Shown here one piece after another: positions 1-64,000 of a stretch of DNA of 64,000 bases. The position numbers and the translations under genes were made by a program. A model generated the notes under the pieces. That model saw nothing but the letters and a program-made list of their open reading frames with translations. It made no database searches and was not told the origin of the DNA. Numbering within the stretch: position 1 is the stretch's first letter; each line of letters begins with the position of its first letter. This DNA comes from Escherichia phage vB_VIPECOMC06. The stretch lies in the sequence record PQ416618.1. One strand, given 5' to 3'.

Positions 1-2323
<2,323 letters not shown>

Positions 2324-3148
2324 TTATTGTTTTCTAGGACCAGGAGGGGTTGGTGGAGTCGGGATTGGAATATCATGAGTATAAGTTTGTTCAACTTCGC
2401 CATTCCAATCTTGTGCTTCAACGTCTCTCGGTTTAATTTCTGTATCAACTGATTCAAAAACATTGGCTGCTGTTTGAAGGTCTCGTTCATTAGCATGAAA
2501 ATCAAGATAAGTCGTTTTAATAAGGCCTTCTGCTGCGCCTACCGGAGGATACATCCATCCATTTACTTCAAATGTTAATGACCACTCTAAACGTCGACGG
2601 GATAAATTATCACCGTCTATTTGTTCATCCATTGCTGCTGACATCCATACGACTTTAATATCCCTTTCAAATGGAATATCCTGCCCATATTGCTCAATCA
2701 TAGTCGTATTAAAATGCGGCTGAAAATATGGAATAATTTGCTCAACGATTTGGAACATATCATCTTCATAACGAGTAAAGATGCTCAGTTCAAAAATCAT
2801 TTTAATTGGTGATGGGTTGTATTGGTCTACAATATCCTTAGTCGATTTACTCAAAAGAGAGTTATTCAATATATTCGTTTTAAATGTTGGGTTATAAACG
2901 AAATCTACCATTTGGAGATTTATACGTGGTAGAATAGTTTCGACTTTAGCCACATCTTCTTGTGAGTTTATAGAGGTCCATTTATTAAGTTTCATCATAA
3001 AGTGCTCTTTAGATGCATACGTAATAGGAACTCTAATTAATTTATTGCCTGTAGACAATTGACGGTTAACTTGGATATTTGAAAACAAATCGCCCATCAT
3101 TGTGATATATCGCCTGAACGACGAGTTGTAAAAATAACCAAACATCAT
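2324..3148 (-). CDS. 15: Tail sheath stabiliser / tail completion protein gp15
   Basis: 274 aa (T4 gp15 ~272 aa); position between 14 and 16. Confidence 0.85.
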   Translation of the reverse strand: MMFGYFYNSSFRRYITMMGDLFSNIQVNRQLSTGNKLIRVPITYASKEHFMMKLNKWTSINSQEDVAKVETILPRINLQMVDFVYNPTFKTNILNNSLLSKSTKDIVDQYNPSPIKMIFELSIFTRYEDDMFQIVEQIIPYFQPHFNTTMIEQYGQDIPFERDIKVVWMSAAMDEQIDGDNLSRRRLEWSLTFEVNGWMYPPVGAAEGLIKTTYLDFHANERDLQTAANVFESVDTEIKPRDVEAQDWNGEVEQTYTHDIPIPTPPTPPGPRKQ

Positions 3149-3197
3149 TTCTCCTAACCGGCCTTTCGACCGGTGTTTGCTTTATCTTATCTATTTA

Positions 3198-3962
3198 TTA
3201 ATTCATAAACCCATCGTCAAATGGTGAATTTTGTCTACCACGGTTGTTAACTACTACATACGGCTCAACGTATTCACTTGCCTCTGAATTGATTTGCTCA
3301 ACTTCAGAATATTCATCGATATTAATGTCATGGATACCGTCAAGATTTCTAACAGGGTTAAGTTCCAAGTCACTAAATTCAGGTATATTGATACCTTCAT
3401 TTTTCTGAAGCACCGGATTGATTTCTTCACCAGAGTAAATAAACTTGCCTGCAGTAATTTTACGAATTGCATTTTTACCTACTTGATAGAATGGGTCATA
3501 TGGTTCAACCCAGTTAATCTCAAACAAACTGTTGTCCATTGGGAAGTATATTAAATCACCTTCCTTGGGCTCCTGATTGTTGACCTGGTGTTTGAAAAGA
3601 CCTGGGTTAATAGATAATGTAACTTCGTCTTGAACTTGCATTCCGAAGTTGTTGAAGAACGATTTCGCTCCTTCATAACCTTCAAAAGAGTTCAGATATG
3701 CAGCAAATTTCCATGCTTTAGTAAATTTATTTTTAAGGTCCTCACCAAAGATAAGGTCCACGGCAACATATTCACGTGGAACATAAAAACATTCAATACC
3801 GCGCATCTGTATGCTTTCTGCCACTAGAACATCAGCTAAGGTTTGACTATTTTCATATTTGTTGAAGTTCACGTATTTGTTTAAAATCTCGGTTTCATTA
3901 GTTTTAGAATAGCCTTCTCGGTTTTCTAACTTTGCAAATAAATTTGAATTATACGTCGACAT
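3198..3962 (-). CDS. 14: Neck protein gp14
   Basis: 254 aa (T4 gp14 ~256 aa); synteny 13-14-15. Confidence 0.85.
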
Positions 3963-4584
3963 AATTCCATCCTGCCCATTTAGGTTTGTTGTTTTTGCAT
4001 CGGCCTATAACCGCGCTTGATGTGATATTAAATTCTTCACCACATTCTTTGCAGGTGTTAAATATTTTACCATTTACACTAACTTTTCGAGCTGCTGGAT
4101 TTTTTGAACCAGAAAAATCAGGATGTCTATGTTTGAAATCTTTCCACATTCTTGCTGTAGATTCTTTACGTTTTCTTAACCCTTCTTCAGTCCATTTTCT
4201 TGATTTTGCGGCGTCAGACATTTTCTTTCTAGATTGGGCTGAACGTTTTTGTCCTATAGATGGATTATCTTCTGGGTTAATATACGACCTTCCGCCTGCA
4301 CCACCTTTAACAAGATTTGCGCAATTTTCTAAAATGGATAATTCATCTACCAGTAACTCTTCAGCTTCATCCATTAGAGCTTTAGATTCAAATGGCTTAG
4401 ACCATATAATTTCTTTTATACAAGACGGACCGTATTTTCTTTTGGCCCTTCGTATAAAGGTACCAGACCCAGTATAAGGGTCTTTTGAAGGGTCTTCGTA
4501 AACTGATTTGTGTTTACCACCATAAATCTTTATACCGGTGGATGTTTCAAATGTTGTAATATACAATCTGTAGTATGTTGCCAT
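3949..4584 (-). mobile_element. Free-standing GIY-YIG homing endonuclease gene (seg-like) inserted between neck genes 13 and 14
   Basis: 211 aa; N-terminal YRLYITT...GIKIYGGKH resembles a GIY-YIG motif; basic NUMOD-like middle region; C-terminal CKECG...C Zn-finger-like; no intergenic space on either side; T4 has no gene at this position. Confidence 0.7.
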
Positions 4585-4585
4585 A

Positions 4586-5512
4586 TTAACCTACCAAAAT
4601 ACCTGCAGGAGGGTCCAGTAAATATAACTCTTCTCGTAAAGCTTCTTTCTCTAAACGAGCTTCTTCAATTAATCGAACACCATCAACAGTGACGCCACCC
4701 GGTAACATCATACCTTGATGTTTAGCAAGAATTTGTCCATTAAGCTCTTTAGCTAATGCAGTTGCATAATCTTTAACCCAGCGGTTGTTATATGCGCCTT
4801 GTTTAGTTGCAGGATCTTCACCAACTCGACGTCCGATCAAATTATGGTCTGGATTATCATAACGTTCAGAAATAGACCATGAATCACGAGGACCTACTTG
4901 ACCGTACCCTACTGTATTTCCTACCATCTTATGGGTCTCGATATAAGAGCGAACATACGATTCAACGATAATGACATCTTTCTGTCTAAAGTTACCCATT
5001 ACTTTTAATTGCTCGTTTGCAGAGTTAAACCAAAAATCTGGAAGAGGAGCAATCATATCTTGAAGCATACCCATATAAGATACTAATTGAGAATAATACC
5101 CGAGATCAGCGCCAAAAGCGTTCGGGCCGTAGAATTTACCGCAATTACTACCCATACCACCTGAAACACCTGCCATTCCTAAAAGGAAATCAGTGAACCA
5201 TGGATAAGTTGCATTACCATCCATTGAAGTAATAGAGCCAACGTTTGTTCTTATAATTCTTGTTACAGCAAATACGTTAGAACCACGCATATCAAATACG
5301 CCGTGACGGTATTTTTCTTCGTCATCAACAAAAAATACATGGAAACCTTTATTCAACCCGTCAAAATGGTATTCGCCATAAAGTTCTAACGCTCGTGAAA
5401 TACAATCATAAATTTGATCTGTAGTTAATTCAACATTTACAATAGGAGCGCCTAAACGACGTAATATTACGTCCTTTAATTCTTTAGGGTTTTGTGCATT
5501 ATAACCTGACAT
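4586..5512 (-). CDS. 13: Neck protein gp13
   Basis: 308 aa (T4 gp13 309 aa); synteny wac-13-14. Confidence 0.85.
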
Positions 5513-5523
5513 ATAAATCCTTT

Positions 5524-5539
5524 AGGGCCCGAAGGCCCT
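5524..5539 (-). terminator. GC hairpin (GGGCC-GAA-GGCCC) between wac stop and gene 13 start; terminator/RNA-stability-like
   Basis: Perfect inverted repeat agggcccgaaggccct seen directly; intergenic location. Confidence 0.4.
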
Positions 5540-5544
5540 TTTCA

Positions 5545-6993
5545 TTAAGCTGTAGGAAGTTCAACCCATGCACCGTCTTTGCGAACATAGAATTTACCGT
5601 CTGAAGGAGCATCTTCAATATATCCAGCTTCCTTAAGAGTTTGGATTTCAGCTTCTGCAGCGGCCAAATCAGTTTCAAGAGTAGCAATTCTAGAAGTTAA
5701 ACCATTAATTGTCGTATCGTGACTTTTAACTGTAGGCAATATACCACGTTCTTCAACAGTCGAACCATTTGGGTTGGTGCCGTTTATAAGAGTATTTAAT
5801 GTGTTTACAGAACCCTTAATCCCTGTGGTATTAGTCCCAACATCAGTTTGAATGTTCTGAATGTCATTACTCATCTCACCGATAGATCCTTCAAGCGCTC
5901 GAGTACGATAAAGCAAAGAGCCGGCTGGTTCCGGTTTCCCACCTGAAGCGTCAACACCAACTACGTTATTTAACCATGACACATTAAAACGCAATCCTGA
6001 CGAAGAATCAGAGCCGACAACAGTGTTCAATGCTCCGATAGCATCAGTATTGAGTTTAATACGTCCTTGGATTGTAGTAGGCAAATCATCGGTGCCGATG
6101 GCAGTTTCTACTGTAGTCAAACGAGGTTTAATACCACCTGATTGATTGAGCTCAAGATTAATGTCGTTTATTGCTGAACTATTCGCATTAGTTGTAGTAA
6201 TAATAGAAGTCGTATTAGGATACCCAATAGACTGTTTAATGCCATCTAAGTCAGCATTTTGACGCGACAAAGTTAAATCAATACCGGAAAGACGACTAAA
6301 TACTGGAGTAGTGAAAGAAGTGCGAGGTCCCATTTCTTCGCGTAAGTGTTCGACTTCATTAGTTAAAGAGCCGACGTCAGAATCAGCAAATTTAGTTTCT
6401 AAATCAGTTAATCGAACACCGTGGTCAACAATCACAGAGCTATTAGTCATAATACGGCGTTTCATACCAGTGCTATCATTTCCTGGAGTAGGAACCCCAT
6501 TAATATCTTGACCGGTATATTGTCCTAATTCATTTTTAATCCAAAGCAGGTCGTTACGAACAGTTCTATAAACTGAATCTGTTTCCTGATTATAAACACC
6601 GATATCATCAGTATTCGCATCAATATGTTCATTCAAATCATTCAATTCACTAGCATGGGTTTGAACTGTGACTTTAATGACATCGATATCTTGGGTGTTC
6701 TGACCAATCTGTGCAAGTGCTTCGACGTCCCCGGAAACATCTAAAATACCTTGAATAACTTTTATATCTTCATTGGCTGTATTCAAAGAAGATGCTATAG
6801 TTTTAATATTAGTATCTAACGCTTCTACGTTACGTTGAACTTCAACAATAGGACGGTTCATTACACCTTCAGAACCGTATTTTGTATCAGCACCGGTAAT
6901 TTCTTCGTCGTTTTTAATCCATTCAATACGACTCTGACCCGCATCTGGCGGGCCGTCAACATATGGTAAATCTACCAGAGTTATATCAGCCAT
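5545..6993 (-). CDS. wac: Fibritin (whisker protein) with C-terminal foldon
   Basis: 482 aa; N-terminus [28 protein letters not shown] and C-terminal foldon GYIEDAPSDGKFYVRKDGAWVELPTA match T4 Wac. Confidence 0.92.
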   Translation of the reverse strand: MADITLVDLPYVDGPPDAGQSRIEWIKNDEEITGADTKYGSEGVMNRPIVEVQRNVEALDTNIKTIASSLNTANEDIKVIQGILDVSGDVEALAQIGQNTQDIDVIKVTVQTHASELNDLNEHIDANTDDIGVYNQETDSVYRTVRNDLLWIKNELGQYTGQDINGVPTPGNDSTGMKRRIMTNSSVIVDHGVRLTDLETKFADSDVGSLTNEVEHLREEMGPRTSFTTPVFSRLSGIDLTLSRQNADLDGIKQSIGYPNTTSIITTTNANSSAINDINLELNQSGGIKPRLTTVETAIGTDDLPTTIQGRIKLNTDAIGALNTVVGSDSSSGLRFNVSWLNNVVGVDASGGKPEPAGSLLYRTRALEGSIGEMSNDIQNIQTDVGTNTTGIKGSVNTLNTLINGTNPNGSTVEERGILPTVKSHDTTINGLTSRIATLETDLAAAEAEIQTLKEAGYIEDAPSDGKFYVRKDGAWVELPTA

Positions 6994-8576
6994 TATTTTA
7001 CCTTAATAATATAGTTTAAAGAAATATTCCATGGACGAGTTTCATTTCCAATTAATTCTGGACGATTCATGGTATATTTAGAGTTACGCTGAGACGCTGG
7101 ATCAATTTCATATCCTTCGTTAGTAAAATATGAACGGTTATCCCAGTCAAGTCCTTTACGAGTACCAACAAAGTTTGAACGACGAGTATTACCAAATGCA
7201 CCGGAATCATCGTGTTCGCCAAAACCACCAGCATGTTTATGATATGACATCTGTTGTTTTTGCACTTCACCGACATATCCACCAGTACAACCAACTCCTA
7301 AACGAGGTTTACCAAATTGGTCATTACCATTAACATTAGGGTTAGTTAAATGTGTACCACGACCTGAGCCGCGAACAAATAATCCGCGCATATCAGGCAA
7401 GCCCGGGTTAGAAGAGCTACCACCATATCGTGTCCCAATTCTGGAAGCATATACCGGACATTCTGAAGCAGAAACGGTCCCACCGTGACAGAAGCGCCAG
7501 TCAGAACTCGGTAAACTATCTGCAGCCCACATTGTAATAGAGCCAACAGGAAGAATTCGGTCTAATTCATTTTGAGTCACAATACGATTGCCTTGAATAT
7601 AACCACCAGTCATATTGACATTACCAGTTATATTAGCTCCACCAGAACCAACCGTCAACGTATTATTAATGCGAAGCGTGCCGTTAATAGTTTGTCCACC
7701 TCGTTGGTGGATAACATCAGCATTCCAAGCAAGGGCAGAAGAACCATCACCACCTGATTGGCTACCCGCTTGTGTAGTTAAACGAACAACTCCACGTAAA
7801 GAAGTTGTAGCCCCACGCCCGTTTAATGTTGCGCCGGTCACTACAACTGAAGAGTTGTTACTATTTACTTCAGTCTGTGTCCCTAGTTTAACGACGCCTT
7901 TATTAGTTTCTGATGCTACTGAATTCATAAAGGTATAAGGTGAAATTGCATAGCCTTCACGCAGGGTGCCTTGTTGTGCTTGTGCAACTGTAGCTAAACG
8001 AACAACACCGGTAATAGATTCGGTGGCGTCACTATTATTTGGAGCAATTTGCGAAATAAGTTTAATTGCTAATTGCTGTGTTTTTAACGGGGTCATTGCC
8101 GTTGTATCGTCAGAACCAGCTAATGCCGCAGCAGAAGTTGAAATTTTAATTACACCATTTGTTGCTTCTGTTGACACTTTTGTCTGAAATACATTGTCTA
8201 TTTTTTGATTCAATTTAAGCGGAGTAATTGATGCATCGTCAATAGCTCCGGTTACTGCTTCATCTTCAGTAGCATAACGAGTTAAACCATATTGTGTTTC
8301 GGTTGCATTAGGATATTGTAGACGAGCATTCAGTGTTGCCGGAGTAACAGCTTTACTATTATCTAATCCATCAATAACTTCTTGTGGAGTAGCTATTTGA
8401 ATAATTCCTGGTGTAGTAGTTGTTGCTTCCGGTACGCCATTAACACCTGAAGGAGAAATAGCAGCTAATGCGGCTTGGACATTAGTGACTGTATCTGGAA
8501 AATTCGACCCCGTAGGGTCGAATTCAACGTAAACGGATTCGTTTGAAACGTGTTGGTATGTATTGTTATTACTCAT
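6993..8576 (-). CDS. 12: Short tail fibre protein gp12
   Basis: 527 aa, identical length to T4 gp12; C-terminal receptor-binding region; synteny 11-12-wac. Confidence 0.9.
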
Positions 8577-9232
8577 GAGGCTCTCACAAAGTGGTAGAAA
8601 ACGGTAGGAGTATCATGGTTATCAAGAGTAACCGTTTGGGCACCCAATAAATTCCATGTTCCGTATCCGGATTTTGCTTCAGACAAAATTTCTTGCGAAA
8701 TTGTTACACCAAACGAAGCATATGTTGGCAACACATGACGTTGGTTATCTAAATATGTCACCTGAAGTTTATTACCTTCAGACGGATGGTCTTTATAAGA
8801 AGAAATAGCGATTTGATTAGCAATGGCTTCTTGTAAAGCTATACGAACTTGTGCCGTTAATTCGTTATCAGTCATACCGATTGTTGCTTTAACAGCAAGT
8901 CCAAATACGTTAATAACGACTGGCGTTCCAGTGTCCAAAGTATCGTCGAGAACATCACCAGAAAAAGTCCAATAATCAACTTGTGCTGTACCTTCAGGCG
9001 ATATGCCTGAAGTGTTTGTGACAACAGTACCAATATCGGCTCGTGCCATATTATGGACATCATTTATTGCAGATTCTACGTTAGCATCATAAAAACCGCG
9101 AGCTAACTGAGAAATAGTTACGGAACCTACAGCTTGGTTGTTTAAAACATCAATTTGAGCTGGGTTTTTTCTGTAATTCAAAAAATCAGCATGACGGGAA
9201 ATAACTCCCGCCTTTGTATTAAGTACAGTCAT
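8573..9232 (-). CDS. 11: Baseplate wedge protein gp11 (short tail fibre attachment)
   Basis: 219 aa from Met [12 protein letters not shown], matching T4 gp11 start and length; TAATG overlap with gene 10 stop. Confidence 0.88.
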
Positions 9233-11037
9233 TATGCAATCCTTACCCAACGGTATACAGTTATAGATGGCTGAATATTAGTTATAGAACGCGCTGGAAC
9301 ATGAGATCCATTAGTCTTTGCATAGTCTTCACGATATTTAGTGTAAATAGGACCTTCTTCATCTGGGTCATATTGGCAACCGCCTATAATTACTGTACCA
9401 TTATCATCAGAAATAAGAACCTTTTCATCGGTTTGTGTAGCTGGTAAATCAGCATTTTCTAATGTGATGGTTGTTACACCAACGGTACCACCTGCGGTAT
9501 GAGTAGGGTTACCATTGACGTCAAGGTCATTATTATTTAATGCAAAATTAGGATCCGACGCGTCGTCATTCCAACCTGCTAATACTTTGCCTTGTCCCCA
9601 AATTTTCCACGAACCAAAACCTAAATAAGTTGCCGGATTATTAGGGTTAACCGCATTTTCGTAAATAGTCCCGACAGGATAAATTGTATCAAATATTGCT
9701 GAGATAGTCGAGAATTCACGTTCATACTTAGGAACAGGTTCTACATTAGGCCATCCAATTTTATCGAAATCAGTTAATGCAACGTCACCAGTAATTTCAA
9801 CGTTAGACCCTTGAGAAACATATTTCTCATCAGCGACATCAAGGATTTCTTCCATTTCAAGAAGAGTTCCTAAATCGTTATTAAACCATGTGATGGTAAT
9901 AATGTCTTGGTCTTCAAATTGACGGTCAAACAGAATTGCGCTAGGGATATTATCAGTATATTCAATCGCATAATCTGTATACGATTGAGTCCATGTCCCA
10001 CCGAGATTAGCGCATGACTCTTCAGAATCGGCATCCACACCTTCACAACGGAAAATAGGAGTTCCAACAGTACCCGCTAATTCTTGGAGAATACCATTGA
10101 AGCGAACTTCTAATGAATTCGGGTTAGGTGGTTCTGTAGGATTAATACCAAATGCTGTAAATGGAATAGACCTGAATGTACTCAAATCAGTGACGTAAAT
10201 ACTTCCGTCAATAGACTTTTTAGCAGTCAATTTACTATCTAAAATGCGAACTTGGCGACGAGTATATGAACTACGCCACTGAGAAACACCATCTAGGAAT
10301 GTCTCAATTTGTACAGTGTCCCCAACATTACATGGTTGGCGTAATCTAATATTAAATCCATCGAGTGCAACCAGTTCACCAGGATTAGCGCCTGGAGAAC
10401 CAAAATCACTATTATCACTGAATACATCACCATAATACAATTCGTTGCCACGATGTTTTACGCGAATGTTGTTAACGTTATAAGAGGTACCGTTAAAAAC
10501 ATCCATGAAATCGGTCTGACCTTGGGTTTCAACCAGATATTCTCTACGAGCAACATTACTAATGTCAGAGCTAACTATTTTATCAATTTGTTTGTTCTTG
10601 ATGTATTCCCAACGTCCAGGAGCACAATAAACTAATTCTAAATCAGAGAACTGAACGTTAATTTCTACCGGAGATGAAGAACCTTTAATCGTGTCTCCAT
10701 TTGCCGGAATTAAAGTAACAGGGTTAATGTTCCAAGTTGCAAATACGTCACGAGCACGAATAACTTTATTATAGTCTGCAATTGTCCCTTTAGGAAGATT
10801 TACAGAAACTCGCCCGGAAGTAGTATTAATTGCATAAGATTTACCCCAAGCAGCATTAAGATTAAGACCATCAGCCGCATCATAAGTCTTCCATGCGCCA
10901 GCGGAATAAGGAACTTCACCATCACCTAATTCATAATAGATTTCGTCAAAGTTCTCATTTATTTTTTCACCACCTCGACGAAGGTAATCGCCTTGTCCGT
11001 CATCAACGACGTTACCAATTTTAATATTTTGTTTCAT
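9232..11037 (-). CDS. 10: Baseplate wedge protein gp10
   Basis: 601 aa (T4 gp10 602 aa); synteny. Confidence 0.88.
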
Positions 11038-11909
11038 TATTGAGCGACCCCAATTTTCTGAGTTGAGATAATTTTAACTGCTGAACGTAATCCAATAATA
11101 TCAGATGTAATCGTCATAGTAGCAAAGTTGTTAATAATACTAAAGCTAATATTAGCAATCTCGTCGGTTTCATCTACATTACCAACTCGCATTACTGCAA
11201 ATTCAGTAGAAAGAACTTCTGAGTTAATTGTATCTATTAGAATATTTATTTCGCATGTTTTTATTTTTCTACCGTCGGCGGATTGACATGTAACAAGCAA
11301 TTTAGCCATGTTATAATCTGTGCGATAAAACAGAGGAATAGAAACTGTGTTTCCTGTAAGACTCCAAGTCCCATCGACAGGAGATTCTTTCTGTCCAAAC
11401 ATGCTATCAGTAGAATAATTCCATACTGAAGTTGGCCCATTAATTTCAATACAACGAAGAACAACATGTGTATAAGGGGTGGAAATAACAAGATTATTAA
11501 GAACGCCTTTAATTGAACCATCAGTTACTTGGATACTTAAAGGATTGTTAACAGAAATAGACCCATTAGAGTTTATGAATTCTACAGAGTCACCTAATTC
11601 AGGACGGTCAATAATAACAATCACACCACCATCAGAAGCGTCAATATCATGCATGGTGCCTGGTTTAATAGGAGTTTGATAATCGATCGCCTTTCCTTTT
11701 TGATAATAACCTGTGGCATGAATAGTTTGACCTGTAGGTCCGGTTCCGTCTGCTACAGCCATTTTACGTTGATCGCCAAATGCATTGTAAATAGCGTTGA
11801 TATCGTCATTTATTTTATTACCACCGTCGAATAAGATATCACCTGTTGAGGCATTACCAATTTCGCCGGTATCGATTAATTGTTTAGGAGTTTGCTTAAA
11901 AAATGCCAT
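11037..11909 (-). CDS. 9: Baseplate wedge protein gp9 (long tail fibre socket)
   Basis: 290 aa (T4 gp9 288 aa); synteny. Confidence 0.85.
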   Translation of the reverse strand: MAFFKQTPKQLIDTGEIGNASTGDILFDGGNKINDDINAIYNAFGDQRKMAVADGTGPTGQTIHATGYYQKGKAIDYQTPIKPGTMHDIDASDGGVIVIIDRPELGDSVEFINSNGSISVNNPLSIQVTDGSIKGVLNNLVISTPYTHVVLRCIEINGPTSVWNYSTDSMFGQKESPVDGTWSLTGNTVSIPLFYRTDYNMAKLLVTCQSADGRKIKTCEINILIDTINSEVLSTEFAVMRVGNVDETDEIANISFSIINNFATMTITSDIIGLRSAVKIISTQKIGVAQ

Positions 11910-11942
11910 AATTCTGCCTTTTGTTGTCCGATATTATATTCT

Positions 11943-11950
11943 ATTTATAG
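11943..11950 (-). promoter_or_regulatory. T4-type late promoter TATAAATA for gene 9
   Basis: Plus strand reads tatttata (reverse complement TATAAATA) about 34 nt upstream of the gene 9 start codon. Confidence 0.55.
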
Positions 11951-11960
11951 ATACAAAAAT

Positions 11961-11978
11961 GGGAGCCCGAAGGCTCCC
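11961..11978 (-). terminator. Hairpin gggagcccgaaggctccc followed by a T-run on the minus strand, downstream of gene 8
   Basis: Perfect inverted repeat with GAA loop in the 8/9 intergenic region. Confidence 0.5.
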
Positions 11979-11981
11979 TAA

Positions 11982-12986
11982 TTAAAACATAAACAAAATG
12001 TTAATTTCTTCTGTTTGGTCCATTGCCATAATAACAGGTGGTCGGTTTTCCATATAAATCATTTCACCAGAATGACGCTGCAGGTCTCTAGGGTCGTAAT
12101 AATCCTTTTCTGCTTTAACATTAGGGTCATTTGGATTTTTCTTAGCTTCTAACGGGTTTGCGATAATTGATATCTGTCTAAAACCCTTGTTACCAGGCAA
12201 AGCTGCCTCAGGGAAATAAACAGAATCAAAATACGCTTTAAACCGCATCGTATTGGCTTTAACACGGTAAATCAAGCCGTAGTCATCTTGTTGCCAAGTT
12301 AAGTTATTTTCATATCCCCAACGGGTGGGGTCTTCTTTAATTTCTTCCGGCCATGGAACTACAAGATATTCATTAGTGCAACGGTTAATTGACACATCGG
12401 CAGGAATCTCATAAAGGTATTCCCAAATATACCCATCACCGGTTTCGATAACCCCATTAGCATCGCCTCTGCCTTCAGGAGGAGACATAGAACGAACAGA
12501 CGGAGTCCATTTACCACCTAATTTAAGACATTCATCTTTATTATCTAAAGATTCTATTGAACAGAGCCCTACGTCAGGGACATCTAAACAACGGTAAATT
12601 AACCAACCAGCTCCAACTTCTGTCGCGTTGTACGGAGCAGTATTACATGCGACTATATCGTTAATTCTAAACGTGTAAGGGTCTGGATATCGCACATCTC
12701 CCCAATCACGTCTAGGAATAACAGAATCTAACATTGAAGGTAAAACTTTAACGGTGCCCATCATATGGGTCCACATATCAGTAACACCAAGAACAGAATC
12801 TGTAGGATAAGGTGGGGCGAAGCCCACCTCATTTTCATTTGACGCCCAAGGCTCTGAACGTCCAAACGTAATATAAATGGAGTTCTTATCATCTCCATCC
12901 CCAACTGAATTATAAAAATTCAGCATTTTCTCTGTTCTAAATTTTGATGTAACTATTGCACGATAGATAACACTTGAATCATTCAT
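11982..12986 (-). CDS. 8: Baseplate wedge protein gp8
   Basis: 334 aa, same as T4 gp8; synteny. Confidence 0.88.
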   Translation of the reverse strand: MNDSSVIYRAIVTSKFRTEKMLNFYNSVGDGDDKNSIYITFGRSEPWASNENEVGFAPPYPTDSVLGVTDMWTHMMGTVKVLPSMLDSVIPRRDWGDVRYPDPYTFRINDIVACNTAPYNATEVGAGWLIYRCLDVPDVGLCSIESLDNKDECLKLGGKWTPSVRSMSPPEGRGDANGVIETGDGYIWEYLYEIPADVSINRCTNEYLVVPWPEEIKEDPTRWGYENNLTWQQDDYGLIYRVKANTMRFKAYFDSVYFPEAALPGNKGFRQISIIANPLEAKKNPNDPNVKAEKDYYDPRDLQRHSGEMIYMENRPPVIMAMDQTEEINILFMF

Positions 12987-15900
12987 CTAATTTAACCTGC
13001 GGTGGATTCACGGGGTCTCTTGGATTTCCTACATTATCGATTAACCGTTGTTCAACCAAATCTCTAAATCTAGAGAATGTTGTTCCGGACGCATCAAATA
13101 ATGGGCTCATCAGTTTACGTCGTTCCGATGGAAGTTGACCTTGAAATATGGAGTTATTGTTTTCAGCGTTATAATCTTCAGGCAATGGATAATCTTGGCC
13201 AGCCATAGGGCCTATTTCATATATCGCTTCACCTGTAATAGGGTCAAACTCAACATTTCCTTGTGGGTCTAATTTAGCCACTCGGTCTGCATATTTAGTC
13301 GGTAATCCAGAATCCCACTTATAGTTTTTGTATTTATTAATAATGGTTTCAACATGTTTAAGTGTTAATCCAGTGTTAATAAACATTGTGAGAAGGGTAA
13401 TTGCGATAAATCCAAATCCAACCGGATGAACAAAACGTAATACGTCTGATTTCCAACGAGATGATGGAAGTTTAGATTTAATCTTCATTACGTAGTATGC
13501 TCTACCACGATTTATGTAATCGATGTTGTTCTGAGAAAGCTCTTTACCTTTAATACCACGAACAATTTCACCTTCAAAACCAGGGAGTCTTTCAGCTTTA
13601 ACTTCCTGTCCTTGAATTAAACGACCTAAGAGGTTGTGAATTGTTACAGCCCATTGTAATTTACCTTTAGAGTAACTTCTCTCGATATACGTCACATTAC
13701 AACGTCCTGTAGCGGTGTATATGGTTTGTCCGACCAAATCTTCTGTCAACGAATCAGATTCAATGATGATATCATATTCGGTCCCGGAACTAGATTCAAT
13801 TTCAATTTCAACATCTTCATTATAAAGCACTTTAAACAAAAATTTATATGATGCTTCAGTTCCTTTAGTTGAATAGAAGTCATAACTTCTTGATTCAAAG
13901 AAACGAGACACTAAATCGCGTTTTTCGGCGTTTAAGTAAATGTTTCGTTTATAAATCTCAGACCATAAATATTCCCACGCATGCTCTTCGCGCGGATATT
14001 GATTTTTAATAAGATTTAAAAGGTTGTTATAATGGGTCCCATAGCCGTCAGAAAGATACTGAATATAAGCCTCGCAGAATGCTTCGAAGTTTGTATTATC
14101 TAAAAGATAAGACTCCGGCATCATTGTAGTGAGCAATGGACGTAAATCTGGGTCCGCAATACCATTCTCTTCAACAGGGGACCATGTGGTATCTTTTTCT
14201 TGGTTTTGTAACGATGCTGTTAAGAATACATTAGTAGGCTTCCAAATTATAGAAACATTATCTCTAACACGGTAACTAAAATCATAATAAGAAATAATCT
14301 CACCTGATGCTTTATAGAAAATCATGCCGGATGCATATTTTTTAAATCCGGTGAAATCTACGTTAGGCATCACTATTGTACAGTCACCGTCCTTCCAATA
14401 TTCATGAACTTCACGGTCTGGAGAACTAAGTGGATGACTCTCAATAACCTTAGTGTAAAGTAAATCAGAATAAATTACAACGGCCTTGTCTGAGTTATTA
14501 ATCCAACAACGAGTACCAGACTTTCTAGAATAACTAAAGAACGGCTCAGCATAGTATTCCATCGGTTGAGGAGTGAACGATTCCCATTGAGAGTCTTCGG
14601 TTGAAATAAATGACATCATATGATAATGTTTATCAGCCAACCATTCGCTAGGATACTCATATTTAACAGCACCGATTAAACCGTACTTGGCTTGTGTTTT
14701 TGGGTCATCAACAATATCTGATTCTAAAAATTTAAAATTACTAGATGAAATAGATAACTCAACACCATCAGTAGACATACTGGTGTACCCTGGTTCAATA
14801 CGACGGCGTTCTTCTTCAGTATTACCAAACACGCGTTTAAATGTGCCAGCATCATGGTCTAGAACGTAAACACCCTTATCAGCAGAATCAACAATAGGAG
14901 TGGTCCTCGGGTCGTCATTAAGATTAACAACTTCACCGATAATCAGTGCAAATATTTTACCACCAACAGAATCCATTTTATAGCAAACTGCCTTAGGGTT
15001 ACCTGTGATGTTAAATGTTTCTTGTTCAAACAAACGTTCGGAATATGTCGGAGATAATGGGTCTGAATCAATAGGGGCATTACTAGTTTTAATAAAACGA
15101 ACTTTATCTCGAGCAGCAACGTATACATAATCGTAATTGCAAACGATAGCTTCTGCAATACGTGATACGTTAGCAGGTAATGATGCATAGTTACCAAATA
15201 TTTCTACATCAAATCCTAAATTTAACTGGTCACCGATTTTAGCAAATGTTATATCTTGAGAACTAAATCTCACATCATCAGCGGACCAACGAACGTCTGT
15301 TGATTTACGGCCGTAAAATAATTTATCATACCCAAGAACATACGTGGTGTGATTTGTCTGGTAATACACTGTTCTTGATACAGGGTACCCTACACGGTCA
15401 TTAAACAATTTAACCGATTTCCAGGTTTGTCCCTTATCATTAGAGACTTTAACCACAGGCTGATACCGTTCAAACAAATAAAGAATTCCTTCGGATTCCA
15501 TCAAATAAACACGGTTTATATCATGACACACCTGTTGAATCGAACCTTGAATTTCATGATACTCATTTTCGCCAATAATGAAATTTTTAATAGATGAAAT
15601 ATCCGCATAAGCAGGGCTAAATTGGAACGATTCATTCATTAGAGCGGCCATTATAGTGTCATTATTAAAATCGACATAAGCCATGTTGTTATTTGTAAAT
15701 TTTTCTCTAATAAAAGTGTTAGCCAATTGCATTTCAATCATATGTTGAAATGTATAAGCGTTGGTCTGAAATGATTCAAATATTTCGGTATATACCCAAT
15801 CAGATCTCTCGAAGCCTTCGGCGGCAGTTGATACACGAATAATATAAGAAGTTAATGGGTCTAAGCTATTTTCGAACCAGTCGCTATTAGGAGTATATCC

Positions 15901-16077
15901 TAAATTTACCCATCTGTAGCTGGCAGGGGGAATTATTTCCCCGTCTGCCGTTTTAGTCTCAGCGATTTCTACGAAATAGTAGAAATTAGCACCAACGTCA
16001 TCCCAGCGTATTTGAACTTGGTTAGCGGACAACTTGGATATTCTGAGACTTGTGACTGCTGGCGCTTTTACTGTCAT
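12979..16077 (-). CDS. 7: Baseplate wedge initiator gp7
   Basis: 1032 aa, identical length to T4 gp7; synteny. Confidence 0.9.
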   Translation of the reverse strand: MTVKAPAVTSLRISKLSANQVQIRWDDVGANFYYFVEIAETKTADGEIIPPASYRWVNLGYTPNSDWFENSLDPLTSYIIRVSTAAEGFERSDWVYTEIFESFQTNAYTFQHMIEMQLANTFIREKFTNNNMAYVDFNNDTIMAALMNESFQFSPAYADISSIKNFIIGENEYHEIQGSIQQVCHDINRVYLMESEGILYLFERYQPVVKVSNDKGQTWKSVKLFNDRVGYPVSRTVYYQTNHTTYVLGYDKLFYGRKSTDVRWSADDVRFSSQDITFAKIGDQLNLGFDVEIFGNYASLPANVSRIAEAIVCNYDYVYVAARDKVRFIKTSNAPIDSDPLSPTYSERLFEQETFNITGNPKAVCYKMDSVGGKIFALIIGEVVNLNDDPRTTPIVDSADKGVYVLDHDAGTFKRVFGNTEEERRRIEPGYTSMSTDGVELSISSSNFKFLESDIVDDPKTQAKYGLIGAVKYEYPSEWLADKHYHMMSFISTEDSQWESFTPQPMEYYAEPFFSYSRKSGTRCWINNSDKAVVIYSDLLYTKVIESHPLSSPDREVHEYWKDGDCTIVMPNVDFTGFKKYASGMIFYKASGEIISYYDFSYRVRDNVSIIWKPTNVFLTASLQNQEKDTTWSPVEENGIADPDLRPLLTTMMPESYLLDNTNFEAFCEAYIQYLSDGYGTHYNNLLNLIKNQYPREEHAWEYLWSEIYKRNIYLNAEKRDLVSRFFESRSYDFYSTKGTEASYKFLFKVLYNEDVEIEIESSSGTEYDIIIESDSLTEDLVGQTIYTATGRCNVTYIERSYSKGKLQWAVTIHNLLGRLIQGQEVKAERLPGFEGEIVRGIKGKELSQNNIDYINRGRAYYVMKIKSKLPSSRWKSDVLRFVHPVGFGFIAITLLTMFINTGLTLKHVETIINKYKNYKWDSGLPTKYADRVAKLDPQGNVEFDPITGEAIYEIGPMAGQDYPLPEDYNAENNNSIFQGQLPSERRKLMSPLFDASGTTFSRFRDLVEQRLIDNVGNPRDPVNPPQVKLDE

Positions 16078-18047
16078 TGTGAAATAGGCTCCAAATCTAT
16101 AGTTAAGTACTGAGGACGTAAGTCATTTTCGAATACGATTAAAGAACCATCCTTTGTAAAAATAATATCATCTGCAGGGTCGGAATAAAGTTCAATTGTT
16201 TGAACTTCAAAACGGTCTGAAGTGAGGTCAATTTTAGCAATGTTCCAATAAATCGAATCGGCAGGATAATTCACTTCACCAATTGAATAGTATTTGTTTC
16301 GTCCGTCAGTAACAGTAAGTTTATTAAAATCATTACCTGTATAAGGTTGTATATTTTCGTTTTCAACAACATCACCGTCTGCAAATGGACCAATAATAAC
16401 TTGACCTATGCCACGGTCATTACGGTCCGAAGATACTATGCGAACACCATATTTAATAGTTTCGTTTGCATTTTCTGGATTAGGTCTGTGTGAATCAAAC
16501 GAGAATATATTAGATTCCATCGATCTATCTTTAATCTGATTATTGTATTTAATACCGGCCTCAGGCGTTTTATAGAAGTTTTGTACTTCGCGAACCATTT
16601 GAATAGTAGCTGAAGAACCAATAATAGAAATATCTGCATCATCGACATAAGTTAGCATTTTAGATTTTGCAAATGATGAGTTAAAAATTTCTACATCTTC
16701 AATATAATAACGGTCTATTTTATTAATAATCTGCCCTTCAAGATATTGTTCTGATTCTTGGAGTTTATTCAACGCGTACGTAACTTTGATATTCATTTTG
16801 ATAAACAAATAATCAGGCGAAATAACAACAGGTGTAATAGTCCCTAAGTTATAATCATTTAAATAGTTTTTGATATCATCACGTTGAACAGAAGTCAAAT
16901 ACAACCCAGACTTAGGTTTAGCAGCAATAAATGCGTACCCTGGTTTAGATGAATCTGTGAATGTTTGAACCGCTTGAATAATAGAACCAAACCGCTCAGA
17001 GACGAATGTGTCATAGTCGGAAGCTGTTACACAACGTTGTTGAGTTTCGCGTTTAATTGTGCCTAATTCGCGGATACGTTCAATATCTTCAGGGTCGCCA
17101 CCACCATCAGCCCCAACAAAGTCTGGGTTATTGCTAGGATTCTCGTTAATACCGATTACCGTGATATTAGCTAATGTATCAGCATAAGAAAATCCTACAG
17201 CACCGTTAGCATCTGCGCCGTTAGTAGAAATATACTCAATTACGATTTTAGAACCCTGAACAGGTTTAAGGCCGCCGATGTAGTTAGATGTTAACGCACC
17301 TTCTGATGTGTTAATAGAGATTTCGCCTTCACCAAAATAAAATTCGGTGTTCCCATCAACTGTTTCACGCATATAATAGATTGTTGACGTAGAACCAGCG
17401 TGAACCATCGACTTACGAGTCCAGTTAATCCATTCTGCTCCGTCAACATACAACTTAACCAAATTACGGTCAATATTCTTATCACGAATAATGATAGGTT
17501 TTAATCTATCAAATGTTAATTCAGTGCGAACAATACGGCCCTGAGCTAATCGAAGACGTGGAAAATATTGGTTATTTTTGTCTTTAACTACAATGACATC
17601 TTCAGTAGAAACAAAGTTATACGGGTTAACAGAAGTATCTTTAGCGTATGCTAAGAAACGAGTGCCACGTGGAATGGTGATATAGTTTCTATTTAATGCA
17701 TCCGTACATGTGAGCATAATTTCTGTTTGTGCTGCTGATTTAGATGAAGGCAGATATCCGTTATCTTGAGCCGCTTGTACAACAGAACTACGCAAGTTTG
17801 CAGTACGCATAAAACTTTCATACACTGCACTATTACTGAACTGTTGGATGTAAAGAGTGTTATATGCTAAAAGGTCACATAATACGTTTAAACGCGAACC
17901 TTCAAAATCATAATCAAGAAATTCATTCTGTCCATTGAGCCATTCGATAATGTTCTGTTTGATTTCGGCAAATGTGCCCCCGATAAAAATCTCGGGAATA
18001 GCATTCGCTGTTCGGGTTAATTGATAATTTACAGGAGTGTTTGCCAT
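16074..18047 (-). CDS. 6: Baseplate wedge protein gp6
   Basis: Start set at Met of MANTPVNYQLTRTANAIPEIFIGG (657 aa; T4 gp6 ~660 aa); ORF-track start 19 codons upstream is probably a spurious extension. Confidence 0.88.
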   Translation of the reverse strand: MANTPVNYQLTRTANAIPEIFIGGTFAEIKQNIIEWLNGQNEFLDYDFEGSRLNVLCDLLAYNTLYIQQFSNSAVYESFMRTANLRSSVVQAAQDNGYLPSSKSAAQTEIMLTCTDALNRNYITIPRGTRFLAYAKDTSVNPYNFVSTEDVIVVKDKNNQYFPRLRLAQGRIVRTELTFDRLKPIIIRDKNIDRNLVKLYVDGAEWINWTRKSMVHAGSTSTIYYMRETVDGNTEFYFGEGEISINTSEGALTSNYIGGLKPVQGSKIVIEYISTNGADANGAVGFSYADTLANITVIGINENPSNNPDFVGADGGGDPEDIERIRELGTIKRETQQRCVTASDYDTFVSERFGSIIQAVQTFTDSSKPGYAFIAAKPKSGLYLTSVQRDDIKNYLNDYNLGTITPVVISPDYLFIKMNIKVTYALNKLQESEQYLEGQIINKIDRYYIEDVEIFNSSFAKSKMLTYVDDADISIIGSSATIQMVREVQNFYKTPEAGIKYNNQIKDRSMESNIFSFDSHRPNPENANETIKYGVRIVSSDRNDRGIGQVIIGPFADGDVVENENIQPYTGNDFNKLTVTDGRNKYYSIGEVNYPADSIYWNIAKIDLTSDRFEVQTIELYSDPADDIIFTKDGSLIVFENDLRPQYLTIDLEPISQ

Positions 18048-18055
18048 TTTAATTC

Positions 18056-18349
18056 CTATTTTATAAAGACTTTTGACGAGGCCTGAGAAACAGTATCCCC
18101 GCATGAAATTGGGTCAGCCATTTGAACAGCCTTTTTACCGGTGACGTATACTTTAGATGTACGAGGTTCAGTAACACCTCCATGAGTCTCGTATGGTTTT
18201 TTAATTTCTGTATGAGGTGTTATTTGGTCTCCTGCCACAAGAACAGGAATACCACCGGTGAATACTTTAGATTGGGAAGCATTTATTACAGTAGGAGGCC
18301 ATGCTTCATGACCTGTTGTAACGCACTTGTCGTAACTTAAGCCAGACAT
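18056..18349 (-). CDS. 5.4: gp5.4 PAAR-repeat spike tip protein
   Basis: 97 aa from Met MSGLSYDKC (T4 gp5.4 is 97 aa); position between 5.1 and 6. Confidence 0.75.
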
Positions 18350-18351
18350 TT

Positions 18352-18867
18352 TCACGGCCTCACATAAACATAGTTTCGTAATTGTTGAGCCCATTTGCTC
18401 CAATTTCCTACTATAGTTTTTGTATAAACCTTAGTAAGAGTTTTTTGTACTGGAGCCGGTGGAGGTTCTGTACCAGAGGCACTTCTAGAATCGCCTGATG
18501 AACTTTCTTCTTGGTAGTTATAAATCATTTCAACCGTATAACTAAACACTTTACGAAGATTCTGAGGAGCTCTCCACAAATATAACTGTGTGGATTCATC
18601 TTTTGGTAAATCATCCCATGAAGATGCGGTTTCAAAATCATCATTTAATCGATATTTCAATGCATCTGAAGAAAAGCTAAACACGCTTTCATATGTTCCA
18701 TATAAACGATTACCATCTACCGTAATGCCTTGTGTCGGTTCATAATCTGTTATATTTATTGACACTAAAGTTTCGGTTGTTTCTAACTGTGGAGTAAAAA
18801 GGACGTCAATAGACGCCCCTTCCATGTCTTCTCCTAAGTCGGTATTTAAAGGAAGTATTTGTGCCAT
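18352..18867 (-). CDS. 5.1: gp5.1-like protein
   Basis: 171 aa ORF immediately downstream of gene 5, as in T4. Confidence 0.6.
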
Positions 18868-18870
18868 ATA

Positions 18871-20604
18871 TTACCCAATATCAATACGAGATCCGTCAAC
18901 AGTGTATTGTCCTGAAGCTACTGAGCTCATTGTAGACATTGTTTCTGCCCAATCCCCGGCAACAGTCATATCAACATTACCATTAACAGTCCATTTAACG
19001 TTTCCGTTGACGGTGTAATCATGATTCCCTTCGACCTGAGTTTTAGCATCACCTTTAACAAGAATATCTGCATTTCCGTCAATGACTATTTTGATATTGC
19101 CCTTAACGTAAAGAGTTCCATCGCCTTCAACAGTTTTAGTTTGGTTACCACGAATAAAGATTGTGTCATTGCCGTCTATTTGATGGAGGCGGTCTGCCAT
19201 GTTATAATATATTTCATTAGCACCAACGTTAACAAGTTTATCACCAGAAATCAAGAAGTTCCCATCGCCATTAGTGATGTCAAAAAGGTCTTCTACAGTT
19301 TTACGAGTACGTCGCCCAGACGGAGAAACTTCCTCATATGACCCTGTTGGATGAACTAAGCGATAACGTTCATTACCTGGAGTATCGTCAAATTCTTGGA
19401 TATGACCACTTTCTGTTTCCATAGCATGAACGTATGGATACTCACCACGATAACTTGATTCCGGTTCTTTAAAAAGGATGCGTGAATCTAACGGAACAGG
19501 AGGACCAGCCGGGTCTTCTGGATCGGTATTTCTAGTAACTAAATCAGCACCAACTCCTGGTGAAGGTGGTGTTTTAACAGGAACGCCATATGATTCCATG
19601 TTACCAGTTAAAATAATTGTTGTTACACGTGAAGCACGCCCTTTAGTCTGTTGGAACCATAACGAATCACGCCCAGATTTGTATGCGGTTTTCCAATCGC
19701 CTGTGGCCATTGCTTTAAGCATAGTATTGAATTTTGCTACACCGCCGACGCCCATCTGGAAGCACATGTTTTCTAATGCCATTTGGCGAGATCTGTTCAT
19801 TTTAGCATAAACAGGACCTACTTTAGAATTAGAACGAATGTCTTTCTGCATCTTAGCAAGGTCCTTCTCAAATAACGCTGTTGCTTCTTCTAATGTAATA
19901 GTTCCCGGATTTCCTGTTACTTCACGCCCTACTTGATCAGATAACAATTTATTAATTCGAGACATATCTCGGGTCTTTTCCATTACGATAAGGTGTCCAA
20001 TACCTACTGTAGGATATCCGAGATGGTCCCAATACACTTTATCACGAAGACCTTCGTCACGACGTAACATTTCTGTTATTGTAAAATTAGGGTCATCATC
20101 TTCTGGAATATTTGCTAAATCTGTATCGTCTGGGTTTATACCATAATCCAAGTTGTTATCTTGAATTACGTTAGAGTTCGAATAATAACCAGCTTCACCA
20201 CCTTGGTTTAGTACGTTCGTATCATTACCTAAACGTCGCGGATACTGGCCTGTCGGGTCTGAAAAACCTTCAAGTCTATTAGGCTTTTCACGTACTATTC
20301 CGCCATATGTACCAAGTACAATCCCGTTTGTTTTCCATTTGTCTAAGAAATGACCATATACTCGAGTTCCTTCAACAGGACCTGTAACAGAACCACCAAT
20401 ACCTGACATTGATGCAGACGTAATAGGTTGAATAACAGTCATCCATGGAAGTTTTTCTGTAGGAATACCTTGTACATCACCTTGTGTTCTCTGCGCTGGA
20501 TGAAGACCAACGACTCGAACTCGAACTCGCCCTTGTTTTAATGGGTCCATTCTGTCCTCGACAACACCCACGAACCAATTAAGGCTACTGCTAATCATTT
20601 CCAT
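18871..20604 (-). CDS. 5: Baseplate hub / cell-puncturing protein with lysozyme domain gp5
   Basis: 577 aa (T4 gp5 575 aa); internal T4-lysozyme-like motif LRRDEGLRDKVYWDHLGYPTVGIGHL; C-terminal VxGxxxxx beta-helix repeats. Confidence 0.92.
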   Translation of the reverse strand: MEMISSSLNWFVGVVEDRMDPLKQGRVRVRVVGLHPAQRTQGDVQGIPTEKLPWMTVIQPITSASMSGIGGSVTGPVEGTRVYGHFLDKWKTNGIVLGTYGGIVREKPNRLEGFSDPTGQYPRRLGNDTNVLNQGGEAGYYSNSNVIQDNNLDYGINPDDTDLANIPEDDDPNFTITEMLRRDEGLRDKVYWDHLGYPTVGIGHLIVMEKTRDMSRINKLLSDQVGREVTGNPGTITLEEATALFEKDLAKMQKDIRSNSKVGPVYAKMNRSRQMALENMCFQMGVGGVAKFNTMLKAMATGDWKTAYKSGRDSLWFQQTKGRASRVTTIILTGNMESYGVPVKTPPSPGVGADLVTRNTDPEDPAGPPVPLDSRILFKEPESSYRGEYPYVHAMETESGHIQEFDDTPGNERYRLVHPTGSYEEVSPSGRRTRKTVEDLFDITNGDGNFLISGDKLVNVGANEIYYNMADRLHQIDGNDTIFIRGNQTKTVEGDGTLYVKGNIKIVIDGNADILVKGDAKTQVEGNHDYTVNGNVKWTVNGNVDMTVAGDWAETMSTMSSVASGQYTVDGSRIDIG

Positions 20605-21179
20605 TATGCAATCTCCATCTCACGAATCAAATCTGTGATAAACGAGTTTATATCTTCTTTTGCAACAATTTTTATTTTACGAAGTTTTTCATTATCTAAT
20701 ACTGCCGCTTCATAAGTATCTACTGCAGCTAAAGGTCCTTTATATTGCGGATACTTACGAGCTTCATCACCCTTATCGTACCACACTAAAGGCTCGTCCG
20801 GATATGAAACCAAATTGTAAAATTTCTCATGATTTTCATTAATATGATAAAGAACTTGGTCGCCGCCAGCATTAGCATATTTCTGAATAGAAGCTTGATA
20901 CGCTGCTTCCTGAGATGTAATCCAACCATAATACGGATCATAGTTGTCATTACACATCAAAAGGACCCAGTATAATTGAGGGTTGCCATAAATTATGTTT
21001 GCCAGTTCTTCAGGACGCGGAGAGCCTTTAATATAATAAGAACGTAATCTATAATTGGCAGCAACACGCTTAAAGTACTCTTTATAGTTACGAAATATGT
21101 CTGTCATAGGAATAGTAGGTGCGTTCTTATTAACTGTTTTAGCACTATATCCTATTGGGTCGAAGAATGTAAATAACAA
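20604..21179 (-). CDS. 53: Baseplate wedge protein gp53
   Basis: 191 aa (T4 gp53 196 aa); adjacent to gene 5. Confidence 0.8.
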   Translation of the reverse strand: MLFTFFDPIGYSAKTVNKNAPTIPMTDIFRNYKEYFKRVAANYRLRSYYIKGSPRPEELANIIYGNPQLYWVLLMCNDNYDPYYGWITSQEAAYQASIQKYANAGGDQVLYHINENHEKFYNLVSYPDEPLVWYDKGDEARKYPQYKGPLAAVDTYEAAVLDNEKLRKIKIVAKEDINSFITDLIREMEIA

Positions 21180-21207
21180 GATAGTCTCCTTCCAATATGA
21201 AATTGGT

Positions 21208-21234
21208 ATAAATAATAATACTATTTATAAGGAG
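21208..21234. promoter_or_regulatory. Divergent T4-type late promoters (TATAAATA on both strands) in the 53/4 intergenic region
   Basis: ggTATAAATAat on the plus strand upstream of gene 4; actatttataagg on the plus strand (= TATAAATA on minus) upstream of gene 53. Confidence 0.6.
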
Positions 21235-21240
21235 GACAAC

Positions 21241-21690
21241 ATGGCCTACTCTGGTAAATGGGTCCCGAAAAATTTAAAAAAATACCGTGGAGACCATACC
21301 AAAATAACGTATCGTTCAAACTGGGAAAAATTCTTTTTCGAATGGTTAGATAAAAATCCAGAAATTATTGCATGGGGTAGTGAAACAGCAGTAATTCCAT
21401 ATTTTTGTAATGCCGAAGGTAAGAAACGTCGATACTATATGGACATATGGATGAAAGATGCATCAGGTCAAGAGTTCTTTGTAGAAATAAAACCAAAGAA
21501 AGAAACTCAACCACCTATTAAGCCTGCAAATCTTACTACTGCGGCAAAGAAGCGTTATATGAATGAAATATATACCTGGTCTGTGAACTGTGACAAATGG
21601 AAAGCTGCCTCAGCTGTTGCTGAAAAGAGAAATATAAAATTCCGAGTTCTAACCGAAGATGGTCTTAGAAAACTCGGATACAAGGGGTAA
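21241..21690 (+). CDS. 4: Head completion protein gp4
   Basis: 149 aa from [48 protein letters not shown] (T4 gp4 ~150 aa); AGGAG SD upstream. Confidence 0.85.
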
Positions 21691-21692
21691 TT

Positions 21693-22514
21693 ATGAGCAT
21701 ATTCCAAATTATATCTGAAGGCGTACAAGCCCCTAAGATTGCTCAGTCTGTGAATGAAAGAAAATGGATTGAGATAGGATTAGAATACAAGAAAGCTAAA
21801 GAGAAAGGAATTACTGCAAAAGCATTTGCAGAATCAAAAGGAATAAAATACTCGTCATTTACATCTGCAATGTCTAAATATGCATCATCTATTAAGACTG
21901 CACAGAAAATTGAAACGCTTGAATCTAAACCTAAAAATAAACTCAATAAGCAAGAACGTCAACTTCTGATGATAAACTCGTTTCGCAGTTCAATACGAGA
22001 AAAGATTAGAAATGAAGGCGCAGCAGTAAACAACAAATCATCTAAGTGGTTTGTTGAAACAATTAAGAAAAGTGTAAAAGGTCATAAAGTAGTCAAGCCT
22101 ACGCCAGGCAAAATTTATACTTACGTGTATGATGCTAAACATAAAGATACTCTGCCGTATTGGGACCGATATCCTTTGATTATTTATTTAGGATTAGGTA
22201 AACATAATTTGATGTATGGGTTAAACTTGCACTATATCCCACCTAAAGCACGACAACAGTTTCTTGAAGAATTGCTGAAGCAATATGCTAGCACAACTAC
22301 TATTACTAATAACACAAAGTTGAAGATAGACTGGAGCAAGGTGAAAGGATTTCAAGGTGCTGACAAAATGATTAAAGCATACCTGCCAGGCCACATTAGA
22401 GGAACAATAACAGAAATAGCTCCTAAAGACTGGGCTAACATAATCATGTTACCTACTCAGCAGTTTATGTCAAAAGGAAAACGTTTCTCTGCGAATACTG
22501 TTTGGAAATCTTAA
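21693..22514 (+). CDS. 2: DNA end protector protein gp2
   Basis: 273 aa (T4 gp2 274 aa); basic protein; synteny 4-2-3. Confidence 0.85.
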
Positions 22515-22616
22515 TTCTATTCTCTTCCGTTATTCTGATATTCTGTTGAACCGGATTAATGGAAGAGACCTAAAACCATTATACTGCATTTTTATTAAAG
22601 CGTTTTTGAGGTGCTT

Positions 22617-23201
22617 ATGACTCGTCCAGCGAGACAGATTTTTAACCAAACAAATATAACAAACTTTGTTGTGGATATCCCGGATAGTACACGAACTTCA
22701 GGTTTTGTGCTCAATGCCCAAACGGCTCCATTGCCAGGTGTGAGAATTCCTGTTGTTGAAACTGTGACAGGCACAATGGGGCTAGGACGTGCAATGCGTG
22801 CAGGCACCACATTTGAATACGACCCTTTTGTTGTACGATTTATAGTTGATGAAGACATGACGTCCTGGATGAACATGTATAAATGGATGCTCAGCACTAA
22901 TAACTATATAACCGGACATAATACGGCCCACTCTGATGGTCCTGAGTTTGTTACTTTGCACATTTTAAACAACAATAAGACCGAAGTAGTTTTGACGGCA
23001 AATTTCTATAAACCATGGATTTCTGATTTGAGTGAAATTGAATTTAGTTACACTGAAGACTCTGACCCTGCCGTTACGTGCGTAGCAACTATTCACTACG
23101 CGTATATGACGATAGAAAAGGATGGTGAAGTCATTGTATCTCAACAACCACGTCAAGCGGTCGAATCTAAATCCATTTCTAGACACCCTTCCTTGCGTTA
23201 A
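22617..23201 (+). CDS. 3: Tail completion / tail tube terminator protein gp3
   Basis: ORF between genes 2 and 1; start chosen at the first ATG (MTRPARQ) with GAGGTG SD; 194 aa versus ~176 aa in T4, so the start is uncertain. Confidence 0.7.
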   Translation: MTRPARQIFNQTNITNFVVDIPDSTRTSGFVLNAQTAPLPGVRIPVVETVTGTMGLGRAMRAGTTFEYDPFVVRFIVDEDMTSWMNMYKWMLSTNNYITGHNTAHSDGPEFVTLHILNNNKTEVVLTANFYKPWISDLSEIEFSYTEDSDPAVTCVATIHYAYMTIEKDGEVIVSQQPRQAVESKSISRHPSLR

Positions 23202-23254
23202 TCGCTTCTAGCTCCGTATGTTATAATCACTCATAAATTATATGAGGAAAACCT

Positions 23255-23989
23255 ATGGAGCTAATCTTTTTAAGTGGCATCAAACGTAGTGGTAAAGACA
23301 CTACTGCTGATTACATCAATTCAAACTTTAAATCCGTAAAATACCAATTGGCATATCCGATTAAAGACGCTCTAGCAATAGCCTGGGGACGTAGACATGC
23401 TGAAAATCCTGATGTATTCACAGAGTTGAAATACGAATACTTTGAAGGCATTGGATACGACCGTGAAACACCATTAAATCTCAATAAGTTAGATGTTATT
23501 GAATTATTGGAAGAAGCGCTAATTTATTTGCAAAGTCAATATTTACCAATTAATAATGTTAAAGTATTATCATCGTTAGAAGGTGGATATTCGTATCTAG
23601 ATATTAAACCATATGAAGCCCTGCGTGAAGCTATAAATAATATCAACGACACATGGTCAATCCGCCGTCTTATGCAAGCCCTCGGTACGGATGTTGTCGT
23701 TAATTTATTTGACCGTATGTATTGGGTTAAACTTTTTGCATTAAACTATATGGATTATATTGGAAGTGATTTCGATTACTATGTTGTAACCGATACACGT
23801 CAAGTCCATGAAATGGAAACCGCTAGAGCGATGGGTGCTACAGTTATTCATGTGGTTCGCTCTGGTACGGAATCCACTGATAAACATATTACAGAAGCTG
23901 GGTTGCCTATTGAAGAAGGCGATTTAGTTATTACAAACGACGGCTCTTTAGAAGAGCTTTATTCTAAAATTGAAACAATCTTAAGGTAA
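23255..23989 (+). CDS. 1: Deoxynucleoside monophosphate kinase gp1
   Basis: 244 aa; MELIFLSGIKRSGKDTTADYI P-loop and ...AMGATVIHVVR...DLVITNDGSLEEL match T4 gp1 closely. Confidence 0.93.
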   Translation: MELIFLSGIKRSGKDTTADYINSNFKSVKYQLAYPIKDALAIAWGRRHAENPDVFTELKYEYFEGIGYDRETPLNLNKLDVIELLEEALIYLQSQYLPINNVKVLSSLEGGYSYLDIKPYEALREAINNINDTWSIRRLMQALGTDVVVNLFDRMYWVKLFALNYMDYIGSDFDYYVVTDTRQVHEMETARAMGATVIHVVRSGTESTDKHITEAGLPIEEGDLVITNDGSLEELYSKIETILR

Positions 23990-23993
23990 TAAA

Positions 23994-24679
<686 letters not shown>

Positions 24680-24691
24680 TTTCACAAAGTT

Positions 24692-24720
24692 ATTTACACG
24701 GGGTTTTAGTAGTGATACTA
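24692..24720 (+). promoter_or_regulatory. Early promoter/stem-loop cassette (aTTTAC -35, tagtgatactattaccctatc palindrome over -10)
   Basis: Sequence seen directly; same architecture recurs about 20 times in the window. Confidence 0.55.
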
Positions 24721-24757
24721 TTACCCTATCAAAACAAATGTGAAATTAGAGAATAAA

Positions 24758-25030
24758 ATGAAAACATTTAAAGAATTTATCAATGAAGCTGCTTTTAACG
24801 AAAAAGTAAAAATTAGCAAAGCTGTCAAGGCTTTGATTGATGACATCAATTACCTATATGATATTGATTTAACTGACTATGTAACAGTTGGTAACAAACG
24901 TAACTTTTTCGTGTTTGACATCTCTGAACTTGACCAGAATCAAATTAACAACATTGAGCGTTTTGCTAATGATAAGAGTCTTCGTCATGAGTCAGCGGGT
25001 TATAAAAAATACGCAATTTATTTAAAATGA
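24758..25030 (+). CDS. Internal-protein-like injected protein with capsid targeting sequence (IPI-position)
   Basis: Starts MKTFKEFINEA, the T4 internal-protein capsid-targeting-sequence signature (MKTYQEFIAE); located 3' of 57B where T4 has ipI. Confidence 0.7.
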   Translation: MKTFKEFINEAAFNEKVKISKAVKALIDDINYLYDIDLTDYVTVGNKRNFFVFDISELDQNQINNIERFANDKSLRHESAGYKKYAIYLK

Positions 25031-25060
25031 GTTTACTTTTAAATAGGGTTGTGGTACTAT
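25031..25060 (+). promoter_or_regulatory. Early promoter cassette (GTTTAC -35, 18-nt spacer, TACTAT -10)
   Basis: gtttacttttaaatagggttgtggtactat upstream of the 25091 ORF. Confidence 0.55.
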
Positions 25061-25090
25061 TATCTCATCAAAATTAATTAGGAAAATAAA

Positions 25091-25399
25091 ATGAAAACAT
25101 TTAAAGAATTTATCTGTGAAGCAGCTGCACCAAAGACATTCGTTATTCATACTCAAGCGGGTCTTGATGATGAGTATGCGGAAGCAATTCTGAAGTCACT
25201 TGCTAAGAACGGCGTTGAAGTAATTGCTTCGGACTTTAAGAAAGGGGCTCCCGAGATGTTTATTTCTATAACTAAAGGATCTAAAGCTAAGATTAAATCA
25301 TCATTCGGAGTTGCTCGTACCGATCAACTTGACAATCATAACTTTAAACAAACTGGCGTTAAACGGCAGAATACGATTGCATCACGCGGAATAAAATAG
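25091..25399 (+). CDS. Internal-protein-like injected protein with capsid targeting sequence
   Basis: Starts MKTFKEFICEAA; 102 aa; paralogous N-terminus to the 24758 ORF. Confidence 0.7.
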   Translation: MKTFKEFICEAAAPKTFVIHTQAGLDDEYAEAILKSLAKNGVEVIASDFKKGAPEMFISITKGSKAKIKSSFGVARTDQLDNHNFKQTGVKRQNTIASRGIK

Positions 25400-25410
25400 T
25401 TTATAAAACC

Positions 25411-25448
25411 GTTTACTTTTAGATAGGGTAGTGATACTATTACCCTAT
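25411..25448 (+). promoter_or_regulatory. Early promoter/stem-loop cassette
   Basis: gtttac -35, palindrome atagggtagtgatactattaccctat over -10, then caactactgaggagaataaaATG. Confidence 0.55.
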
Positions 25449-25468
25449 CAACTACTGAGGAGAATAAA

Positions 25469-25654
25469 ATGAAACGCGCTGAACTGATTCGTAATGTTGC
25501 TGTAGTAATTGCTTCAATGGCTTTTAGTTTTTCGATGTTTGTAGGATTCATTTGTGGACTACTGACAACAACAGAAAATTCTATCTCATTGGTAGTAGCA
25601 TTTCTAATCGGCTTAATCGCTATCGTTATGGATAAAATTGCAAAAGGTGAGTAA
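25469..25654 (+). CDS. Small hydrophobic (membrane) protein
   Basis: 61 aa, one long hydrophobic stretch; GAGGAG SD. Confidence 0.5.
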   Translation: MKRAELIRNVAVVIASMAFSFSMFVGFICGLLTTTENSISLVVAFLIGLIAIVMDKIAKGE

Positions 25655-25655
25655 A

Positions 25656-26018
25656 ATGAAATATCAAGTATATGCGGATTTTGAATCAAATCCTTCTAAA
25701 GACCCTGATTGTCGTTTGATACGCAGACCATTTGATTCAGCAGCTCAAGCCTGGGCTTGGATTAAAACTTGTACTCCTTCTTACACTTTCTTTGAAGTGG
25801 TAGATGATAACGGCATTTTGCATCCAGAACCTACAAAAACTATTAATTTCCTTCTGTTTGCTGGTTACGACTGTTATCCTCTTGGCGGTATTGACGATCT
25901 TGTTGCTACAGGAAAAACTGTTGAAGCTCTTCGTGAAATCTACAAAAATGCTGAAGAAAATTTTGACTGGTACCAGATTGTCAGTGCACATACTTTTGAA
26001 GTGGTGGAACACTCATGA
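25656..26018 (+). CDS. Hypothetical protein
   Basis: 120 aa from MKYQVYADF with AAAGGTGAG SD. Confidence 0.5.
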   Translation: MKYQVYADFESNPSKDPDCRLIRRPFDSAAQAWAWIKTCTPSYTFFEVVDDNGILHPEPTKTINFLLFAGYDCYPLGGIDDLVATGKTVEALREIYKNAEENFDWYQIVSAHTFEVVEHS

Positions 26019-26305
26019 TTCTTTATGCTAAAGTAAAATCTGTCGAGAACGGATATGAAAGCGATCAACGTGCAGCTAAAGCACTAGTCGATGACTATGG
26101 TATTTTGACTATTTTTGAAGTTGAAAAGGTTTACATCGACCGTTCATCTTCACAGGTTAAATTACTCTGTGAAGATGATAAATTTAACACAGTTAACTTT
26201 GATTTCTTTATTGAAACAGAAAAAGGCCCTCTTGAATATGATATTTTCAAGAATCCTTTGAAATTACGTTGCATTGAATATAATTACATTAATATGGTAC
26301 GGTGA
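26015..26305 (+). CDS. Hypothetical protein
   Basis: 96 aa; ATGA start/stop overlap with the upstream ORF. Confidence 0.5.
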   Translation: MILYAKVKSVENGYESDQRAAKALVDDYGILTIFEVEKVYIDRSSSQVKLLCEDDKFNTVNFDFFIETEKGPLEYDIFKNPLKLRCIEYNYINMVR

Positions 26306-26309
26306 GTAA

Positions 26310-26825
26310 ATGAATATTTGTTTAGGCAGTACAATTCCTAAAGGTTACGTAATTGATGTCACTACTTGGGAAAATGACGGTGACAACTATAAAACCAAAA
26401 CATTATTTGGTGTAGAAGAGCATGAGCTCCAACAGTTTAAATATCTCTTGAAGAAATTTAAGAGCCGTCATTCTAGCACCAAAGCCGAACGTTATTGCGG
26501 TAATACACCATTCAGTGATTGCTCGCTTTTAATCTATGAATACTTGGTTGAAGGACTGTTCTCAGACCAGCTTTATCCAGAATTCATTAAAAAGGTCTTT
26601 GATATTGAAGTCGACCTCGGTAATAAATCTGAAGAAGACGAATCACGTGTATTTGACCTGTTCCGTGAGAATGGATATTTGGTATCAGAAGGTCTCACTG
26701 ATATTCTTGGTCATGCTTCTGAATATTATGATTATGATTTCTTGCGTGTAGTTGAACGTGTCGAATTTGCTTATATTGAAGAAGAAATCGTTTTGCCAAC
26801 CGTTAAAATGATTGATTTGCTTTAA
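26310..26825 (+). CDS. Hypothetical protein
   Basis: 171 aa ORF with GGTGAG SD. Confidence 0.5.
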   Translation: MNICLGSTIPKGYVIDVTTWENDGDNYKTKTLFGVEEHELQQFKYLLKKFKSRHSSTKAERYCGNTPFSDCSLLIYEYLVEGLFSDQLYPEFIKKVFDIEVDLGNKSEEDESRVFDLFRENGYLVSEGLTDILGHASEYYDYDFLRVVERVEFAYIEEEIVLPTVKMIDLL

Positions 26826-26904
26826 GAATTATGTGTTATTATTAATTCATACCCTCTATTACCAAAGGTGCTCTAAAGTGCCTTTCATAATAGAAAGTTA
26901 TTAA

Positions 26905-26976
26905 GGCCCTGTAGCTCAATGGGAGAGCTGTCAGCTCATAACTGATAGGTAGCTGGATCGAAACCAGCCAGGGCCA
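26905..26976 (+). tRNA. tRNA with CAU anticodon (Met or lysidine-modified Ile)
   Basis: Cloverleaf readable by eye: acceptor GGCCCTG/CAGGGCC, D-arm GCTC-AATGGGA-GAGC, anticodon stem GTCAG/CTGAT with loop CTCATAA, T-arm GCTGG-ATCGAAA-CCAGC, discriminator A; no encoded CCA. Confidence 0.8.
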
Positions 26977-27017
26977 TATTTTGGGAACATAAATACTCTT
27001 AGAAATAGGAGATATTT

Positions 27018-27686
27018 ATGTTCCATTACACTTATAAAATAACAAATAAAATTAATAATAAAATCTATATAGGCGCTCATTCTACCGAAAATTTAGATGA
27101 TGGATATATGGGTTCTGGTAAATTATTAAAAAGAGCCCAAGACAAGTATGGTATAGAAAATTTTAATAAAGAAATTTTAGAATTCTTTGACACTAAAGAG
27201 CAGATGTTTGAAGCCGAGAAAAATATCGTAAACGAAGAATTTTTGAATCGTTCTGACGTATATAATTTAAAACTTGGTGGCGAAGGTGGTTGGGACCATT
27301 TAAATACTTACGAATTTAATTATAAAAAGAAAGAAGCCTCTATTAAAGGAGCCAAAGCTTTTAAAGAGAGATTTGATTCTGATGAAGTGCTTCAAGAAAA
27401 ATATCGTAAAATGGGTTCAGAGAAATTAAAGCATCTGTGGACTTTACCTGAATACAGAGAAAAATTCTCTAGCACTAAGTCGTTTTTAAATAAAAATCAT
27501 ACTTCCGAAACTATTGCTAAAATGAAAGATACCCACGCCAGGAACAAACACCAACAAGGCGAGAAAAATTCCCAGTTTGGTACTATGTGGATTCATTCAT
27601 TAGAAGAAAAGAAATCTAAGAAAATTAAGAAAACCGATCCTATTCCGGAAGGTTGGATTAAAGGCTATAAACTAAAATTTAAGTGA
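27018..27686 (+). mobile_element. GIY-YIG homing endonuclease (SegB-like) immediately 3' of the tRNA
   Basis: 222 aa; N-terminal YTYKITNKINNKIYIGAHS GIY-YIG motif; C-terminal NUMOD-like basic repeats; T4 segB (~221 aa) also lies in the tRNA cluster. Confidence 0.75.
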
Positions 27687-27693
27687 GGAAAAT

Positions 27694-28038
27694 ATGAAAG
27701 GCAATATTTATCTGGTAGTTCATGATTTAACGTTTTATTTTAACGAATATGATACAGTTATTTCTCATCGATTGATTAATTCGCTGTATCAGCACGCCGA
27801 TTACATTTATGTCCAAAATGAATTTGGACATTGGAAGTTCATTAAAAATCGTTCTGGGTTAACTAGTTTTGAATACTTTGACCGTAAAGACCTTTTAAAC
27901 GAAATCCCATTGCAACATCGGTTCCAGAAACGCGAATCATTATATTATTGCCGTCATATACCAAATGCCGAATGTGTTTATGAAGCGATTAATCTATGGC
28001 GTCGGCGTCGAGAGCAAATTAATGATATGCCAAAATAA
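27694..28038 (+). CDS. Hypothetical protein
   Basis: 114 aa ORF with GAGGAAAA SD. Confidence 0.45.
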   Translation: MKGNIYLVVHDLTFYFNEYDTVISHRLINSLYQHADYIYVQNEFGHWKFIKNRSGLTSFEYFDRKDLLNEIPLQHRFQKRESLYYCRHIPNAECVYEAINLWRRRREQINDMPK

Positions 28039-28040
28039 GA

Positions 28041-28337
28041 AACCGGGTCGCTACCGGTAAGTCGTCGGACTGATGTTCCCTGCGTAAGGACTGGTCTTAA
28101 TAAATCTTTATGATTTGTTAATATCCCCTTACATCACAGCAGAAACGGCGCACAGAATTATCGATTCGAGGAAATATCTTTGCCGTAAGCCGAGTAGCGT
28201 TTTTGACGGAACGTTCGGATATGGTCGAGATATGGCCTTTTAAAAATATTGAGTAGCGTCAACTGCTTAATAACCGGGTTCGAATCCCGGCGTTTCGTAC
28301 AAACACTTGCCTTGCAGGTGGAACCCCGACAAGGTAT
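28041..28337 (+). ncRNA. ORF-free candidate structured/stable RNA region containing a tRNA-like T-arm
   Basis: About 300 bp with no ORF of 60 aa or more; ccgggTTCGAATcccgg at 28274-28290 is a canonical tRNA T-stem-loop but I could not pair a full acceptor stem; T4 encodes stable RNAs C and D next to its tRNAs. Confidence 0.3.
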
Positions 28338-28366
28338 AGCCCCTTCCGAAAGGTTGGGGCTTTTTG
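28338..28366 (+). terminator. Rho-independent terminator
   Basis: agcccc-ttccgaaaggtt-ggggct hairpin followed by TTTTT; a near-identical copy is at 43427-43455. Confidence 0.7.
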
Positions 28367-28498
28367 GTATCTAGGCCTTTCAGGGCCTCTCTAGGCATCA
28401 TTTAGTTTATACCCTTTATAATATATTATCCTACCTTTTAATTTCCTCTCCCTGCCCTAGAATTCCATAAAACTTTTTTTAAAAATTTTCACAAAACT

Positions 28499-28528
28499 GT
28501 TTACATCCCTGTTCTTCTATGGTACTAT
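28499..28528 (+). promoter_or_regulatory. Early promoter cassette (GTTTAC ... TACTAT)
   Basis: ctgtttacatccctgttcttctatggtactat then caactactg...ggagaataaaATG. Confidence 0.5.
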
Positions 28529-28570
28529 ATCAATATCAACTACTGATACAGAAACAACTTGGAGAATAAA

Positions 28571-28834
28571 ATGGATAATTACGGTGAACTGTTCAACTTC
28601 TTTATGAAATGCGTTCCAGAAGATTTCGGACGTACAGTGAATGATATTAAAGTTATTGGACCTGAACACCCGGTGTATGAAACCTATGCAGTAATGGGTA
28701 ATGAAGATGGACAGTGGTATACAATTAAAGTTGTGATTAATATGTTCTCGGCTGAAGGCTACGCCAAATCGTCTACCAAAGTTTACCATGATAACGATTT
28801 TGATGCGGAAGATTATTTCAATAATATGAAATAA
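28571..28834 (+). CDS. Hypothetical protein
   Basis: 87 aa from MDNYGEL with GGAG SD. Confidence 0.45.
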   Translation: MDNYGELFNFFMKCVPEDFGRTVNDIKVIGPEHPVYETYAVMGNEDGQWYTIKVVINMFSAEGYAKSSTKVYHDNDFDAEDYFNNMK

Positions 28835-28864
28835 TTGTTTACATGGGCTCATGATTAAGATATT

Positions 28865-29197
28865 ATGAGCCCTATTAATGAGAAGAATGTTATGAGTCTT
28901 TATACTGAACTGAATAAAAAATCTGAAGAATCTGCTGAAACTATTTTTAAAAACGTGCAAAAGCGTATTTTAGAAAAGATGTATAACACTGCAGCTAAAG
29001 GTGAAAAATCTTGCCGGTTTCCGATGAGGTGTTCTTCTGATTTATGCGCAAATACTATTGAATGGCTGGAAAGCGAAGGTCTTACGGTAGAGAAAAATCC
29101 AACGACTTCTATTGACAGTGAATCATATATTAGTATTTCTTGGGATAAACCACGTATTAATGAAGGACACTACAAGTTGTTAAGTTGGAAAAATTAA
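28865..29197 (+). CDS. Hypothetical protein
   Basis: 110 aa ORF. Confidence 0.4.
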   Translation: MSPINEKNVMSLYTELNKKSEESAETIFKNVQKRILEKMYNTAAKGEKSCRFPMRCSSDLCANTIEWLESEGLTVEKNPTTSIDSESYISISWDKPRINEGHYKLLSWKN

Positions 29198-29266
29198 AAA
29201 TAAATGATGTACAAACGCCAAGGACGGTGTTACTATAGACTTATCAACTACAGAGGAGTAAACAAA

Positions 29267-29431
29267 ATGACTACTTTAATTATTTGGTTCGATGAAAATG
29301 AAGAAACATACTGTGTGAATATTGGTGAAAGTCCAATGCCTGAATTTGAATCCTCAGATAAAAACTCTGTTGTATCTTGGGCTGAAGGTTATAAAGCAGC
29401 TAAAGGTGACGTTGAAATAATTTACATCTAA
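29267..29431 (+). CDS. Hypothetical small protein
   Basis: 54 aa from MTTLIIWF with GAGGAG SD; ORF-track extension upstream lacks an SD. Confidence 0.35.
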   Translation: MTTLIIWFDENEETYCVNIGESPMPEFESSDKNSVVSWAEGYKAAKGDVEIIYI

Positions 29432-29478
29432 GTAAGTTTATGTTATAGTAATCACATCAAATCAAGAGGAGAAACAAA

Positions 29479-29706
29479 ATGGCTACAGTTAGTATTGATG
29501 TCGTTGATTATGAATACACCGAAGAAGTTATTCGCAACCGTCACCCTGAAGTTCGTATCGATTCGGTCCAAGATTCCAAGTTCTGGACAACTGAGCTTAA
29601 TCTGAGTGGTCCTTATGAAGCTGTTAAGAAGTTCATGGTTGAAGAATACTGTGAAGGCATGCACCCAGAAGACGCCGAGTTTTATGTCAATTTGATTAAA
29701 AAATAA
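29479..29706 (+). CDS. Hypothetical acidic protein
   Basis: 75 aa; AGAGGAG SD. Confidence 0.45.
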   Translation: MATVSIDVVDYEYTEEVIRNRHPEVRIDSVQDSKFWTTELNLSGPYEAVKKFMVEEYCEGMHPEDAEFYVNLIKK

Positions 29707-29741
29707 TTTACAAACTCTTGAGAGCAGAGTATAATGCTCTC
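29706..29741 (+). promoter_or_regulatory. Early promoter/stem-loop cassette; near-identical copy at 59314-59348
   Basis: tttacaaactcttgagagcagagTATAATgctctc; palindrome gagagca/tgctctc flanks the -10. Confidence 0.55.
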
Positions 29742-29776
29742 ATTGGATATTAAACCACCAATTGAAAGGTAATAAT

Positions 29777-30370
29777 ATGAACACACTGAAGAAACTTGTT
29801 GAATTCATCCGCACTAAACTGGGTACTGCTATGGCTAAAAATCTGACTGTCGAAGAACAGTATAACGCAGCTGCAGATAAGTTGATTACCCAAATCAAAG
29901 AACTAAAAACGGCTTCTGTTAAATCTATTAATGAAGAAAAACGTATTCGTGAACTTGTTATTGAAAAGAATAAGCAAGCCGCTTCTAAGGAACGTGAAAT
30001 TCGTAAGCTCTTGGCTGAAGGACAAGATGTTACCATGCATGCTAAGCTTGGTCTTCTGTATCGTCGAACTGCCGAACAACTTAATACAAAAGCCGACGGG
30101 TACGCTGCTATGCGAATTGAAATTGCTCGTAAGGTGGTTGAACTTGATGATGCTCGTCAGAACCTGGCAATCAAACTCGAATACATTCGTGAAACTCGAG
30201 CAGCCAATGCCCTTGGTATCTCTACGGCTGATGATGTAATTGAAATCGCTGCACTGACTAAGGTTGATATCGAAGACACTCTGACTCGTGTTGAAACGTT
30301 CAATGGCACTCCAACTGGTGTCGAAACAACTTCTGCTGATGTACAAGAATATATTAACTCTTTGAAATAA
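29777..30370 (+). CDS. Coiled-coil protein, possibly PspA/IM30-like
   Basis: 197 aa, long heptad-like helical sequence (…[28 protein letters not shown]…[20 protein letters not shown]); resemblance to PspA architecture is by eye only. Confidence 0.4.
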
Positions 30371-30378
30371 AATAATAC

Positions 30379-30400
30379 GGAGGACTCCGGTCCTCCTTTT
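30379..30400 (+). terminator. Rho-independent terminator
   Basis: ggaggac-tccg-gtcctcc hairpin followed by TTTT. Confidence 0.65.
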
Positions 30401-30419
30401 GGATAATAAAGGAGTTAAC

Positions 30420-31016
30420 ATGCGAAACCAAAATAATGATATTGACTCAATGTTCGAAGAGTTCCGAAATAAGGTAAATCCACCTACGTCTTTAGTTGAT
30501 TCATTACGATATGTTGCAACTGGACGTAAATGGTACTGGTCGTCTTCTTATGAGACAACTGAATATGCAAATAACCGAAAATCTTTATTAGCCCCAGGTA
30601 TTATGATTCATGATATCGGAGCTATTGCTAAACTAGTTGCAGACCATGATATTAGATTCACTGATTTCGTTGCTCCTACGTGGTCTGTTTGTTGTTTAAA
30701 CACTGAATGGGACTATATCAGTGAACGCTCTGAAGATTATTATGGTTTTAGAGATAAGCTCTTAAGGTCTAACATGTTTTATATCGATACTGAAGTTCTA
30801 GTCGATAATAAAAAATATTACTTTACGTTAATCGTCGATTCTGAAACTATGTATGAAGGCAAGCCTTTGCTTAAAAGAGTTGATGCTTTAAGTGCTATTG
30901 ATGCGCTTTATGAAACCATGGTTGTTAGTCCTAATTTCACTAACAATTTAATCCTTGAGCAATTTATTATGGAATGTAGAGAATATGTCAAAGCCAACCC
31001 TGTACATGCCAAGTAA
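30420..31016 (+). CDS. Hypothetical protein ending in the FIMECR junction motif
   Basis: 198 aa from MRNQNNDID with AAAGGAG SD; C-terminus ...EQFIMECREYVKANPVHAK. Confidence 0.45.
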   Translation: MRNQNNDIDSMFEEFRNKVNPPTSLVDSLRYVATGRKWYWSSSYETTEYANNRKSLLAPGIMIHDIGAIAKLVADHDIRFTDFVAPTWSVCCLNTEWDYISERSEDYYGFRDKLLRSNMFYIDTEVLVDNKKYYFTLIVDSETMYEGKPLLKRVDALSAIDALYETMVVSPNFTNNLILEQFIMECREYVKANPVHAK

Positions 31017-31380
31017 GCCCTGGGCGTATGAATACAAACGTAAATTAATCCCAAATGAAGTACTATTTGGCCCTATTTTAGCTTTAGCATTTTTAATCTT
31101 TATGATTATAGGAGCTATTTTAGATTCCAATAAAGTTATATCATCTGATGCAGTGTTTTTACTTATTATAGCCGGGTCGTTTATTGTACCATTTTTATTA
31201 ATGCCTATTAACTGGGTGGGATATTGGTACCAAGGACGTCATCACAGAGCCCGATTAAGAGAATGGAAAGTTCAGTGCGCAAAAGCCCAAGCTCAGTATG
31301 ATGAAGCTGTTAAAAAGTATGAATATGAAGAAGCTATGGAATTCGTTAAGGAAATAAGATGCAAAAGCCTCAACTCTTAA
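30985..31380 (+). CDS. Small membrane protein (FVKEIRC-tail family)
   Basis: 131 aa from MSKPTLYMP; two hydrophobic segments; C-terminus ...MEFVKEIRCKSLNS. Confidence 0.5.
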   Translation: MSKPTLYMPSKPWAYEYKRKLIPNEVLFGPILALAFLIFMIIGAILDSNKVISSDAVFLLIIAGSFIVPFLLMPINWVGYWYQGRHHRARLREWKVQCAKAQAQYDEAVKKYEYEEAMEFVKEIRCKSLNS

Positions 31381-31718
31381 CCGTATGGCCTTCTCTTGGC
31401 GAGAACATTCTAATTTTTATTATGAGTATTGGCATGGGATTTGCCTTTGGATTAGTTGGATTTCTTATTGACGGCGTTGTGTTAGGATTTATAGGGAACA
31501 CTGGTGGATTCACAGACCAATGGCAGGACTTACGGTATACCCAAGCCTTTGCATCCATCGCATCCTTTTGTACTGTAGTCTATTTTTACTACGATTTTAT
31601 AAACCATAACAAGAAAAATAAAAAGGTTTACGCTTCTCAAATGATTAGTTATAATGAACTCCTAGCTAGACGTGAAAATGAAACAATAGAAAACTTTATT
31701 AAGGAATGTAGAAAATGA
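31359..31718 (+). CDS. Small membrane protein (FIKECR-tail family)
   Basis: 119 aa; hydrophobic segments; C-terminus ...ENFIKECRK; AAGGAA SD. Confidence 0.5.
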   Translation: MQKPQLLTVWPSLGENILIFIMSIGMGFAFGLVGFLIDGVVLGFIGNTGGFTDQWQDLRYTQAFASIASFCTVVYFYYDFINHNKKNKKVYASQMISYNELLARRENETIENFIKECRK

Positions 31719-32020
31719 GTAAGATTATTGAAATTAAAGTACCAGAGTTTAATGATGCCAAATCCGCTTCAGATGCAATTTATAAACTTCTGAATCAAGC
31801 TGAACGTATCGAAGAAGAAGCAACAAAGATCGCAGACCAATATGCTGTATCATTTTCTGTAGGTGATTACGGTAGCGGTCGTACTTATTATCCTAAGGGT
31901 GAAATTGTATCCCAGTGGATGAAAGATGAAATTGAAAATAATGGTGGTGATGTTAAACGTGAAGGTAATGGTTACGTTATTACTGAAGGTGCTTGGGTTT
32001 CGTCTTCTGCGATGTGCTAA
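31715..32020 (+). CDS. Hypothetical protein, member of a tandem paralog triplet (C-terminal W-V-S-S-S..C)
   Basis: 101 aa; C-terminus EGAWVSSSAMC; the next two ORFs share this tail. Confidence 0.5.
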   Translation: MSKIIEIKVPEFNDAKSASDAIYKLLNQAERIEEEATKIADQYAVSFSVGDYGSGRTYYPKGEIVSQWMKDEIENNGGDVKREGNGYVITEGAWVSSSAMC

Positions 32021-32029
32021 GGAATCATT

Positions 32030-32302
32030 ATGTCTAAAGAACAAACCGAACTGGCCGAAGCCGTAGAAAAAATCTATGCAGCTATTGAGGCTGCCAAAGA
32101 AATTGCTGATAAACAAAACACAACATTCGACTTGTATCCAGCTTATGGTATGGGTGGAACCTATCATTCACCTGGACAACTTAAAGCCGATCTTGAACGT
32201 TGTACAAAAAACGGCTATGCTGAATGGGCTGACGTTTACCAATACGACTACAACCTGAGCCTCGAAACCGGTGGTTGGATTGCATCTTCTCACACTTGCT
32301 AA
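32030..32302 (+). CDS. Hypothetical protein, paralog triplet member
   Basis: 90 aa; C-terminus GGWIASSHTC. Confidence 0.5.
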   Translation: MSKEQTELAEAVEKIYAAIEAAKEIADKQNTTFDLYPAYGMGGTYHSPGQLKADLERCTKNGYAEWADVYQYDYNLSLETGGWIASSHTC

Positions 32303-32311
32303 GGAAATCAT

Positions 32312-32509
32312 ATGTCTCGTGAATTAGATTGTGCTGTACGTACGGCAGTAGCTGCTCTGGAAAACCTGTTCCAAATTGCAACAGAAGAACGCGAAGAAGT
32401 TACATTATGGATTGAAGATAACGCAGGTCTGAATCTCCAGAATGCAATCTCGGTATCAAATAATAGTATTACTGTTCAAGGCTGGGTATCATCTAGTTAT
32501 TCTTGCTAA
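32312..32509 (+). CDS. Hypothetical protein, paralog triplet member
   Basis: 65 aa; C-terminus QGWVSSSYSC. Confidence 0.5.
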   Translation: MSRELDCAVRTAVAALENLFQIATEEREEVTLWIEDNAGLNLQNAISVSNNSITVQGWVSSSYSC

Positions 32510-32513
32510 AACA

Positions 32514-32543
32514 GTTTACAACAAGATAGGGCTATGTTATAGT
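32514..32543 (+). promoter_or_regulatory. Early promoter/stem-loop cassette
   Basis: gtttacaacaagatagggctatgttatagtagtcctatc (palindrome atagg.../...cctat over -10). Confidence 0.5.
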
Positions 32544-32571
32544 AGTCCTATCAAATTAAATGGAGTCCACA

Positions 32572-32811
32572 ATGATTTATTACGAAAGTATCGGAACCAA
32601 AGTGGTTGGTAAAACCATTACTCGTGAAAAGTTTGCAAAGATATTCGATATGCGTTATAAAAAATCTGAACACAAAGGCATCAGATTCGAAGATGCACAC
32701 TGTACAATTTGCCCTTATAATGAAGACATAAATGGTACAATCGTTCCATTGGTAGAGGCTTCACATGACGACCTCTGGGATGAATATAATATCGCATGTC
32801 GCGAAATTTAA
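32572..32811 (+). CDS. Hypothetical Cys/His-containing small protein
   Basis: 79 aa from MIYYES with GGAG SD. Confidence 0.4.
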   Translation: MIYYESIGTKVVGKTITREKFAKIFDMRYKKSEHKGIRFEDAHCTICPYNEDINGTIVPLVEASHDDLWDEYNIACREI

Positions 32812-32839
32812 GTTAATGAATTAATCCGAGGAAATTATT

Positions 32840-33796
32840 ATGATGTTAGTTATTGGTTCTCGTGCACTTCACTATCATGGACTTATTGATTCTAACGCTA
32901 TCAAAAATAGTGACTGGGACTTTATTGCGGACCAAGGTTCTTGGAATACATTCAAAAATCAAATGATGGGTGTATATGTTCACCAAGATAACCCTGATGT
33001 CCAAGTTTTCAAATGCTTCCATAACGGACGCGAAACTCATTTTGAAGCATATATTGTTCCGGCAATCACTAATGTCCGTGAATTAGTCGGTGAACTCACT
33101 CCTGAAGATTTCACGTCTTCTTACGACCTTTTAAAATACGCCAAGAAAAATTTAACTAAAGACCGTTTGAACGGGTTTTACTGGGCAACTCCTGGGATGT
33201 GTCTTGCAATTAAGATGTCTCATCGTTTCAAGAAAAATAATCCATTCTTTTTAAAGACTATGAACCATATTCAGTATCTTCGTGGTAAAGGTGTTACACT
33301 GAACGATGAACTTACTGAAATTATGCTGAAACGCCAGAAAGAAACCTTGAACTATGCTCACCCAGTTCTTGACACTTCTAAAAGTGCGTTCTTTAAAGAT
33401 GACATCTATACATATGACCATGATACTATTCATGAAGCCATTGCACTAACAGACCGTCCAGCATATACATTTTATATGAAAGACGGTTCTGAAGTCATGA
33501 CCTCACGCGAGAAGTTTGAATCATTACCAGAAATGGTCAAATTGGCCGGTGTATACGAAGAATCATGTGTACTAGCATTAGAACGTTCTCAGATTCCTAA
33601 TGACTTTAAAATTAACCCTGAATCCAGTTTCATGATGGCATTGGAAAAAGTCTGTACAAGCATCACCTCCGGTTGGTTCCGTGAGTATGCCTGGGAAAAC
33701 TACAGCAAAGTAGTAAGTATGTACCAAAGCTTAGGACATGATGATTACGTCAAACGTTTCAAACAAAATTTCCATATGGTAAAACCTTTCAAATAA
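32840..33796 (+). CDS. Hypothetical 318-aa protein, possibly nucleotidyltransferase-fold
   Basis: N-terminus LVIGSRALHYHGLIDSNAIKNSDWDFI loosely fits a pol-beta NTase G-S...D-x-D signature, but the spacing is atypical; GAGGA SD. Confidence 0.35.
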   Translation: MMLVIGSRALHYHGLIDSNAIKNSDWDFIADQGSWNTFKNQMMGVYVHQDNPDVQVFKCFHNGRETHFEAYIVPAITNVRELVGELTPEDFTSSYDLLKYAKKNLTKDRLNGFYWATPGMCLAIKMSHRFKKNNPFFLKTMNHIQYLRGKGVTLNDELTEIMLKRQKETLNYAHPVLDTSKSAFFKDDIYTYDHDTIHEAIALTDRPAYTFYMKDGSEVMTSREKFESLPEMVKLAGVYEESCVLALERSQIPNDFKINPESSFMMALEKVCTSITSGWFREYAWENYSKVVSMYQSLGHDDYVKRFKQNFHMVKPFK

Positions 33797-33808
33797 CTTC
33801 ACAAAACT

Positions 33809-33838
33809 GTTTACAACATGATAGGACTATGTTATAGT
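33809..33838 (+). promoter_or_regulatory. Early promoter/stem-loop cassette
   Basis: gtttacaacatgataggactatgttatagtagtcctat. Confidence 0.5.
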
Positions 33839-33866
33839 AGTCCTATTAAAACATGAGGAGAATATT

Positions 33867-34172
33867 ATGAAATTAGGCGAAACCAACCGAATTGGTCTTT
33901 TAACAATATTTGCATCACCTTTTTACGCAGCCCTTTCTGTTGCAGTATTACAAAAGGCTTACGATATGGATGGTGTTCCTGGTTTTGTATTCTTATCGCC
34001 GTTTTTGCTATTCGTTGGAGCATTGTTATTATATGCCACGACTAGTTTCGACCATAACGTCTGGGTCAATTATAAATGTAAATTGTCTGAAGAAGAACAC
34101 GCGGAAGCTCGTAAAAAAGCTATTGAATCTACTAATCTAGAAAATTTCATTAAAGAATGTCGAGGAAAATAA
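33867..34172 (+). CDS. Small membrane protein (FIKECR-tail family)
   Basis: 101 aa; two hydrophobic segments; C-terminus ...LENFIKECRGK. Confidence 0.5.
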   Translation: MKLGETNRIGLLTIFASPFYAALSVAVLQKAYDMDGVPGFVFLSPFLLFVGALLLYATTSFDHNVWVNYKCKLSEEEHAEARKKAIESTNLENFIKECRGK

Positions 34173-34243
34173 TATGAATAGTTGATGGCAATGAAGGTAT
34201 TTCATACTATTCAGTAGATTGGACATCCTGTCCATCCTACTTA

Positions 34244-34642
34244 GTGAAACATATTTGCCAAGAATTTAAAATCGACCAGCCAGCAGGTATTATCGTGAAC
34301 AGATACATTAATGGATATCAACCTATCGATGAAGTAATACGAACAACCCAAGCTGAGCTTGAAAAGTTTTTCAATAAGTGCCAATGGATAACAGGATGGA
34401 TTATATTTGTACCATCGGTATGGTTTTTTAGTACTAAAGTAAGTGCCTTTGCCGTACTAGATATTATCGCCATCTTATTAGCATCTATTATCATAAGTGT
34501 TGTTGGTGGCATCATTGGCGGCGGTACCGCCGCCATCATTATTAATCTTATTAAAAGTAGTTTACAAGAACGTAAAGACAAGATAAAAGCCAAGAATAAT
34601 GAAGTTGAACGTTTTATTACCGAATGCAGGAATTTGAGATGA
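34244..34642 (+). CDS. Small membrane protein (FITECR-tail family), non-ATG (GTG) start
   Basis: 132 aa; no in-frame ATG in the N-terminal two-thirds and no clear SD; hydrophobic core with GG-rich segment; C-terminus ...ERFITECRNLR. Confidence 0.35.
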   Translation: MKHICQEFKIDQPAGIIVNRYINGYQPIDEVIRTTQAELEKFFNKCQWITGWIIFVPSVWFFSTKVSAFAVLDIIAILLASIIISVVGGIIGGGTAAIIINLIKSSLQERKDKIKAKNNEVERFITECRNLR

Positions 34643-35097
34643 TGAGTAAGAAAAATAAAGTGAAAGAACTATCAGCCGGTATTATTTTCCTTACCGAAGA
34701 TAAAGAATTATTCATGGGGCGTGTAACTGGTTCTCGTCCTAAAGGTTCTTTAGCTCATCGGTGGGATATTCCTAAAGGTCGTGTCGAGCCCGGCGAATCT
34801 CCTATTGAAGCCGCTATTCGTGAATGTGAAGAAGAAACTGGGTTTACACAATATGACCCTGCCTTCCTGAAAGACCTAGGTGAACATCGTTACTCAGACA
34901 ATAAGAATATTCATCTGTTCCTATATACCATCCCTGTAGAGCACGAGCAATTCAGAAACAGTGTTTGTAATTCCTATCATACGTTCCCAGACGGACGACA
35001 GATTCCTGAATTTGATGCATTCGCTTTAATTAAACCTTCTCAATGGGAATATGTAATGGGCAAATCATTATATAAGGTGCTCACTACCCTCCTATAA
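34639..35097 (+). CDS. nudE: Nudix hydrolase NudE (T4 e.1)
   Basis: Nudix box GRVEPGESPIEAAIRECEEETG; about 152 aa; adjacent to lysozyme gene e. Confidence 0.88.
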   Translation: MMSKKNKVKELSAGIIFLTEDKELFMGRVTGSRPKGSLAHRWDIPKGRVEPGESPIEAAIRECEEETGFTQYDPAFLKDLGEHRYSDNKNIHLFLYTIPVEHEQFRNSVCNSYHTFPDGRQIPEFDAFALIKPSQWEYVMGKSLYKVLTTLL

Positions 35098-35103
35098 GTA
35101 ATA

Positions 35104-35131
35104 AATACCTCCTATAAACGTGGGAGGTATT
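35104..35131 (+). promoter_or_regulatory. Gene e translational-control hairpin with embedded late promoter
   Basis: tacctcc-TATAAAcg-tgggaggta: stem ACCTCC/GGAGGT sequesters the SD (GGAGG); TATAAA late-promoter-like element sits in the loop, as described for T4 gene e. Confidence 0.6.
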
Positions 35132-35620
35132 ATGAATATATTTGAAATGCTTCGTAATGACGAAGGTCTTAGACTGACTTTATACAAAGACACTGAAGGC
35201 TTTTGGACGATTGGCATAGGTCATTTAGTAACAAAGAACCCGTCTTTAGCTGTAGCTAAAGCCGAACTTGACAGAATGATCGGGCGTAAATGCAACGGTA
35301 CAATTACCCTTGATGAGGCTGAAAAGTTATTTAATGAAGACGTTGATAAAGCTGTTCGCGGAATCTTGGGTAATGCTAAACTTAAACCGGTGTATGATTC
35401 TTTAGATGCAGTTCGTCGATGTGCATTGGTCAATATGGTCTTCCAAATGGGTGTAGCAGGCGTCGCCGGTTTTACTAATTCTCTTCGTATGCTTCAACAG
35501 AAACGTTGGGACGAAGCGGCAGTAAATCTAGCCCAATCTAAATGGTATCGTCAGACACCTAATCGCGCGAAACGCGTAATCTCAACATTTAAAACAGGAA
35601 CTTGGAAAGCGTATATATGA
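35132..35620 (+). CDS. e: Endolysin (T4 lysozyme)
   Basis: 162 aa; [32 protein letters not shown]...[13 protein letters not shown]...[15 protein letters not shown] matches T4 lysozyme, including the catalytic Glu11/Asp20/Thr26 region. Confidence 0.95.
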
Positions 35621-35898
35621 AAACATATAGTGAATTTTTATCAGAATCTATTCTTAACGAAGCTACTGACACATTTGCAACTAAGCTAGGTGCAGCTTTG
35701 GTTGAAGCTGAAAGTTTATTAGCACGTATTTCTGAACTTGCTAGTAAGATAGATACTCGCAAATTTGAGCGCACCAGTGATATCGTTAAGCTTGAAGCCT
35801 TGTTGCGTATGTGCGATAAACCAGAAGAAATCGCTAAGAACGGCTCGCTGATGAAACAACGTCTTGAAAAATATATTTCAGGCGCTTCAGAAAAATAG
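35617..35898 (+). CDS. Internal-protein-like protein with capsid targeting sequence
   Basis: Starts [10 protein letters not shown] (CTS-like); ATGA overlap with the gene e stop; 93 aa. Confidence 0.6.
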
Positions 35899-35930
35899 TG
35901 TTTACTTCCTCCAAGGACTTTGATACTATA
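35899..35930 (+). promoter_or_regulatory. Early promoter cassette
   Basis: gtttacttcctccaaggactttgatactat then caactacttggaggaaattATG. Confidence 0.5.
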
Positions 35931-35956
35931 CATTCATCAACTACTTGGAGGAAATT

Positions 35957-36370
35957 ATGACTCGTATCAATTTAACACTTGTTTCTGAACTGACCGACCA
36001 ACATCTTATGGCGGAGTATCGTGAATTACCACGCGTATTTGGTGCAGTCCGTAAACATGTTCAAAACGGTAAACGTGTAAAGGATTTTAAAATCTCTCCA
36101 ACATTTATCTTAGGCACAGGACACGTAACATTCTTTTACGACAAACTCGAATTTTTACGTTTACGTCAAATCGAGCTAATCGCTGAATGCTTGAAACGTG
36201 GTTTCAAAATCAAGGACACGACTGTCCAGGATATTTCCGACATCCCTGCAGAATTTCGTAATAATTATGTCCCGTCCGAAGCGTCCATTGCGATAAGTCA
36301 AGCACGCTTAGACGAAAAAATTGCCCAACGTCCTACTTGGTACAAATACTATGGTAAATCAATTTACTAA
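35957..36370 (+). CDS. denV: Endonuclease V (pyrimidine dimer DNA glycosylase)
   Basis: 137 aa; [34 protein letters not shown]...[22 protein letters not shown] matches T4 DenV almost exactly. Confidence 0.95.
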
Positions 36371-36401
36371 GGAAAAAGGTTGCGATGGTAAAGCTTAAAT
36401 T

Positions 36402-36431
36402 GTTTACGCTTAAGTATTAATATGGTATAAT
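36402..36431 (+). promoter_or_regulatory. Early promoter (GTTTAC -35, TATAAT -10)
   Basis: gtttacgcttaagtattaatatggTATAAT upstream of the 36462 ORF. Confidence 0.5.
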
Positions 36432-36461
36432 TACTCTATCAAAACAAACAAGGAAACAAAA

Positions 36462-36776
36462 ATGAAAACGTATAAAGAATTTATTGCAGAATCCGCCAAC
36501 CAACGCGTTGAAGGTGGTTATATTTGGATTGAACAAGTTGAGCCACCGAGCCGCACTTCTACAGGTAAATGGAAAATTACTGTTGATGGTCCTGGTGGTA
36601 AACGTAGGACTCTTAAAGAAATTAATGGGTACTATGAAGAAGCTCTTTCGGATGCAGGAACTTACATGATGCAAATCATGATTAAAAACCCTGAAAACCG
36701 TTTTGCAGCTAAAGTCTTCCGTCGCATCGGTAATAAACTTTATGACGCATACTCTAAAAACTTCCCTAAAGAATAA
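36462..36776 (+). CDS. Internal protein (IPII-like) with capsid targeting sequence
   Basis: Starts MKTYKEFIAESA; 104 aa; near denV/e as are T4 ipII/ipIII. Confidence 0.75.
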   Translation: MKTYKEFIAESANQRVEGGYIWIEQVEPPSRTSTGKWKITVDGPGGKRRTLKEINGYYEEALSDAGTYMMQIMIKNPENRFAAKVFRRIGNKLYDAYSKNFPKE

Positions 36777-36802
36777 CATGAATTAAAACAATAGGAACAA
36801 AA

Positions 36803-37381
36803 ATGAAAACATATAAAGAATTTATCGCCGAGGCCTTTGCAGGAAAAGCTCAAGGCATTAATAAGGACGAGTGGACTTATCGTGGTGGAAACGGCTTTGA
36901 CCCTAAAACTGCTCCACTTGAACGATATCTAGCCACAAAGGCTTCCGACTTTAAAGCTTTCGCTTGGGAAGGACTTCGCTGGCGTAACGATCTAAATATT
37001 GAAGTTGACGGACTTAAATTTGCTCATATTGAAGATGTTGTTGCTAGTAACTTAGACGCAGCTTTTGTTAAAGCCGACAGTGATCTTCGACGCTGGAATT
37101 TAAAACTGTTCTCTAAACAAAAAGGACCGAAGTTTGTGCCTAAAGCTGGTAAATGGGTCATTGATAATAAATTAGCTAAGGCTGTCAACTACGCTGGTCT
37201 TGAATTCGCCAAGCACAAATCATCATGGAAAGGTCTTGATGCAATGGCTTTCCGTAAAGAATTTGCTGATGTTATGGCTAAAGGCGGCTTTAAGGCAGAA
37301 ATAGATACCTCTAAAGGTACGTTTAAAGACGCTAATGTTCAGTACGCTTACGCCGTTGCTAATGCAGCCCGTGGTAATTAA
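36803..37381 (+). CDS. Internal protein (IPIII-like) with capsid targeting sequence
   Basis: Starts MKTYKEFIAEAF; 192 aa (T4 IPIII ~193 aa). Confidence 0.75.
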   Translation: MKTYKEFIAEAFAGKAQGINKDEWTYRGGNGFDPKTAPLERYLATKASDFKAFAWEGLRWRNDLNIEVDGLKFAHIEDVVASNLDAAFVKADSDLRRWNLKLFSKQKGPKFVPKAGKWVIDNKLAKAVNYAGLEFAKHKSSWKGLDAMAFRKEFADVMAKGGFKAEIDTSKGTFKDANVQYAYAVANAARGN

Positions 37382-37419
37382 GGCCTATACTTAGGCCTAT
37401 TTACATTTAAAGGACACAT

Positions 37420-37749
37420 ATGAAAACATATCAAGAGTTTATCACTGAAGTTACATTATCTGCGGAACAGAAAGCTGCTATCGAAGAAGGTAAAAATCCC
37501 AAAGTAACATATAAAGTAAATAGTAAAGGCGTTTTTGATGGCTTGGTTCAAGACCCTGAATTGAAAAAAGCTCTTTCTAAAACTAATGCGTACTTTGCTC
37601 CTAAATTTAACACAGCCGGTGTACTTATTGGATTGGATGTATTCAACTCTAAAGGTGTTCTATCTAGTGCCTTTGGTTATGCCGCTAACAAAATTACCAA
37701 AGCCGCATGGGAATCCAATACCAAACAAGCTCAAAAGCCTAGAGTATAA
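37420..37749 (+). CDS. Internal protein with capsid targeting sequence
   Basis: Starts MKTYQEFITEV; 109 aa. Confidence 0.75.
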   Translation: MKTYQEFITEVTLSAEQKAAIEEGKNPKVTYKVNSKGVFDGLVQDPELKKALSKTNAYFAPKFNTAGVLIGLDVFNSKGVLSSAFGYAANKITKAAWESNTKQAQKPRV

Positions 37750-37922
37750 TTCTTGCCTAATAAAGGGAAACGCAACCTCTCCTTATGAACGTCGAGTCCT
37801 CTGAGTGATGTACCTTTTCCAACCTGTAATAAGGTCGAGCCCAAGTGCGGTAATGGGTTTACATAGCGAGTCGAAGGACCTAACATGTGCCACGGAATGG
37901 CCCCAACCTTAAGAGAAACTAA

Positions 37923-38462
37923 ATGAGAACATTTTTAACTGGACCTTATCTATCCCTGATGAATGCTTTTACACACCATTCTGATGCTAGAGTAGAAGAA
38001 ATTTGTAAGAACGGTTATGCCCCACCATTTGAAGACGTACTCAAGCAGTACTGTACACTTCGTTTAGATGGTGGCAGACAATCTGGTAAATCAACTGCAG
38101 TAACTAATTTTGCTGTTAATTGGCTGTATGACGGTGGAACGATTATTGTTCTTTCTAATACTTCAGCTTATGCTAAAATTTCTGCTGGCAACATTGAAAA
38201 AGAATTTTCTCGTTATTCTAGCGACGATATTCGATTCCGTTTATTTACTGATTCTGTTCGTAGTTTTATTGGCAATGAAGGTTCTAAATTCCGTGGATTA
38301 ACGCTTTCTCGTATTCTGTATATAATTGATGAGCCTATTAAAGCTCCTGATATGGATAAGATTTACAATGTCCATATTAAAACAGTCCAACACTGTTGCA
38401 AAAGCAAATATTGCATCAGCGGTAATGCTCGTCCTCAATTTTTTGTGATTGGAATGCAATGA
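37923..38462 (+). CDS. P-loop NTPase-like hypothetical protein
   Basis: 179 aa; Walker A-like GGRQSGKST and Walker B-like hhhhDE (LYIIDE). Confidence 0.45.
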   Translation: MRTFLTGPYLSLMNAFTHHSDARVEEICKNGYAPPFEDVLKQYCTLRLDGGRQSGKSTAVTNFAVNWLYDGGTIIVLSNTSAYAKISAGNIEKEFSRYSSDDIRFRLFTDSVRSFIGNEGSKFRGLTLSRILYIIDEPIKAPDMDKIYNVHIKTVQHCCKSKYCISGNARPQFFVIGMQ

Positions 38463-38767
38463 TGACAACTATTGAAGTTTTTGAGTATTGTTATAACAGC
38501 CCAGTATGCAATAAAAGGGCTCTTGTAGAAAATTATGAGATTTATCATTTTAAACCTAAACGATATCGTTTGACTAAAGGTCCGTTCGCAGGGCAGCAGG
38601 TTCTTTGTACTGCTCCTAATGCACGGTTGATGACTAGTATTCCGCATTTCAAAATGGAATTTATTGATGGGCCGTTTAAGGGATTAATCACTCAAAGTTT
38701 AATGGCGTTTAATTCCGACCCATTTTTGATTAAAGAAAAATCTTGGATAAATTTATTTTCTAATTGA
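38459..38767 (+). CDS. Hypothetical protein
   Basis: 102 aa; ATGA overlap with the upstream ORF. Confidence 0.45.
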   Translation: MMTTIEVFEYCYNSPVCNKRALVENYEIYHFKPKRYRLTKGPFAGQQVLCTAPNARLMTSIPHFKMEFIDGPFKGLITQSLMAFNSDPFLIKEKSWINLFSN

Positions 38768-38773
38768 GGTTAT

Positions 38774-39136
38774 ATGAAAGCATATCAAATTCTTGAAGGC
38801 ACGCATAAAGGTACTATTTATTTTGAAGACGGTATTCAAGCACGAATTATTGTCTCTAAAACTTTTAAAGAAGACGCTATTGTAGACCCGGAAATTTTCT
38901 ACGGTTTGAATGCTCGTGAAATTGAAATTGAACATCAACCTAAAGTTAAAATTGAAGGTGGTCAACACCTGAACGTTAACGTTCTGCGTCGCGAAACTCT
39001 GGAAGATGCAGTTAAGCATCCAGAAAAATATCCACAGCTGACCATCCGTGTATCTGGTTATGCAGTTCGCTTTAACTCTCTGACTCCAGAACAGCAGCGC
39101 GACGTTATCGCTCGTACCTTTACTGAGAGTCTATAA
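38774..39136 (+). CDS. Autonomous glycyl radical cofactor (GrcA/YfiD-like spare-part protein)
   Basis: 120 aa; C-terminal half [63 protein letters not shown] is essentially the E. coli GrcA/PflB glycyl-radical domain (RVSGY motif). Confidence 0.85.
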
Positions 39137-39360
39137 TGGCTAAATTGATTATAGAAGGGTCTGAAGATGTTTTAAAATGTTTTGCCGCCTGGTTTAGTTG
39201 CTCAGGCGAGCAATCATTCATTGAAGCATTTAGAACGGGTGATATTACTGGAAAATATCCGTCAACCGATATCACTGTACGCGGATATGGTATTAATGAG
39301 CCTATCCAATTGGTCGAATATGACCTTGCCACCGATGAGGAAATTCCTTATGTCGATTGA
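39136..39360 (+). CDS. Hypothetical protein
   Basis: 74 aa ORF, ATG directly after the previous stop. Confidence 0.4.
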   Translation: MAKLIIEGSEDVLKCFAAWFSCSGEQSFIEAFRTGDITGKYPSTDITVRGYGINEPIQLVEYDLATDEEIPYVD

Positions 39361-39616
39361 AGACATCAAAGGCTACAAGCCGCATACCGATGATAAAATC
39401 AGTAAAGTGAACGCTATTAAAGATGCAGAAGTCCGTCTTGGATTGATGTTTGATGCTCTGATTGAAGAAGCATATATCTTGAAAGAAAATGAATCAGAGC
39501 AACAAACCAAAGAAGATATGGATGCAGTGCAGGCTCTTAAGTATGCTAAGCAACATCTAAAAGAAGCCAGCATGTGGGCATGTCGTGCAGTATTTCGACC
39601 TGAGGAAAAATACTAA
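39350..39616 (+). CDS. Hypothetical protein
   Basis: 88 aa from MSIEDIKGY; overlaps the upstream ORF end. Confidence 0.4.
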   Translation: MSIEDIKGYKPHTDDKISKVNAIKDAEVRLGLMFDALIEEAYILKENESEQQTKEDMDAVQALKYAKQHLKEASMWACRAVFRPEEKY

Positions 39617-39831
39617 TGGCTTCTACTATTACTGGGTTATTGGACTTTCAAGAAAAGGTCAACAAAATTTGTAGTGAATACTTAAAGTATCTTGAAGAAG
39701 ACCTTGAAGATTGTAAGGAAGAAGGCGAAGAAGACTATGCTGACCAGCGTCGTCGCCAAATCGAAGAGATGAGGCATTTCGCCGATATGGTATCTAAAGA
39801 ATCTTGGGCTTTAACTCCATTTTATCAATAA
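39616..39831 (+). CDS. Hypothetical acidic protein
   Basis: 71 aa ORF. Confidence 0.4.
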   Translation: MASTITGLLDFQEKVNKICSEYLKYLEEDLEDCKEEGEEDYADQRRRQIEEMRHFADMVSKESWALTPFYQ

Positions 39832-39835
39832 AGTA

Positions 39836-39866
39836 GTTTACTTCTCCTCTAGATGTGTTACTATAG
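39836..39866 (+). promoter_or_regulatory. Early promoter cassette upstream of regB
   Basis: gtttacttctcctctagatgtgttactatagacct then gtcaactagaggagaaatcaaaATG. Confidence 0.5.
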
Positions 39867-39892
39867 ACCTGTCAACTAGAGGAGAAATCAAA

Positions 39893-40351
39893 ATGACTAT
39901 CAATTCTGACGTTTTTATCCGCCGTAATAAACTCCGTCGAATCTTTGAAACGGAGTTCCGCAAAATAAATGCCGGTATAAAAGATGCTGCAAAGTCTCTT
40001 GGAATACCAGGCTTTCATATCAAGTATTCTCAACATCTCTTAGATCGTGCTATCCAGAGAGAAATAGATGAGAACTACGTTTTTGAATTATTTCGTAAAG
40101 TAAAAAATCATGTTAAAGAAGTTGCAGAATTTTTATCAATGCCGGCACGTCCAGATGTTGATGAAGATTTTGTCGAAGGTGTTGAATATCGCCCAGGCCG
40201 TTTAGAAATAACTGACGGAAATCTTTGGTTAGGACTTACAGTTTGTCGCGAAAATCCAGCATTCAAAATGAAGACTCTTCAATGCAGAATGGCTATTATT
40301 AACAGTAAACGACTACCAGGAAAAGCTTCTAAAGCAGTGATTAAAATCTAG
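39893..40351 (+). CDS. regB: RegB site-specific endoribonuclease
   Basis: 152 aa; MTINSDVFIRRNKLRR...KYSQHLLDRAIQREIDENYVFELF...GVEYRPGRLEITDGNLWLG...LQCRMAIINSKRLPGKASKAVIK matches T4 RegB. Confidence 0.93.
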   Translation: MTINSDVFIRRNKLRRIFETEFRKINAGIKDAAKSLGIPGFHIKYSQHLLDRAIQREIDENYVFELFRKVKNHVKEVAEFLSMPARPDVDEDFVEGVEYRPGRLEITDGNLWLGLTVCRENPAFKMKTLQCRMAIINSKRLPGKASKAVIKI

Positions 40352-40359
40352 AGGTAAAC

Positions 40360-40902
40360 ATGAGAAAAGCACTACTCGCTGGTCTATTTGCTCTTTCATT
40401 ATCAGCACATAGCTCCGAGCATACTTTTAGTAATGTCCAACTCGATAACTTGAATTATGCTTATCAGTTTGGGGAACAGTTTTCTAAGGACGGAAAATTT
40501 AAAACGCATGAAAATATGCATAAGAAAGGACTTGGATACATAATGGCCGCAATACTATGGCAGGAATCATCTGCCGGTATTAATCTTAAAGATAAGAAAG
40601 GTCACCATGCGTATGGAATGTTCCAAAATTATCTACCAACAATGAGGGCAAGAATTAACCAGCTTGGTTATAATATGACTGATGCCCAAATTAAGAAAAT
40701 GCTATCTAAGCGGTCTAATTCAGCCAGATGGGCTTATATCGAATTTTCTTATTGGTTAAATATACATAACGGGGATATAAGAAAAGCTATATCCTCATAT
40801 AATGCGGGATGGAAGACGAGTGCTGGAAGTAAATATGCTTCTGAAGTCCTAGAAAAGGCTAATTACCTTAAATCAAACAAACTACTGGAAATAAAAGAAT
40901 GA
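40360..40902 (+). CDS. Secreted protein, possible lytic-transglycosylase-like
   Basis: 180 aa; N-terminal signal peptide MRKALLAGLFALSLSAHS; WQESS...YGMFQ resembles the SLT E-S / G-(L/M)-x-Q motif. Confidence 0.4.
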   Translation: MRKALLAGLFALSLSAHSSEHTFSNVQLDNLNYAYQFGEQFSKDGKFKTHENMHKKGLGYIMAAILWQESSAGINLKDKKGHHAYGMFQNYLPTMRARINQLGYNMTDAQIKKMLSKRSNSARWAYIEFSYWLNIHNGDIRKAISSYNAGWKTSAGSKYASEVLEKANYLKSNKLLEIKE

Positions 40903-41246
40903 CCAAAATGTTGGCTTTAATAGTTGGCTTGGTTTCATTTAACGCTCTTGCTAATACTACATATACTGATGTAACGGAGTATACAAACAGAACAGCGTCT
41001 GATTATTGTGGTAAAAGTCAAGAGTGTAAAGTAGATTTTTCACAAAAATTGTTATATGCGTATAAAGACGGAGAAAAAGATGGGGCGTCTAGTAGGTTCA
41101 AGGCGTCTACCTTAATTAAAAGATACTATAAAAAATGGCAAATATTAGAATGCTCGGTGGCGGAACCTAAAGATAAGGCAGCATGCAATTCTATGGTGGA
41201 CCGTCTAGTTGACTCTTATACTAGAGGACTTGCAGCAAGTGATTAA
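40899..41246 (+). CDS. Secreted/periplasmic hypothetical protein
   Basis: 115 aa; signal peptide MTKMLALIVGLVSFNALA; four Cys. Confidence 0.45.
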   Translation: MTKMLALIVGLVSFNALANTTYTDVTEYTNRTASDYCGKSQECKVDFSQKLLYAYKDGEKDGASSRFKASTLIKRYYKKWQILECSVAEPKDKAACNSMVDRLVDSYTRGLAASD

Positions 41247-41706
41247 AAACTATATCAAGGGCGATATTGTCGCCCTGTTTTCTAAAGGTAATAATATTGC
41301 TCATGGGTGTAATTGTTTTCATACAATGGGCGCTGGTGTGGCAGGACAATTAGCAAAGGCTTATCCAAAAATTCTAGAAGCCGATAAACTTCAAACCGAA
41401 TTCGGAGACGAGTCTAAACTCGGGACTTATTCGGTTTATGAAAAATATTTTAAGACCCATAAAGCTTATTGCTTTAATCTTTATACACAGTTTGAGCCTG
41501 GACCTAATTTTGAGTACTATGCTTTAATGAATTGTATAATAGAATTAAATGAATTCGGAAAGAATAAGATAACAAAGCCTGTAATTTATATGCCAAGAAT
41601 TGGTGCAGGTATCGGTGGCGGAAACTGGGATGTCATCGAAGAGATTTTAGATACGTATTCCACTAAACTAGAAATTGTGATTGTTGATTGGGAACCATTA
41701 TTATGA
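41209..41706 (+). CDS. Macro-domain protein (Poa1/ADP-ribose-1''-phosphate phosphatase-like), non-ATG start
   Basis: KGDIVALFSKGNNIAHGCNCFHTMGAGVAGQLAKAYP resembles the Poa1 macro motif ([25 protein letters not shown]); no in-frame ATG before this motif, so the start is TTG 41209 or GTG 41239 (GAGGA SD 10 nt upstream of the GTG). Confidence 0.6.
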   Translation: MTLILEDLQQVIKNYIKGDIVALFSKGNNIAHGCNCFHTMGAGVAGQLAKAYPKILEADKLQTEFGDESKLGTYSVYEKYFKTHKAYCFNLYTQFEPGPNFEYYALMNCIIELNEFGKNKITKPVIYMPRIGAGIGGGNWDVIEEILDTYSTKLEIVIVDWEPLL

Positions 41707-41915
41707 ATATACATTATCCACATCCATATGACCCAAAGAATAAGGCAGTAATTATTCGTCAATGGGAACGCATTTGTCGTACCAAATGTCCAATTAATAG
41801 TCCACACGATGTAGATAAAGACTACATCGGAACATTCGTTGAATATACCTTTATTGATAAGAAAGGCCGTAAACAACATGTAGAAGAATACTGCTTAAAG
41901 GTGACATGGCTATGA
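41703..41915 (+). CDS. Hypothetical Cys-containing protein
   Basis: 70 aa from MNIHYPHP; ATGA overlap with the macro-domain ORF stop. Confidence 0.4.
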   Translation: MNIHYPHPYDPKNKAVIIRQWERICRTKCPINSPHDVDKDYIGTFVEYTFIDKKGRKQHVEEYCLKVTWL

Positions 41916-42097
41916 GTTTAAGCAAAGAACAAAAAGACAAACTCTTTTCTCTTATCCATGAAGTTATGGATAAAAATAGTGAATTGGAAAAAGTTTGTAA
42001 TGAATGCGGTCCTTTTAGTGCAAACGAGTACGAAGAACTTTCTAAAGAATTCGATAATAAAGAGCAAGAACTCATTGATTATATAAATTCCTTATGA
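41906..42097 (+). CDS. Hypothetical small helical protein
   Basis: 63 aa; similar in size and composition to the next ORF. Confidence 0.4.
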   Translation: MAMSLSKEQKDKLFSLIHEVMDKNSELEKVCNECGPFSANEYEELSKEFDNKEQELIDYINSL

Positions 42098-42291
42098 TTA
42101 CTCGCAAACAAAAGAACGAAATATTATTTTTAGTTAGTGAAATTGTTAGTTTAGAAAAGGATTTGTCTTTTGAAATATCTTCTGAATACGGAGATGCCGA
42201 AACATATTACGAATTAGTAAAATCTATCGATAAAGCTGAAAATGATTTAGAAACATATTTAGAAAATTTAACTAAGGACTCTTATGGCTAG
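42094..42291 (+). CDS. Hypothetical small helical protein
   Basis: 65 aa. Confidence 0.4.
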   Translation: MITRKQKNEILFLVSEIVSLEKDLSFEISSEYGDAETYYELVKSIDKAENDLETYLENLTKDSYG

Positions 42292-42865
42292 TTTAATTTT
42301 TACATATGCCGCTATGAACGCTGGTAAATCTGCTTCATTACTTACTGCCGCACATAACTATAAAGAACGTGGCATGGGTGTATTAGTTCTTAAACCGGCT
42401 ATTGATACTCGCGATTCAAAAGGTGAAATAGTCTCTCGTATTGGTATTCGTCAGGACGCCAATATAATTACAAAAGACATGGATATCTTTGAATTCTATA
42501 AATGGGCTGCAGCACAAAAGGATATTCATTGTGTATTTGTTGACGAAGCTCAGTTTTTAACTACTGAAAAGGTGTATCAACTTAGTCGTATTGTTGACGT
42601 ATACAATGTGCCGGTAATGGCATATGGACTACGAACAGATTTTAAAGGTAATTTATTTGAAGGTTCTCAAGCATTAATGGCTATTGCCGATAAACTTGTT
42701 GAACTTAAAGGTGTCTGTCATTGCGGTAAAAAGGCCACAATGGTAGCTAGAGTCACGGAAGATGGACTTCCAATTACAGACGGCAGTCAAATTGAAATTG
42801 GTGATACTGATAGATATGTGTCATTATGCCGGAAGCATTGGAATGATTTGACAGGGTTGTTATAA
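42284..42865 (+). CDS. tk: Thymidine kinase
   Basis: 193 aa (same as T4 Tk); P-loop AMNAGKSASLL, VFVDEAQF, C-terminal CHCGKKA...C zinc motif. Confidence 0.93.
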   Translation: MASLIFTYAAMNAGKSASLLTAAHNYKERGMGVLVLKPAIDTRDSKGEIVSRIGIRQDANIITKDMDIFEFYKWAAAQKDIHCVFVDEAQFLTTEKVYQLSRIVDVYNVPVMAYGLRTDFKGNLFEGSQALMAIADKLVELKGVCHCGKKATMVARVTEDGLPITDGSQIEIGDTDRYVSLCRKHWNDLTGLL

Positions 42866-42892
42866 ATACTAATATCTAACCAAGAGGTATAT

Positions 42893-43105
42893 ATGCAGCA
42901 ATTAAACGAAAGACAACTTCGTAATCTTACTGTAACCCAATTGGATGAAATCCGAAGAGAATTAGGACATTCTATTTCTCATTTAAACGAGGATATCCGT
43001 CAAACTGGTTCTAAAGCTGATTATACACGCAAGCGCAAGCTGGAAAAATACCTCACAGATGTTAAGGCCGTCCAAAGGCGAAAAATAAATACTGGCCAAA
43101 ATTAA
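42893..43105 (+). CDS. Hypothetical basic helical protein
   Basis: 70 aa ORF with AGAGG SD. Confidence 0.4.
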
Positions 43106-43117
43106 CAGGAGGCCTAT

Positions 43118-43420
43118 ATGGCCTTAAGAGCGATAGCTGTCATGGCGATGCTGGGGTTTTTTGCAGCAACAACTCCTATCGTTGGTACTGCGTACACTGA
43201 CCCATATTTTGATAACTTTATGGAATCAGGGATTAAAAACGTATATACTTTGTTTGAAATTCAAAATGTCGAGAATTCTGAAAAATTCTATAAGTATATG
43301 GCAAAGCATTACAAAAATAGCCCCTGTGATGATGCATTTGAATGTCATGAACAAGGCATAAAAACTGCTAGACAATTTGCCGAGTTCATGAAAATAAAAT
43401 TAGAGCCTACATCTATCTAA
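43118..43420 (+). CDS. rI: Lysis inhibition regulator RI (periplasmic antiholin)
   Basis: 100 aa; MALRAIAVMAMLGFFAA...DPYFDNFMESGIKNVYTLFE...SPCDDAFEC...MKIKLE matches T4 RI. Confidence 0.85.
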   Translation: MALRAIAVMAMLGFFAATTPIVGTAYTDPYFDNFMESGIKNVYTLFEIQNVENSEKFYKYMAKHYKNSPCDDAFECHEQGIKTARQFAEFMKIKLEPTSI

Positions 43421-43426
43421 TTTACT

Positions 43427-43455
43427 AGCCCCTTCCTTACGGTTGGGGCTTTTTG
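43427..43455 (+). terminator. Rho-independent terminator (copy of the 28338 element)
   Basis: agcccc-ttccttacggtt-ggggct followed by TTTTT. Confidence 0.7.
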
Positions 43456-43465
43456 GCATTTAGCA

Positions 43466-43493
43466 GTTTACTTTTCCTCAGGTTGTGTTATAG
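43466..43493 (+). promoter_or_regulatory. Early promoter cassette
   Basis: gtttacttttcctcaggttgtgttatagtagacct then tacttactagaggagaacgttATG. Confidence 0.5.
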
Positions 43494-43521
43494 TAGACCT
43501 TACTTACTAGAGGAGAACGTT

Positions 43522-43701
43522 ATGTCACGTAAAGAAAAAATTTCTAAGTTAATGTTTTTGATTGAAGAGTACGCTAATGCGGTGTCTGATTGGGAAAATG
43601 CTCATGGTTGCGAAGATGGAGACATCGACATTAACAGAGCTATGAAAAAGATGGCAGATGCCCACACTGAATTACAAATGTATGTTAACGAGATTATGTG
43701 A
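43522..43701 (+). CDS. Hypothetical small protein
   Basis: 59 aa from MSRKEKISK with AGAGGAG SD. Confidence 0.4.
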   Translation: MSRKEKISKLMFLIEEYANAVSDWENAHGCEDGDIDINRAMKKMADAHTELQMYVNEIM

Positions 43702-43708
43702 GGATATT

Positions 43709-43876
43709 ATGCTTTACGATTATACCGGAAAATCTGAAGACGGTGTATTTGAACTTTTACCTGAAAGCGCTGAAGATGATGATATGGTGGTGATATATTG
43801 TGTTGGTTGTCAATCAATGCATGATGAAATTTTTAAACGTGAACCAAGAAACTGTTGGCACAGGAGCATGAGATGA
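43709..43876 (+). CDS. Hypothetical small Cys-rich protein (MLYD-family paralog)
   Basis: 55 aa MLYDYTGKSEDGVFELLPE...; paralog of the 43968 ORF. Confidence 0.4.
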   Translation: MLYDYTGKSEDGVFELLPESAEDDDMVVIYCVGCQSMHDEIFKREPRNCWHRSMR

Positions 43877-43967
43877 TTTATTATCTTGAACCTTGGGCTT
43901 GGTTAACAATGGCTGTAGGACCTGTTTTAATTGGTTTATTCTTTTCATGGTTAGCGAGGAAACTGTA

Positions 43968-44183
43968 ATGTTATATGACCCAAGCGGTTGTTCTGAAGAT
44001 GGTGTGATTGTTCTGGAGCCTGAGCATCCAGTTGGTGATGTATATCGCACCGTTGAAGTATGCGAATGTAATTTCGTTGAAGGTAATACTGGCGGAATTT
44101 CCATTGAGCAAGATGATGATGTTATTTACCTGGATGCAAGCCAAGTAGAAGCTCTTTATAACATTTTAAAACATAATCGGTAG
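43968..44183 (+). CDS. Hypothetical small protein (MLYD-family paralog)
   Basis: 71 aa MLYDPSGCSEDGVIVLEPE... Confidence 0.4.
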   Translation: MLYDPSGCSEDGVIVLEPEHPVGDVYRTVEVCECNFVEGNTGGISIEQDDDVIYLDASQVEALYNILKHNR

Positions 44184-44211
44184 TTTACGTCTTGGTAGGA
44201 CTATGATATAG
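44183..44211 (+). promoter_or_regulatory. Early promoter/stem-loop cassette
   Basis: gtttacgtcttggtaggactatgatatagtaatcctac (palindrome gtaggact/agtaatcctac). Confidence 0.5.
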
Positions 44212-44528
44212 TAATCCTACCAAAACAAATGGAGAACAAAATGAAACTTTTGCTTATCGCTTATGTTGTAGTACAATACAATTATCCGATGTTTACTTAT
44301 AACATGGTAAACGGCATAGTGAATCTTATTGAAACGAGTATGGTAAAATGACCCGTGAACAAGCTAATAAATTGATGGACCTTATCCATGACTTACGTGA
44401 AGCCGATTCAGATTTGAATGATGTAGCTTATCACGCGGTAAATGATAACGGAGACTTTTATGAAAATCAGGTTGATGCTTGCCAGAATGCTTTGGTGAAT
44501 TTTGTTGAAACTTTAATTGGTGAATAAT

Positions 44529-45059
44529 ATGAAAACTGTAATTGAAACGACCGAACTGTTCGGTGATTTGACTATCGAAAAACGTGGTAATGTATACGTT
44601 CTGACTCAGGAAGATGATGGTATTACTATTTGTCCTATGGAACTAGACGAGATTTTGAAACTCAATCCGCCTGGTCATGCATCGGCAATTAATATTGGTG
44701 GAGACCTTCAGGCTCGTTTTTATCATGGGCTTTATAACGGTGCTAATATCGAAACTGAAGACAAATGCCTTTCTATCGATAACTGGAAAACATTCGTTGC
44801 TAAGGTGAAAGAATTCTTGGAATCCGAACCACCTGAAAAGGCTAAACTTAAATGGGGTATCAGTCGTGGTGCTTACATTATTAATCCAATAGCTCCAAAC
44901 TATACCACGACTTTGGCTGTCATGAATTCTTATGAAGATGGTGATGTAGTAACTATTCGCCAAAATGATGATTTACGTTCACATGTTACTACATTTACCA
45001 AAGACGAAGCTGTAGCTCTTAAAGCTTATCTCGATTCCATTATCCCAACTTTGAAATAA
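44529..45059 (+). CDS. Hypothetical protein
   Basis: 176 aa from MKTVIETTELFG. Confidence 0.45.
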   Translation: MKTVIETTELFGDLTIEKRGNVYVLTQEDDGITICPMELDEILKLNPPGHASAINIGGDLQARFYHGLYNGANIETEDKCLSIDNWKTFVAKVKEFLESEPPEKAKLKWGISRGAYIINPIAPNYTTTLAVMNSYEDGDVVTIRQNDDLRSHVTTFTKDEAVALKAYLDSIIPTLK

Positions 45060-45068
45060 GGAATTATT

Positions 45069-45542
45069 ATGATTATCAATGAAAACTCTTGGCACTTTAA
45101 AATTTATGCCGCGTTCAATAGTACATGGAATCGTCCGAAAACGTTGTGTGTTTATTTTTGGAAAACGTTAATCCCGGTATTGGCTGTTTCAATTATTGGA
45201 TTTGCTATTTTAGCCGCAGTCACAATTATTGGCCAGGAATTTTTAACTAGATTCTTTGTTTTTAGTAGTCTATGGACATTAGTTCCGGCCTCAATTGGCG
45301 TAGGCATTTTAATGGTAGCAGTCATGGCTTTTATTGCTGCCGGGGCGGTAATTGGTCCGTCTTGGTTGTTAGACAAATATAACGACAGAAAATATTATAA
45401 AGAAATTGAGCTCATTGCGCAAAACCAAGAACGAATTAAAAATGGACTTGAACCTATTGAACGTAAGAAATCATTAATAGGTGAATACCTTAAAGCTCGT
45501 AAAGAAAAAGTCTGTCCTACTCTTGAATATAAGGCTAAATGA
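45069..45542 (+). CDS. Integral membrane hypothetical protein
   Basis: 157 aa; three hydrophobic segments; AAGGAA SD. Confidence 0.5.
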   Translation: MIINENSWHFKIYAAFNSTWNRPKTLCVYFWKTLIPVLAVSIIGFAILAAVTIIGQEFLTRFFVFSSLWTLVPASIGVGILMVAVMAFIAAGAVIGPSWLLDKYNDRKYYKEIELIAQNQERIKNGLEPIERKKSLIGEYLKARKEKVCPTLEYKAK

Positions 45543-46528
45543 TGAAAACAATTATGAAAGGCTACTTTGGTAGCCACCTTTATGGAACGTCTACTCCTGA
45601 ATCTGACGTCGATTTTAAAGAAATTTATGTCCCTCACGCTCGTGATATCTTGACCGGTAACGTTAAAGAACACATGAGCAAGAACACGAATAACACATCT
45701 TCTAAGAACACAAAAGACGACGTGGACCATGAGTTGTATAGTCTCAAATATTTCTTTAAACTAGCTGCAGACGGTGAAACCGTCGCATTAGATATGCTTC
45801 ACACTCCACAAAGTCTAGTAGTTAAATCTGATTTGCCTGATGTATGGAAGTATATTCAAGATAACAGGTCTCGTTTCTATACTACTAACATGAAATCTTA
45901 TTTAGGGTATGTCCGTAAGCAAGCTTCTAAATATGGTGTCAAGGGTTCTCGACTGGCTGTTCTTCGTCAAGCCCTTAAACGTTCTAATGAATGGGGACAA
46001 TACTTTGATAATGGTGCAGTAATTCGTTTATCACATATGAAGAATGTTCTGCCTATAGGTGAATTTGCTTCATGGGTTGAAACAGAAAACGAGAAAACAG
46101 GTAAGCAAACATTCTATAATCTGTTAGACCGTAAATTCCAAGACACATTAACCAATAAAGAGTTCAATGCCATCCTGGTTAAACTGGAAGAGAACTATGG
46201 TGAACGTGCTCGTAAGGCAGAAGCTAACGAAGGTATTGACTGGAAAGCATTGAGTCATGCATGTCGTGGTGGACTTCAATTATTGGAAATTTACAAAACC
46301 GGCGACCTGGTTTACCCACTTCAGGATGCTCCATTTATTCTCGATGTTAAGCTTGGTAAACATACTTTTAAAACTGTACAAGAATTCCTAGAAGATATCG
46401 TTGACCAAGTTGAACATGCGTCAGAACAAGCTGCCAAGAACGGTATGCAACAAAAAGTAGATATGAGTTTCTGGGATGACTTCCTTGAACAGGTCTATCT
46501 CGAAAATCATAATTCTTACTATAAATAA
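45539..46528 (+). CDS. Polymerase-beta-superfamily nucleotidyltransferase
   Basis: 329 aa; N-terminal KGYFGSHLYGTSTPESDVDF fits the hG[GS]x(9-13)Dh[DE]h NTase signature (GS...SDVD); downstream acidic residue in DMLH. Confidence 0.6.
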   Translation: MMKTIMKGYFGSHLYGTSTPESDVDFKEIYVPHARDILTGNVKEHMSKNTNNTSSKNTKDDVDHELYSLKYFFKLAADGETVALDMLHTPQSLVVKSDLPDVWKYIQDNRSRFYTTNMKSYLGYVRKQASKYGVKGSRLAVLRQALKRSNEWGQYFDNGAVIRLSHMKNVLPIGEFASWVETENEKTGKQTFYNLLDRKFQDTLTNKEFNAILVKLEENYGERARKAEANEGIDWKALSHACRGGLQLLEIYKTGDLVYPLQDAPFILDVKLGKHTFKTVQEFLEDIVDQVEHASEQAAKNGMQQKVDMSFWDDFLEQVYLENHNSYYK

Positions 46529-46559
46529 GTAGATAAATAACCATTAACTTGAGGTAAAT

Positions 46560-46823
46560 ATGAAAAAATTGGTAATTGGTTTATTCGCAGTAATGATGGC
46601 ATTCTCTGTTGGTGCTACCACGGGTGCAGCCGGCGGTAACCAGACTTCTGGGCCTTCTAATGGTTCGGTAAATGCATCACATTCTCAGGGTATTGAGAAC
46701 ATTAAATCAAGCTATATTAATAGCACGGCCGGACAAGCAACTGAAGCATGGTCAAAGGGACGAGTAGTTACTCGCTCCGTATTCTGTGATATGCCTAATT
46801 ATGTTGCTAAGTGCGATAAGTAA
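46560..46823 (+). CDS. Secreted small protein
   Basis: 87 aa; signal peptide MKKLVIGLFAVMMAFSVGA; Gly/Ser/Asn-rich; followed by a terminator hairpin. Confidence 0.5.
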   Translation: MKKLVIGLFAVMMAFSVGATTGAAGGNQTSGPSNGSVNASHSQGIENIKSSYINSTAGQATEAWSKGRVVTRSVFCDMPNYVAKCDK

Positions 46824-46827
46824 ATGT

Positions 46828-46848
46828 GGGGACCTTCGGGTCCCTTTA
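46828..46848 (+). terminator. Rho-independent terminator
   Basis: gggacc-ttcg-ggtccc hairpin followed by TTT. Confidence 0.6.
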
Positions 46849-46875
46849 GGGGGTTAAAATATTTTTAAAAAAGTA

Positions 46876-46905
46876 GTGTACATGCTTTTAGGATATGTTA
46901 TTATA
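46876..46905 (+). promoter_or_regulatory. Early promoter cassette (GTGTAC variant)
   Basis: gtgtacatgcttttaggatatgttattatagacctatc then ggagaataaaATG. Confidence 0.45.
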
Positions 46906-46942
46906 GACCTATCGAAACGAAATGAGTAAATTGGAGAATAAA

Positions 46943-47923
46943 ATGTTCAACGTTCAAATCAAAAAAGGTATCTATCGTAATAACGAAATCTCTGGTTCTT
47001 ATGTTGCCACAAAGACATGGTTCCCGGCAAAGCTTAATCCTGAATGTTCCCACTTAGGTGATGGTAAAATTTTCGTTATGATTGATGGTTCTGAACGTGG
47101 AGTATGGGTCTTCAAATCAGACATCGTAATGGAAGGAGTTGAGACATCACCAGTTGCAGTTGTTGAAAGCACTGAAGATATGAAAACTCGTATCAACAAA
47201 CGCTTTAAAGTAATGAACATGATGACGAATGGCATTATCGATGGCAAAATTCGTTCACTCATTATTTCAGGTGCAGCTGGTATTGGTAAGACGTATTCTC
47301 TGGATAAAGCACTTAATAACGCTAATGATAATGGTTTCATCAAATACAAAAGCATTAATGGTAAAATCTCTGGTATTGGCCTTTACGAACAACTTTGGCT
47401 CAACCGTGATGCAGACAGCGTTCTCTTAATCGACGACGTTGACGTATTCTCAGATATGGACATCTTGAACCTTCTTAAAGCAGCATTAGATACTGGAGAT
47501 AAACGCAAAGTTTGCTGGAGCACTGCGTCATCTTATCTCGATGATAAGGGTATTGATAAAGAATTTGAGTTTGAAGGTACTATCGTTTTCATTACAAACG
47601 TTGATATCGATAAAGAGTTAGAACGCGGTTCGAAACTTGCTCCACACCTTCAAGCTTTAGTATCTCGTTCAGTGTATCTCGACCTTGGAGTACACTCTAA
47701 TGAAGAGATTATGGTTCGAGTTGAAGATGTAATATTATCTACTGACATGATGCAGAAACGTGGTCTGACAGATGCAGAAACGTATAAAGCATTGTCCTGG
47801 ATGAAGGCTAACGTATCTCGTCTTCGCAATGTATCATTACGTACGGCTCTTTACGTAGCAGATTTTATTTCAACTGATAAAGATGGTTGGGAGGAAATCT
47901 CTGAAGTTACTTTACTGAAATAA
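46943..47923 (+). CDS. P-loop (AAA-like) ATPase
   Basis: 326 aa from MFNVQIKKG; Walker A ISGAAGIGKTYS; Walker B VLLIDDVD. Confidence 0.6.
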   Translation: MFNVQIKKGIYRNNEISGSYVATKTWFPAKLNPECSHLGDGKIFVMIDGSERGVWVFKSDIVMEGVETSPVAVVESTEDMKTRINKRFKVMNMMTNGIIDGKIRSLIISGAAGIGKTYSLDKALNNANDNGFIKYKSINGKISGIGLYEQLWLNRDADSVLLIDDVDVFSDMDILNLLKAALDTGDKRKVCWSTASSYLDDKGIDKEFEFEGTIVFITNVDIDKELERGSKLAPHLQALVSRSVYLDLGVHSNEEIMVRVEDVILSTDMMQKRGLTDAETYKALSWMKANVSRLRNVSLRTALYVADFISTDKDGWEEISEVTLLK

Positions 47924-48061
47924 GCTTATAGGAAGTTCTGAGGTAACAAAAGCCATAAAGATGAATAATCATATGGCTTACCTCAAAGAAGGACACCAGG
48001 AACCTACTGAGGGCATAGAAATATTTAAAAATAATGTTGTACAAATCAAAGAGGCTATGTT

Positions 48062-48349
48062 ATGGATTTTATGCAAAAAATTAAAGCCGCAGTAGAACTG
48101 TATGCTCATCGTATGGTTAGTTCTACAATGCAATATAGCGAGGAGGTTCGCCAGGACTCTTCCTTGAAAGGAAAAACTAAAGCCTTAATTACCTTAGATC
48201 GTTTGCAAAAGAATGCCCTAGAGTTGTTCCAGTACGACAAGGATGCATATAAGAAAGAACAGGAAGAGAAACTTAAATCTGAAAAATTACAGAAAATTCC
48301 GAAATCAGTTTGGTTCAGTGGAAAAAATACCGAAAAAAGTTTCTTTTAG
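48062..48349 (+). CDS. Hypothetical helical protein
   Basis: 95 aa ORF. Confidence 0.4.
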   Translation: MDFMQKIKAAVELYAHRMVSSTMQYSEEVRQDSSLKGKTKALITLDRLQKNALELFQYDKDAYKKEQEEKLKSEKLQKIPKSVWFSGKNTEKSFF

Positions 48350-48351
48350 TT

Positions 48352-48380
48352 GTTTACAAGGTCTATGGTTATGTTATTAT
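48352..48380 (+). promoter_or_regulatory. Early promoter/stem-loop cassette
   Basis: gtttacaaggtctatggttatgttattatagacctatc then caactactggaggtaaaacATG. Confidence 0.5.
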
Positions 48381-48407
48381 AGACCTATCAACTACTGGAG
48401 GTAAAAC

Positions 48408-48935
48408 ATGAACGCTAAAGATATTTTCAACCTGGTAAATTATAACGACGGTAAATTTAAATCTGAAGCACAAAGCAAGTTCTTTAATGACGTTGCTTAT
48501 GGTAACGAGATTACCGTGGACGGAGGTCAGATTTTCAAATCTCGCTGGAATTGGATTGTTATCATCGATTCAGTTGGAATTGTGGAAGTCTACAAAAACA
48601 CTAACAAAAAACGTACATTATTCTGGTCTCGTGAAACTAACGAGCAGTACAAAAAGGATAAAGCATCTCGTTTATCTAAAGTAACCCAGGAAGATATCGA
48701 GTTTATCAAGAAAGATATCGAGATGTACGAAAATTTAATCGCTGAAGACCAGGCAGTACTCGATAAGTTTGATGAAATTAAAGCTTCTCGTGAAATCCCT
48801 GACTTCATGAAAGAAACAGTAAACGAACGATACGCTCTCACTTCAGAACGTATTGCAAACTATACAAAACAGAAAGCAGAACGTATTAGTACTCTTCGGA
48901 AATTTGAAGAACGTTTAAAGACGGTTCACGCATAA
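48408..48935 (+). CDS. Hypothetical protein
   Basis: 175 aa ORF. Confidence 0.45.
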   Translation: MNAKDIFNLVNYNDGKFKSEAQSKFFNDVAYGNEITVDGGQIFKSRWNWIVIIDSVGIVEVYKNTNKKRTLFWSRETNEQYKKDKASRLSKVTQEDIEFIKKDIEMYENLIAEDQAVLDKFDEIKASREIPDFMKETVNERYALTSERIANYTKQKAERISTLRKFEERLKTVHA

Positions 48936-48937
48936 AC

Positions 48938-48962
48938 GCTTTACCCAAGGACGGGTTATAAT
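48938..48962 (+). promoter_or_regulatory. Early promoter (cTTTAC -35, TATAAT -10)
   Basis: ctttacccaaggacgggtTATAAT upstream of the 48998 ORF. Confidence 0.45.
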
Positions 48963-48997
48963 GGTTCTGAGTTCCAATTAAATCTGAGGAAATAGTT

Positions 48998-49993
48998 ATG
49001 AGCATTACATCTGATGCGGTAAAACATGAAATTAACGGTTTATGTGCTTCACAGATTAAAGTGTGGTTTAAAGACCATAATGATCGCAGAGCACTTAATT
49101 ATGAGCAAATTGCTATCCAAGTTCATCAATTACTGACTAGTAAATTTGATTTTCATATGCCGTCTGAAATCTATACTAATCTACCGCGAGCGCTTATTAA
49201 AGCGTGTAAAGGTTATGGAAAATCAATGGCTGATGGAATCTTCAGCGCGCTGAATAAACTTAACGTTCTGTCGATGATTAACTCTAACAACATCCTGCGT
49301 AATCTAGGACGTACTGATTTGTTCGGTCGTGAACAGTGTAAAATGCCTTTGAAATGGATTGTTGCTCATCTTAACGAGAACCAAACACGTTTTATGGCTG
49401 TATCAGCACGCTTACAAATGGGCCTAGATCGTCAGATGAACTTTAAAACTCATCCACGTTATTCAGGTTCAACAGACTTTTATAAATGTGAGCTTCAAAA
49501 GGTTGCAGGTAAAACTGTCTTAGTAGTTCGTGTAACGTTTGAAGGACGACGTCAAGGATATTTTGACCTAATCGGCTCTGGTCTTAAACATTGTGGATTT
49601 ATTGACGAAGTTGATATCAAGCGAGACAGCATTGGATACCGTATTGGATATGTTTGTACTCTTAAAGAAGAGATTTCAGGACCAGTACCAGGACTAAAAG
49701 ACGTTAGATATAAAGACGAGCTCGTTGAAGAAATAAAAGAAGTTGAATATGATATCAACCAAGAAGATGCTCTTAAAGACCTTATTGATGAACTAAACCA
49801 AGACGTTATTCCGGTTCAGAAATTTGAATCAAAACATGCTGAGCAAATCAAATACTTTGAAGCTTTGATTAACGAACTTAATGTAACTATTCAACAGACT
49901 GACGATGAAATCTCGCGATTAGCAGGCTTAAACGGTAAAAATAAAACGGAACGAGCTAATCTTATTCAGGTAGTAAAACTTCTTAAGGAATGA
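48998..49993 (+). CDS. Hypothetical 331-aa protein with C-terminal coiled coil
   Basis: Acidic helical C-terminal third; own promoter cassette. Confidence 0.5.
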   Translation: MSITSDAVKHEINGLCASQIKVWFKDHNDRRALNYEQIAIQVHQLLTSKFDFHMPSEIYTNLPRALIKACKGYGKSMADGIFSALNKLNVLSMINSNNILRNLGRTDLFGREQCKMPLKWIVAHLNENQTRFMAVSARLQMGLDRQMNFKTHPRYSGSTDFYKCELQKVAGKTVLVVRVTFEGRRQGYFDLIGSGLKHCGFIDEVDIKRDSIGYRIGYVCTLKEEISGPVPGLKDVRYKDELVEEIKEVEYDINQEDALKDLIDELNQDVIPVQKFESKHAEQIKYFEALINELNVTIQQTDDEISRLAGLNGKNKTERANLIQVVKLLKE

Positions 49994-50022
49994 TGTACAA
50001 CCAAGGATGGTTGGAGTATAAT
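49993..50022 (+). promoter_or_regulatory. Early promoter/stem-loop cassette (ccaaggatggttgg palindrome, TATAAT -10)
   Basis: atgtacaaccaaggatggttggagTATAAT; near-identical copy at 50986-51015. Confidence 0.5.
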
Positions 50023-50048
50023 AAATTTTTCAACATGAGGAATATAAA

Positions 50049-50981
50049 ATGGCTTTTATTACACGTAGAGAACTTATCAAAGAATTTACCTCGAACGCAT
50101 ATACTCCAGGACCTAATCCTATCCGTATGCCTGTAAAGACTCCTGAAGAGATTGAGGAAATCTGTTCATATTATGGGATTAATTCTCGTAAGTTTACTCA
50201 ATTTGAATGCGTTACTAACACACCCGTTAAAGAGTTCATTAAAAATGGTGAGTTCAGCCGTTTATTAGCCAAACAGAAACTTCGTAATTTTTGTATCGGC
50301 GGTGAAGGACAATATTTCGCTAAGCAGTTCAGGAATAACCTTAACAATCTGATGGCCATTGCTTCTCGTATTCGTCCTCAAGCAATTAACATGAAACATT
50401 TGAAATATACTTACGATAAGTTAGAAATCATGGTTATCAGTGAGAACGAGTTCACTCTTAAGTATAAACCTAAGAATGATAACGTTGCTCGTGTATTCCA
50501 CCAAGCGTTGGAAGTTTTAGGTGATAATATCCACCAGATTAAAGCAATTTATTCTCGTGAGCTTAATATTATCGACCCTATCAAGAATAAGGGCCATATC
50601 GCTATCCAGGCTCGTGTATCTATTGGTAAAAAGGTTCCTGCGCCATGGTGGCACAAAGACTCTGAATATTATAAAAATCTTAAAAAGGAAAATGCAACGT
50701 TTGAAGCGTCAATTATTGTCGCCCCGACTATCGGTAAGATTAACGCAGCTTCAGCACAACCTGTTATGTTTAACGGCACGTCTTCGACTAAACTGGAAAT
50801 CTCTAATGGTCTTCTTCCTGCCGAAGATTACTATTATAATCAAATCAAAGCCACTGTGGACCAACTGTCTGTTGAACTTGACAAAGCACAAGCTAAGCTT
50901 CGTGATGCTCAACAAGTAGTTACCAAGCTCCAGTTGCAGTACTCTAAACTTTTTAACGCAATGAATGCATTAAAATCATAA
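50049..50981 (+). CDS. Hypothetical 310-aa protein with C-terminal coiled coil
   Basis: C-terminus LDKAQAKLRDAQQVVTKLQLQYSKLFNAMNALKS; own promoter cassette. Confidence 0.5.
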   Translation: MAFITRRELIKEFTSNAYTPGPNPIRMPVKTPEEIEEICSYYGINSRKFTQFECVTNTPVKEFIKNGEFSRLLAKQKLRNFCIGGEGQYFAKQFRNNLNNLMAIASRIRPQAINMKHLKYTYDKLEIMVISENEFTLKYKPKNDNVARVFHQALEVLGDNIHQIKAIYSRELNIIDPIKNKGHIAIQARVSIGKKVPAPWWHKDSEYYKNLKKENATFEASIIVAPTIGKINAASAQPVMFNGTSSTKLEISNGLLPAEDYYYNQIKATVDQLSVELDKAQAKLRDAQQVVTKLQLQYSKLFNAMNALKS

Positions 50982-50985
50982 ATCA

Positions 50986-51015
50986 GTTTACAACCAAGGA
51001 TGGTTGGAGTATAAT
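50986..51015 (+). promoter_or_regulatory. Early promoter/stem-loop cassette (copy of the 49993 element)
   Basis: gtttacaaccaaggatggttggagTATAAT. Confidence 0.55.
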
Positions 51016-51043
51016 CTTTCTATCTTAACGAGAGGAAAATATT

Positions 51044-51994
51044 ATGACACGTTCACATTACATTGATTATTTTGCAGGTCTTATCGCTAACGTTCATGCC
51101 CAACGTGCTTCTGGTTCATTAGGATTTGATGTTCCACACCGAGTTGTAGTAAGTGGTATTCTTCGCGATTTTGGTACATACACAGGCCAAGAAAATCATA
51201 TCTGTAAAGATACTCAGAATGCGTATTCTCATTCATTAGGGACACTGCTTCAATGGTTCAAACGTTCTCGTTTATTATCTTCTACTGTAGCTCGCGATAA
51301 CATTAAAAACTTTATGAAGCCGAGCTTTATTAAATCTGTGACATCTAAAACCGATTTGGTTGAATTTACTATTATTAACGATGTTAAAAAGACTCATTTA
51401 GCTGATTGGTTATCTACCATTCCTGAAACTAAATTTGCTGATAAATTTGCTTGTGAATTCAATAACCAAGTGAATATGCTTTTTAAACATTCTCGTAAAT
51501 TATTCACAGGTGGCGATGATCGTACAAATAAAGTTCATGTTAAAGATTGGGTTACTGCAGTATTCAAACCGACCGGTAATGGTAACGCATCATTGTCAAT
51601 TGATATCCAGGTTCCGTATTACTACTCACGTAATCTCGGCACCATGAAAGCTGAAGAAATTAAGAAGCACAACAAAACCATTCGTTCGCTGTCTTATAAA
51701 CTTCGCATGATGTTAAGAATCATGGACGTGGTAGAAATGTATGATGAAACCGAAGATAACGGTTCAATGTTATTCAGTTCTCGTATTCAAATTAAGCTGA
51801 AGAACCCTAACGAGTATAAGCCTAAGCCTATTAAAGAGACTAAAGCAGAAAAAGCTGATAATTTAAGAGAAGAACGCGAATATCTCAAATCTCGTCTGAA
51901 AGAAGTCGAAGCCCAGATTGCAGAACAAACTAAATCATTAAAAGCTCTGAATGCAAAAGCTGATGGTTTACGAAATGCTATTGAGGTTTTATAA
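51044..51994 (+). CDS. Hypothetical 316-aa protein with C-terminal coiled coil
   Basis: C-terminus EEREYLKSRLKEVEAQIAEQTKSLKALNAKADGLRNAIEVL; own promoter cassette. Confidence 0.5.
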   Translation: MTRSHYIDYFAGLIANVHAQRASGSLGFDVPHRVVVSGILRDFGTYTGQENHICKDTQNAYSHSLGTLLQWFKRSRLLSSTVARDNIKNFMKPSFIKSVTSKTDLVEFTIINDVKKTHLADWLSTIPETKFADKFACEFNNQVNMLFKHSRKLFTGGDDRTNKVHVKDWVTAVFKPTGNGNASLSIDIQVPYYYSRNLGTMKAEEIKKHNKTIRSLSYKLRMMLRIMDVVEMYDETEDNGSMLFSSRIQIKLKNPNEYKPKPIKETKAEKADNLREEREYLKSRLKEVEAQIAEQTKSLKALNAKADGLRNAIEVL

Positions 51995-52299
51995 TGAAAC
52001 TACGTCTTTTAGAGGATATTGATATGAGCACTAATCACGGCTTGGTTAAGTTTATTGACGATAGTTCAAAGATTGAATTTGTTCAGCGAGATAAAATCCA
52101 CGGTGAAGAAGAGTTCGTTCCTCCGGCATGGAACGAAATCATGAAAATGGTTGAACGACGTGAAAATGCTGCCAAATCGGCAGCAAAACATCCGTGCCCG
52201 GAATGTGGAACTATCCAAGTCCAACTGGTTAACTGGACCACTGATAACTTGAAATTGAAATGCCGTAAATGCTTCCACAAATTTGAGAGAACATTATAA
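51994..52299 (+). CDS. Zinc-ribbon small protein
   Basis: 101 aa; CPECG...CRKC four-Cys motif near the C-terminus. Confidence 0.45.
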   Translation: MKLRLLEDIDMSTNHGLVKFIDDSSKIEFVQRDKIHGEEEFVPPAWNEIMKMVERRENAAKSAAKHPCPECGTIQVQLVNWTTDNLKLKCRKCFHKFERTL

Positions 52300-52712
52300 T
52301 GAGATATAGCCTTCGTTGTTTTATCGCAGCTTTAGTTTTTGCCATCATTCCATTCATTTGGAACAGCCAGAATACTTACATGGAAACTAAAGTAATTCCT
52401 GTGGAGGTAGTGGAATTAATCTCAGGCCAATCTACAGGAAAATATTCTAAATTGGAATTTATTGCAGTTTATAAAGATGAACAAGGTCGAGTTTTTGACA
52501 GGCATGTATCACCGTCGTTTTATACGCTTCTGAATAAAGGTGATACGATAGCTATAGAAATTCGTGAGATGGATATCAAACAAACTACTAAAGATAACTT
52601 GATTTGGTTCTTTGGTACAGTGTTGTTGGTTTCTATCTGTATCACAGGTTTTATTACATGTATTGTATTTGGCATTACATATTTAATCGATGAAAGGAAA
52701 AATAATGTTTAA
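52299..52712 (+). CDS. Membrane hypothetical protein
   Basis: 137 aa; N- and C-terminal hydrophobic segments. Confidence 0.45.
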   Translation: MRYSLRCFIAALVFAIIPFIWNSQNTYMETKVIPVEVVELISGQSTGKYSKLEFIAVYKDEQGRVFDRHVSPSFYTLLNKGDTIAIEIREMDIKQTTKDNLIWFFGTVLLVSICITGFITCIVFGITYLIDERKNNV

Positions 52713-52968
52713 AGTGTATGGTTATGACTCTACTATTCATAAATGCATTTATTGCGATAATGTAAAACGATTGCTGACTGTTAAGAAACAGCCATTCGAA
52801 TTCATTAATGTTATGCCAGAAAAAGGTATTTTTGATGATGAGAAAATTGCTGAGCTTCTGGTTAAGCTTGGACGTGAATCACAAGTCGGATTGACTATGC
52901 CTCAAGTGTTTGCTCCTGATGGAACTTCGATCGGTGGCTTTGACCAACTACGAGAATATTTTAAATGA
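52705..52968 (+). CDS. nrdC: Glutaredoxin/thioredoxin NrdC
   Basis: 87 aa; MFKVYGYDSTIHKCIYCDNVKRLLTVKKQPFEFINVMPEKG...MPQVFAPDG...GGFDQLREYFK matches T4 NrdC including the CxYC redox site. Confidence 0.92.
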   Translation: MFKVYGYDSTIHKCIYCDNVKRLLTVKKQPFEFINVMPEKGIFDDEKIAELLVKLGRESQVGLTMPQVFAPDGTSIGGFDQLREYFK

Positions 52969-53321
52969 CATATTCATTAAATCTTAAAGATTTCCAAGAT
53001 GTATACGAAGTTTGTGCTAATGAACTTGGTCCTGATGCTCCAACTATTATTGAAGTTTTAAATGTGCTCCCTTCATCATTAGCTTACGAAGCCAAATCAT
53101 GGGGTTGGAACGACACTGTCGTTCGTGATGACCTTTACGTCCTGATGAACGATATGATGGTTAAAAAGGCAGAACAGGCTGCACCAATGGTTACCATTAC
53201 CGTTAAAGAATATAATCGCCTGCAAGCCATTGAAGAGCTTCTGTGGAACATTGAATGTGACCTGCCATCCGGACTAGAATCCTGGATTGATTATGAAGAG
53301 CTCAATAAACTCCGGGGTTAA
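52965..53321 (+). CDS. Hypothetical protein
   Basis: 118 aa ORF. Confidence 0.4.
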   Translation: MTYSLNLKDFQDVYEVCANELGPDAPTIIEVLNVLPSSLAYEAKSWGWNDTVVRDDLYVLMNDMMVKKAEQAAPMVTITVKEYNRLQAIEELLWNIECDLPSGLESWIDYEELNKLRG

Positions 53322-53350
53322 ACCGTGGTATTCGGCTCGATGGGAGACAG

Positions 53351-53380
53351 TCGAGCCAGACGTCGAAACAGTTTACAACG
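53351..53380 (+). promoter_or_regulatory. Early promoter (GTTTAC -35, TATGAT -10)
   Basis: gtttacaacgacgaagaaaaatgtTATGAT. Confidence 0.45.
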
Positions 53381-53449
53381 ACGAAGAAAAATGTTATGAT
53401 GAGCCTTCAATAAATGAATTAATTGATATGGAAATGGGAAGAGATTATT

Positions 53450-53620
53450 ATGCAAGTTAAATTATTGTACCGTTTATTAAAAAATGGCAAGCATGATTGG
53501 TATTTGCTTATTAAAACCGATCCGAATTTTTTCTCTGGACAACCATTTACAGTTCGTCCTACTAAACGTCAGCTTCGCAAAGCTAAACGTTCTCATCATA
53601 ACTTTTATAGAGAATATTGA
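53450..53620 (+). CDS. Hypothetical small basic protein
   Basis: 56 aa from MQVKLLYRL; start uncertain. Confidence 0.3.
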   Translation: MQVKLLYRLLKNGKHDWYLLIKTDPNFFSGQPFTVRPTKRQLRKAKRSHHNFYREY

Positions 53621-53621
53621 T

Positions 53622-54035
53622 ATGAATATTTCTGAAACTCGCGGTAAATGGTTCAAGATTGTTAAAGAAGACGAAGAACTCCAAGATAAGTTTCCTGAAT
53701 TAAAGAAAGATACGATCATCAAGGTAATTGGTACTACTACCGAAGATGGTTATGGCGACCATGGCATTATCGAAGTGATGTTGAACACAGGTGAGAAACT
53801 TTGCATCTATGACCGTGATACTTCTCTTTGGTGCTTCTGGGAATCCCATTCAATAGATGAACTCGAAGAAATTGACCAAGTAGTTTGTGATGGTGGACTT
53901 GGCGAATTCGAAGGTGAACGTATTTCTTATGCTTTAGCTAAATTAGCCGCCCAAGAAAATAATGACGGTTATGAAGGTAATCTGATGCAAGCCGCAGCGG
54001 AATACATTGAATATTTAGAAAGACGTTTAAGTTAA
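53622..54035 (+). CDS. Hypothetical acidic protein
   Basis: 137 aa from MNISETRGKWF. Confidence 0.45.
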   Translation: MNISETRGKWFKIVKEDEELQDKFPELKKDTIIKVIGTTTEDGYGDHGIIEVMLNTGEKLCIYDRDTSLWCFWESHSIDELEEIDQVVCDGGLGEFEGERISYALAKLAAQENNDGYEGNLMQAAAEYIEYLERRLS

Positions 54036-54262
54036 GGGCTTATTATGAAAACTGCATTATTTTTTGGCGAAAGAACAAACGGTCAAAAATCTTGGAAATT
54101 TGTTATGATTGGTGCTCCAAACAATCCGAACATGAGGACTTCAATCATTTCTGTAACACGTCCTACTAAAAGAATGATTCGCCAATACAAACGTTTCCAT
54201 CGTGACTTTTATAACATTTATTAAATTATAAATACCCTTATCTAATATGGTAAGGGTTTATT

Positions 54263-54736
54263 ATGTTATTATCAGGCGCAAAATATAAAGAAGAAAAACA
54301 AAAATTTTATGATGCACAGAATGGTAAGTGTCCTATTTGCCACCGTGAATTAGACCCTGATGTTCAAGGTAACCATCTTGACCACGACCACGAATTAAAC
54401 GGGCCAAAAGCAGGTAGAGTTCGTGGGTTACTCTGTAATCTGTGCAACGCAGCAGAAGGCCAAATGAAGCATAAGTTCAACCGTTCGGGTCTTAAAGGAC
54501 GTGATGTCGACTACCTCGAATGGCTTGAAGCTCTTCTTGCTTATTTGAAACAAGATTATTCTGATAATAATATCCATCCTAATTTTGTTCCAGACAAAAC
54601 TAAAGAGTTCTCAAGACTAGGTAAAGAGGAAATGATGGCCGAGATGCTTCAAAGAGGATTTGAATATAATGAATCTGATACTAAAACACAATTAATAGCT
54701 TCATTCAAAAAGCAGCTTAGAAAGAGTTTAAAATGA
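54263..54736 (+). CDS. 49: Endonuclease VII (Holliday junction resolvase / packaging endonuclease)
   Basis: 157 aa; MLLSGAKYKEEKQKFYDAQNGKCPICHREL...HLDHDHELNGPKAGRVRGLLCNLCNAAEGQMKHKFNRSGLKG matches T4 gp49. Confidence 0.95.
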   Translation: MLLSGAKYKEEKQKFYDAQNGKCPICHRELDPDVQGNHLDHDHELNGPKAGRVRGLLCNLCNAAEGQMKHKFNRSGLKGRDVDYLEWLEALLAYLKQDYSDNNIHPNFVPDKTKEFSRLGKEEMMAEMLQRGFEYNESDTKTQLIASFKKQLRKSLK

Positions 54737-56550
54737 AAATTGAAAAAGAAATTGAAGGATTAATTCATAAAACTAATAAAGATCTTTTGAACGAGAATGC
54801 TAATAAAGATTCTCGTGTTTTTCCAACTCAACGGGACCTTATGGCTGGTATTGTGTCTAAGCACATTGCCAAAAATATGGTCCCGTCTTTTATTATGAAA
54901 GCACATGAAAGCGGAATTATCCATTTCCATGATATTGATTATTCCCCTGCTCTTCCATTTACTAATTGTTGTTTAGTAGATTTAAAGGGAATGCTTGAAA
55001 ATGGGTTTAAGCTAGGTAATGCTCAAATTGAAACGCCTAAATCTATCGGTGTTGCTACTGCAATTATGGCACAAATTACCGCACAGGTTGCTTCCCATCA
55101 ATATGGCGGAACGACTTTTGCTAATGTAGATAAAGTACTTTCTCCTTATGTTAAACGCACCTATGCAAAACATATTGAGGATGCAGAAAAATGGCAAATC
55201 GCTGATGCGTTGAATTATGCCCAATCTAAAACAGAAAAAGACGTATACGATGCATTTCAAGCTTATGAGTATGAAGTAAATACTCTTTTTAGCTCAAACG
55301 GTCAAACGCCTTTTGTAACAATTACATTTGGTACTGGAACTGACTGGACTGAACGAATTATTCAGAAGGCAATTCTTAAAAACCGCATTAAAGGCCTTGG
55401 TCGTGATGGAATAACTCCTATTTTCCCTAAACTTGTTATGTTCGTTGAAGAGGGTGTCAATCTTTATAAAGACGACCCGAACTACGATATTAAGCAGCTT
55501 GCTCTAGAGTGTGCAAGCAAAAGAATGTATCCTGATATTATTTCAGTTAAGAACAATAAAGCTATCACCGGTTCATCTATTCCTGTTTCTCCAATGGGTT
55601 GTCGTAGTTTCTTGAGTGTATGGAAAGATTCGACAGGTAATGAAATTCTTGATGGGCGTAATAATCTTGGTGTTGTAACACTGAATCTTCCTCGTATTGC
55701 GTTAGATTCTTATATTGGAACACAGTTCAATGAACAAAAATTTACTGAATTGTTCAATGAGCGAATGGATCTGTGTTTTGAAGCATTGATGTGTAGAATT
55801 AGTTCCTTAAAAGGAGTTAAAGCTACTGTTGCTCCTATTCTTTACCAAGAAGGTGCATTTGGGGTCCGTCTTAAACCTGATGATGATATAATTGAGTTAT
55901 TTAAAAACGGTAGAAGTTCAGTGTCCTTAGGATACATTGGAATTCACGAATTGAATATTCTTGTCGGACGTGATATTGGACAGGAAATTTTGACTAAAAT
56001 GAATGCTCGTCTTAAGCAGTGGACTGAAAGAACCGGTTTTGCTTTTAGCTTGTATTCTACTCCTGCTGAAAACCTGTGCTATCGATTCTGTAAACTTGAT
56101 ACTGAGAAATATGGAAGGGTAAAAGATGTTACTGATAAAGGCTGGTACACTAATAGTTTCCACGTTTCGGTAGAAGAAAATATTACTCCGTTTGAAAAGA
56201 TTTCTCGCGAAGCCCCATATCATTTCATTGCGACTGGCGGACACATTTCTTATGTTGAACTTCCTGATATGAAAAATAACCTAAAAGGTCTTGAGGCTGT
56301 CTGGGATTATGCTGCGCAACATTTAGATTATTTTGGTGTTAATATGCCGGTAGATAAATGTTTTACGTGTGGAAGTACTCATGAAATGACTCCTACTGAA
56401 AACGGATTTGTTTGTTCTATTTGTGGAGAAACTGATCCTAAAAAGATGAACACAATAAGAAGAACTTGTGGTTATTTGGGAAATCCGAATGAACGCGGAT
56501 TTAATCTCGGCAAAAATAAAGAAATCATGCATAGGGTTAAACACCAATGA
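54733..56550 (+). CDS. nrdD: Anaerobic ribonucleoside-triphosphate reductase NrdD (class III, glycyl radical), uninterrupted
   Basis: 605 aa, same as spliced T4 NrdD; C-terminal Zn site and glycyl radical motif ...RTCGYLG; no intron or intron endonuclease present. Confidence 0.93.
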   Translation: MKIEKEIEGLIHKTNKDLLNENANKDSRVFPTQRDLMAGIVSKHIAKNMVPSFIMKAHESGIIHFHDIDYSPALPFTNCCLVDLKGMLENGFKLGNAQIETPKSIGVATAIMAQITAQVASHQYGGTTFANVDKVLSPYVKRTYAKHIEDAEKWQIADALNYAQSKTEKDVYDAFQAYEYEVNTLFSSNGQTPFVTITFGTGTDWTERIIQKAILKNRIKGLGRDGITPIFPKLVMFVEEGVNLYKDDPNYDIKQLALECASKRMYPDIISVKNNKAITGSSIPVSPMGCRSFLSVWKDSTGNEILDGRNNLGVVTLNLPRIALDSYIGTQFNEQKFTELFNERMDLCFEALMCRISSLKGVKATVAPILYQEGAFGVRLKPDDDIIELFKNGRSSVSLGYIGIHELNILVGRDIGQEILTKMNARLKQWTERTGFAFSLYSTPAENLCYRFCKLDTEKYGRVKDVTDKGWYTNSFHVSVEENITPFEKISREAPYHFIATGGHISYVELPDMKNNLKGLEAVWDYAAQHLDYFGVNMPVDKCFTCGSTHEMTPTENGFVCSICGETDPKKMNTIRRTCGYLGNPNERGFNLGKNKEIMHRVKHQ

Positions 56551-57017
56551 ATTATGATAGATTTTATCCTTGCGATTTTGTGAATGGCCCTGGTTGCAGG
56601 GTCGTTCTTTTCGTTACAGGTTGTTTGCATAAATGCGAAGGGTGTTATAATAAATCAACATGGAACGCTAGAAATGGTATTCCATTCACGGGTGAAACAC
56701 TAGAGCAATTAATTGAATGTTTGAATAATGATTATATAGAAGGATTAACTATAACTGGAGGAGACCCTCTCTATCCTGATAACCGAGATGATGTTCATTG
56801 CATTGCTCAAACAGTAAAAAATCTTTATCCCAATAAAAGCATTTGGTTGTGGACAGGGTACAAGTTTGAAGATATTAAACAACTAGAAATGCTTAAATAT
56901 GTTGATGTTATTATTGATGGGAAGTATGAGAAAAATCTTCCGACTAAAAAGCTGTGGCGAGGATCAGATAATCAGCGACTTTGGTCAAATACCGATGGGG
57001 TGTGGAAACATGATTAA
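56547..57017 (+). CDS. nrdG: Anaerobic RNR activating enzyme NrdG (radical SAM)
   Basis: 156 aa; CxxxCxxC cluster (GCLHKCEGC). Confidence 0.9.
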   Translation: MNYDRFYPCDFVNGPGCRVVLFVTGCLHKCEGCYNKSTWNARNGIPFTGETLEQLIECLNNDYIEGLTITGGDPLYPDNRDDVHCIAQTVKNLYPNKSIWLWTGYKFEDIKQLEMLKYVDVIIDGKYEKNLPTKKLWRGSDNQRLWSNTDGVWKHD

Positions 57018-57131
57018 ATTGAATTATATTATGGATACTATAAATGATATGATTTTTCATTTTGGTCCAGAATTTTATTCACAATATAGTTTAGTGTTTA
57101 TCAATGCTTGGTTAATTAATTAAGGGTAAAT

Positions 57132-57347
57132 ATGTATAAATTTCGTAAAGGTTTAGCTGATTTTCTTACAACTGTAACGTTCTTTTTGTTTATGGCAGTT
57201 GGAGCTATTTTTCTTATTCCTTTTACTGTTGTATTTTTCTTGATTAGTTTAATTTCTCCGGAAAAGGGTTTATCCTCCAGCGAATTCAATGAACGTTTGG
57301 ACAAAATTACTAATAAACTGAATTCTGTTCTTGATAAAAAGGCTTAA
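57132..57347 (+). CDS. Small membrane protein
   Basis: 71 aa; hydrophobic. Confidence 0.4.
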   Translation: MYKFRKGLADFLTTVTFFLFMAVGAIFLIPFTVVFFLISLISPEKGLSSSEFNERLDKITNKLNSVLDKKA

Positions 57348-57349
57348 TT

Positions 57350-57667
57350 ATGATTAGTTTTGAGCAGTATGTGGTAGAGAGTTGGAAAGGTTTTGATATG
57401 TTCGGTAATGACTATTATTTTTATGAATGTAGTCTAAATCCTAGTTTTTGGGCTGGACGTGAACGAGATCTCGAAGAAATTAATGCTCGTGTCGAATTGT
57501 TAGGTGAACTGCCTACAGTTTATTTTACCTTTGATGAATCTGGATTTGTTATCCAGGTTTATTTTCCTGAAGAAAACTCTGGCGAGGATTCTGTTAATCC
57601 TCCTTATTGGGCTTACCAAGGAATTATTTCTCGTGGAACAAAACTCGAACTTAAAGAACAAGATTGA
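57350..57667 (+). CDS. Hypothetical protein
   Basis: 105 aa ORF. Confidence 0.4.
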   Translation: MISFEQYVVESWKGFDMFGNDYYFYECSLNPSFWAGRERDLEEINARVELLGELPTVYFTFDESGFVIQVYFPEENSGEDSVNPPYWAYQGIISRGTKLELKEQD

Positions 57668-57956
57668 AATCTATGGCATCCCTGAAGAAGTAGGACGTTG
57701 TCCCGGATGTTATACTGTTACAAAACTTTTAAAGGAGCTCAATGCTCCTTATACATTTTATAAAGTCCTCACTAATAATGGTAAGATTGAATATGACCGT
57801 CCTTTAATCGTATCTCTTGCTAAACGTGCAGGATTCACTTCACTTAATATTCGTTATCCTGTCATATTTTTAAATGATAAGAAACAAAAGAATATTGCAG
57901 AGTTTAAAAAGTCCTTGATTTCATTAGGATATGACTCTGATATCATAGAAGATTGA
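57637..57956 (+). CDS. Glutaredoxin-like (NrdH-like) redoxin, probable GTG start
   Basis: IEIYGIPEEVGRCPGCYTVTKLL has a CPGC redox motif in a glutaredoxin-fold-like context; no in-frame ATG, GTG with AAGGA 10 nt upstream; overlaps the upstream ORF end. Confidence 0.45.
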
Positions 57957-58064
57957 CCAGGTGCCGCCTGGTCTTCTTTATCTCATTTCTAATATAATCC
58001 ATTGGAATCTTCACTTCACTATCTCCTTGTGCCCCTCTCAAATCAAAAATATTTTCATAAAACA

Positions 58065-58094
58065 GTTTACATCCTCAATAGATGTGTTAAGATT
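58065..58094 (+). promoter_or_regulatory. Early promoter cassette
   Basis: gtttacatcctcaatagatgtgTTAAGAT ... tagaggaaaataaaATG. Confidence 0.45.
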
Positions 58095-58121
58095 AAACCA
58101 TCTACTATAGAGGAAAATAAA

Positions 58122-58370
58122 ATGATTAGTTTAGATTCAAAGAAAGTTGTTCTAACTCTTAATGTAAACAACGAACGTCTGATATTCATTACCATTTCCG
58201 ATTTGAACGTTGAAATTGCTAATGGCGTCCGTACTTATCAAACGTCTAAAACACAATGGGACTATATCCCAATGTTGACGCTTACTCAGCGTTTAGAATC
58301 AATCGGTCTTAAAGACCTTTCAGTAAGTGAAGTGAATTTTATCAAACGCATTGTATCAATCAACCTCTGA
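58122..58370 (+). CDS. Hypothetical protein
   Basis: 82 aa from MISLDSKK. Confidence 0.4.
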   Translation: MISLDSKKVVLTLNVNNERLIFITISDLNVEIANGVRTYQTSKTQWDYIPMLTLTQRLESIGLKDLSVSEVNFIKRIVSINL

Positions 58371-58377
58371 GGTACTT

Positions 58378-58671
58378 ATGGGTAAAACGTATCGTCGTAA
58401 AGATTTGAAAGTTCGTGATTACGACTATTTTGGTAAACGTAAAGCTCCTGACGGTGTTAGCCACAAAGACATGGTTGAAAACATTTTCCGCTCAGATAAA
58501 TGGAAACGTATGAAAGGTGTTGATTCTGAAGTCAAGAACGAAATGAATCGACAACTTCGCAAAGAAGTTCGTAAGTTGAAAAAAGATGTTTACAGTAAAG
58601 AAGATTATGATTATAATACTTCTCATACTGAAGCCAAACGTAAAGCTAACGAATGTTATCGTTACAGTTGA
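58378..58671 (+). CDS. Hypothetical basic protein
   Basis: 97 aa from MGKTYRRKD with GAGG SD. Confidence 0.4.
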   Translation: MGKTYRRKDLKVRDYDYFGKRKAPDGVSHKDMVENIFRSDKWKRMKGVDSEVKNEMNRQLRKEVRKLKKDVYSKEDYDYNTSHTEAKRKANECYRYS

Positions 58672-58809
58672 GGAAATTATGAATATCAAACGAATGCTTT
58701 TTAAGCAGGGATTATATACTTTAAATGCTAATCCAAAGGGTGATACAACTAAATGGTCTGTAAATGACTGGATTAAGTTCATCGACGAAAACGGGGCGTG
58801 GAACACAAA

Positions 58810-59010
58810 ATGAATCCTGAAAATATTGTGTCATGGCAACTTCGTGAAGAACGTGCCGAATTCTTTGCCAATATGAAACTCAACGGTGTTGAGGACGAAG
58901 ACTTTTTACGTTGGTTCTGGATTTACAAATACAAAGAATGCCAGCACGCTGTACTACTGACTTGTGCAGTTATGTATGAAGGCTGGAAAGGCGCTAAAAA
59001 GTTCGGTTAA
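58810..59010 (+). CDS. Hypothetical protein
   Basis: 66 aa from MNPENIVSW. Confidence 0.35.
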   Translation: MNPENIVSWQLREERAEFFANMKLNGVEDEDFLRWFWIYKYKECQHAVLLTCAVMYEGWKGAKKFG

Positions 59011-59073
59011 TAATATACAACGATAGGAAGACATGTTATTATCTTCCTATCGTCTTAAAATGAGGAAAATATC

Positions 59074-59313
59074 ATGGAACAAGAATTAGACATTATTACA
59101 TCGAAAAAACGTCTTGAAGTCGTAGTGAATGGCTCAACTATTAAGTTTGTATACGACACTTTAACTGATGCTATTACTGTTAGTTGTGGTGGAAAGGCTT
59201 TTAGTCTAGATTCTACTGAAAACAAATACCCGTTCTATAAAGGTATCTTTGATATGGGTGTTGATATCAGTGTTCGTCAAGCAAACTATTTACATTATCT
59301 TATCACGGAATAA
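59074..59313 (+). CDS. Hypothetical protein
   Basis: 79 aa; GAGGAAAA SD. Confidence 0.4.
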   Translation: MEQELDIITSKKRLEVVVNGSTIKFVYDTLTDAITVSCGGKAFSLDSTENKYPFYKGIFDMGVDISVRQANYLHYLITE

Positions 59314-59348
59314 TGCACAAACTCTTGAGAGCAGAGTATAATGCTCTC
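59314..59348 (+). promoter_or_regulatory. Early promoter/stem-loop cassette (copy of the 29706 element)
   Basis: gcacaaactcttgagagcagagTATAATgctctctc. Confidence 0.55.
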
Positions 59349-59381
59349 TCATTGGATAATAAAATAACCGAGGAAAATAAT

Positions 59382-59714
59382 ATGTCTACTAAAATCAAAA
59401 ACGTAGTTAATTCTTTCGCTTTCGATAAAGTTGTTGCTCTTCTGGAATCCGGCAATATTGTTACTCCTCAAGTCCTTGACGCGTGGGAATTCCGTCTTTA
59501 TGAAATCATGCAAAAACACGACCAGAAAATTGGACGTAATTCTATTCGCGAAATTCTAGTACAATATATTCTTTCTGAATTTGACGTTGCTGCATTTGGT
59601 GTTGAATCTAAAGCTTATCAGAAACATGAAATCTCTGAAAAAACTATCCGTCGTATGAAAAATCAACGTAAGAAAAAATTCGTTGACCTGAAAATTGTTA
59701 AGGCGGTAAAATGA
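59382..59714 (+). CDS. Hypothetical protein
   Basis: 110 aa from MSTKIKNVV with GAGGAAAA SD. Confidence 0.45.
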   Translation: MSTKIKNVVNSFAFDKVVALLESGNIVTPQVLDAWEFRLYEIMQKHDQKIGRNSIREILVQYILSEFDVAAFGVESKAYQKHEISEKTIRRMKNQRKKKFVDLKIVKAVK

Positions 59715-59938
59715 GCGTATTAACAGAAACTTTGATTAATGACCTGCGTCTAGCTGGTTACGAAGTTGGTACAAATAGCCTAGGTCTTTCTCAGATTGAA
59801 GGGCTTGGATTTATCCTAGAATATGAATTCAAACAATGGTGGCTATATGCTACGGCTGACGATGCGTTGAATATCGATTTCGTTGACCAATTTGATTCGT
59901 TGGATGATGCTCTTGAAGCAGCAAAGGAACTAGAATGA
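59711..59938 (+). CDS. Hypothetical acidic protein
   Basis: 75 aa; ATGA overlap. Confidence 0.4.
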   Translation: MSVLTETLINDLRLAGYEVGTNSLGLSQIEGLGFILEYEFKQWWLYATADDALNIDFVDQFDSLDDALEAAKELE

Positions 59939-60204
59939 AATTAACTCGAATCAGTATAACTGAAGAAAAGCTGGGCGAATTTTATGTTGACGAATACATG
60001 AAAGTCACGTATTTTCCATTCGTTAAAGGTGTTGGTTTTTGGGAAACTCATGTATCTCAATTAAACGAAGGCGACTATAACGAAACTCATGAGAACTTTT
60101 TAGATTTTCTTTATAATGCCGGTCTTACTGAGCTTTATATCGATATCCATGAGTTCAAACGTTTAATGGAAAAAGTGTTTCAGGCTTATTGTTTGCTCCG
60201 ATAG
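59935..60204 (+). CDS. Hypothetical protein
   Basis: 89 aa; ATGA overlap. Confidence 0.4.
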   Translation: MKLTRISITEEKLGEFYVDEYMKVTYFPFVKGVGFWETHVSQLNEGDYNETHENFLDFLYNAGLTELYIDIHEFKRLMEKVFQAYCLLR

Positions 60205-60276
60205 TATCTCGTGCTTTAAGATAGGTCTCTAAATATTATGATATAATAGACCTATGAATTGAGCTAAGAGGTACTT

Positions 60277-60834
60277 ATGACTGAACAAAAACCTAAAAAT
60301 AACTATGTGAATAATAAAGAGCTTCTCGCCGCTATAATCGAGTGGAAAAAGGAGCTCTTAAATAATAAAGACCCAAACAAAATTATTCGTCAGAATGATA
60401 CCATCGGTTTAGCAATTATGCTTATCGCCGAAGGCCTGTCCAAACGTTTCAACTTTTCAGGATATACCCAGTCTTGGAAGCAGGAGATGATTGCAGATGG
60501 GATTGAAGCCTCTATTAAGGGACTTCATAATTTCGACGAAACTAAGTACAATAACCCACATGCATACATAACTCGAGCTTGTTTTAATGCTTTTGTCCAA
60601 CGTATCAAAAAAGAACGTAAGGAAGTTGCAAAGAAATATAGTTACTTCGTTCATAACGTCTACGACAGTCATGACGATGATATGGTAGCGTTGGTAGATG
60701 AAACGTTTATTCAAGACATCTACGATAAAATGACGCATTACGAAGAATCCGCTTATAAAGCTCCTGGGGCTGAAAAGAAGGAAGTTGTTAGCGATTCGCC
60801 TAGTTTGGATTTTTTATATGAGGATGACAATTGA
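60277..60834 (+). CDS. 55: Late-transcription sigma factor gp55
   Basis: 185 aa, same as T4 gp55; [27 protein letters not shown]...[16 protein letters not shown]. Confidence 0.92.
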
Positions 60835-61033
60835 CATCTCTAACTACTTAGAAGAACCTTTTGACGAAGCAATCCCTTATTTGGTAAAACTGTTGGGTCG
60901 TGAATTTAAAATTAATTTTGACATCGACCCTTTGAACCCACATGACGTGTCATTTTCGATAAATGGGACTCCGGTTGAGTATGAGTTCTGTATTGAAGAG
61001 GACGGACGTTTTTATTTTAATTTAATGAGATAA
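60818..61033 (+). CDS. Hypothetical protein
   Basis: 71 aa from MRMTIDIS; overlaps the gene 55 end. Confidence 0.35.
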
Positions 61034-61034
61034 T

Positions 61035-61358
61035 ATGACTACCGAGATTATTGAAAATAAAGAAGCAGAAGATGCAGTAGCTAAAATGCTACAAGAAATC
61101 CAAAAGAAAAATGAAGCTGAAGCACGTAAAAAATCCGAAAAGATTCTTAAAAAGAATCGTTTTGAACTAAACCGTCTTTATGCTCATGCTCAAGAAGCAG
61201 CAATTCAAAACAACTTCGAAGCTTATGAATATGCTATTAAGAAATCTCGGGATATTCTACGACAACCATATAATGACAAGTTAATTAAAATCCAGTGGGT
61301 TACTACACGTCAGGCTATTGAGGACATCATTAATGGCGCTAGTTCAAACAAAGTTTAA
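61035..61358 (+). CDS. Hypothetical helical protein
   Basis: 107 aa ORF. Confidence 0.4.
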   Translation: MTTEIIENKEAEDAVAKMLQEIQKKNEAEARKKSEKILKKNRFELNRLYAHAQEAAIQNNFEAYEYAIKKSRDILRQPYNDKLIKIQWVTTRQAIEDIINGASSNKV

Positions 61359-61539
61359 ACGTCTGAAGTTGAACGCAGGGTTCACCCTTAAATTGGGAGG
61401 TCCTCTTTGTGTTAAAATCTCTGAAAAGGAATATCACGACGGTTCTATTACAGAAATTTGTCCGCCTATTGTAAAGGCAGACCCAAAACAACTCGTGTGG
61501 GTTGATTCATTTCAAGTTAAGAAATGGTGGAAACGATGA
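61333..61539 (+). CDS. Hypothetical protein
   Basis: 68 aa from MALVQTKF with GAGGA SD. Confidence 0.35.
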   Translation: MALVQTKFKRLKLNAGFTLKLGGPLCVKISEKEYHDGSITEICPPIVKADPKQLVWVDSFQVKKWWKR

Positions 61540-61751
61540 GAGAAATCGATTTAGGTATTTTCTGAGAGGTGATTATGCATGACGAACGACCTGACCTCTG
61601 AAAATTTCGATAAAATCCGTAAAGGCAAAGCAGAAAGAATGAGACGTTTTAAAGAGTCTTATGATAAAGCTAAAGCCGAAGGAACTATTACATACAAGCC
61701 CATTCGATTTAAAAGTTCAAATGAGCCTCTGTACGGTGTACTATGTGGATA

Positions 61752-61776
61752 GGAACTCTTCGGAGTTCCTTTTTTG
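61752..61776 (+). terminator. Rho-independent terminator
   Basis: ggaactc-ttcg-gagttcc hairpin followed by TTTTTT. Confidence 0.7.
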
Positions 61777-61798
61777 CTTTATAAACGGATGATAGAAT
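61771..61798 (+). promoter_or_regulatory. MotA-dependent middle promoter for gene 47
   Basis: tttTGCTTTA (MotA box) followed about 12 bp later by TAGAAT (-10), upstream of the gene 47 start at 61822. Confidence 0.5.
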
Positions 61799-61821
61799 GA
61801 ATTAACTAATGAGGAAATAAT

Positions 61822-62841
61822 ATGAAAATTTTAAATTTAGGTGATTGGCATTTAGGTGTTAAAGCTGATGATGAGTGGGTTCAATCCATTCAGTTGGATG
61901 GAATTAAGCAGGCGATAGAATATTCTAAGAAAAATGGAATTACTACATGGATTCAATACGGTGATATTTTTGATGTGCGAAAAGCAATCACGCATAAAAC
62001 TATGGAGTTCGCACGTGAAATAGTTCAAATGCTTGATGATGCTGGTATTACCCTACATACTGTTGTAGGAAACCATGATATGCACTTTAAAAATACTTTA
62101 ACTCCAAACGCTTCTACTGAGCTTTTAGCTAAATATCCTAATGTTAAAGTATATGATAAGCCTACTACAGTAGATTTTGACGGATGTTTGATTGATTTAA
62201 TTCCTTGGATGTGCGAAGAAAATACTGGTGAAATTCTTGAACATATCAAAACTTCATCTGCTTCTTTTTGTGTTGGGCACTGGGAACTGAATGGCTTTTA
62301 TTTCTATAAAGGAATGAAGTCTCATGGGCTTGAACCTGATTTCTTAAAGACCTATAAACAAGTCTGGTCCGGCCACTTCCACACAATCTCTGAAGCTGCT
62401 AACGTCAAATATATTGGGACACCATGGACACTTACTGCAGGTGATGAGAATGACCCGCGCGGATTCTGGGTATTTGACACTGATGTTGAACGTATGGAAT
62501 TTATTCCTAATGAAACAACATGGCATCGACGAATCACTTATCCGTTTAAAGGCAAAATCAATTATTCTGATTATACTAATCTAGCCGTACGTGTTATAGT
62601 ATCAGAAATTGATTCAGAGTTGACTAAGTTTGAATCTGAACTTGAAAAAGTAGTTCACTCTCTTCGTATGGTTTCTAAAGTTGATAACAGTGTTGAATCT
62701 GATGATGACCAGGAAATCGAGATTAAATCACTTCAAGATATCATTAAAGAATATATTGACGCGATTCCAGATATCTCAGACGAAGACAGAGAAGCGCTGG
62801 TCAAATATTCTAACGAACTTTATATTGAGGCAACACAATGA
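61822..62841 (+). CDS. 47: Recombination endonuclease subunit gp47 (Mre11-like)
   Basis: 339 aa, same as T4 gp47; phosphoesterase motifs LGDWHLG, GDIFD, GNHD. Confidence 0.93.
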   Translation: MKILNLGDWHLGVKADDEWVQSIQLDGIKQAIEYSKKNGITTWIQYGDIFDVRKAITHKTMEFAREIVQMLDDAGITLHTVVGNHDMHFKNTLTPNASTELLAKYPNVKVYDKPTTVDFDGCLIDLIPWMCEENTGEILEHIKTSSASFCVGHWELNGFYFYKGMKSHGLEPDFLKTYKQVWSGHFHTISEAANVKYIGTPWTLTAGDENDPRGFWVFDTDVERMEFIPNETTWHRRITYPFKGKINYSDYTNLAVRVIVSEIDSELTKFESELEKVVHSLRMVSKVDNSVESDDDQEIEIKSLQDIIKEYIDAIPDISDEDREALVKYSNELYIEATQ

Positions 62842-63095
62842 CTTTAGATGAATTTAACAATGCTGGGCTTGGGCTTGAAGTTGAAATGGACGTTAAAGAT
62901 GATGACGGATTCGAGAACACTATCAAGTATTGGATTGAGCCATTACGCGTTGAAGGCAATGAAGTTAAAGCAGTTCATGTCTGCACCGACTGGGCTATTG
63001 AATTTAGCTTTAATATAATGGACAACGATACTCCTGGCTCTATTCTTAAAATGGCTGAAGCATGTATTGAGGACGCGTATAATGACGAAGACTGA
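62838..63095 (+). CDS. Hypothetical acidic protein
   Basis: 85 aa; ATGA overlap with gene 47. Confidence 0.4.
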   Translation: MTLDEFNNAGLGLEVEMDVKDDDGFENTIKYWIEPLRVEGNEVKAVHVCTDWAIEFSFNIMDNDTPGSILKMAEACIEDAYNDED

Positions 63096-63321
63096 TTATG
63101 AAATCCATCGTCATGAATTTAGTATTGGCGACGGTTATATTGGTGTCGTTGAATGGACTGAGAATTACGAGGAATCAACTCCTCGTTTCTTTGGAACCAT
63201 GTATGTTACCTGTGAGTACGCACCAGGTGTTGTCATGTATGCAGAACTAGATGAATATTTTGCTGATAGAGATGACATGTTAAAATATGTAGAGGACTTC
63301 ATTCGAAGAGAATACATATGA
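63067..63321 (+). CDS. Hypothetical protein
   Basis: 84 aa; ends in an ATGA overlap with the gene 46 start. Confidence 0.4.
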   Translation: MRTRIMTKTDYEIHRHEFSIGDGYIGVVEWTENYEESTPRFFGTMYVTCEYAPGVVMYAELDEYFADRDDMLKYVEDFIRREYI

Positions 63322-64000
63322 AATCATTTAAATTAAATCGTGTTCGTTATCAAAACATCATGTCGGTAGGTGGGAATCCTATTGACATCCAATTAGATAA
63401 AGTCCAAAAGACATTAATCACTGGTAAAAATGGTGGTGGTAAATCTACGATGTTAGAAGCCATTACTTTCGGACTTTTCGGTAAACCATTTCGTGATGTT
63501 AAGAAAGGGCAAATCATTAATAGCACGAACAAGAAAGAGCTCTTAGTTGAGCTTTGGATGGAATTTGATGGTAAAAAATACTTCATTAAACGTGGCCAAA
63601 AGCCCAATATTTTCGAAATCTCCGTTGACGGTGTTCGTCTCGATGAATCTGCCAGCAGTCGTGACTTCCAAGAAGAATTTGAACGTAGCATCGGAATGTC
63701 ATACGCGTCTTTTAAACAAATCGTTGTGCTTGGGACGGCAGGGTATACCCCTTTCATGGCTCTTAGCACCCCTGCTCGCAGAAAACTTGTCGAAGACCTT
63801 TTAGAAGTCGGCACACTCGCTGAAATGGATAAAATCAATAAGTCTCAAGTTCGAGAACTTAATTCCCAAGGACAAGTTCTCGATGCCAAGAAAGATGGTA
63901 TTATCCAACAAATTAAGATTTATAACGAGAATATCGAACGTCAAAAGAAATTATCTGGTGATAATGTAGCGCGTCTACAGAATATGTATGACGACCTAGC
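63318..64000 (+). CDS. 46: Recombination endonuclease subunit gp46 (Rad50-like ATPase), 5' part only, truncated by window end
   Basis: Not in the ORF track (no stop in window); my translation from ATG 63318 gives MKSFKLNRVRYQNIMSVGGNPIDIQLDKVQKTLITGKNGGGKSTMLEAITFGLFGKPF..., matching the T4 gp46 N-terminus with Walker A. Confidence 0.9.
   Translation, partial: MKSFKLNRVRYQNIMSVGGNPIDIQLDKVQKTLITGKNGGGKSTMLEAITFGLFGKPFRDVKKGQIINSTNKKELLVELWMEFDGKKYFIKRGQKPNIFEISVDGVRLDESASSRDFQEEFERSIGMSYASFKQIVVLGTAGYTPFMALSTPARRKLVEDLLEVGTLAEMDKINKSQVRELNSQGQVLDAKKDGIIQQIKIYNENIERQKKLSGDNVARLQNMYDDL

Follow-up and report, generated by a model that had tools for sequence, protein, structure and literature searches.

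Orthologs of T4 RNA D and RNA C as the final genes of a phage tRNA cluster, with comparative evidence for a tRNA-derived fold of RNA C

Since the 1970s, phage T4 has been known to make two small stable RNAs: RNA D, also called species 2, and RNA C, or species 1. In the T4 RefSeq record NC_000866, rnaD is annotated at 71053-71171 and rnaC at 70908-71046. Northern blotting in T4 identified RNAC as an abundant, stable late RNA of about 140 nt (PMC9697503), and literature from 2010 to 2025 describes the function of RNA C and RNA D as unknown (PMC9697503, PMC3014915, PMC12685909). The element analysed here is itself already known, being T4 RNA C and RNA D; new is the comparative detail on RNA C, namely its acceptor-like helix, its four-arm covarying fold, its U-CCA or U-ACA termini and its kissing loops. 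Since the T4 locus is textbook biology, its presence in a T4-like genome is ordinary.

The window is the whole stretch of DNA that was analysed, 64,000 nucleotides from Escherichia phage vB_VIPECOMC06, a phage of the RB69/T4 type. Within it, the original prediction had marked a region as one candidate stable RNA or decayed tRNA and had pointed to the T4 RNAs C and D. Alignment of the annotated T4 genes to the window showed that this pointer was right: both genes have orthologous counterparts in the intervals listed in Table 1, whose RNA ends are carried over from the T4 annotation, with 137/139 identical positions in rnaC and with conserved ends around a variable apical hairpin in rnaD. The region is RNA-coding as proposed, but in place of one RNA it carries a pair of them, together with a trailer and a terminator. 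We consider it very likely that the phage tRNA cluster ends in this ORF-free stretch with the orthologs of RNA D and RNA C as its final genes and then its intrinsic terminator, and that RNA C is tRNA-derived with kissing loops; it would be matured like a tRNA and may act as a mimic.

Table 1. Coordinates of the features in the window (position 1 is the first nucleotide of the 64,000)
Feature	Position	Strand	Basis or property
tRNA-Met(CAU), the window's only tRNA, an upstream gene of this cluster	26905-26976	+	ARAGORN; Rfam RF00005, 62.4 bits
rnaD (species 2 RNA) ortholog, about 120 nt	28035-28154	+	End-to-end alignment to annotated T4 rnaD
Spacer GAAUUA between rnaD and rnaC, AU-rich	28155-28160	+	Flank table
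rnaC (species 1 RNA) ortholog, 139 nt, four-arm tRNA-derived fold	28161-28299	+	Full-length alignment to T4 rnaC; covariance model R1; covariation
Acceptor-like helix, 5' strand (rnaC nt 2-8), CGAUUCG	28162-28168	+	Pairs with 28291-28297; compensatory changes
Arm I (rnaC nt 9-78), long hairpin with interruptions, about 27 bp, apical loop UUGACG	28169-28238	+	Compensatory changes in each of helices 2-5
Loop 1 of rnaC, UUGACG	28203-28208	+	Exact reverse complement of loop 2; loop-loop pairs standard in 34/34 sequences
Arm II (rnaC nt 87-112), 10-bp hairpin, loop CGUCAA	28247-28272	+	Compensatory change in 10/10 pairs somewhere in the family
Loop 2 of rnaC, CGUCAA	28257-28262	+	Complement of loop 1
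T arm of rnaC, CCGGG-UUCGAAU-CCCGG	28274-28290	+	5-bp stem, 7-nt loop, -7.9 kcal/mol
Acceptor-like helix, 3' strand CGUUUCG (rnaC nt 131-137, 28291-28297), then U138 (28298) and ACA (28299-28301)	28291-28301	+	Flank table
Trailer hairpin between rnaC and terminator	28308-28336	+	-11.3 kcal/mol
Predicted rho-independent terminator of the tRNA/stable-RNA operon	28338-28366	+	Hairpin of -16 kcal/mol, then U run

As in T4, the gene order is rnaD, a 6-nt spacer, rnaC, trailer and terminator, and the site is also the same, at the 3' end of the tRNA cluster and upstream of e.8, which the ORF at 28559-28834 matches by position in both RB69 and T4. In T4, rnaD directly follows tRNA-Arg, a gene that the window lacks; here, as in RB69, it is preceded by a 114-aa ORF, which ends at 28038 with its stop codon overlapping the start of rnaD, so that rnaD lies between this ORF and rnaC. 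In related phages an equivalent A/U-rich spacer separates the CCA end of the upstream tRNA from rnaC (flank table). The trailer is shorter than that of T4, as it lacks an 11-nt segment (a small hairpin with a GCAA loop) found in T4, RB69 and Lutter. A strong rho-independent terminator had been predicted at the end of the region and was recovered as a hairpin at 28338-28361 (AGCCCC-UU-CC-GAAA-GG-UU-GGGGCU) followed by UUUUU; the homologous hairpin is the annotated terminator in the records of phages Lutter and G4507. A simple scanner missed it because internal U.U mismatches interrupt the stem, and the only terminator that this scanner called in 26300-28700 was the 5' hairpin of rnaD read on the wrong strand. 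A sigma-70 scan of 26300-28700 gave no convincing promoter, and the T4 late-promoter motif TATAAATA was absent near the locus.

The region is present in >800 phage records, some of which (RB10, RB27 and GiZh) label the genes as rnaC and rnaD, and searches matched the locus in roughly 1,000 records of the phage collection. Folding compared with shuffled sequence gave z = -4.55 for rnaC, -2.66 for rnaD and -5.62 for the region as a whole. Conservation in so many phages and folding better than the shuffled versions place the locus far from chance. The Rfam scan that had been proposed as a check returned no family at the gathering threshold for 28035-28370 in Rfam 15, the tRNA-Met at 26905-26976 being the only feature to pass, and hits with E up to 10 were at chance level only (tRNA-Sec, isrK and a snoRNA). 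ARAGORN called neither a tRNA nor a tmRNA in the region.

Public records often read the locus as coding for small proteins, with CDS features named "hypothetical protein" in many GenBank entries, and ORFs of 34-44 aa do occur on both strands (the longest inside the region have 42, 41, 44 and 34 aa). The absence of any ORF of at least 60 aa, on which the original prediction relied, holds from the end of the 114-aa ORF to the ORF start at 28559. The small ORFs mostly begin with TTG. Neither their frame nor their length nor their boundaries agree among the window, T4 and Moon, and those of Moon extend into annotated tRNAs. Moreover, indels of 1 nt and 2 nt occur inside the region between close relatives, the substitutions track base-pairing and not codons, and Pfam is blank for the neighbouring small ORFs too. 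We therefore regard a protein-coding function as extremely improbable, and the small ORFs and the "tRNA-Lys" annotated over the locus in public records are artefacts.

The placement of rnaC is conserved in about 10 T4-like lineages, in which it lies directly downstream of a tRNA or between two tRNAs. The order is tRNA-Trp, rnaC, tRNA-Gly in Karamvirus, Gelderlandvirus and Erwinia phage COW86c, tRNA-Met, rnaC, tRNA-Gly in Moon, tRNA-Pro followed by rnaC in Jiaodavirus, and tRNA-Ser, rnaC, tRNA-Trp in Pectobacterium phage PM2. Loci fetched through the neighbouring e.6-like protein yielded close relatives only, plus PM2, and a fourth pattern scan contributed nothing beyond variants of Jiaodavirus. 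Degenerate patterns run against IMG/VR, metagenomes and GTDB genomes produced many GC-rich matches, all of which were rejected by the covariance model, and no homolog of rnaC was found in a bacterial genome by these scans combined with the model. A 40-kb stretch of Slopekvirus KP15 gave no hit, which is uninformative because that stretch contains no tRNA cluster.

In rnaD, a 5' hairpin at 28042-28058 (ACCGG-GUCGCUA-CCGGU) is followed by a long stem-loop closed by pairing of 28061-28067 with 28146-28153. Its sequence hardly varies over the 5' 48 nt and the 3' 25 nt, whereas the centre is variable. Across 20 distinct homologs, 98.3% of the cells were paired, and compensatory change was found in 5 pairs. 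The apical hairpin is hypervariable and is exchanged as a whole among four sequence types, with the same fold in each. Pairing of the repeated GAGUAGCGU segments with the loop CGCUA of rnaD was considered and dropped, as it would involve just 5 nt and most lineages have rnaC without rnaD.

For rnaC, the covariance model R1 gave a single match in the window (156 bits), and the minimum free energy was -50.2 kcal/mol. The comparative set comprised 35 distinct sequences of rnaC, drawn from about 10 lineages of T4-like phages; part of the set had been gathered by patterns requiring the 5' and 3' motifs. RNAalifold on 19 sequences returned 41 pairs, 20 of them with compensatory change, and in the same sequences 98.6% of cells were paired, compared with 36-50% when the partners were slid. 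In 34 sequences, compensatory change was found at 32/47 pairs, and 0/500 shuffles reached any of the measures; because these counts span about 10 lineages, the independent events are far fewer than the cells. Conserved structure among homologs, which had been named as one test of the region, was found in both RNAs. The comparative data support a four-arm, tRNA-derived fold of RNA C, in which the D and anticodon arms of a tRNA are replaced by an arm of roughly 27 bp and a 10-bp arm. The duplicated GAGTAGCGT segments that had been noticed are present at 28192-28200 and 28251-28259, but the duplication carries little weight by itself, because a 9-mer repeated by chance within about 330 bp would not be surprising (about 0.2 by rough estimate) and the first copy is not kept in more divergent homologs.

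The other half of the original prediction was a decayed tRNA. On this reading the region would be a tRNA pseudogene next to spacer DNA, its T arm would be a mere remnant, and the RNA would do nothing by itself. The T arm and 3' strand do resemble those of a real phage tRNA, and no tRNA finder or Rfam tRNA model accepts the region. According to the classical deletion literature, T4 can do without its tRNA region in laboratory hosts, which agrees with a pseudogene and also means that any function of RNA C or RNA D would be conditional. However, the compensatory substitutions include all pairs of the arms that are not tRNA-like and extend over about 10 lineages, the loops are nearly invariant while the stems vary, and the length is held at 138-143 nt. 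In addition, a stable and abundant RNA is made from the locus in T4 (PMC9697503). Such strong structural selection on the non-tRNA parts of RNA C argues that it is tRNA-derived but not a pseudogene, and we consider decay very improbable.

The T-stem-loop that had drawn attention to the region (CCGGGTTCGAATCCCGG) is present and belongs to rnaC; its exact 11-mer GGTTCGAATCC occurs once in the 64 kb. The sequence GGTTCAAATCC at 908-918 of the window is a chance match without a stem. A complementary acceptor stem had been reported as missing; one does exist, and it was overlooked because its 5' strand lies 105 nt upstream of the T arm. In this phage the acceptor-like helix has 7 bp, of which five are Watson-Crick pairs and two are U.U mismatches, and the T arm stacks on it with zero nucleotides between. 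Compensatory changes were found at 3 positions of the helix: A4-U135 becomes G-C in 20 sequences, C7-G132 becomes U-A in Jiaodavirus, and C2-G137 becomes A-U in PM2. The U.U mismatches are replaced by Watson-Crick pairs in Jiaodavirus and PM2, where the helix is fully paired. Within the T arm, the pair G116-C128 is found as U-A, C-G or U.G across the family, and the T-loop consensus is gone in the CIP9 clade, which has UGCAUGC.

U138, at the discriminator position, is invariant across the rnaC homologs. Marfavirus, Jiaodavirus and PM2 encode CCA directly after it; the other lineages, the window and T4 among them, have ACA at this place (flank table). Since CCA is encoded in three divergent lineages, it is likely that the ancestral RNA C had a CCA end. 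In Karamvirus and Marfavirus, rnaC has a T arm plus 3' strand (CCTGGTTCGAGTCCAGGCGTTC) identical over 22 nt to that of a Jiaodavirus tRNA-Ile, which model R1 also matches weakly (24.6 bits). These two results make a tRNA origin of RNA C likely.

A different reading takes the 3' 94 nt (28206-28299) as a genuine tRNA with a long variable arm, whose acceptor stem would be formed by 28206-28213 with 28291-28298. The strands ACGGAACG and CGUUUCGU are able to pair in T-even phages, the Rfam tRNA-Sec model matches weakly (16.6 bits, E = 7.1), the record of phage G4507 annotates a tRNA-Lys(UUU) here, and the junction reads CUUUUAA, the heptamer of the anticodon loop in E. coli tRNA-Lys. This alternative stem was rejected by covariation: it has no compensatory change and is broken elsewhere in the family (A.C in 9/19 sequences, plus C.U, U.U and U.C), and the same 5' nucleotides covary with the arm I hairpin instead. 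The heptamer is limited to T-even phages, other lineages having CUUUGAA, CUUAUAA or CUCAUAA; ARAGORN finds no tRNA, and the mature T4 RNA has 139 nt, not 94. We give this 94-nt tRNA almost no credence and retain the 7-bp helix at the ends of the 139-nt RNA.

The hairpin loops of arms I and II are complementary over 6 nt, and 6/6 loop-loop pairs were standard in 34/34 rnaC sequences. Pair 46-99 was seen as A-U, G-C and C-G, and pair 47-98 as C-G and A-U; the loops covary as GGCG with CGCC in Marfavirus and as UUGCAG with CUGCAA in Jiaodavirus, and in PM2 the kissing helix is shortened to 4 bp. Model R1 was built without the pseudoknot, which also played no role in finding the Jiaodavirus homolog. 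A pattern search that was independent of the loops recovered only sequences with complementary loops. Complementarity kept through three compensatory changes indicates a kissing-loop contact, and the covariation is consistent with a 6-bp helix between the two arm loops, formed either within one molecule or between two. Because the arms differ in length (about 27 bp and 10 bp), an intramolecular kiss would be sterically demanding.

Invariant, exposed loops could also be explained if both RNAs were trans-acting base-pairing sRNAs whose loops pair with host or phage mRNAs and not with each other. Some authors do use the term "small regulatory RNAs" (PMC9697503), and phage BW1 evolved on a semi-permissive host is reported to have acquired a convergent adaptive SNP in rnaD (PMC12685909). 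However, the loops of rnaC change together and stay mutually complementary, a pattern not expected if each paired independently with targets elsewhere. Nor is any target known, and T4 has no characterised trans-acting sRNA (PMC3014915). We judge this explanation improbable for the two RNAs together; as regards rnaD, it is compatible with the identification as RNA D and RNA C and does not exclude it.

For the biogenesis of the two RNAs, we propose that RNA D and RNA C are co-transcribed with the phage tRNAs and may be excised by host tRNA-maturation enzymes. RNase P would cut at the 5' side of the acceptor-like helix, and RNase E and 3' exonucleases would act in the AU-rich spacers. The 5' end annotated for T4 rnaC precedes the first base pair of the 7-bp helix by 1 nt, and its annotated 3' end is A139 (28299), without CCA; because these ends do not fit exactly, RNase P processing and a CCA end in T-even phages are a proposal only. 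The tRNA-like module could give RNA C its defined ends and its stability, and the RNA might imitate a tRNA without decoding, binding or titrating a factor that recognises tRNAs. In its fullest form, which we hold to be rather unlikely yet conceivable, RNA C would be a dedicated mimic with a 7-bp acceptor helix, a T arm, an invariant U73-like nucleotide and a likely ancestral CCA end, locked or dimerised by the 6-bp kissing loop and made late to occupy or decoy a tRNA-recognising host factor. Candidates for such a factor would be a tRNA-targeting defence nuclease, a 3'-end-modifying toxin, RNase P or other tRNA-processing enzymes. It is speculative that the tRNA-Lys-like CUUUUAA junction acts as a decoy for PrrC, the heptamer being confined to T-even phages. 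If true, the mimic or decoy function would at last assign a role to an RNA known for 50 years.

Neither RNA C nor RNA D is represented in Rfam by a family, and in public genomes the locus is routinely mis-annotated, either as hypothetical proteins or as tRNA-Lys. The comparative model would permit correct automatic annotation across the matched phage records, and it offers experimental handles in the acceptor-like helix, the U-CCA or U-ACA termini, the covarying arms and the covarying kissing loops.

Compared with a canonical tRNA (RF00005), rnaC has the same 7-bp terminal helix on a 5-bp T stem, whose UUCGAAU loop agrees with the UUCRANY consensus and whose strand is contiguous with the acceptor 3' strand; an unpaired nucleotide precedes CCA or ACA, and rnaC lies in a tRNA cluster between spacers that resemble those of the neighbouring tRNAs. 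Unlike a tRNA, rnaC has no D arm, no 7-nt anticodon loop (the arm II loop has 6 nt) and no variable region, it has no linker between the acceptor helix and arm I, its length is 139 nt, and it is missed by both ARAGORN and RF00005. An acceptor/T-arm module is also reused in other non-decoding RNAs, namely in the tRNA-like domain of tmRNA and in the bacterial and phage Y-like RNAs of the YrlA type, and RNA C is like them in this respect. It differs from tmRNA in having neither a tag ORF nor a pseudoknot ring, and it is not called as tmRNA by ARAGORN or Rfam; in YrlA the termini form the Ro-binding stem, whereas in rnaC they would form the acceptor helix. Nothing indicates homology of RNA C with tmRNA or YrlA. 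Fully paired kissing loops of 6-7 nt are found in HIV TAR-TAR* and in ColE1 RNA I-RNA II, and the rnaC hairpin loops are similarly complementary over their whole length. In contrast to these systems, rnaC carries both loops in one RNA, on two very unequal arms.

The window is a segment of a T4-type phage genome, and its positions 27900-28560 are matched by 774 phage records, the best being phiEC1 (94.9%) and RB69 (94.5%). In the order of transcription, the T4 RefSeq annotation lists tRNA-Arg, rnaD (119 nt, labelled 'small, stable RNA; species 2 RNA'), a 6-nt spacer, and rnaC (139 nt, 'species 1 RNA'); this locus has been known since the 1970s. We found that both rnaD and rnaC align with the window, and that their arrangement is shared by RB69 and Lutter. 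The T4 annotation and these alignments identify the window locus, by sequence, as the ortholog of the long-known T4 locus, in line with the likeness to RNAs C and D proposed in the original prediction. The tRNA-like T-stem-loop, the duplicated GAGTAGCGT and the strong terminator that it had described at an ORF-free stretch are all present, and no ORF of at least 60 aa was found between the end of the 114-aa ORF (28038) and 28559.

Coordinates of the features in the window
Feature	Position	Details
tRNA-Met(CAU)	26905-26976	only tRNA found; ARAGORN and Rfam at gathering thresholds
222-aa GIY-YIG (Seg-type) homing-endonuclease ORF	27018-27686	Pfam PF01541, 1.3e-6
114-aa ORF	27694-28038	
rnaD	28035-28154	aligns with T4 rnaD
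rnaD 5' hairpin	28042-28058	closing pair A-U, G-C or G.U among homologs
rnaD long stem	28061-28067 with 28146-28153	
rnaC	28161-28299	aligns with T4 rnaC; 137/139 identities
rnaC acceptor-like helix (nt 2-8 with nt 131-137)	28162-28168 with 28291-28297	directly against T stem
GAGTAGCGT, two copies	28192 and 28251	
Arm I loop	28203-28208	UUGACG
Arm II loop	28257-28262	CGUCAA
T-arm motif	28274-28290	
Terminator hairpin	28338-28361	U run directly after

The element itself is already known, and its intrinsic novelty is low. The function of RNA C and RNA D was listed as unknown by Uzan and Miller 2010 (PMC3014915), a northern blot confirmed T4 RNAC as a late RNA 'of yet unknown function' (Wolfram-Schauerte et al. 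2022, PMC9697503), and a convergent SNP in rnaD of phage BW1 was found in a 2025 evolution study (PMC12685909). The Rfam scan suggested with the original prediction gave nothing: no family of Rfam 15 matches RNA C or RNA D, even at E up to 10.

The equivalent of window 26977-27693 in RB69 has the order tRNA-Met, tRNA-Arg(UCU), ORF150c. The tRNA-Arg is missing from vB_VIPECOMC06, where the GIY-YIG ORF occupies its place, and ARAGORN found one tRNA and no second in the whole 64 kb. Compared with its RB69 counterpart, this tRNA-Met is strongly divergent in its T arm (T loop AUCGAAA vs UUCGAAU), anticodon stem and D arm, and since a homing-endonuclease gene adjoins, it is possible that the gene was replaced or co-converted. 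The trailer, a hairpin between rnaC and the terminator, is about 11 nt shorter in the window (28326-28340) than in T4, RB69 and Lutter, in which these nucleotides form a small GCAA-loop hairpin.

Homologs of rnaC, gathered with BLAST, a covariance model and pattern scans, span Tequatrovirus, Mosigvirus, Karamvirus, Kanagawavirus, Moonvirus, Gelderlandvirus, Marfavirus and Jiaodavirus; the other sources were Edwardsiella phage PEi20, Pectobacterium phage PM2 and Erwinia phage COW86c. The single-sequence fold of RNA C is a four-way junction (-50.2 kcal/mol, z = -4.55 vs shuffles), and RNAalifold on 19 distinct sequences recovered it, with compensatory change at 20 of 41 pairs and 98.6% of cells paired, vs 36-50% when the 3' partners were slid by 1-3 columns. 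In 34 sequences, representing about ten independent lineages and aligned by fitting to the nested model, with some members found via their own 5' and 3' motifs, compensatory changes occurred at 32 of 47 pairs and 0 of 500 shuffles reached the observed values. Arm I (nt 9-78), a hairpin with interruptions, has about 27 bp and is followed by an 8-nt A/U junction, arm II (nt 87-112, a hairpin of 10 bp and a 6-nt loop), a single nucleotide and the T arm. In T-even phages the junction (window 28237-28243) reads CUUUUAA, which is also the anticodon-loop sequence of E. coli tRNA-Lys(UUU); the motif is not kept outside them.

These data bear on what the locus encodes. The original prediction had offered a stable RNA or a decayed tRNA; the former is supported by the orthology with the T4 RNAs, whereas covariation in the arms of RNA C that are not tRNA-like contradicts a functionless tRNA pseudogene. 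Many T4-like genome records draw short 'hypothetical protein' CDSs over rnaC and rnaD. That the locus encodes small proteins is contradicted as well: the TTG-started ORFs are inconsistent, indels break the frame, and the substitutions are of the pairing type.

The acceptor stem that the original prediction could not find does exist; in the window, two of its seven positions are U.U mismatches and the other five are Watson-Crick pairs. T-even phages have A-U at pair 4-135, where 20 other sequences have G-C. The helix is all Watson-Crick in Jiaodavirus (U5-A, A6-U, C7-G to U7-A) and fully standard with one G.U wobble in PM2 (U5-A134, U6-A133, G4.U135), where C2-G137 is replaced by A-U. The nucleotide directly after it, nt 138, is an invariant U. 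Marfavirus, Jiaodavirus and PM2 then have CCA; the window, T4 and the other lineages have ACA. In the Karamvirus and Marfavirus rnaC, the T arm and 3' strand are identical over 22 nt to those of a Jiaodavirus tRNA-Ile, a hint that RNA C may derive from a tRNA gene.

A record of phage G4507 (1455-1548) calls the 3' 94 nt of rnaC 'tRNA-Lys(ttt)'. A real 94-nt tRNA would require the stem 28206-28213/28291-28298, also used by a weak tRNA-Sec match, and is contradicted, as this stem is broken in other lineages without compensatory change and its 5' strand instead co-varies with partners in arm I. The database annotations of the locus as hypothetical proteins or tRNA-Lys are wrong.

The arm I and arm II loops are exact reverse complements, and they are near-invariant while the stems beneath vary freely. 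Where they vary, they do so jointly (UUGGCG with CGCCAA in Marfavirus, UUGCAG with CUGCAA in Jiaodavirus), so that pair 46-99 occurs in three types and pair 47-98 in two, with 34/34 sequences fully paired; in PM2, complementarity is left only in the central GACG and CGUC. The model that detected the Jiaodavirus homolog did not include the loop-loop interaction, and a scan without specified loops recovered no rnaC variant with non-complementary loops. From this covariation we conclude that the two loops are likely to pair, within one molecule or between two as a dimer, both of which stand because the arms are so unequal in length. Pairing of the loops in trans with targets, as in an sRNA, is disfavoured for RNA C, whose loops co-vary with each other; it may apply to RNA D. 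The repeated GAGTAGCGT forms the 5' strand of both arm hairpins; the repetition in itself is probably incidental, because the first copy is not kept in divergent lineages.

Twenty distinct RNA D homologs came from Tequatrovirus, Mosigvirus and Dhakavirus. Their 5' part, with its hairpin, is near-invariant, the 3' part closing the long stem is invariant, and the apical hairpin occurs in four types of unrelated sequence with the same folding; no tRNA-like features were seen. Most lineages with RNA C are without RNA D, and Dhakavirus JS10 (1503-1720) has kept RNA D and lost RNA C, so that the trailer hairpin and terminator come immediately after its rnaD. The rnaD 3' end GAAACGGCG (28142-28150) is complementary at 8 of 9 positions to the acceptor-like helix of rnaC on its 3' strand (28288-28296), and AACCGGGT opens both the rnaD 5' hairpin (28041-28048) and the rnaC T arm (28272-28279), which could reflect alternative pairing in a dimeric precursor, common origin, or chance.

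The gene directly before that of RNA C is always a tRNA or RNA D gene, and in many cases another tRNA gene comes directly after it (tRNA-Trp/rnaC/tRNA-Gly, tRNA-Met/rnaC/tRNA-Gly, tRNA-Pro/rnaC, tRNA-Ser/rnaC/tRNA-Trp). About 5-6 nt of A/U-rich spacer precede rnaC in most lineages; on its 3' side the sequence is CAA, or CAU in PM2. No promoter-like site was found just upstream of RNA C or RNA D, and no late-promoter motif nearby. Because RNase P acts on acceptor/T-arm minihelices and RNase E cuts AU-rich spacers in tRNA operons, both RNAs would be co-transcribed with the tRNAs and excised by host tRNA-maturation enzymes, and the tRNA-like module may set the ends of RNA C and give it stability. 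In the T4 annotation, rnaC starts one nucleotide upstream of the first helix pair and ends at A139, with no CCA.

An unrelated viral contig, IMGVR_UViG_3300043119_000378 (4152-4252), carries GTAAGTCGAGTAGCG and, about 90 nt on, the T-arm-like ATCGGTTCGATTCCGAT; our rnaC covariance model gave no match to this element.

What is new here is the comparative structural model, with its acceptor-like helix, U-CCA or U-ACA termini and co-varying kissing loop, which makes the old question of RNA C function experimentally specific. Given the tRNA-like end module, two structurally selected arms and a conserved loop-loop contact, RNA C might be a non-decoding tRNA mimic binding a tRNA-recognising factor, a reading we consider rather unlikely. 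The 7-bp helix of RNA C, its invariant U and, in Marfavirus, Jiaodavirus and PM2, the encoded CCA follow the tRNA layout of acceptor, discriminator and CCA, but unlike tRNAs it has no D arm, and carries arm I and arm II.

Follow-up and report, generated by a model that had tools for sequence, protein, structure and literature searches.

The gene at 29777-30370 of the window (the whole 64,000-nt stretch of Escherichia phage DNA analysed here) lies in a Mosigvirus genome and is orthologous to e.6 of phage T4; its product is very probably a compact, highly divergent homologue of PspA/IM30/Vipp1, the bacterial branch of the ESCRT-III superfamily. A first-pass annotation had described a 197-aa reading frame at this place and had called its almost entirely helical product PspA-like. 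These claims held: the frame has a ribosome-binding site, its start codon agrees with that of all homologues (MNTLKK...), and the predicted structure is nearly all helix. A profile comparison with the PspA/ESCRT-III superfamily, which had been set beforehand as the refuting test, gave a significant match. The protein e.6 is therefore presented here as a previously unrecognised, divergent member of a known family.

The window protein is 88% identical to T4 e.6 over 197 aa and belongs to PHROG 1203 (E 1.5e-86, residues 1-197 on 1-199 of 200). The next three genes are less similar to their T4 counterparts, with 47% identity for e.5, 50% for e.4, and 35% for e.3. The e.6 gene is carried by 1101 of 50,697 phage records, and the family extends to the Ackermannviridae and to phages of Aeromonas, Erwinia, and other hosts. 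Its locus sits in a hyperplastic region with many accessory genes; at the position of T4 e.7, three other ORFs are found, two of them with a promoter-like site directly before them. The T4 annotation tables of 2022 and 2025 still list e.6 as "unknown function" (PMC11879866 and PMC9697503 supplements), and literature searches on the gene name, on accessions, and on PspA proteins encoded by phages returned no functional study of it. In T4, e.6 is classed as an early RNA and a middle protein, so the protein was detected (PMC9697503 supplement), and knocking it down did not reduce fitness in laboratory culture (PMC11879866 supplement). The features of the locus are collected in the table.

Features of the e.6 locus, with positions in the window
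Feature	Positions	Strand	Description
A/T-rich stretch ATTTGATTAAAAAATAA	29690-29706	+	UP-element-like; just 5' of the -35; overlaps the end of the frd.3-like gene
Early sigma-70-type promoter	29707-29735	+	TTTACA 29707-29712, 17 nt, TATAAT 29730-29735; start near 29742
8-bp inverted repeat around the -10	29719-29742	.	Arms TGAGAGCA 29719-29726 and TGCTCTCA 29735-29742
Ribosome-binding site GAAAGG	29764-29769	+	7 nt before ATG; read from sequence
e.6 orthologue, CDS	29777-30370	+	ATG 29777, TAA 30368-30370; 197 aa + stop
Residues 2-22, amphipathic cationic helix	29780-29842	+	AF2 helix; equivalent to the PspA/Vipp1 alpha-0 membrane anchor; aligns with PspA 1-22
Residues 25-145, long helical hairpin	29849-30211	+	Helix 25-80, tip LAEGQDV, helix 86-145; ESCRT-III alpha-1 / alpha-2+3 core
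Residues 166-196, two short helices	30272-30364	+	AF2, behind a low-confidence linker; may equal PspA alpha-4 and alpha-5
GC-rich hairpin + TTTT	30379-30400	+	7-bp stem, TCCG loop; lies between e.6 and e.5; intrinsic terminator or attenuator
e.5 orthologue, 198 aa	30420-31016	+	Soluble; PHROG 2607; 47% to T4 e.5; candidate partner
e.4 orthologue, 131 aa	30985-31380	+	Predicted two-helix membrane protein; PHROG 2604; cytoplasmic tail end EFVKEIRCKS
e.3 orthologue, 119 aa	31359-31718	+	Predicted membrane protein; PHROG 2330; end ENFIKECRK

The relationship to PspA becomes visible with family profiles. With the window protein alone, phmmer found nothing in the PDB, PF04012 gave no match even at E<=10, and a Pfam scan returned weak generic coiled-coil matches only. 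A narrow profile of close relatives (A1) reached Vipp1 in the PDB at an E of only about 1-2, and a HMMER profile of close relatives, run against 1.84 billion proteins, retrieved 45 e.6-family representatives, with no canonical PspA and no bridging sequence among them. The broader profile A2, built from 42 e.6 relatives, placed Vipp1/PspA in all of its best eight positions when searched with hmmsearch against PDB sequences (E 4.1e-5 to 1.7e-3), and the alignment is collinear, with query residues 1-146 on chain residues 1-147. Against a diverse PspA/Vipp1 set (eight IMG/VR contigs and Synechocystis Vipp1), hhalign gave a probability of 94% and a score of 53.4, aligned from residue 1 to residue 1. 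The probability was 93-94% across two PspA sets and 95.5% in global mode. Reversed sequences reached a probability of only 1-3%, and profiles shuffled in blocks of 7 or 14 columns averaged 15-18 in score and never exceeded 24, compared with the 53 observed. Because both controls were negative, an artefact of composition or of heptad periodicity is ruled out.

The family itself also contains members that are recognised by Pfam. The PF04012 model is matched by five of the 42 family members, and two remote ones from phages of the Ackermannviridae type, P0183 (39.0 bits) and P0177 (35.1 bits), lie above its gathering threshold of 33.9 bits; the e.6 HMMER profile finds these two proteins at E 5e-17 and 3e-20, respectively. 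A word-indexed search with E. coli PspA, together with a scan of genome contigs, reached Enterobacterales PspA only, at an identity of at least 78%. In the hhalign alignment, e.6 is about 10% identical to E. coli PspA. The linker motif KAEDPEK of PspA corresponds to AKNLTVEEQ in the window protein, where only K21 and E26 line up, and to DKLTDTEK in the remote members.

The predicted fold is consistent with this assignment. The AF2 model of e.6 is almost wholly helical (helices 2-22, 25-80, 86-145, 166-175, and 186-196) with a mean pLDDT of 78; confidence is mostly 87-96 at residues 31-130, then drops to 80 and 69 as the hairpin nears its 3' end. The modelled order is alpha-0, the alpha-1 / alpha-2+3 hairpin, and then short helices, whose equivalence to alpha-4 and alpha-5 is uncertain. 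The first helix has a hydrophobic moment of 0.43, compared with 0.42 in E. coli PspA, and a net charge of +3 (family mean +2.8); its amphipathy and positive charge are kept across the family. The C-terminal helices align in global hhalign alone, with low confidence (RVETF with ARFESFE, YINSLK with LAQLKAK). Long helical hairpins easily give spurious matches in structure comparisons. When the model was compared with the PDB by Foldseek, Vipp1 took the best eight places, and the archaeal ESCRT-III protein CdvB2 came next. The match to 6zvs_A has an rmsd of 2.9 A over 121 columns, and the full-length TM-scores of the structural matches are only 0.45-0.55. In the Foldseek viral library, a Snf7 protein and a PspA/IM30 protein rank directly below the e.6 relatives.

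There are common properties of e.6 and the PspA/IM30/Vipp1 proteins (PF04012; E. coli PspA, Synechocystis Vipp1) beyond the scores. The helices come in the same order, the alignment is collinear from residue 1, the size is close (197 versus about 220 aa), and the hairpin tip G-x-(D/E), followed by the conserved L/A-rich start of alpha-2, lines up. Nevertheless, e.6 is only 10-12% identical to these proteins, lacks KAEDPEK, and has a shorter, poorly alignable C-terminal part. It is also encoded in a virulent phage, behind an early promoter, without neighbours of the PspBC, PspF, or LiaI type. The proteins of the Ackermannviridae type have the same length and helix layout as the window e.6, and a GC-rich hairpin is also found 3' of their genes. 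P0183 is of this type and is 77-85% identical to proteins of Klebsiella Zahir and Salmonella Se-S/GOT; Salmonella phage Vi01 046c and the 'e.6' of Shigella phage Ag3, also from the Ackermannviridae, were found via the distant query P0197 at 23-24% identity. In the proteins of this type, the PspA signature is better preserved than in the window protein (F..EAN....LDKLTDTEK), and the PF04012 threshold is passed; no promoter of their own was seen before their genes, and the genes that follow are different ones, without the FIxECR tail described below.

Canonical pspA genes also occur in large phages (the 'PspA/IM30 family protein' of Acinetobacter phage ME3 and the eight IMG/VR contigs), and gut 'Jug' jumbo phages carry pspA-like genes (PMC12880540). 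The canonical phage proteins belong to the same superfamily as e.6, are 24-33% identical to E. coli PspA, have an intact KAEDPEK, and were probably acquired from hosts. In contrast, e.6 forms an old, phage-specific lineage that is far more divergent and is kept across the Straboviridae. With the ESCRT-III/Snf7/CdvB proteins, e.6 shares the helical-hairpin core, and CdvB2 filaments and giant-virus Snf7 stand just below Vipp1 among the matches. However, these matches are weaker than those to Vipp1, and neither a MIM-type tail nor a Vps4-like ATPase partner was identified for e.6.

A sigma-70-type early promoter drives e.6 within the first minutes of infection. With 11 of 12 matches, this promoter is the top site of the 4.5-kb region that was scanned, and the window holds 15 sites of the pattern (12 on the + strand) against 1.65 expected, a 9-fold enrichment. 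A promoter lies at the equivalent place in T4, phage 65, and KLB27, and AT-rich regions upstream of T4-type early promoters have been described (PMC2839356). The first-pass annotation had seen a stem-loop promoter cassette here. The promoter and the 8-bp repeat are both real, and the 81-nt promoter region folds at -17.1 kcal/mol (z = -3.5). The repeat is identical in two other Mosigviruses, whereas the stem-loop is absent from T4, Aeromonas phage 65, KLB27, Vi01, and CfP1 (z +0.9 to -1.1). Moreover, it could not form in the e.6 mRNA, since a transcript from this promoter would begin at or after the 3' arm. The inverted repeat is specific to Mosigviruses, and its significance is doubtful. The locus resembles the PeSL cassettes of T4-type phages in its sigma-70-like early promoter, its AT-rich upstream sequence, and its position in a gene-swap region (PMC2839356, PMC4122927). 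In those cassettes, the stem-loop is a terminator upstream of the promoter (PMC2839356), whereas the repeat at e.6 brackets the -10, and there is no room for an upstream terminator because the -35 starts directly 3' of the stop codon of the preceding gene. By this definition, and by the comparison of six lineages, the PeSL reading was dropped.

A second structure lies behind e.6. The hairpin GGAGGAC-TCCG-GTCCTCC (30379-30396; -14.4 kcal/mol) is followed by four T only; the T4 equivalent reads TATTACTT. Its position is kept in six of six lineages, including T4, phage 65, KLB27, Vi01, and CfP1, with a different sequence in each. Unlike a PeSL, it has no promoter behind it: no promoter-like site was found between the hairpin and e.5, and none that would serve e.5, e.4, or e.3. 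Yet e.5 and e.4 of T4 are early RNAs (PMC9697503 supplement), and read-through is therefore implied. The hairpin thus probably attenuates rather than terminates, because the three downstream genes have no promoter of their own. It had been described as a strong terminator that closes an autonomous transcription unit. The hairpin and the separate promoter of e.6 remain from that description; the strong terminator and the autonomy were given up in favour of an attenuator in view of the short T-run, the promoterless downstream genes, and the early class of the T4 e.5 and e.4 RNAs.

The genes downstream of the hairpin are of interest as candidate partners. The trio of e.6, hairpin, and e.5-like gene is kept together at three different genome positions. 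For T4 e.4, too, the annotation predicts a membrane protein (PMC11879866 supplement). Among the real ORFs of the window, a C-terminal tail motif, F-[IV]-x-E-C-[RK], is confined to four on the + strand, which all lie in the 4.3 kb 3' of e.6; six-frame translation gives one further match, at 45751, which runs across a stop codon. The motif also occurs in genes 3' of e.6 in other phages, and the downstream genes of Vi01 are without it. The arrangement recalls the PspA-PspB/C and LiaH-LiaI modules, in which a PspA-type gene stands first and small inner-membrane proteins follow, as e.4 and e.3 follow e.6; the differential-expression layout of the e.6 operon is inferred from the hairpin. Near e.6, no PspB, PspC, PspF, or LiaI gene was found, and the frd.3-like, e.5, e.4, and e.3 neighbours contain no Psp-related Pfam domain. 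The e.6 operon differs from the Psp systems in two ways: no homology to PspB, PspC, or LiaI was detected for e.4 or e.3, neither of which has a Pfam match, and the soluble e.5-like protein, always adjacent to e.6, has no counterpart there. The AF2 model of e.5 is poor (pLDDT 63). Its top Foldseek matches are small alarmone synthetases, which are not significant (probability at most 0.21, TM about 0.19), and an e.5 profile found nothing in the PDB. With a shallow e.5 HMM, the genes behind e.6 in other phages were not significantly recovered; only PHROG 13418 links them to e.5, and weakly.

Since a divergent PspA/Vipp1 relative is encoded, the phage probably brings its own membrane-protecting or membrane-reshaping protein. 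As a whole, the best explanation, which we somewhat favour on balance, is that e.6 is a PspA-type protein for protection or remodelling of the inner membrane, made early in infection. In the proposed scheme, the steps of which have an even chance at best, the cationic amphipathic N-terminal helix would attach e.6 to the inner membrane of the host from the cytoplasmic side, and the long hairpin would polymerise as in PspA/Vipp1. The polymer may then protect, reseal, or remodel the membrane, so that the proton-motive force is kept for phage production. A phage copy would be needed because T4-type phages shut off host transcription, after which the host could not respond by inducing its sigma-54/PspF-dependent psp operon. 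Transcription probably passes the hairpin only in part, which would give much e.6 and less e.5, e.4, and e.3. By analogy with PspB/C and LiaI, e.6 may have its partners or anchors in the e.5-like protein, e.4, and e.3. It seems decidedly unlikely that these elements form a self-contained phage 'Psp-like' membrane module, with the first cistron giving an ESCRT-III-type e.6 polymer in excess, an obligatory soluble e.5-like partner, small inner-membrane proteins, and the F-[IV]-x-E-C-[RK] motif of the latter as a docking tag that brings the polymer to particular membrane sites. Such a module would reseal or remodel the membrane after DNA injection or during an attack by defences that target the membrane.

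Other roles have to be weighed against inner-membrane protection. Recruitment of e.6 by e.5, e.4, and e.3, perhaps via the tail motif, could serve a phage-specific ESCRT-III-type remodelling at the DNA-injection pore, in superinfection exclusion, or at a membrane-bound site of replication or assembly. The conserved pairing of e.6 with an e.5-like gene at three genomic locations is consistent with such a role, as are the clustering of the motif behind e.6 here and in other phages and the presence of remodelling proteins (Vipp1, CdvB2 filaments) among the structural matches. This role nevertheless appears rather unlikely: the motif is absent from the downstream genes of Vi01, the e.5 model is poor and has no significant structural match, and knock-down of e.6, e.5, e.4, or e.3 in T4 has no laboratory cost (PMC11879866 supplement), which argues against an obligatory infection step. 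The same dispensability in laboratory E. coli, combined with strong conservation, is the usual profile of anti-defence genes, and early expression and the hyperplastic accessory-gene region agree with it. According to this idea, e.6 might neutralise abortive-infection effectors that permeabilise or depolarise the inner membrane, and it would matter only in hosts that possess them. RexAB is a defence that acts through membrane depolarisation. However, in the available part of the HIDEN-SEQ report, T4 e.6 is neither among the genes depleted with RexAB nor named among the conditionally essential genes with RexAB, CBASS, or DarTG, and a counter-defence role is considered very unlikely.

The alpha-0 to alpha-3 region of PspA binds PspF and the membrane, and this is also the part of e.6 that aligns best. 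A molecular mimic that sequesters PspF, PspB, or PspC, or that poisons the host PspA polymer and thereby weakens the envelope, for example in lysis timing, could be imagined on this basis. Such mimicry is highly improbable: identity to E. coli PspA is about 10%, the conserved surface motifs of PspA are lost, and repression of the psp operon would gain the phage little because host transcription is shut off anyway. In addition, Aeromonas and Erwinia are among the hosts whose phages carry the family, and the family's sequence does not follow that of the host PspA. Some GenBank/UniRef records carry the labels 'host specificity protein' or 'tail completion protein', and single-sequence Pfam scans give weak generic matches alone, as would be expected from a generic coiled coil unrelated to PspA that acts as a scaffold, virion, or host-range factor. 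The labels were rejected, as similarity to tail or fibre proteins was absent from every search. The reversed and block-shuffled controls, the two family members above the PF04012 threshold, and an early promoter and early RNA class that are unfit for a virion protein make an unrelated coiled coil hardly credible.

PspA owes its name, 'phage shock protein', to its induction by a protein of a filamentous phage. The best-studied family of virulent phages now appears to carry a very divergent copy of its own, which gives the PspA/Vipp1/ESCRT-III superfamily an old viral branch. Bacterial Psp systems have nothing equivalent to the proteins that may act with it, namely e.5 and the small FIKECR-tailed membrane proteins. 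A conserved 'hypothetical' early gene of more than 1,100 phage genomes is thereby turned into a testable hypothesis in a tractable system, namely that a lytic phage, having shut off the expression of its host, may supply its own membrane-maintenance or ESCRT-III-like machinery.

The e.6 gene studied here belongs to a T4-like phage of the genus Mosigvirus, and the 1.4 kb around it is 97–98% identical to Shigella phage phi25-307, Escherichia phages JS09 and HX01, and others. The 197-aa reading frame of the first-pass annotation was confirmed, with a start that agrees with every homologue. The TTG at 29762, the start in a mechanical ORF list, was dropped because all homologues begin with MNTLKK or similar. 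T4 e.6 (T4p129, "conserved hypothetical protein", 22.0 kDa) is 88% identical over the full length, and the protein matches PHROG 1203 ("unknown function"). By tblastn, e.6 occurs in 1101 of 50,697 phage records (hosts Escherichia, Klebsiella, Shigella, Aeromonas, Enterobacter, Yersinia and others), and more distant members are found in Ackermannviridae (Vi01, Ag3, Klebsiella Zahir). Among the 1.84 billion representative proteins of one library, the family accounts for only 45, all of ~195–209 aa and collinear.

Features of the e.6 region and of related sites in the window
Feature	Position	Strand	Remarks
tRNA-Met(CAT)	26905-26976		lone
GIY-YIG-type homing-endonuclease-like ORF	27018-27686		222 aa
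e.8 homologue	28559-28834		
frd.3 homologue	29479-29706		PF05798
e.6 promoter	29707-29735	+	TTTACA-17-TATAAT; best site in region
Inverted repeat around -10	29719-29742		8 bp; z = -3.5
e.6 coding sequence	29777-30370	+	ATG to TAA; 197 aa; GAAAGG 7 nt upstream of start
Hairpin + TTTT	30379-30396		-14.4 kcal/mol
e.5	30420-31016	+	
e.4	30985-31380	+	
e.3	31359-31718	+	
Three tandem small ORFs	31715-32020; 32030-32302; 32312-32509		
Small membrane proteins with tail motif	33867-34172; 34244-34642	+	
Near-identical early-promoter copies	49994-50022 and 50987-51015		
Near-identical early-promoter copies	32515-32543 and 33810-33838		

As a single sequence, e.6 gives only weak generic coiled-coil matches in Pfam and no phmmer match to PDB sequences; the link to PspA becomes visible once family profiles replace single sequences. 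With a profile of close relatives, Vipp1 was among the best PDB matches in register 6–139 on 6–141, at a non-significant E of 1–2. With a wider profile (42 sequences, identity down to 17%), the best eight matches were all Vipp1/PspA (E 4.1e-5 to 1.7e-3, query 1–146 on chain 1–147). In hhalign, this profile gave 93.2% against a PspA plus Vipp1 set and 94.0% (score 53.4) against a more diverse PspA set, which included six further distinct PspA sequences, drawn from eight IMG/VR contigs and sharing 24–33% identity with E. coli PspA; in the latter comparison, query and target were both aligned from their residue 1. The profile test against PspA/ESCRT-III, set beforehand, yielded a significant match. 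Global mode gave a probability of 95.5% and paired the C-terminal RVETF with ARFESFE and YINSLK with LAQLKAK, with low confidence there. The alternative that e.6 is a generic coiled coil, matched for its composition, is effectively excluded by the controls: reversed alignments gave 1–3%, and PspA alignments shuffled in blocks of 7 or 14 columns scored 15.1±2.2 and 18.0±2.5 (maximum 24).

The family is also connected to PspA through Pfam, where five of the 42 members match PF04012. Two remote proteins from Ackermannviridae-type phages, P0183 (39.0 bits, E 8.9e-10, residues 6–146 on profile positions 2–143) and P0177 (35.1 bits), exceed the curated cut-off of 33.9 bits and retain more of the PspA signature (F..EAN....LDKLTDTEK). 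The narrow e.6 profile finds them at E 5e-17 and E 3e-20, respectively, and their place in the e.6 family is beyond question.

The AF2 model of e.6 has a mean pLDDT of 78, mostly 87–96 over hairpin residues 31–130. Its five helices (2–22, 25–80, 86–145, 166–175 and 186–196) follow the PspA order, so the helical, PspA-like character first read from the sequence is borne out. In Foldseek, Vipp1 took ranks 1–8 against the PDB (E 9e-4 to 2e-2), with archaeal CdvB2 next; among viral models, e.6 relatives came first, and directly behind them an Snf7 protein and one labelled "PspA/IM30 family protein". The N-terminal helix is amphipathic (hydrophobic moment 0.43 vs 0.42 in E. coli PspA) with a net charge of +3 (family mean +2.8), which supports membership. 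From profile-to-structure and profile-to-profile matches, predicted structure and the transitive Pfam link, it is concluded that e.6 truly belongs to the PspA/IM30 superfamily, although as a highly divergent member.

Where 1.65 copies would be expected, the window holds 15 of the promoter pattern seen upstream of e.6, and 12 of these lie on the + strand. A promoter lies in the equivalent place in T4, Aeromonas phage 65 and Slopekvirus KLB27, and none does in Vi01 or CfP1. T4 e.6 RNA falls in the early class; the protein was detected and falls in the middle class (PMC9697503 supplement). Of the stem-loop promoter cassette proposed earlier, the promoter and the inverted repeat are real, but the repeat is not conserved outside Mosigviruses, its stem-loop would be absent from mRNA initiated there, and its place over the -10 differs from the published PeSL layout, with a terminator stem-loop upstream of the promoter (PMC2839356). 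Short inverted repeats also lie in the 17-nt spacers of near-identical early-promoter copies elsewhere (CAACCA-AGGA-TGGTTG; ATAGGGCTAT). These and the repeat at e.6 suggest that palindromic spacers are common in early promoters of this phage.

The hairpin downstream of e.6, taken at first as a strong terminator closing an autonomous unit, is real, and its position is kept in all six lineages examined, with a different stem sequence in each. However, its T-run is short, e.5 begins 20 nt past it with no promoter-like site between, and the T4 e.5 and e.4 RNAs are early (PMC9697503 supplement), which suggests that it attenuates rather than terminates. Read in this way, e.6 would head an e.6-e.5-e.4-e.3 unit as its most strongly expressed cistron and would not be fully autonomous.

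Three different genome positions of e.6 were found among the phage groups compared: between e and segB in T4 and Mosigvirus (e.5 after the hairpin), after gene 31 in Aeromonas phage 65 (followed by the e.5-like d1 and d2), and between nrdD and nrdG in Slopekvirus and Pseudotevenvirus (followed by KLB_d1 or CfP1 gp099). Both phage-65 genes and e.5 touch PHROG 13418 (E ~1e-4), and KLB_d1 matches T4 e.5 at BLAST E 0.002, a weak but consistent relationship. Identity to T4 is 88% for e.6 vs 47% for e.5, 50% for e.4 and 35% for e.3, so e.6 evolves much more slowly than its neighbours, in none of which a Psp-related domain was found. The AF2 model of e.5 has low confidence (pLDDT 63), and its best seven Foldseek matches, small alarmone synthetases (RelP/RelQ), are not significant (probability ≤0.21, TM ~0.19). 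Its homologues bear a precomputed Pfam tag, PF26876, which a local Pfam scan of the window e.5 did not return.

Modular gene shuffling is exemplified by the e.8-e.6 interval. The order in T4 is e.8, e.7, e.6 (5907–6624 of the T4 locus); in the window (28559–29706), three unrelated small ORFs separate e.8 from e.6, the third being the frd.3 homologue, whose T4 counterpart lies elsewhere. T4-type promoter-like sites begin upstream of the first ORF (at 28838) and of the third (at 29421), and the site at 29707 serves e.6. Directly after the tRNA gene, the GIY-YIG-type ORF occupies the place of SegB in T4; related phages have more tRNAs here. The three tandem ORFs downstream of e.3, apparently paralogues from a local amplification, share the ending G-x-W-(V/I)-(S/A)-S-S-x-x-C; a match to the C-terminal part of PHROG 899 was found for the first.

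The motif F-[IV]-x-E-C-[RK] (e.g., ENFIKECRK) recurs near the C-terminus, at most 11 aa from the end, in e.5, in e.3 and in two more small membrane proteins, and e.4 has a variant. In a six-frame search of the window, the strict motif was found in four + strand ORFs, none more than 4.3 kb downstream of e.6; the sole further match, at 45751, crosses a stop codon. Genes after e.6 in other phages (L092 4128–5427, L093 4124–5071, L095 3597–4577) also bear the motif, which may serve as a docking peptide. Its DNA in some cases includes the ATG of the next gene (GAATGY).

T4 shuts off host transcription, and the host psp operon is then no longer inducible. Most likely, e.6 is a phage-supplied PspA-type protein, predicted to bind the inner membrane and polymerise, and it would keep this membrane tight or remodel it during infection. 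The proposed role is based on the fold, the anchor helix, early timing, strong conservation and laboratory dispensability: CRISPRi-ART knock-down of T4 e.6, e.5, e.4 or e.3, all listed as unknown, had no fitness cost (PMC11879866 supplement). The HIDEN-SEQ text consulted makes no mention of e.6. That e.6, e.5, e.4 and e.3 form a module for remodelling at specific sites is rather unlikely; counter-defence against membrane-attacking effectors is a doubtful reading, and mimicry of host PspA a very improbable one.

No paper assigning e.6 to PspA was found in the literature, and annotation tables of 2022 and 2025 still give the gene as unknown (PMC9697503, PMC11879866 supplements); for the Ackermannviridae homologues, Pfam alone would already flag the relationship. 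Canonical pspA genes in large phages were noted previously, and the large IMG/VR viral contigs L086–L091 (77–360 kb) carry such genes with KAEDPEK intact, 24–31% identical to E. coli PspA. Given these, phage-borne PspA comes in at least two unrelated forms, recent canonical acquisitions and the old e.6 lineage. Rather than representing a new kind of system, e.6 extends the known PspA/IM30 family as a divergent member.

Follow-up and report, generated by a model that had tools for sequence, protein, structure and literature searches.

Shared junction motif of T4-type phages as a probable protein-level C-terminal tail of e.5 and neighbouring small membrane proteins

The capsid targeting sequence (CTS) of phage T4, the N-terminal peptide MKTYxEFIxE of internal proteins, directs packaging into the head and is cleaved by the prohead protease. 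It resembles the tail described here in being a short conserved terminal peptide on otherwise unrelated T-even accessory proteins of hyperplastic regions, with a role at the protein level and a coding sequence that also provides homology for shuffling. However, the CTS is N-terminal, cleaved and packaged, whereas the tail is C-terminal and most of its carriers are membrane proteins, for which packaging is impossible. Promoter-early stem-loops (PeSLs) are conserved boundary cassettes of T4-type hyperplastic regions tied to gene insertion, deletion and replacement (PMC2839356, PMC4122927). They too are short conserved sequences at gene boundaries in the same kind of region, but they consist of a non-coding promoter and a hairpin conserved as DNA, whereas the tail is part of the coding sequence, is kept as a peptide and shows no structure in its RNA. 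T4 also recombines at microhomologies of 6-10 bp, with deletion and amplification as products (Srikant et al. 2022, PMC9391042). A deletion of e.2 considered below is like those events in its crossover within a short identity, here of 9-12 nt (TGCAGGAAA), and unlike them in that a functional peptide motif supplies the microhomology repeatedly and in frame, so that the product keeps an intact tail and an intact next start.

The stretch analysed (the window) comprises 64,000 nucleotides of Escherichia phage vB_VIPECOMC06 (PQ416618.1), whose genome is that of an RB69-like Mosigvirus, a T4-type phage. A preliminary description had proposed that five ORFs of this region end in a common motif immediately before the next start codon. 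All five are present, with their tails, where it had placed them, and are the T4 genes e.5, e.4 and e.3, an RB69ORF133c-like gene and e.2 (Table 1); the gene calls are identical in the RefSeq annotation of phage phi25-307 (97.5% identical). Their products are members of the Pfam and PHROG families given in Table 1, a separate filing that does not reveal the shared tail. Comparison with the RB69 ORFs showed that the deletion scar lacks ORF132c as well as ~30 codons at the start of e.2; the ATG after the ORF133c-like gene opens just a three-codon remnant (ATG AAT AGT TGA) in the place of the 228-aa ORF132c of RB69. The e.2 gene, its 5' end removed by the deletion, now starts at GTG with no obvious Shine-Dalgarno (SD) sequence, and the window cleanly lacks RB69ORF130c, the gene after e.2 in RB69. 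PeSL-like promoter repeats lie inside the span (32509-32565 and 33804-33860) and CTS-type ORFs just downstream of it (35617-35898 and 36462-36776). The I-x-E of the tail, which looks like a gp21 cleavage site, is lost in the distant variants FIKYCR and WIKGCR.

Table 1. Features of the e.6-nudE region, with positions in the window
Feature	Position	Strand	Description
e.6	29777-30370	+	conserved coiled-coil protein directly upstream of e.5; context
e.5	30420-31016	+	soluble, 198 aa, tail ...EQFIMECREY...; Phage_T4_Y06P, phrog_2607
e.5 motif FIMECR	30963-30980	+	e.4 ATG begins 4 nt past the Arg codon
e.4	30985-31380	+	2-TM, Cys-less tail ...EFVKEIRCKS...; Phage_T4_Y06O, phrog_2604
e.4 motif FVKEIR	31342-31359	+	codons 3-4 AAGGA = SD of e.3; e.3 ATG overlaps the Arg codon
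e.3	31359-31718	+	small membrane protein, tail ...ENFIKECRK (stop); phrog_2330
e.3 motif FIKECR	31695-31712	+	SD AAGGA in codons 3-4; ATGA stop/start overlap with ORF139c-like gene
RB69ORF133c-like gene	33867-34172	+	2-TM, tail ...ENFIKECRGK (stop); phrog_9798, weak match to e.2 family phrog_2203
ORF133c-like motif FIKECR	34146-34163	+	TTC ATT AAA GAA TGT CGA
deletion scar	34176-34243	+	first 3 codons of RB69 ORF132c fused out of frame to e.2 interior
e.2	34244-34642	+	2-TM, tail ...ERFITECRNLR (stop); Phage_T4_Y06M, phrog_2203; N-terminally truncated relative to RB69
e.2 motif FITECR	34613-34630	+	SD AGGA = Arg codon + next base; ATGA overlap with nudE at 34639
nudE, Nudix hydrolase	34639-35097	+	gene downstream of the last tail (e.2)

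The motif F[IV]x[ED]CR is matched four times in the six-frame translation of the window, each time in the tail of one of these ORFs, against an expectation of 0.10 from residue composition and a mean of 0.1 (maximum 1) in 100 nucleotide shuffles. The Poisson probability of four matches is about 4e-6, their placement in long ORFs, near stops and within 4 kb not being counted, and the sharing of the motif is thus real and far beyond chance. The whole T4 genome contains three strict matches, in the tails of e.5, e.3 and e.2, and T4 e.4 has a Cys-less variant. That all five ORFs carry the motif holds strictly for four of them: e.4 reads F-V-K-E-I-R and is counted as devoid of the motif Cys, since the Cys seen after its Arg belongs to codons overlapping the e.3 start (ATGCAAAAG, e.4 frame). 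Its orthologues also lack the motif Cys (FVKESR in T4, FIKEVR in VR20); the residue is invariant in the e.5, e.3 and e.2 families, and e.4-type proteins have I, S, V or M in its place. The motif is present from T4, RB69, Gaprivervirus VR20 and Karamvirus to the Aeromonas phages 65 and B614. Across 27 loci, the generalized tail at no more than 16 aa from the stop of long ORFs was found 88 times on the coding strand versus 5 times on the opposite one, a frame preference that chance does not explain.

The pattern of conservation points to the peptide. Among 93 distinct tail instances, Cys is encoded by TGT in 39 and by TGC in 34, all six Arg codons are used (AGA 35, CGT 20, AGG 13, CGA 9, CGC 6, CGG 1), and Phe appears as TTT in 71 and TTC in 14, with Trp (TGG) instead in 8. 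The e.3 and e.5 tails form a 22-nt repeat that is 91% identical, and those of e.3 and the ORF133c-like gene encode one peptide, FIKECR, with three synonymous differences. Over the five window copies only 10-17 of 18 nt are in common and synonymous codons are free at the conserved residues, figures that contradict the conserved 18-bp DNA junction signal envisaged at the outset. The codon diversity at conserved residues together with the Phe/Trp exchange shows, on sequence grounds, that the tail is selected as amino acids and not as nucleotides. In eight diverse e.5 homologues (18-48% identical) the sole invariant columns are M1, N94, F182, C186 and R187. A full HMMER scan of 1.84 billion representative proteins reached more distant members of the e.5 family, and the 23 representatives read all terminate in F[IV]xxC[R/K], irrespective of how the junction is built. 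The F, C and R are also invariant in the e.5-relative alignments A4 and A5, and are kept in e.5 relatives whose next start is up to 31 nt from the Arg codon and whose stop comes as many as 19 codons after the tail. Within the e.5 family these alignments show an ancient and invariant tail, and in the e.2-, e.3-, e.4- and ORF133c-like alignments few columns are better conserved than those of the tail. The junction motif is best explained as a protein-level C-terminal tail common to soluble e.5 and a variable set of small inner-membrane proteins, here e.4, e.3, the ORF133c-like protein and e.2 and, in related phages, others as well, an explanation considered probable but by no means certain.

Recombination has nevertheless left its traces at the tails. 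Among T4-like phages, L008 and phage F26 have lost e.2 precisely, and their e.3/nudE junction is identical to the T4 e.3 tail as far as TGCAGGAAA, followed by the T4 e.2 tail and nudE start; e.4 is missing from L012, L013, L014, L015 and L018, phages related to VR20, and a hybrid in-frame e.5/e.4 tail is found in L013 and L015 (FIAECREYAKEVQNGTA) and in L018 (...GAA). Such crossovers in or beside tail codons would be expected of a portable crossover site of ~18 bp at which modules are exchanged in frame and the peptide is incidental. The ORF130c and ORF132c indels, which abut tails, the presence of one tail on bodies without detectable similarity, the microhomologies used by T4 (PMC9391042) and the precedent of PeSLs, conserved elements that drive shuffling in the hyperplastic regions of T4-type phages (PMC2839356, PMC4122927), agree with such a site. 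It is, however, unlikely. Besides the freedom of synonymous codons, the Phe/Trp exchange takes two base changes, and the invariance of F, C and R extends across e.5 relatives of 15-20% identity, too distant for a recombination signal. Moreover, one of the two documented deletions crossed over in the SD/start region past the motif, not in the motif itself, and recent module replacement at a nucleotide-identical linker was not found. Hence the in-frame module-swap linker of the preliminary description stands as far as precise in-frame deletions and hybrid tails are concerned but not as a site of recent exchange, and a DNA-level recombination or coupling signal as the reason for conservation is set aside by the free synonymous codons and by the F, C and R kept at loose junctions. 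The gene between two tails is lost precisely and in frame because its neighbours end in similar codons and have similar ribosome-binding sites, which amount to microhomology; such gene ends thereby serve T4-type recombination and allow clean loss of the intervening gene. Since the tail is conserved as protein and crossovers occur only now and then, the linker role is a side effect and not the reason for conservation.

The location of the tail at junctions follows from its being C-terminal in a genome with abutting or overlapping genes. It was rightly described as lying at or adjoining the start of the next gene, which is found from -1 to +10 nt relative to the Arg codon in the window and up to +38 nt in other phages. 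The SD-like AAGGA, AGGA or GAGGA inside the motif is likewise borne out in tight junctions: the SD core falls on motif codons 3-4 in 15 of the 20 distinct ones versus 2 of 35 loose junctions, where these positions vary freely, and the two codons (KE, KG, EE, RS) double as SD only where the next start follows immediately. If the conserved bases were the downstream ribosome-binding site (SD plus A/U-rich enhancer), with the upstream frame kept by common descent, this overlap would be accounted for, as would the ATGA overlaps of Table 1, the over-representation of AGA and AGG (48 of 84 Arg codons, as purine-rich ribosome-binding-site pressure predicts) and the e.4 start of T4 and RB69, placed directly after the e.5 motif even though e.5 runs 11 codons further. 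Such an initiation or coupling signal is quite improbable as the source of the motif, given that the 35 loose junctions retain F, I/V, C and R, that CGT, CGC, CGA and CGG are common, that the tail and the next start are so far apart in some e.5 relatives, and that the frame preference lies with the coding strand; nor was RNA structure found at the junctions (z -0.6 to +1.2). With the e.4 start in this position, a positional constraint at the RNA level may still play some part.

As to the carriers, Kyte-Doolittle profiles give two hydrophobic segments each for e.4, the ORF133c-like protein and e.2, at least one for e.3 and none for e.5, in agreement with the four small membrane proteins initially recognized. 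Most other carriers examined besides soluble e.5 are small 2-TM proteins with predicted cytoplasmic C-termini, in which the tail ends a charged linker, 31-44 residues past the last TM segment. Its consensus, hydrophobic-x-x-F-[I/V]-[K/x]-x-C-R with 0-19 further residues that are mostly basic, has hydrophobic residues at -3, 0, +1 and +4 relative to Phe and is predicted to form a short amphipathic helix. The helix probably faces the cytoplasm, as judged from simple hydropathy and charge counts, because basic residues flank the TM segments. AF2 modelled e.5 poorly (mean pLDDT 60, about 50 in the tail helix), and the model gave no match when compared with known folds. PADLOC, Pfam, NCBIfam and PHROGs gave no functional lead for the carriers, and none of the tools used pointed to a partner or a phenotype; the superinfection exclusion or defence evasion suggested in the preliminary description would be a candidate function only. 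As best inference, the tail would be a common docking or assembly helix, cytoplasmic and amphipathic, gathering e.5 and the membrane proteins on one partner or on each other at the inner membrane face. The Cys invariant in e.5, e.3 and e.2 may indicate a chemical role (metal, thiol) instead of helix packing, against which stand the e.4-type proteins with I, S, V or M at that position.

A conserved peptide with varied codons that adjoins the next start, with the last TM segment at such a distance in carriers with two predicted TM segments, would also suit a ribosome-arrest nascent peptide of the SecM, MifM or VemP type, perhaps sensing TM insertion and tuning initiation of the next gene. At such a spacing of TM segments, arrest peptides experience pulling forces (SecM, MifM), and variants such as TWIRSCRK resemble the WIRK stretch of MifM, a lead only. 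Arrest is nonetheless extremely improbable: e.5, the one universal carrier, is a soluble protein, stalling on the motif would place the ribosome over the SD and AUG of the next gene instead of exposing them, an SD-sequestering structure to be opened is absent, and e.5 relatives have up to 19 codons after the motif, with the next start in some at a distance of 22-31 nt. Several copies are also present per operon, an arrangement of arrest peptides for which we know of no precedent.

After trimming of the tail, BLAST sorts the carriers into at least 15 families, the only hhalign links are those within the e.5-likes, within the e.4-likes and within the e.2-likes, and Pfam keeps e.5, e.4 and e.2 as separate families; by these comparisons the tail is attached to bodies without detectable mutual similarity. 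Descent of all carriers from one gene by tandem duplication, the tail being the last functionless remnant, would be consistent with the tandem arrangement, with e.4-like paralogues that repeat an N-terminal YxPSKP and reach up to three copies (L024), and with weak hhalign links between some families. It is very unlikely, since the most conserved segment of each family is not expected to be a remnant without function, and a soluble alpha/beta protein of 200 aa is unlikely to be homologous to 2-TM proteins of 100 aa, a relationship to which hhalign gives no support. The membrane carriers may share descent, with the tail as sole surviving similarity. On the docking-helix reading, e.5, which alone carries the tail universally, would be the source from which local recombination passed it on to genes nearby.

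The Psp system (PspA coiled-coil, PspB, PspC) is comparable to the locus in its layout, a helical hairpin of ~200 aa (here e.6) and then small membrane proteins, and in both these proteins are bitopic or polytopic and have their C-terminal helices in the cytoplasm. The AF2 model of e.6 (single-sequence) is a long helical hairpin whose top Foldseek matches are Vipp1/PspA (E-values 5e-3 to 6e-2), with generic coiled-coil hairpins nearly as good; e.6 had no Pfam PspA match, and hhalign of e.6 with E. coli PspA gave 0.2% probability. The Psp resemblance is taken as analogy only. The e.6 protein is a candidate partner for the tail, and is 88% identical to T4 e.6. As a point against the shared-tail explanation, in a Slopekvirus locus an e.6-like gene is present and its neighbour is without the tail; in every tail-bearing locus examined, Aeromonas phages included, an e.5-like tail-bearing gene follows e.6.

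The five C-terminal tails that the preliminary description had placed at the ends of e.5, e.4, e.3, the ORF133c-like gene and e.2 were all confirmed (table). Four of them read F[IV]x[ED]CR, but that of e.4 is the Cys-less variant F-V-K-E-I-R, and the Cys following its Arg belongs to codons shared with the start of e.3. The recurrence is beyond chance: the strict form occurs four times in the six frames of the 64 kb, where 0.10 matches are predicted by composition, and 100 shuffles of the window gave a mean of 0.1 matches and a maximum of 1. All four matches lie inside carrier ORFs, with the stop 1-11 codons further on. The 4.4 kb around these genes are 96-97.5% identical to RB69-like Mosigvirus genomes, and the five ORFs bear the names e.5, e.4, e.3, RB69ORF133c and e.2 in the annotation of RB69, with e.6 upstream and nudE, e (lysozyme) and denV downstream. 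The gene calls of the nearest phage, phi25-307 (RefSeq), exactly match those used here, the GTG start of e.2 included. At the ORF133c-like junction the tail does precede an ATG, although this codon opens only a three-codon remnant of ORF132c (ATG AAT AGT TGA). Compared with RB69, the window has lost the 228-aa ORF132c by deletion, together with the first 30 or so codons of e.2. The GTG start of the truncated e.2 has no visible Shine-Dalgarno (SD) sequence, and the gene may be poorly expressed or decaying. RB69ORF130c, which separates e.2 from nudE in RB69, is cleanly absent, so that e.2 abuts nudE.

Positions of the features discussed (in the window unless another phage is named)
Feature	Position	Strand
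Promoter cassettes of about 57 nt	29415-29471; 32509-32565; 33804-33860; 36397-36453	
e.6	29777-30370	+
GC-rich hairpin 3' of e.6	30379-30396	
e.5	30420-31016	+
e.4	30985-31380	+
e.3	31359-31718	+
Tandem small ORFs	31715-32020; 32030-32302; 32312-32509	
ORF133c-like gene	33867-34172	+
Deletion relative to RB69	34172-34244, against 6381-7160 of the RB69 locus (L001)	
e.2	34244-34642	+
Palindrome in e.2	34516-34535	
nudE	34639-35097	+
ORFs with capsid-targeting signature	35617-35898; 36462-36776	
T4 e.2 region with the short ORF bearing the tail	1991-2461 of the T4 locus (L002)	-
e.3 pseudogene of phiC120	3975-4090 of the phiC120 locus (L003)	
e.4 and e.3 of vB_Eco_F26	1127-1863 of the vB_Eco_F26 locus (L146)	

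Each of the five carriers falls into a separate PHROGs family without assigned function. Profile matches assign e.5 (phrog_2607, full length over residues 1-198, E 3.9e-95), e.4 (phrog_2604, E 1.1e-61) and e.3 (phrog_2330, E 4.5e-50) to the respective T4 families, and e.3 is 35-40% identical to T4-type e.3 over its full length (tblastn). The match of e.2 to phrog_2203 (E 4.4e-36) starts only at profile position 33. The precomputed assignments of a newer Pfam release provide models, none of them with a function, for e.5 (Phage_T4_Y06P, PF26876, matched by P0003, a relative 94% identical to the e.5 of the window), e.4 (Phage_T4_Y06O, PF26873, carried by the orthologue in phage NBG1) and e.2 (Phage_T4_Y06M, PF26896). 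Searches of all carriers against Pfam, NCBIfam, PADLOC and PDB sequences gave nothing above noise. The label 'sulfurtransferase', deposited for e.4 and e.3 of vB_Eco_F26 and in a few other GenBank records, was rejected; it has no backing in any profile library and looks like a propagated annotation error.

Paralogy, by which the carriers would owe their common end to common descent, is unlikely for the carriers as a whole, although some local duplication is evident. After trimming of the tail, 111 tail-bearing ORFs fell into 22 BLAST clusters, and profile-profile comparison linked clusters within the e.5-like, the e.4-like and the e.2-like types; one of the compared loci (L024) holds three tandem e.4-like genes with a common N-terminal YxPSKP, a local duplication. 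No links were found across the e.5, e.4, e.3, e.2 and ORF133c types, the best pair being e.3 and e.4 at a profile-profile probability of 32%, and a 200-aa soluble protein and 100-aa proteins with two transmembrane (TM) segments are unlikely homologues. The tail is universal only in e.5 and is thus most simply taken as ancestral there; we infer that from e.5 it spread to neighbouring genes by local recombination.

The presence of the motif at homologous junctions was followed in 21 loci anchored on e.6 and four from distant genera. T4 bears the same tails on the same genes, KFVKECREY on e.5, KFVKESR on e.4, EFVIDCRKIK on e.3 and NFITECRKLK on e.2, and the three strict matches in the six frames of the whole T4 genome all lie inside the e.5-e.2 cluster. 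The e.2 tail of T4 is found in an unannotated short ORF behind the annotated e.2, just before nudE. The annotated T4 e.2 has 102 aa and is apparently a frameshifted form of a 162-aa protein, which is present intact in other T4-like phages (L009, L010). T4 nudE is annotated from an ATG that arises within the E-C codons of the e.2 tail (MQEIKM...), and it is the second ATG that has a good SD sequence. In the Gaprivervirus VR20, whose carrier proteins share only about 30% identity with their counterparts in the window, the tails are RFIAECREY, EFIKEVR, TFIKECK and SFIEECRK. Remoter phages have up to seven ORFs per locus with variants such as FIKHCR, FIKYCR, WIKGCRK, WVKGCRK, FIKNCRR, FIKSCRK, WIRSCRK and FIAKCRAK, and in the Aeromonas phages 65 and B614 the gene directly 3' of e.6 ends in DFIKECRY... 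and LFIDYCRR.... In a Slopekvirus locus with a 35%-identical e.6-like gene, the neighbouring ORF has no tail. HMM iteration seeded with strict tails missed the divergent variants, and regular-expression scans with the opposite strand as control were used instead: [FW][IVLA]xxC[RK] within 16 residues of the stop of ORFs of at least 60 aa was found 88 times on the coding strand of 27 loci, against 5 times in the equal amount of sequence of the opposite strand. Judged by these alignments and scans, conservation of the tail reaches from T4 to Aeromonas phages. When the last 44 residues were run as a profile against 5.8 billion proteins, only 127 candidates and 2 matches were obtained, the motif being too short for database-wide E-values, and the matches listed for a degenerate DNA pattern over IMG/VR were mostly unrelated contigs and uninformative.

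The preliminary description regarded the motif as a junction element of the DNA, a linker for recombination or translational coupling between small membrane-protein modules swapped in frame. A DNA-level signal as the cause of conservation is contradicted by the free variation of synonymous codons at the conserved residues. Among 93 distinct nucleotide versions of the tail, Cys is written TGT (39) or TGC (34), Arg as AGA (35), CGT (20), AGG (13), CGA (9), CGC (6) or CGG (1), and the aromatic residue as TTT (71), TTC (14) or, for Trp, TGG (8). The five junctions of the window, aligned as DNA, have only 10-17 of 18 nt in common, and the tail codons of e.3 and of the ORF133c-like gene yield an identical hexapeptide despite three synonymous differences. 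In eight e.5 homologues (18-48% identical) no columns are invariant other than the initiator Met, N94, F182, C186 and R187, a picture unchanged in an alignment of 20 sequences. The e.5 profile, run in full with HMMER over 1.84 billion representative proteins, matched only 29 clusters, and the 23 distant family members that were read all end in F[IV]xxC[R/K] followed by 2-19 more residues. In the e.2-, e.3-, e.4- and ORF133c-like alignments, too, few columns are as conserved as those of the tail, with I, V, M or S at the Cys position of e.4-type proteins. It is at the level of the protein, not of the DNA, that codon usage and alignments place the conservation of the tail. Position -3 relative to Phe is nearly always hydrophobic (alignment A2), and the resulting i, i+3, i+4, i+7 stripe (hydrophobic, F, I/V, C) is typical of one face of a predicted amphipathic helix.

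The remark that the motif contains the SD sequence of the downstream gene holds for codons 3-4 of most tight junctions, but not for the rest of the motif and rarely for loose junctions. The next ATG is no more than 2 nt from the Arg codon in 20 distinct junctions; a properly spaced SD-like core is present in 15 of these and always overlaps codons 3-4, which there encode KE, KG, EE or RS. By contrast, where the start is further away (35 junctions), an SD sequence is present in 30 and overlaps codons 3-4 in only 2; positions 3-4 are then free (KY, KH, KQ, KN, AE, ID, DQ and others), whereas F, I/V, C and R are kept. Hence, a C-terminal motif would be expected at junctions in a genome packed this tightly, with dual coding of two codons in the tightest of them. 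Translational coupling is compatible with the overlapping starts at motif junctions (32 nt for e.5/e.4, 22 nt for e.4/e.3), and e.3 with its next gene and e.2 with nudE overlap by ATGA as coupled pairs do. Such overlaps are not specific to the motif, however, as they are also the rule among RB69 neighbours lacking it. RNA structure at the five junctions of the window did not exceed that of shuffled controls (MFE z -0.6 to +1.2), and the SD sequences are either unpaired or under the footprint of a ribosome bound at the motif. A ribosome-arrest peptide of the SecM or MifM type, which would likewise be conserved as protein at the end of an upstream gene, fits badly with junctions that have no SD-sequestering structure, and we hold it to be very improbable.

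The proposed role of the motif in recombination stands in part. Deletions at or near the tails are real but secondary, and replacement of one body by another at a nucleotide-identical linker was not seen among the loci compared. In vB_Eco_F26 and a second T4-type phage (L008) e.2 is missing and nudE lies directly 3' of e.3; the junction is the T4 e.3 tail through GATTGCAGGAAA, followed by the T4 e.2 tail and the nudE start. As read from this junction, e.2 was lost by a crossover within the common C-R-K codons, which left the hybrid tail FVIDCR+KLK. Similarly, e.4 is absent from five other loci (L012-L015 and L018), and in three of them (L013, L015 and L018) e.5 ends in FIAECREYAKEVQNGTA (…GAA in L018), which is the e.5 tail plus the last residues of the e.4 tail. 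The crossover in this case lay in the similar SD/start stretches 3' of both motifs. Rearrangements in T4 use microhomologies of 6-10 bp (PMC9391042). Matches of phiC120 and FL31 to the last 30 residues of e.3 were considered as a module swap and ruled out, since they arise by internal deletion and frameshift; in both of these Mosigviruses e.3 is a pseudogene in which only the last 30 or so codons are intact, with the tail and the next start.

The carriers are co-transcribed early proteins, most of them membrane proteins. Their description as small membrane proteins holds for e.4, the ORF133c-like protein and e.2, with two TM segments each, and for e.3, with at least one, but not for e.5, which has none by hydropathy. 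Basic residues cluster at the N-termini and beyond the last TM segment, which fits a predicted N-in/C-in topology with a cytoplasmic tail, and in the two-TM carriers 31-44 residues separate the last TM segment from the tail. On our best reading, the tail would serve all carriers as a helix for docking or assembly, by which e.5 and its membrane-bound neighbours meet one partner, or one another, on the cytoplasmic side of the inner membrane. A generic membrane-binding helix is less likely because C-R is invariant, a conservation too specific for that role, and because the net charge of T4- and RB69-type tails is about zero.

An obvious candidate partner of the tail is e.6, which is carried by about 1100 Straboviridae genomes and lies upstream of e.5 at all tail-bearing loci. 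Modelled by AF2 from its sequence alone, e.6 is predicted to form a long hairpin of two helices, and pLDDT exceeds 90 for residues 30-130. The top Foldseek matches in the PDB are Vipp1/PspA proteins of the ESCRT-III fold, at a non-significant E of 5e-3 to 6e-2, and other coiled-coil hairpins score about as well. Homology of e.6 to PspA/Vipp1 was rejected, there being no Pfam PspA_IM30 match and an hhalign probability of 0.2%, and the fold resemblance to the Psp system is an analogy only. The AF2 model of e.5, from an alignment of 20 sequences, is poor, with a mean pLDDT of 60 and no Foldseek match below E 0.07. On the fullest reading, the tail would be a portable C-terminal address tag that docks e.5 and up to six small, exchangeable inner-membrane proteins on a common partner, most plausibly e.6, and the e.6-e.2 block a Psp-like membrane module built by the phage, with membrane subunits that come and go by recombination at the tag; taken as a whole, this proposal is speculative and rather unlikely. 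Directly 3' of the e.6 stop lies a GC-rich hairpin, GGAGGACTCCGGTCCTCC, followed by TTTT, likely an intrinsic terminator between e.6 and e.5, which scores on both strands because it is symmetric.

The nearest known kinds of element are the capsid targeting sequences (CTS) of internal proteins and the PeSL cassettes, from which the tail differs in position and in being conserved as peptide. A capsid targeting sequence is N-terminal and followed by a conserved (L/I)-x-E cleavage site, whereas the tail is C-terminal and its position 4 holds Y, H, G, Q, N or S instead of Glu in distant variants; if it is an address tag, the tail would be the C-terminal counterpart of this N-terminal signal. PeSL is a non-coding early promoter with a stem-loop conserved as DNA, and the tail is coding, variable in its codons and without significant structure. 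Both kinds of element have likely representatives nearby. Four copies of an early-promoter cassette of about 57 nt (GTTTAC...N17...TATAGT/TATAAT, then SD) look like PeSL promoter/stem-loop cassettes of T4-type hyperplastic regions; the two inside the span of the tail genes bracket ORF135c/ORF134c-like genes and have an inverted repeat, ATAGG(G/A)CTAT...ATAGTAGTCCTAT, across the -10 region. Two ORFs with the CTS signature of T-even internal proteins lie further downstream, the second starting MKTYKEFIAE, and in related loci the number and kind of such ORFs around e and denV vary.

The e.2-e.5 genes have been 'hypothetical' ever since the T4 genome was sequenced, and Pfam keeps e.5, e.4 and e.2 apart. 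No description of a common tail was found in the literature on e.2-e.5, gene names that search poorly, so that a prior mention is possible. While the common tail is a solid observation, its function is something we infer. With a common C-terminal peptide recognised on soluble and membrane bodies that are unrelated, four to seven orphan genes become a single system open to test, in which one tail peptide is usable as bait and point mutations of F, C and R as clean loss-of-function alleles. Moreover, the tail is a worked example of a functional peptide motif at gene ends that doubles as in-frame microhomology, which helps to explain how gene content changes in the T4-type hyperplastic region without breaking neighbours.

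Two further features of the block were observed. Within e.2, a perfect 8-bp GC-rich palindrome, TGGCGGCGGTACCGCCGCCA, encodes the Gly-rich TM stretch GGGTAA and is flagged as terminator-like only because of the T-rich codons 3' of it. Between e.3 and the ORF133c-like gene, three tandem small ORFs (phrog_899, phrog_4882) have the common ending W-[VI]-[SA]-S-S-x-x-C-stop; after it come TAAGGAA and ATGTCT of the gene that follows, a junction repeated over 48 nt (D3). Up to five paralogues, ending in ...SSSxxC or ...PSSC, are present in related phages, and by their sequences these ORFs form a second family in the block whose C-terminal peptide is conserved, here with Cys as the last residue.

Follow-up and report, generated by a model that had tools for sequence, protein, structure and literature searches.

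Gene vs.6 of Escherichia phage vB_VIPECOMC06 (record PQ416618.1) is predicted, with a probability of about 0.85, to encode a PFL-type spare part that is activated by the host enzyme PflA and docks on host PflB cleaved by O2. The gene occupies positions 38774..39136 (+ strand) of the 64,000-nucleotide stretch analysed here, referred to as the window. The functional assignment is made because the product is 95% identical to the characterised T4 protein and its radical domain is 100% identical to that of GrcA. The DNA coding for this domain resembles the host gene far more closely than the rest of vs.6 does, and we give even odds to the reading that in T-even phages this tract has been overwritten repeatedly by the grcA gene of the current host via homologous recombination, leaving the N-terminal half and the last codons untouched.

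The ORF starts with ATG and codes for 120 amino acids followed by a stop, exactly as described in the original prediction. Its DNA shares 97-98% nucleotide identity over the surrounding 1.1 kb with RB69-type T-even phages (genus Mosigvirus), whose records annotate the ORF as gene vs.6, 'autonomous glycyl radical cofactor GrcA'. These sequence comparisons identify the window as DNA of an RB69-like T-even phage and the ORF as its gene vs.6. The gene order vs.8, vs.7, vs.6, vs.5, vs.4, an extra small ORF and regB is common to the window, RB69 and T4. A GAGG ribosome-binding site read from the sequence (38766..38769, + strand) lies 4 nt 5' of the ATG and overlaps the TGA stop of vs.7, whose ORF ends at 38767, while the stop of vs.6 overlaps the start of the next gene (TAATG, 39134-39138).

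A sigma-70 promoter and terminator scan of 36500-41000 found 10 promoter-like sites against 12.0 +/- 3.4 expected, none of them convincing upstream of vs.6, and the MotA-box pattern of middle promoters (TGCTT-N11-13-TANNNT) gave 13 matches against 11.5 expected, with none in 37000-42000. In neither scan do promoter-like sites exceed chance. A 173-nt ORF-free gap upstream of vs.8 (37750-37922) has a GC content of about 0.48 vs 0.37 for the window and contains one weak 9-of-12 sigma-70 site (37858-37886). The gap was considered as a structured RNA and rejected, since shuffled sequences fold better (z = +1.87) and Rfam finds no match in it. Rfam gave nothing credible within 37600-38050; the sole RNA gene that it detects in the window is a tRNA-Met (CAT anticodon) at 26905-26976.

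Sequence comparisons place the vs.6 product among GrcA-like autonomous glycyl-radical proteins, as had been proposed, with matches in BLASTP, Pfam and the PDB. BLASTP aligns its residues 22-120 to E. coli GrcA (YfiD) with 73/100 identities (E = 3e-52). The expected near-identity of the C-terminal 65 residues to GrcA stands for the radical domain, the exactly identical stretch being 60 residues long rather than 65: residues 61-120 are the same as GrcA/YfiD 68-127 at 60/60 positions. The Pfam family PF01228 (Gly_radical) is hit well above its gathering score (67.3 bits vs a cutoff of 22.2, E = 2e-18). Among PDB sequences the strongest match is to YfiD (6OWR, 2.8e-42), and the C-terminus of PflB comes next (696-759, 2.2e-26; PDB 1H16 and 2PFL). 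The latter aligns with vs.6 residues 57-120 at 80+% identity, including the residues around Gly734. Gly95 in the motif RVSGYAV (codon at 39056..39058, + strand) is the predicted glycyl-radical site; on precise alignment it corresponds to GrcA G102 and PflB G734, so that the conservation of the RVSGY glycine, on which the original prediction hinged, is borne out.

Vs.6 is thus a stand-alone protein of about 14 kDa in which a glycyl-radical domain follows a short N-region, the architecture of a spare part, as opposed to the 85-kDa enzyme PflB. It is closer to GrcA than to PflB, reading for instance LEDAVKH against LLDAMEN. It shares with GrcA/YfiD the radical glycine and the two-part architecture, the N-half being disordered in YfiD. 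It differs from it in being 7 residues shorter, in its first ~20 residues, which are unmatched by BLASTP and by TIGR04365, and in its place in a lytic phage, where the gene has a ribosome-binding site and neighbours of its own. TIGR04365 (spare_glycyl), the NCBIfam equivalog for GrcA, matches residues 20-120 with 158 bits and misses its cutoff of 170, a shortfall due to the diverged N-terminus.

The vs.6 gene of T4, whose product we take to be Y06I and which RefSeq names as GrcA, codes for a protein of the same length that is identical at 114/120 residues (95%) and sits at the same position of the gene run; with the synteny vs.8-vs.7-vs.6-vs.5-vs.4-regB also kept, the two belong to the same orthologous group. 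The six substitutions comprise five in the N-half and R73H in T4. Homologs of vs.6 were found by tblastn in 1,588 phage records, T5-like phages included, and many of them are annotated GrcA. The protein matches phrog_1209 over its full length, a family listed in PHROGs as 'unknown function' despite biochemistry dating from 2001. Residues 57-119 also match positions 697-759 of phrog_21327, whose length of 760 positions suggests a family of full-length PFL-like proteins in some phages.

The N-terminal half (codons 1-60, 38774..38953, + strand) is AT-rich, of phage lineage and conserved among T-even phages. The first 50 residues had been thought phage-specific, a view that does not hold at the profile level: in hhalign, the N-halves of 12 phage proteins and those of 67 bacterial GrcA proteins, each set taken as a profile, align with a probability of 93.4% (E = 2.4e-7, 59 columns), pairing vs.6 residues 2-60 with GrcA 3-67 at about 27% identity. 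Because the profiles align over essentially the full length, the N-half is, on this comparison, a diverged GrcA N-region, and the whole protein a GrcA homolog with a fast-evolving N-half.

The original prediction had not recognised the ORF as the vs.6 gene known and annotated in T4 and RB69; the biochemistry of the T4 ortholog was published in 2001. As that work is related in later papers, the PFL activating enzyme installs a glycyl radical on E. coli YfiD and T4 Y06I, and the radical-bearing proteins next associate in a complex with PFL cleaved by oxygen and bring back the activity of the enzyme (Wagner et al. 2001, BBRC 285:456; via PMC8683613 and PMC13450708). YfiD and Y06I are the only validated spare-part proteins, and they are validated for PFL only (PMC8683613, PMC13450708). 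In YfiD, residues 1-60 are disordered and aid both the binding to cleaved PFL and activation, and residues 61-127 take the fold of PFL 693-759 (PMC8683613). That the corresponding half of vs.6 is only about one-quarter identical to GrcA is a point against the functional assignment. Conservation of vs.6, with its match to Gly_radical, was noted in 6/6 early T4-like genomes, and a role in nucleotide metabolism was guessed (Nolan et al. 2006, PMC1524935). No phenotype of a phage vs.6 mutant in vivo turned up in our literature search.

We propose the following course of events. Vs.6 would be translated from the co-directional gene run vs.8-vs.7-vs.6-vs.5, and the host radical-SAM activase PflA would take a hydrogen from Gly95, a step that the T4 ortholog is reported to undergo in vitro. 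The domain at the C-terminus (about residues 54-120) would then fill the site of the 25-residue piece that is lost when O2 cleaves PflB at Gly734, restoring the conversion of pyruvate to acetyl-CoA and formate as T4 Y06I and E. coli YfiD are reported to do in vitro. The diverged N-half may help docking on cleaved PflB, as its homolog does in YfiD. The physiological role would be to sustain fermentative energy metabolism and PFL flux in the infected cell under oxygen fluctuations. The repair of host PflB put forward in the original prediction agrees with the activity that PMC8683613, citing Wagner et al. 2001, gives for the T4 ortholog, which is 95% identical.

Repair of the phage's own NrdD, activated by NrdG, had been put forward alongside that of PflB. 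NrdD, a glycyl-radical enzyme, is cut by O2 at the glycine that bears the radical. The phage does encode both proteins at 54733-57017, as NCBIfam equivalogs confirm: nrdD lies at 54733..56550 (+ strand; NF006732, 907 bits) and nrdG at 56547..57017 (+ strand; TIGR02491, 198 bits), genes given here for context only. Directly upstream of nrdD, a 157-aa ORF (54263-54736) carries a Cys/His motif (CPICHRELD...HLDHDH...CNLCN) and may be a counterpart of T4 gene 49 (endonuclease VII), a neighbour of nrdD in T4. In the distant T4-like Aeromonas phage 65, vs.6 (260-622 of its extract) is found directly between nrdG and nrdC; no other genomic link of vs.6 to anaerobic RNR genes was seen. A role in nucleotide metabolism was speculated (Nolan et al. 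2006, PMC1524935), and Pfam is reported there to put both proteins under Gly_radical. Against a service to NrdD stand several observations. Vs.6 was described as lying alongside the RNR genes but is 15.6 kb away from nrdD and nrdG in the window, with many genes between. BLASTP against the NrdD of the window gives E = 2.7 and no alignment to the NrdD C-terminus, so that the two lack pairwise similarity. Their radical sites are unlike: the vs.6 domain is identical to that of GrcA, while in NrdD a Cys-rich segment precedes the terminal RRTCGYLG and the activase is NrdG. Spare parts are, moreover, validated only for PFL (PMC8683613, PMC13450708). NrdD repair is accordingly a part of the original prediction that we abandon as highly improbable.

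Two other roles were weighed. The PFL type of the domain would suit a protein that also or mainly serves other PFL-type host enzymes, such as the 2-ketobutyrate formate-lyase TdcE, or that re-activates full-length inactive PflB; the published in vitro data concern cleaved PFL (PMC8683613), and we consider this extension improbable, although it is compatible with repair of cleaved PflB and not exclusive of it. Vs.6 might instead act as a decoy, titrating host PflA or blocking PflB and so redirecting host metabolism in place of repairing it. Its radical domain copies that of the host exactly and its N-half differs, and this combination might in principle affect how it binds or competes with host GrcA. 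The T4 ortholog is, however, reported to reconstitute PFL activity and not to inhibit it, according to the account in PMC8683613, and no inhibitory feature is visible in the sequence, which makes a decoy hardly credible. We retain the repair of O2-cleaved PflB as the probable function of vs.6.

The gene is a mosaic at the DNA level. Codons 1-60 have an ungapped identity of 39% to E. coli grcA and a GC content of 32%. Codons 61-117 (38954..39124, + strand), which encode the glycyl-radical domain, match E. coli grcA at 167/171 nt (97.7%), and the GC content of codons 61-121 is 47%. A maximum chi-square scan places the breakpoint after position 38951 (chi-square 139.8). Downstream, the tract is bounded by a phage-type 3' end, the last three codons and stop GAG AGT CTA TAA (39125..39136, + strand); the same synonymous codons GAG AGT CTA occur in RB69 and in Slopekvirus/Pseudotevenvirus, where E. 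coli has GAA AGC CTG. When the 64-kb window was compared by megablast with 5,426 complete E. coli genomes, a single region (38952-39144) was hit, in every genome and always on grcA, and no other host-identical DNA was found elsewhere in the window. The 4 differences of the tract from E. coli (39022, 39034, 39055 and 39088) are all synonymous third-position changes from GC to AT, and with them the tract of the window looks older than that of T4.

The same tract was compared across phages and hosts. In RB69 and T4 it is 1-2 nt away from E. coli alleles, none of these changes being synonymous, and nt 200-384 of E. coli grcA find matches of 95-99% in 632 phage records. When the tract was placed in a neighbour-joining tree alongside 81 bacterial grcA genes, the sequences of T4, RB69 and the window fell into one clade with those of E. 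coli and an Escherichia sp. (bootstrap 98%). Klebsiella T-even phages carry a Klebsiella-type tract, at up to 99% identity. The GC-rich tract of Klebsiella phage vB_KpnM_GF (Jiaodavirus) is 1 nt in about 163 off a bacterial-type grcA found on metagenome contig OKVR01000246.1. The GrcA of this contig is 99% identical to that of Klebsiella sp., its flanks align throughout with Klebsiella/Raoultella loci, and the phage matches it across the tract only. The Klebsiella-type donor alleles, like some of the E. coli type, come from unlabelled metagenome contigs, which in the Klebsiella case are assigned by their Klebsiella-type GrcA and their Klebsiella/Raoultella-like flanks. With the Klebsiella-type grcA of OKVR01000246.1 as query, 105 phage records match at 95% or more, those listed at that level being Klebsiella phages; E. 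coli, Shigella and Yersinia phages, among the matches listed, reach about 86-88%, the reverse of the picture with E. coli grcA as query. On the overwriting reading, to which we give even odds, the allele of the tract would be that of the host on which the phage grows, E. coli type in Tequatrovirus and Mosigvirus and Klebsiella type in Jiaodavirus.

The two parts of the gene differ in their divergence. T4 and RB69 differ at 18/180 positions of the N-half and at 3/171 of the tract (p = 0.0012). The opposite is seen between the Jiaodavirus phages Nispero and KP13MC5-5, with 0/180 differences in the N-half and 10/171 in the tract (p = 0.0007). The histories of tract and N-half are therefore decoupled, in both directions, as far as these alignments tell. 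The 3' end of the host-like stretch also varies: it reads AGC CTG (the E. coli type) in OES_C-2, AGT TTG in T4 and AGT CTA in RB69 and the window, and in GF the stretch stops about 8 nt before that of Nispero. Over at least 162 nt, the tract of Escherichia phage OES_C-2 (Tequatrovirus) shows no difference from a naturally occurring grcA allele of E. coli type, which would make it the 'freshest' conversion among the phages compared. The vs.6 of this phage (229-585 of its extract) has a 2-codon deletion in the N-half and codes for 118 aa.

Taken together, the mosaic identity, the host-matched tracts and the decoupled histories make a pattern that fits recurrent host-to-phage gene conversion, inferred here from short tracts with few informative sites. 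Vs.6 would descend from an old phage-resident grcA homolog whose radical-domain tract was replaced by the grcA of the current host via homologous recombination, probably more than once. Recurrent replacement, limited to the stretch where the phage and host copies are similar enough to pair, is the simplest reading of these sequences; the spread of a converted tract between phages is inseparable from repeated host-to-phage events in these data.

The host-like tract could alternatively stem from one old acquisition held identical by selection, or be an assembly artefact from host reads. The 5' boundary, which is the same in all lineages (grcA nt 199-202), would suit a single event, as would the strong protein constraint on the domain and the small number of informative sites. 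The same 57 residues are encoded in Cronobacter phage leB, however, by DNA with 27 synonymous differences, so that protein constraint does not explain the DNA identity of the tract. Also against this explanation are T4 and RB69, whose tracts show 0 synonymous changes relative to E. coli and between which synonymously changed codons number 11 in the N-half vs 0 in the tract (p = 0.0006). Further points against it are the Klebsiella-type tract in Klebsiella phages, the different 3' boundaries among OES_C-2, T4, RB69, GF and Nispero, and independent T4 records, which agree in their identity to E. coli grcA. Either form of this explanation is rather unlikely, and we continue with recurrent conversion by host grcA.

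A precedent for such exchange is cyanophage psbA, an auxiliary metabolic gene of lytic phages whose host-like patches are attributed to recombination with the host copy. The gene, the hosts and the phage families are different there, and the patch in vs.6 coincides with one functional domain and tracks E. coli vs Klebsiella hosts. The GrcA homologs of T5-like phages (Tequintavirus, e.g. DT57C) and of other Straboviridae resemble vs.6 in size, architecture and GrcA annotation. They differ in having about 53% protein identity to it and a C-terminal DNA that is only 70-77% identical to any sampled bacterial grcA, which indicates that they carry no recent host-derived tract. In Escherichia phage DT57C the homolog is a 122-aa protein (301-669 of its extract) encoded just after genes for tRNA-Ile and tRNA-Met. 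We found no description of a host-derived DNA tract in vs.6 in a literature search that stopped short of key older T4 papers.

The gene as such adds nothing new to what has been reported: the phage carries the usual T-even auxiliary gene for host fermentation after oxygen exposure. Two small annotation gaps are exposed, the 'unknown function' label in PHROGs and the NCBIfam equivalog that narrowly misses vs.6. If the overwriting reading is true, a strictly lytic phage with modified DNA repeatedly exchanges a patch of 170 bp with the chromosome of the host that it currently infects. Vs.6 would then be a natural, datable record of gene conversion from host to lytic phage, by which the spare part is kept matched to the PflB and PflA of the host. 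It would also provide a simple natural marker of recent host use and an experimental handle on the copying of host DNA by T-even phages.
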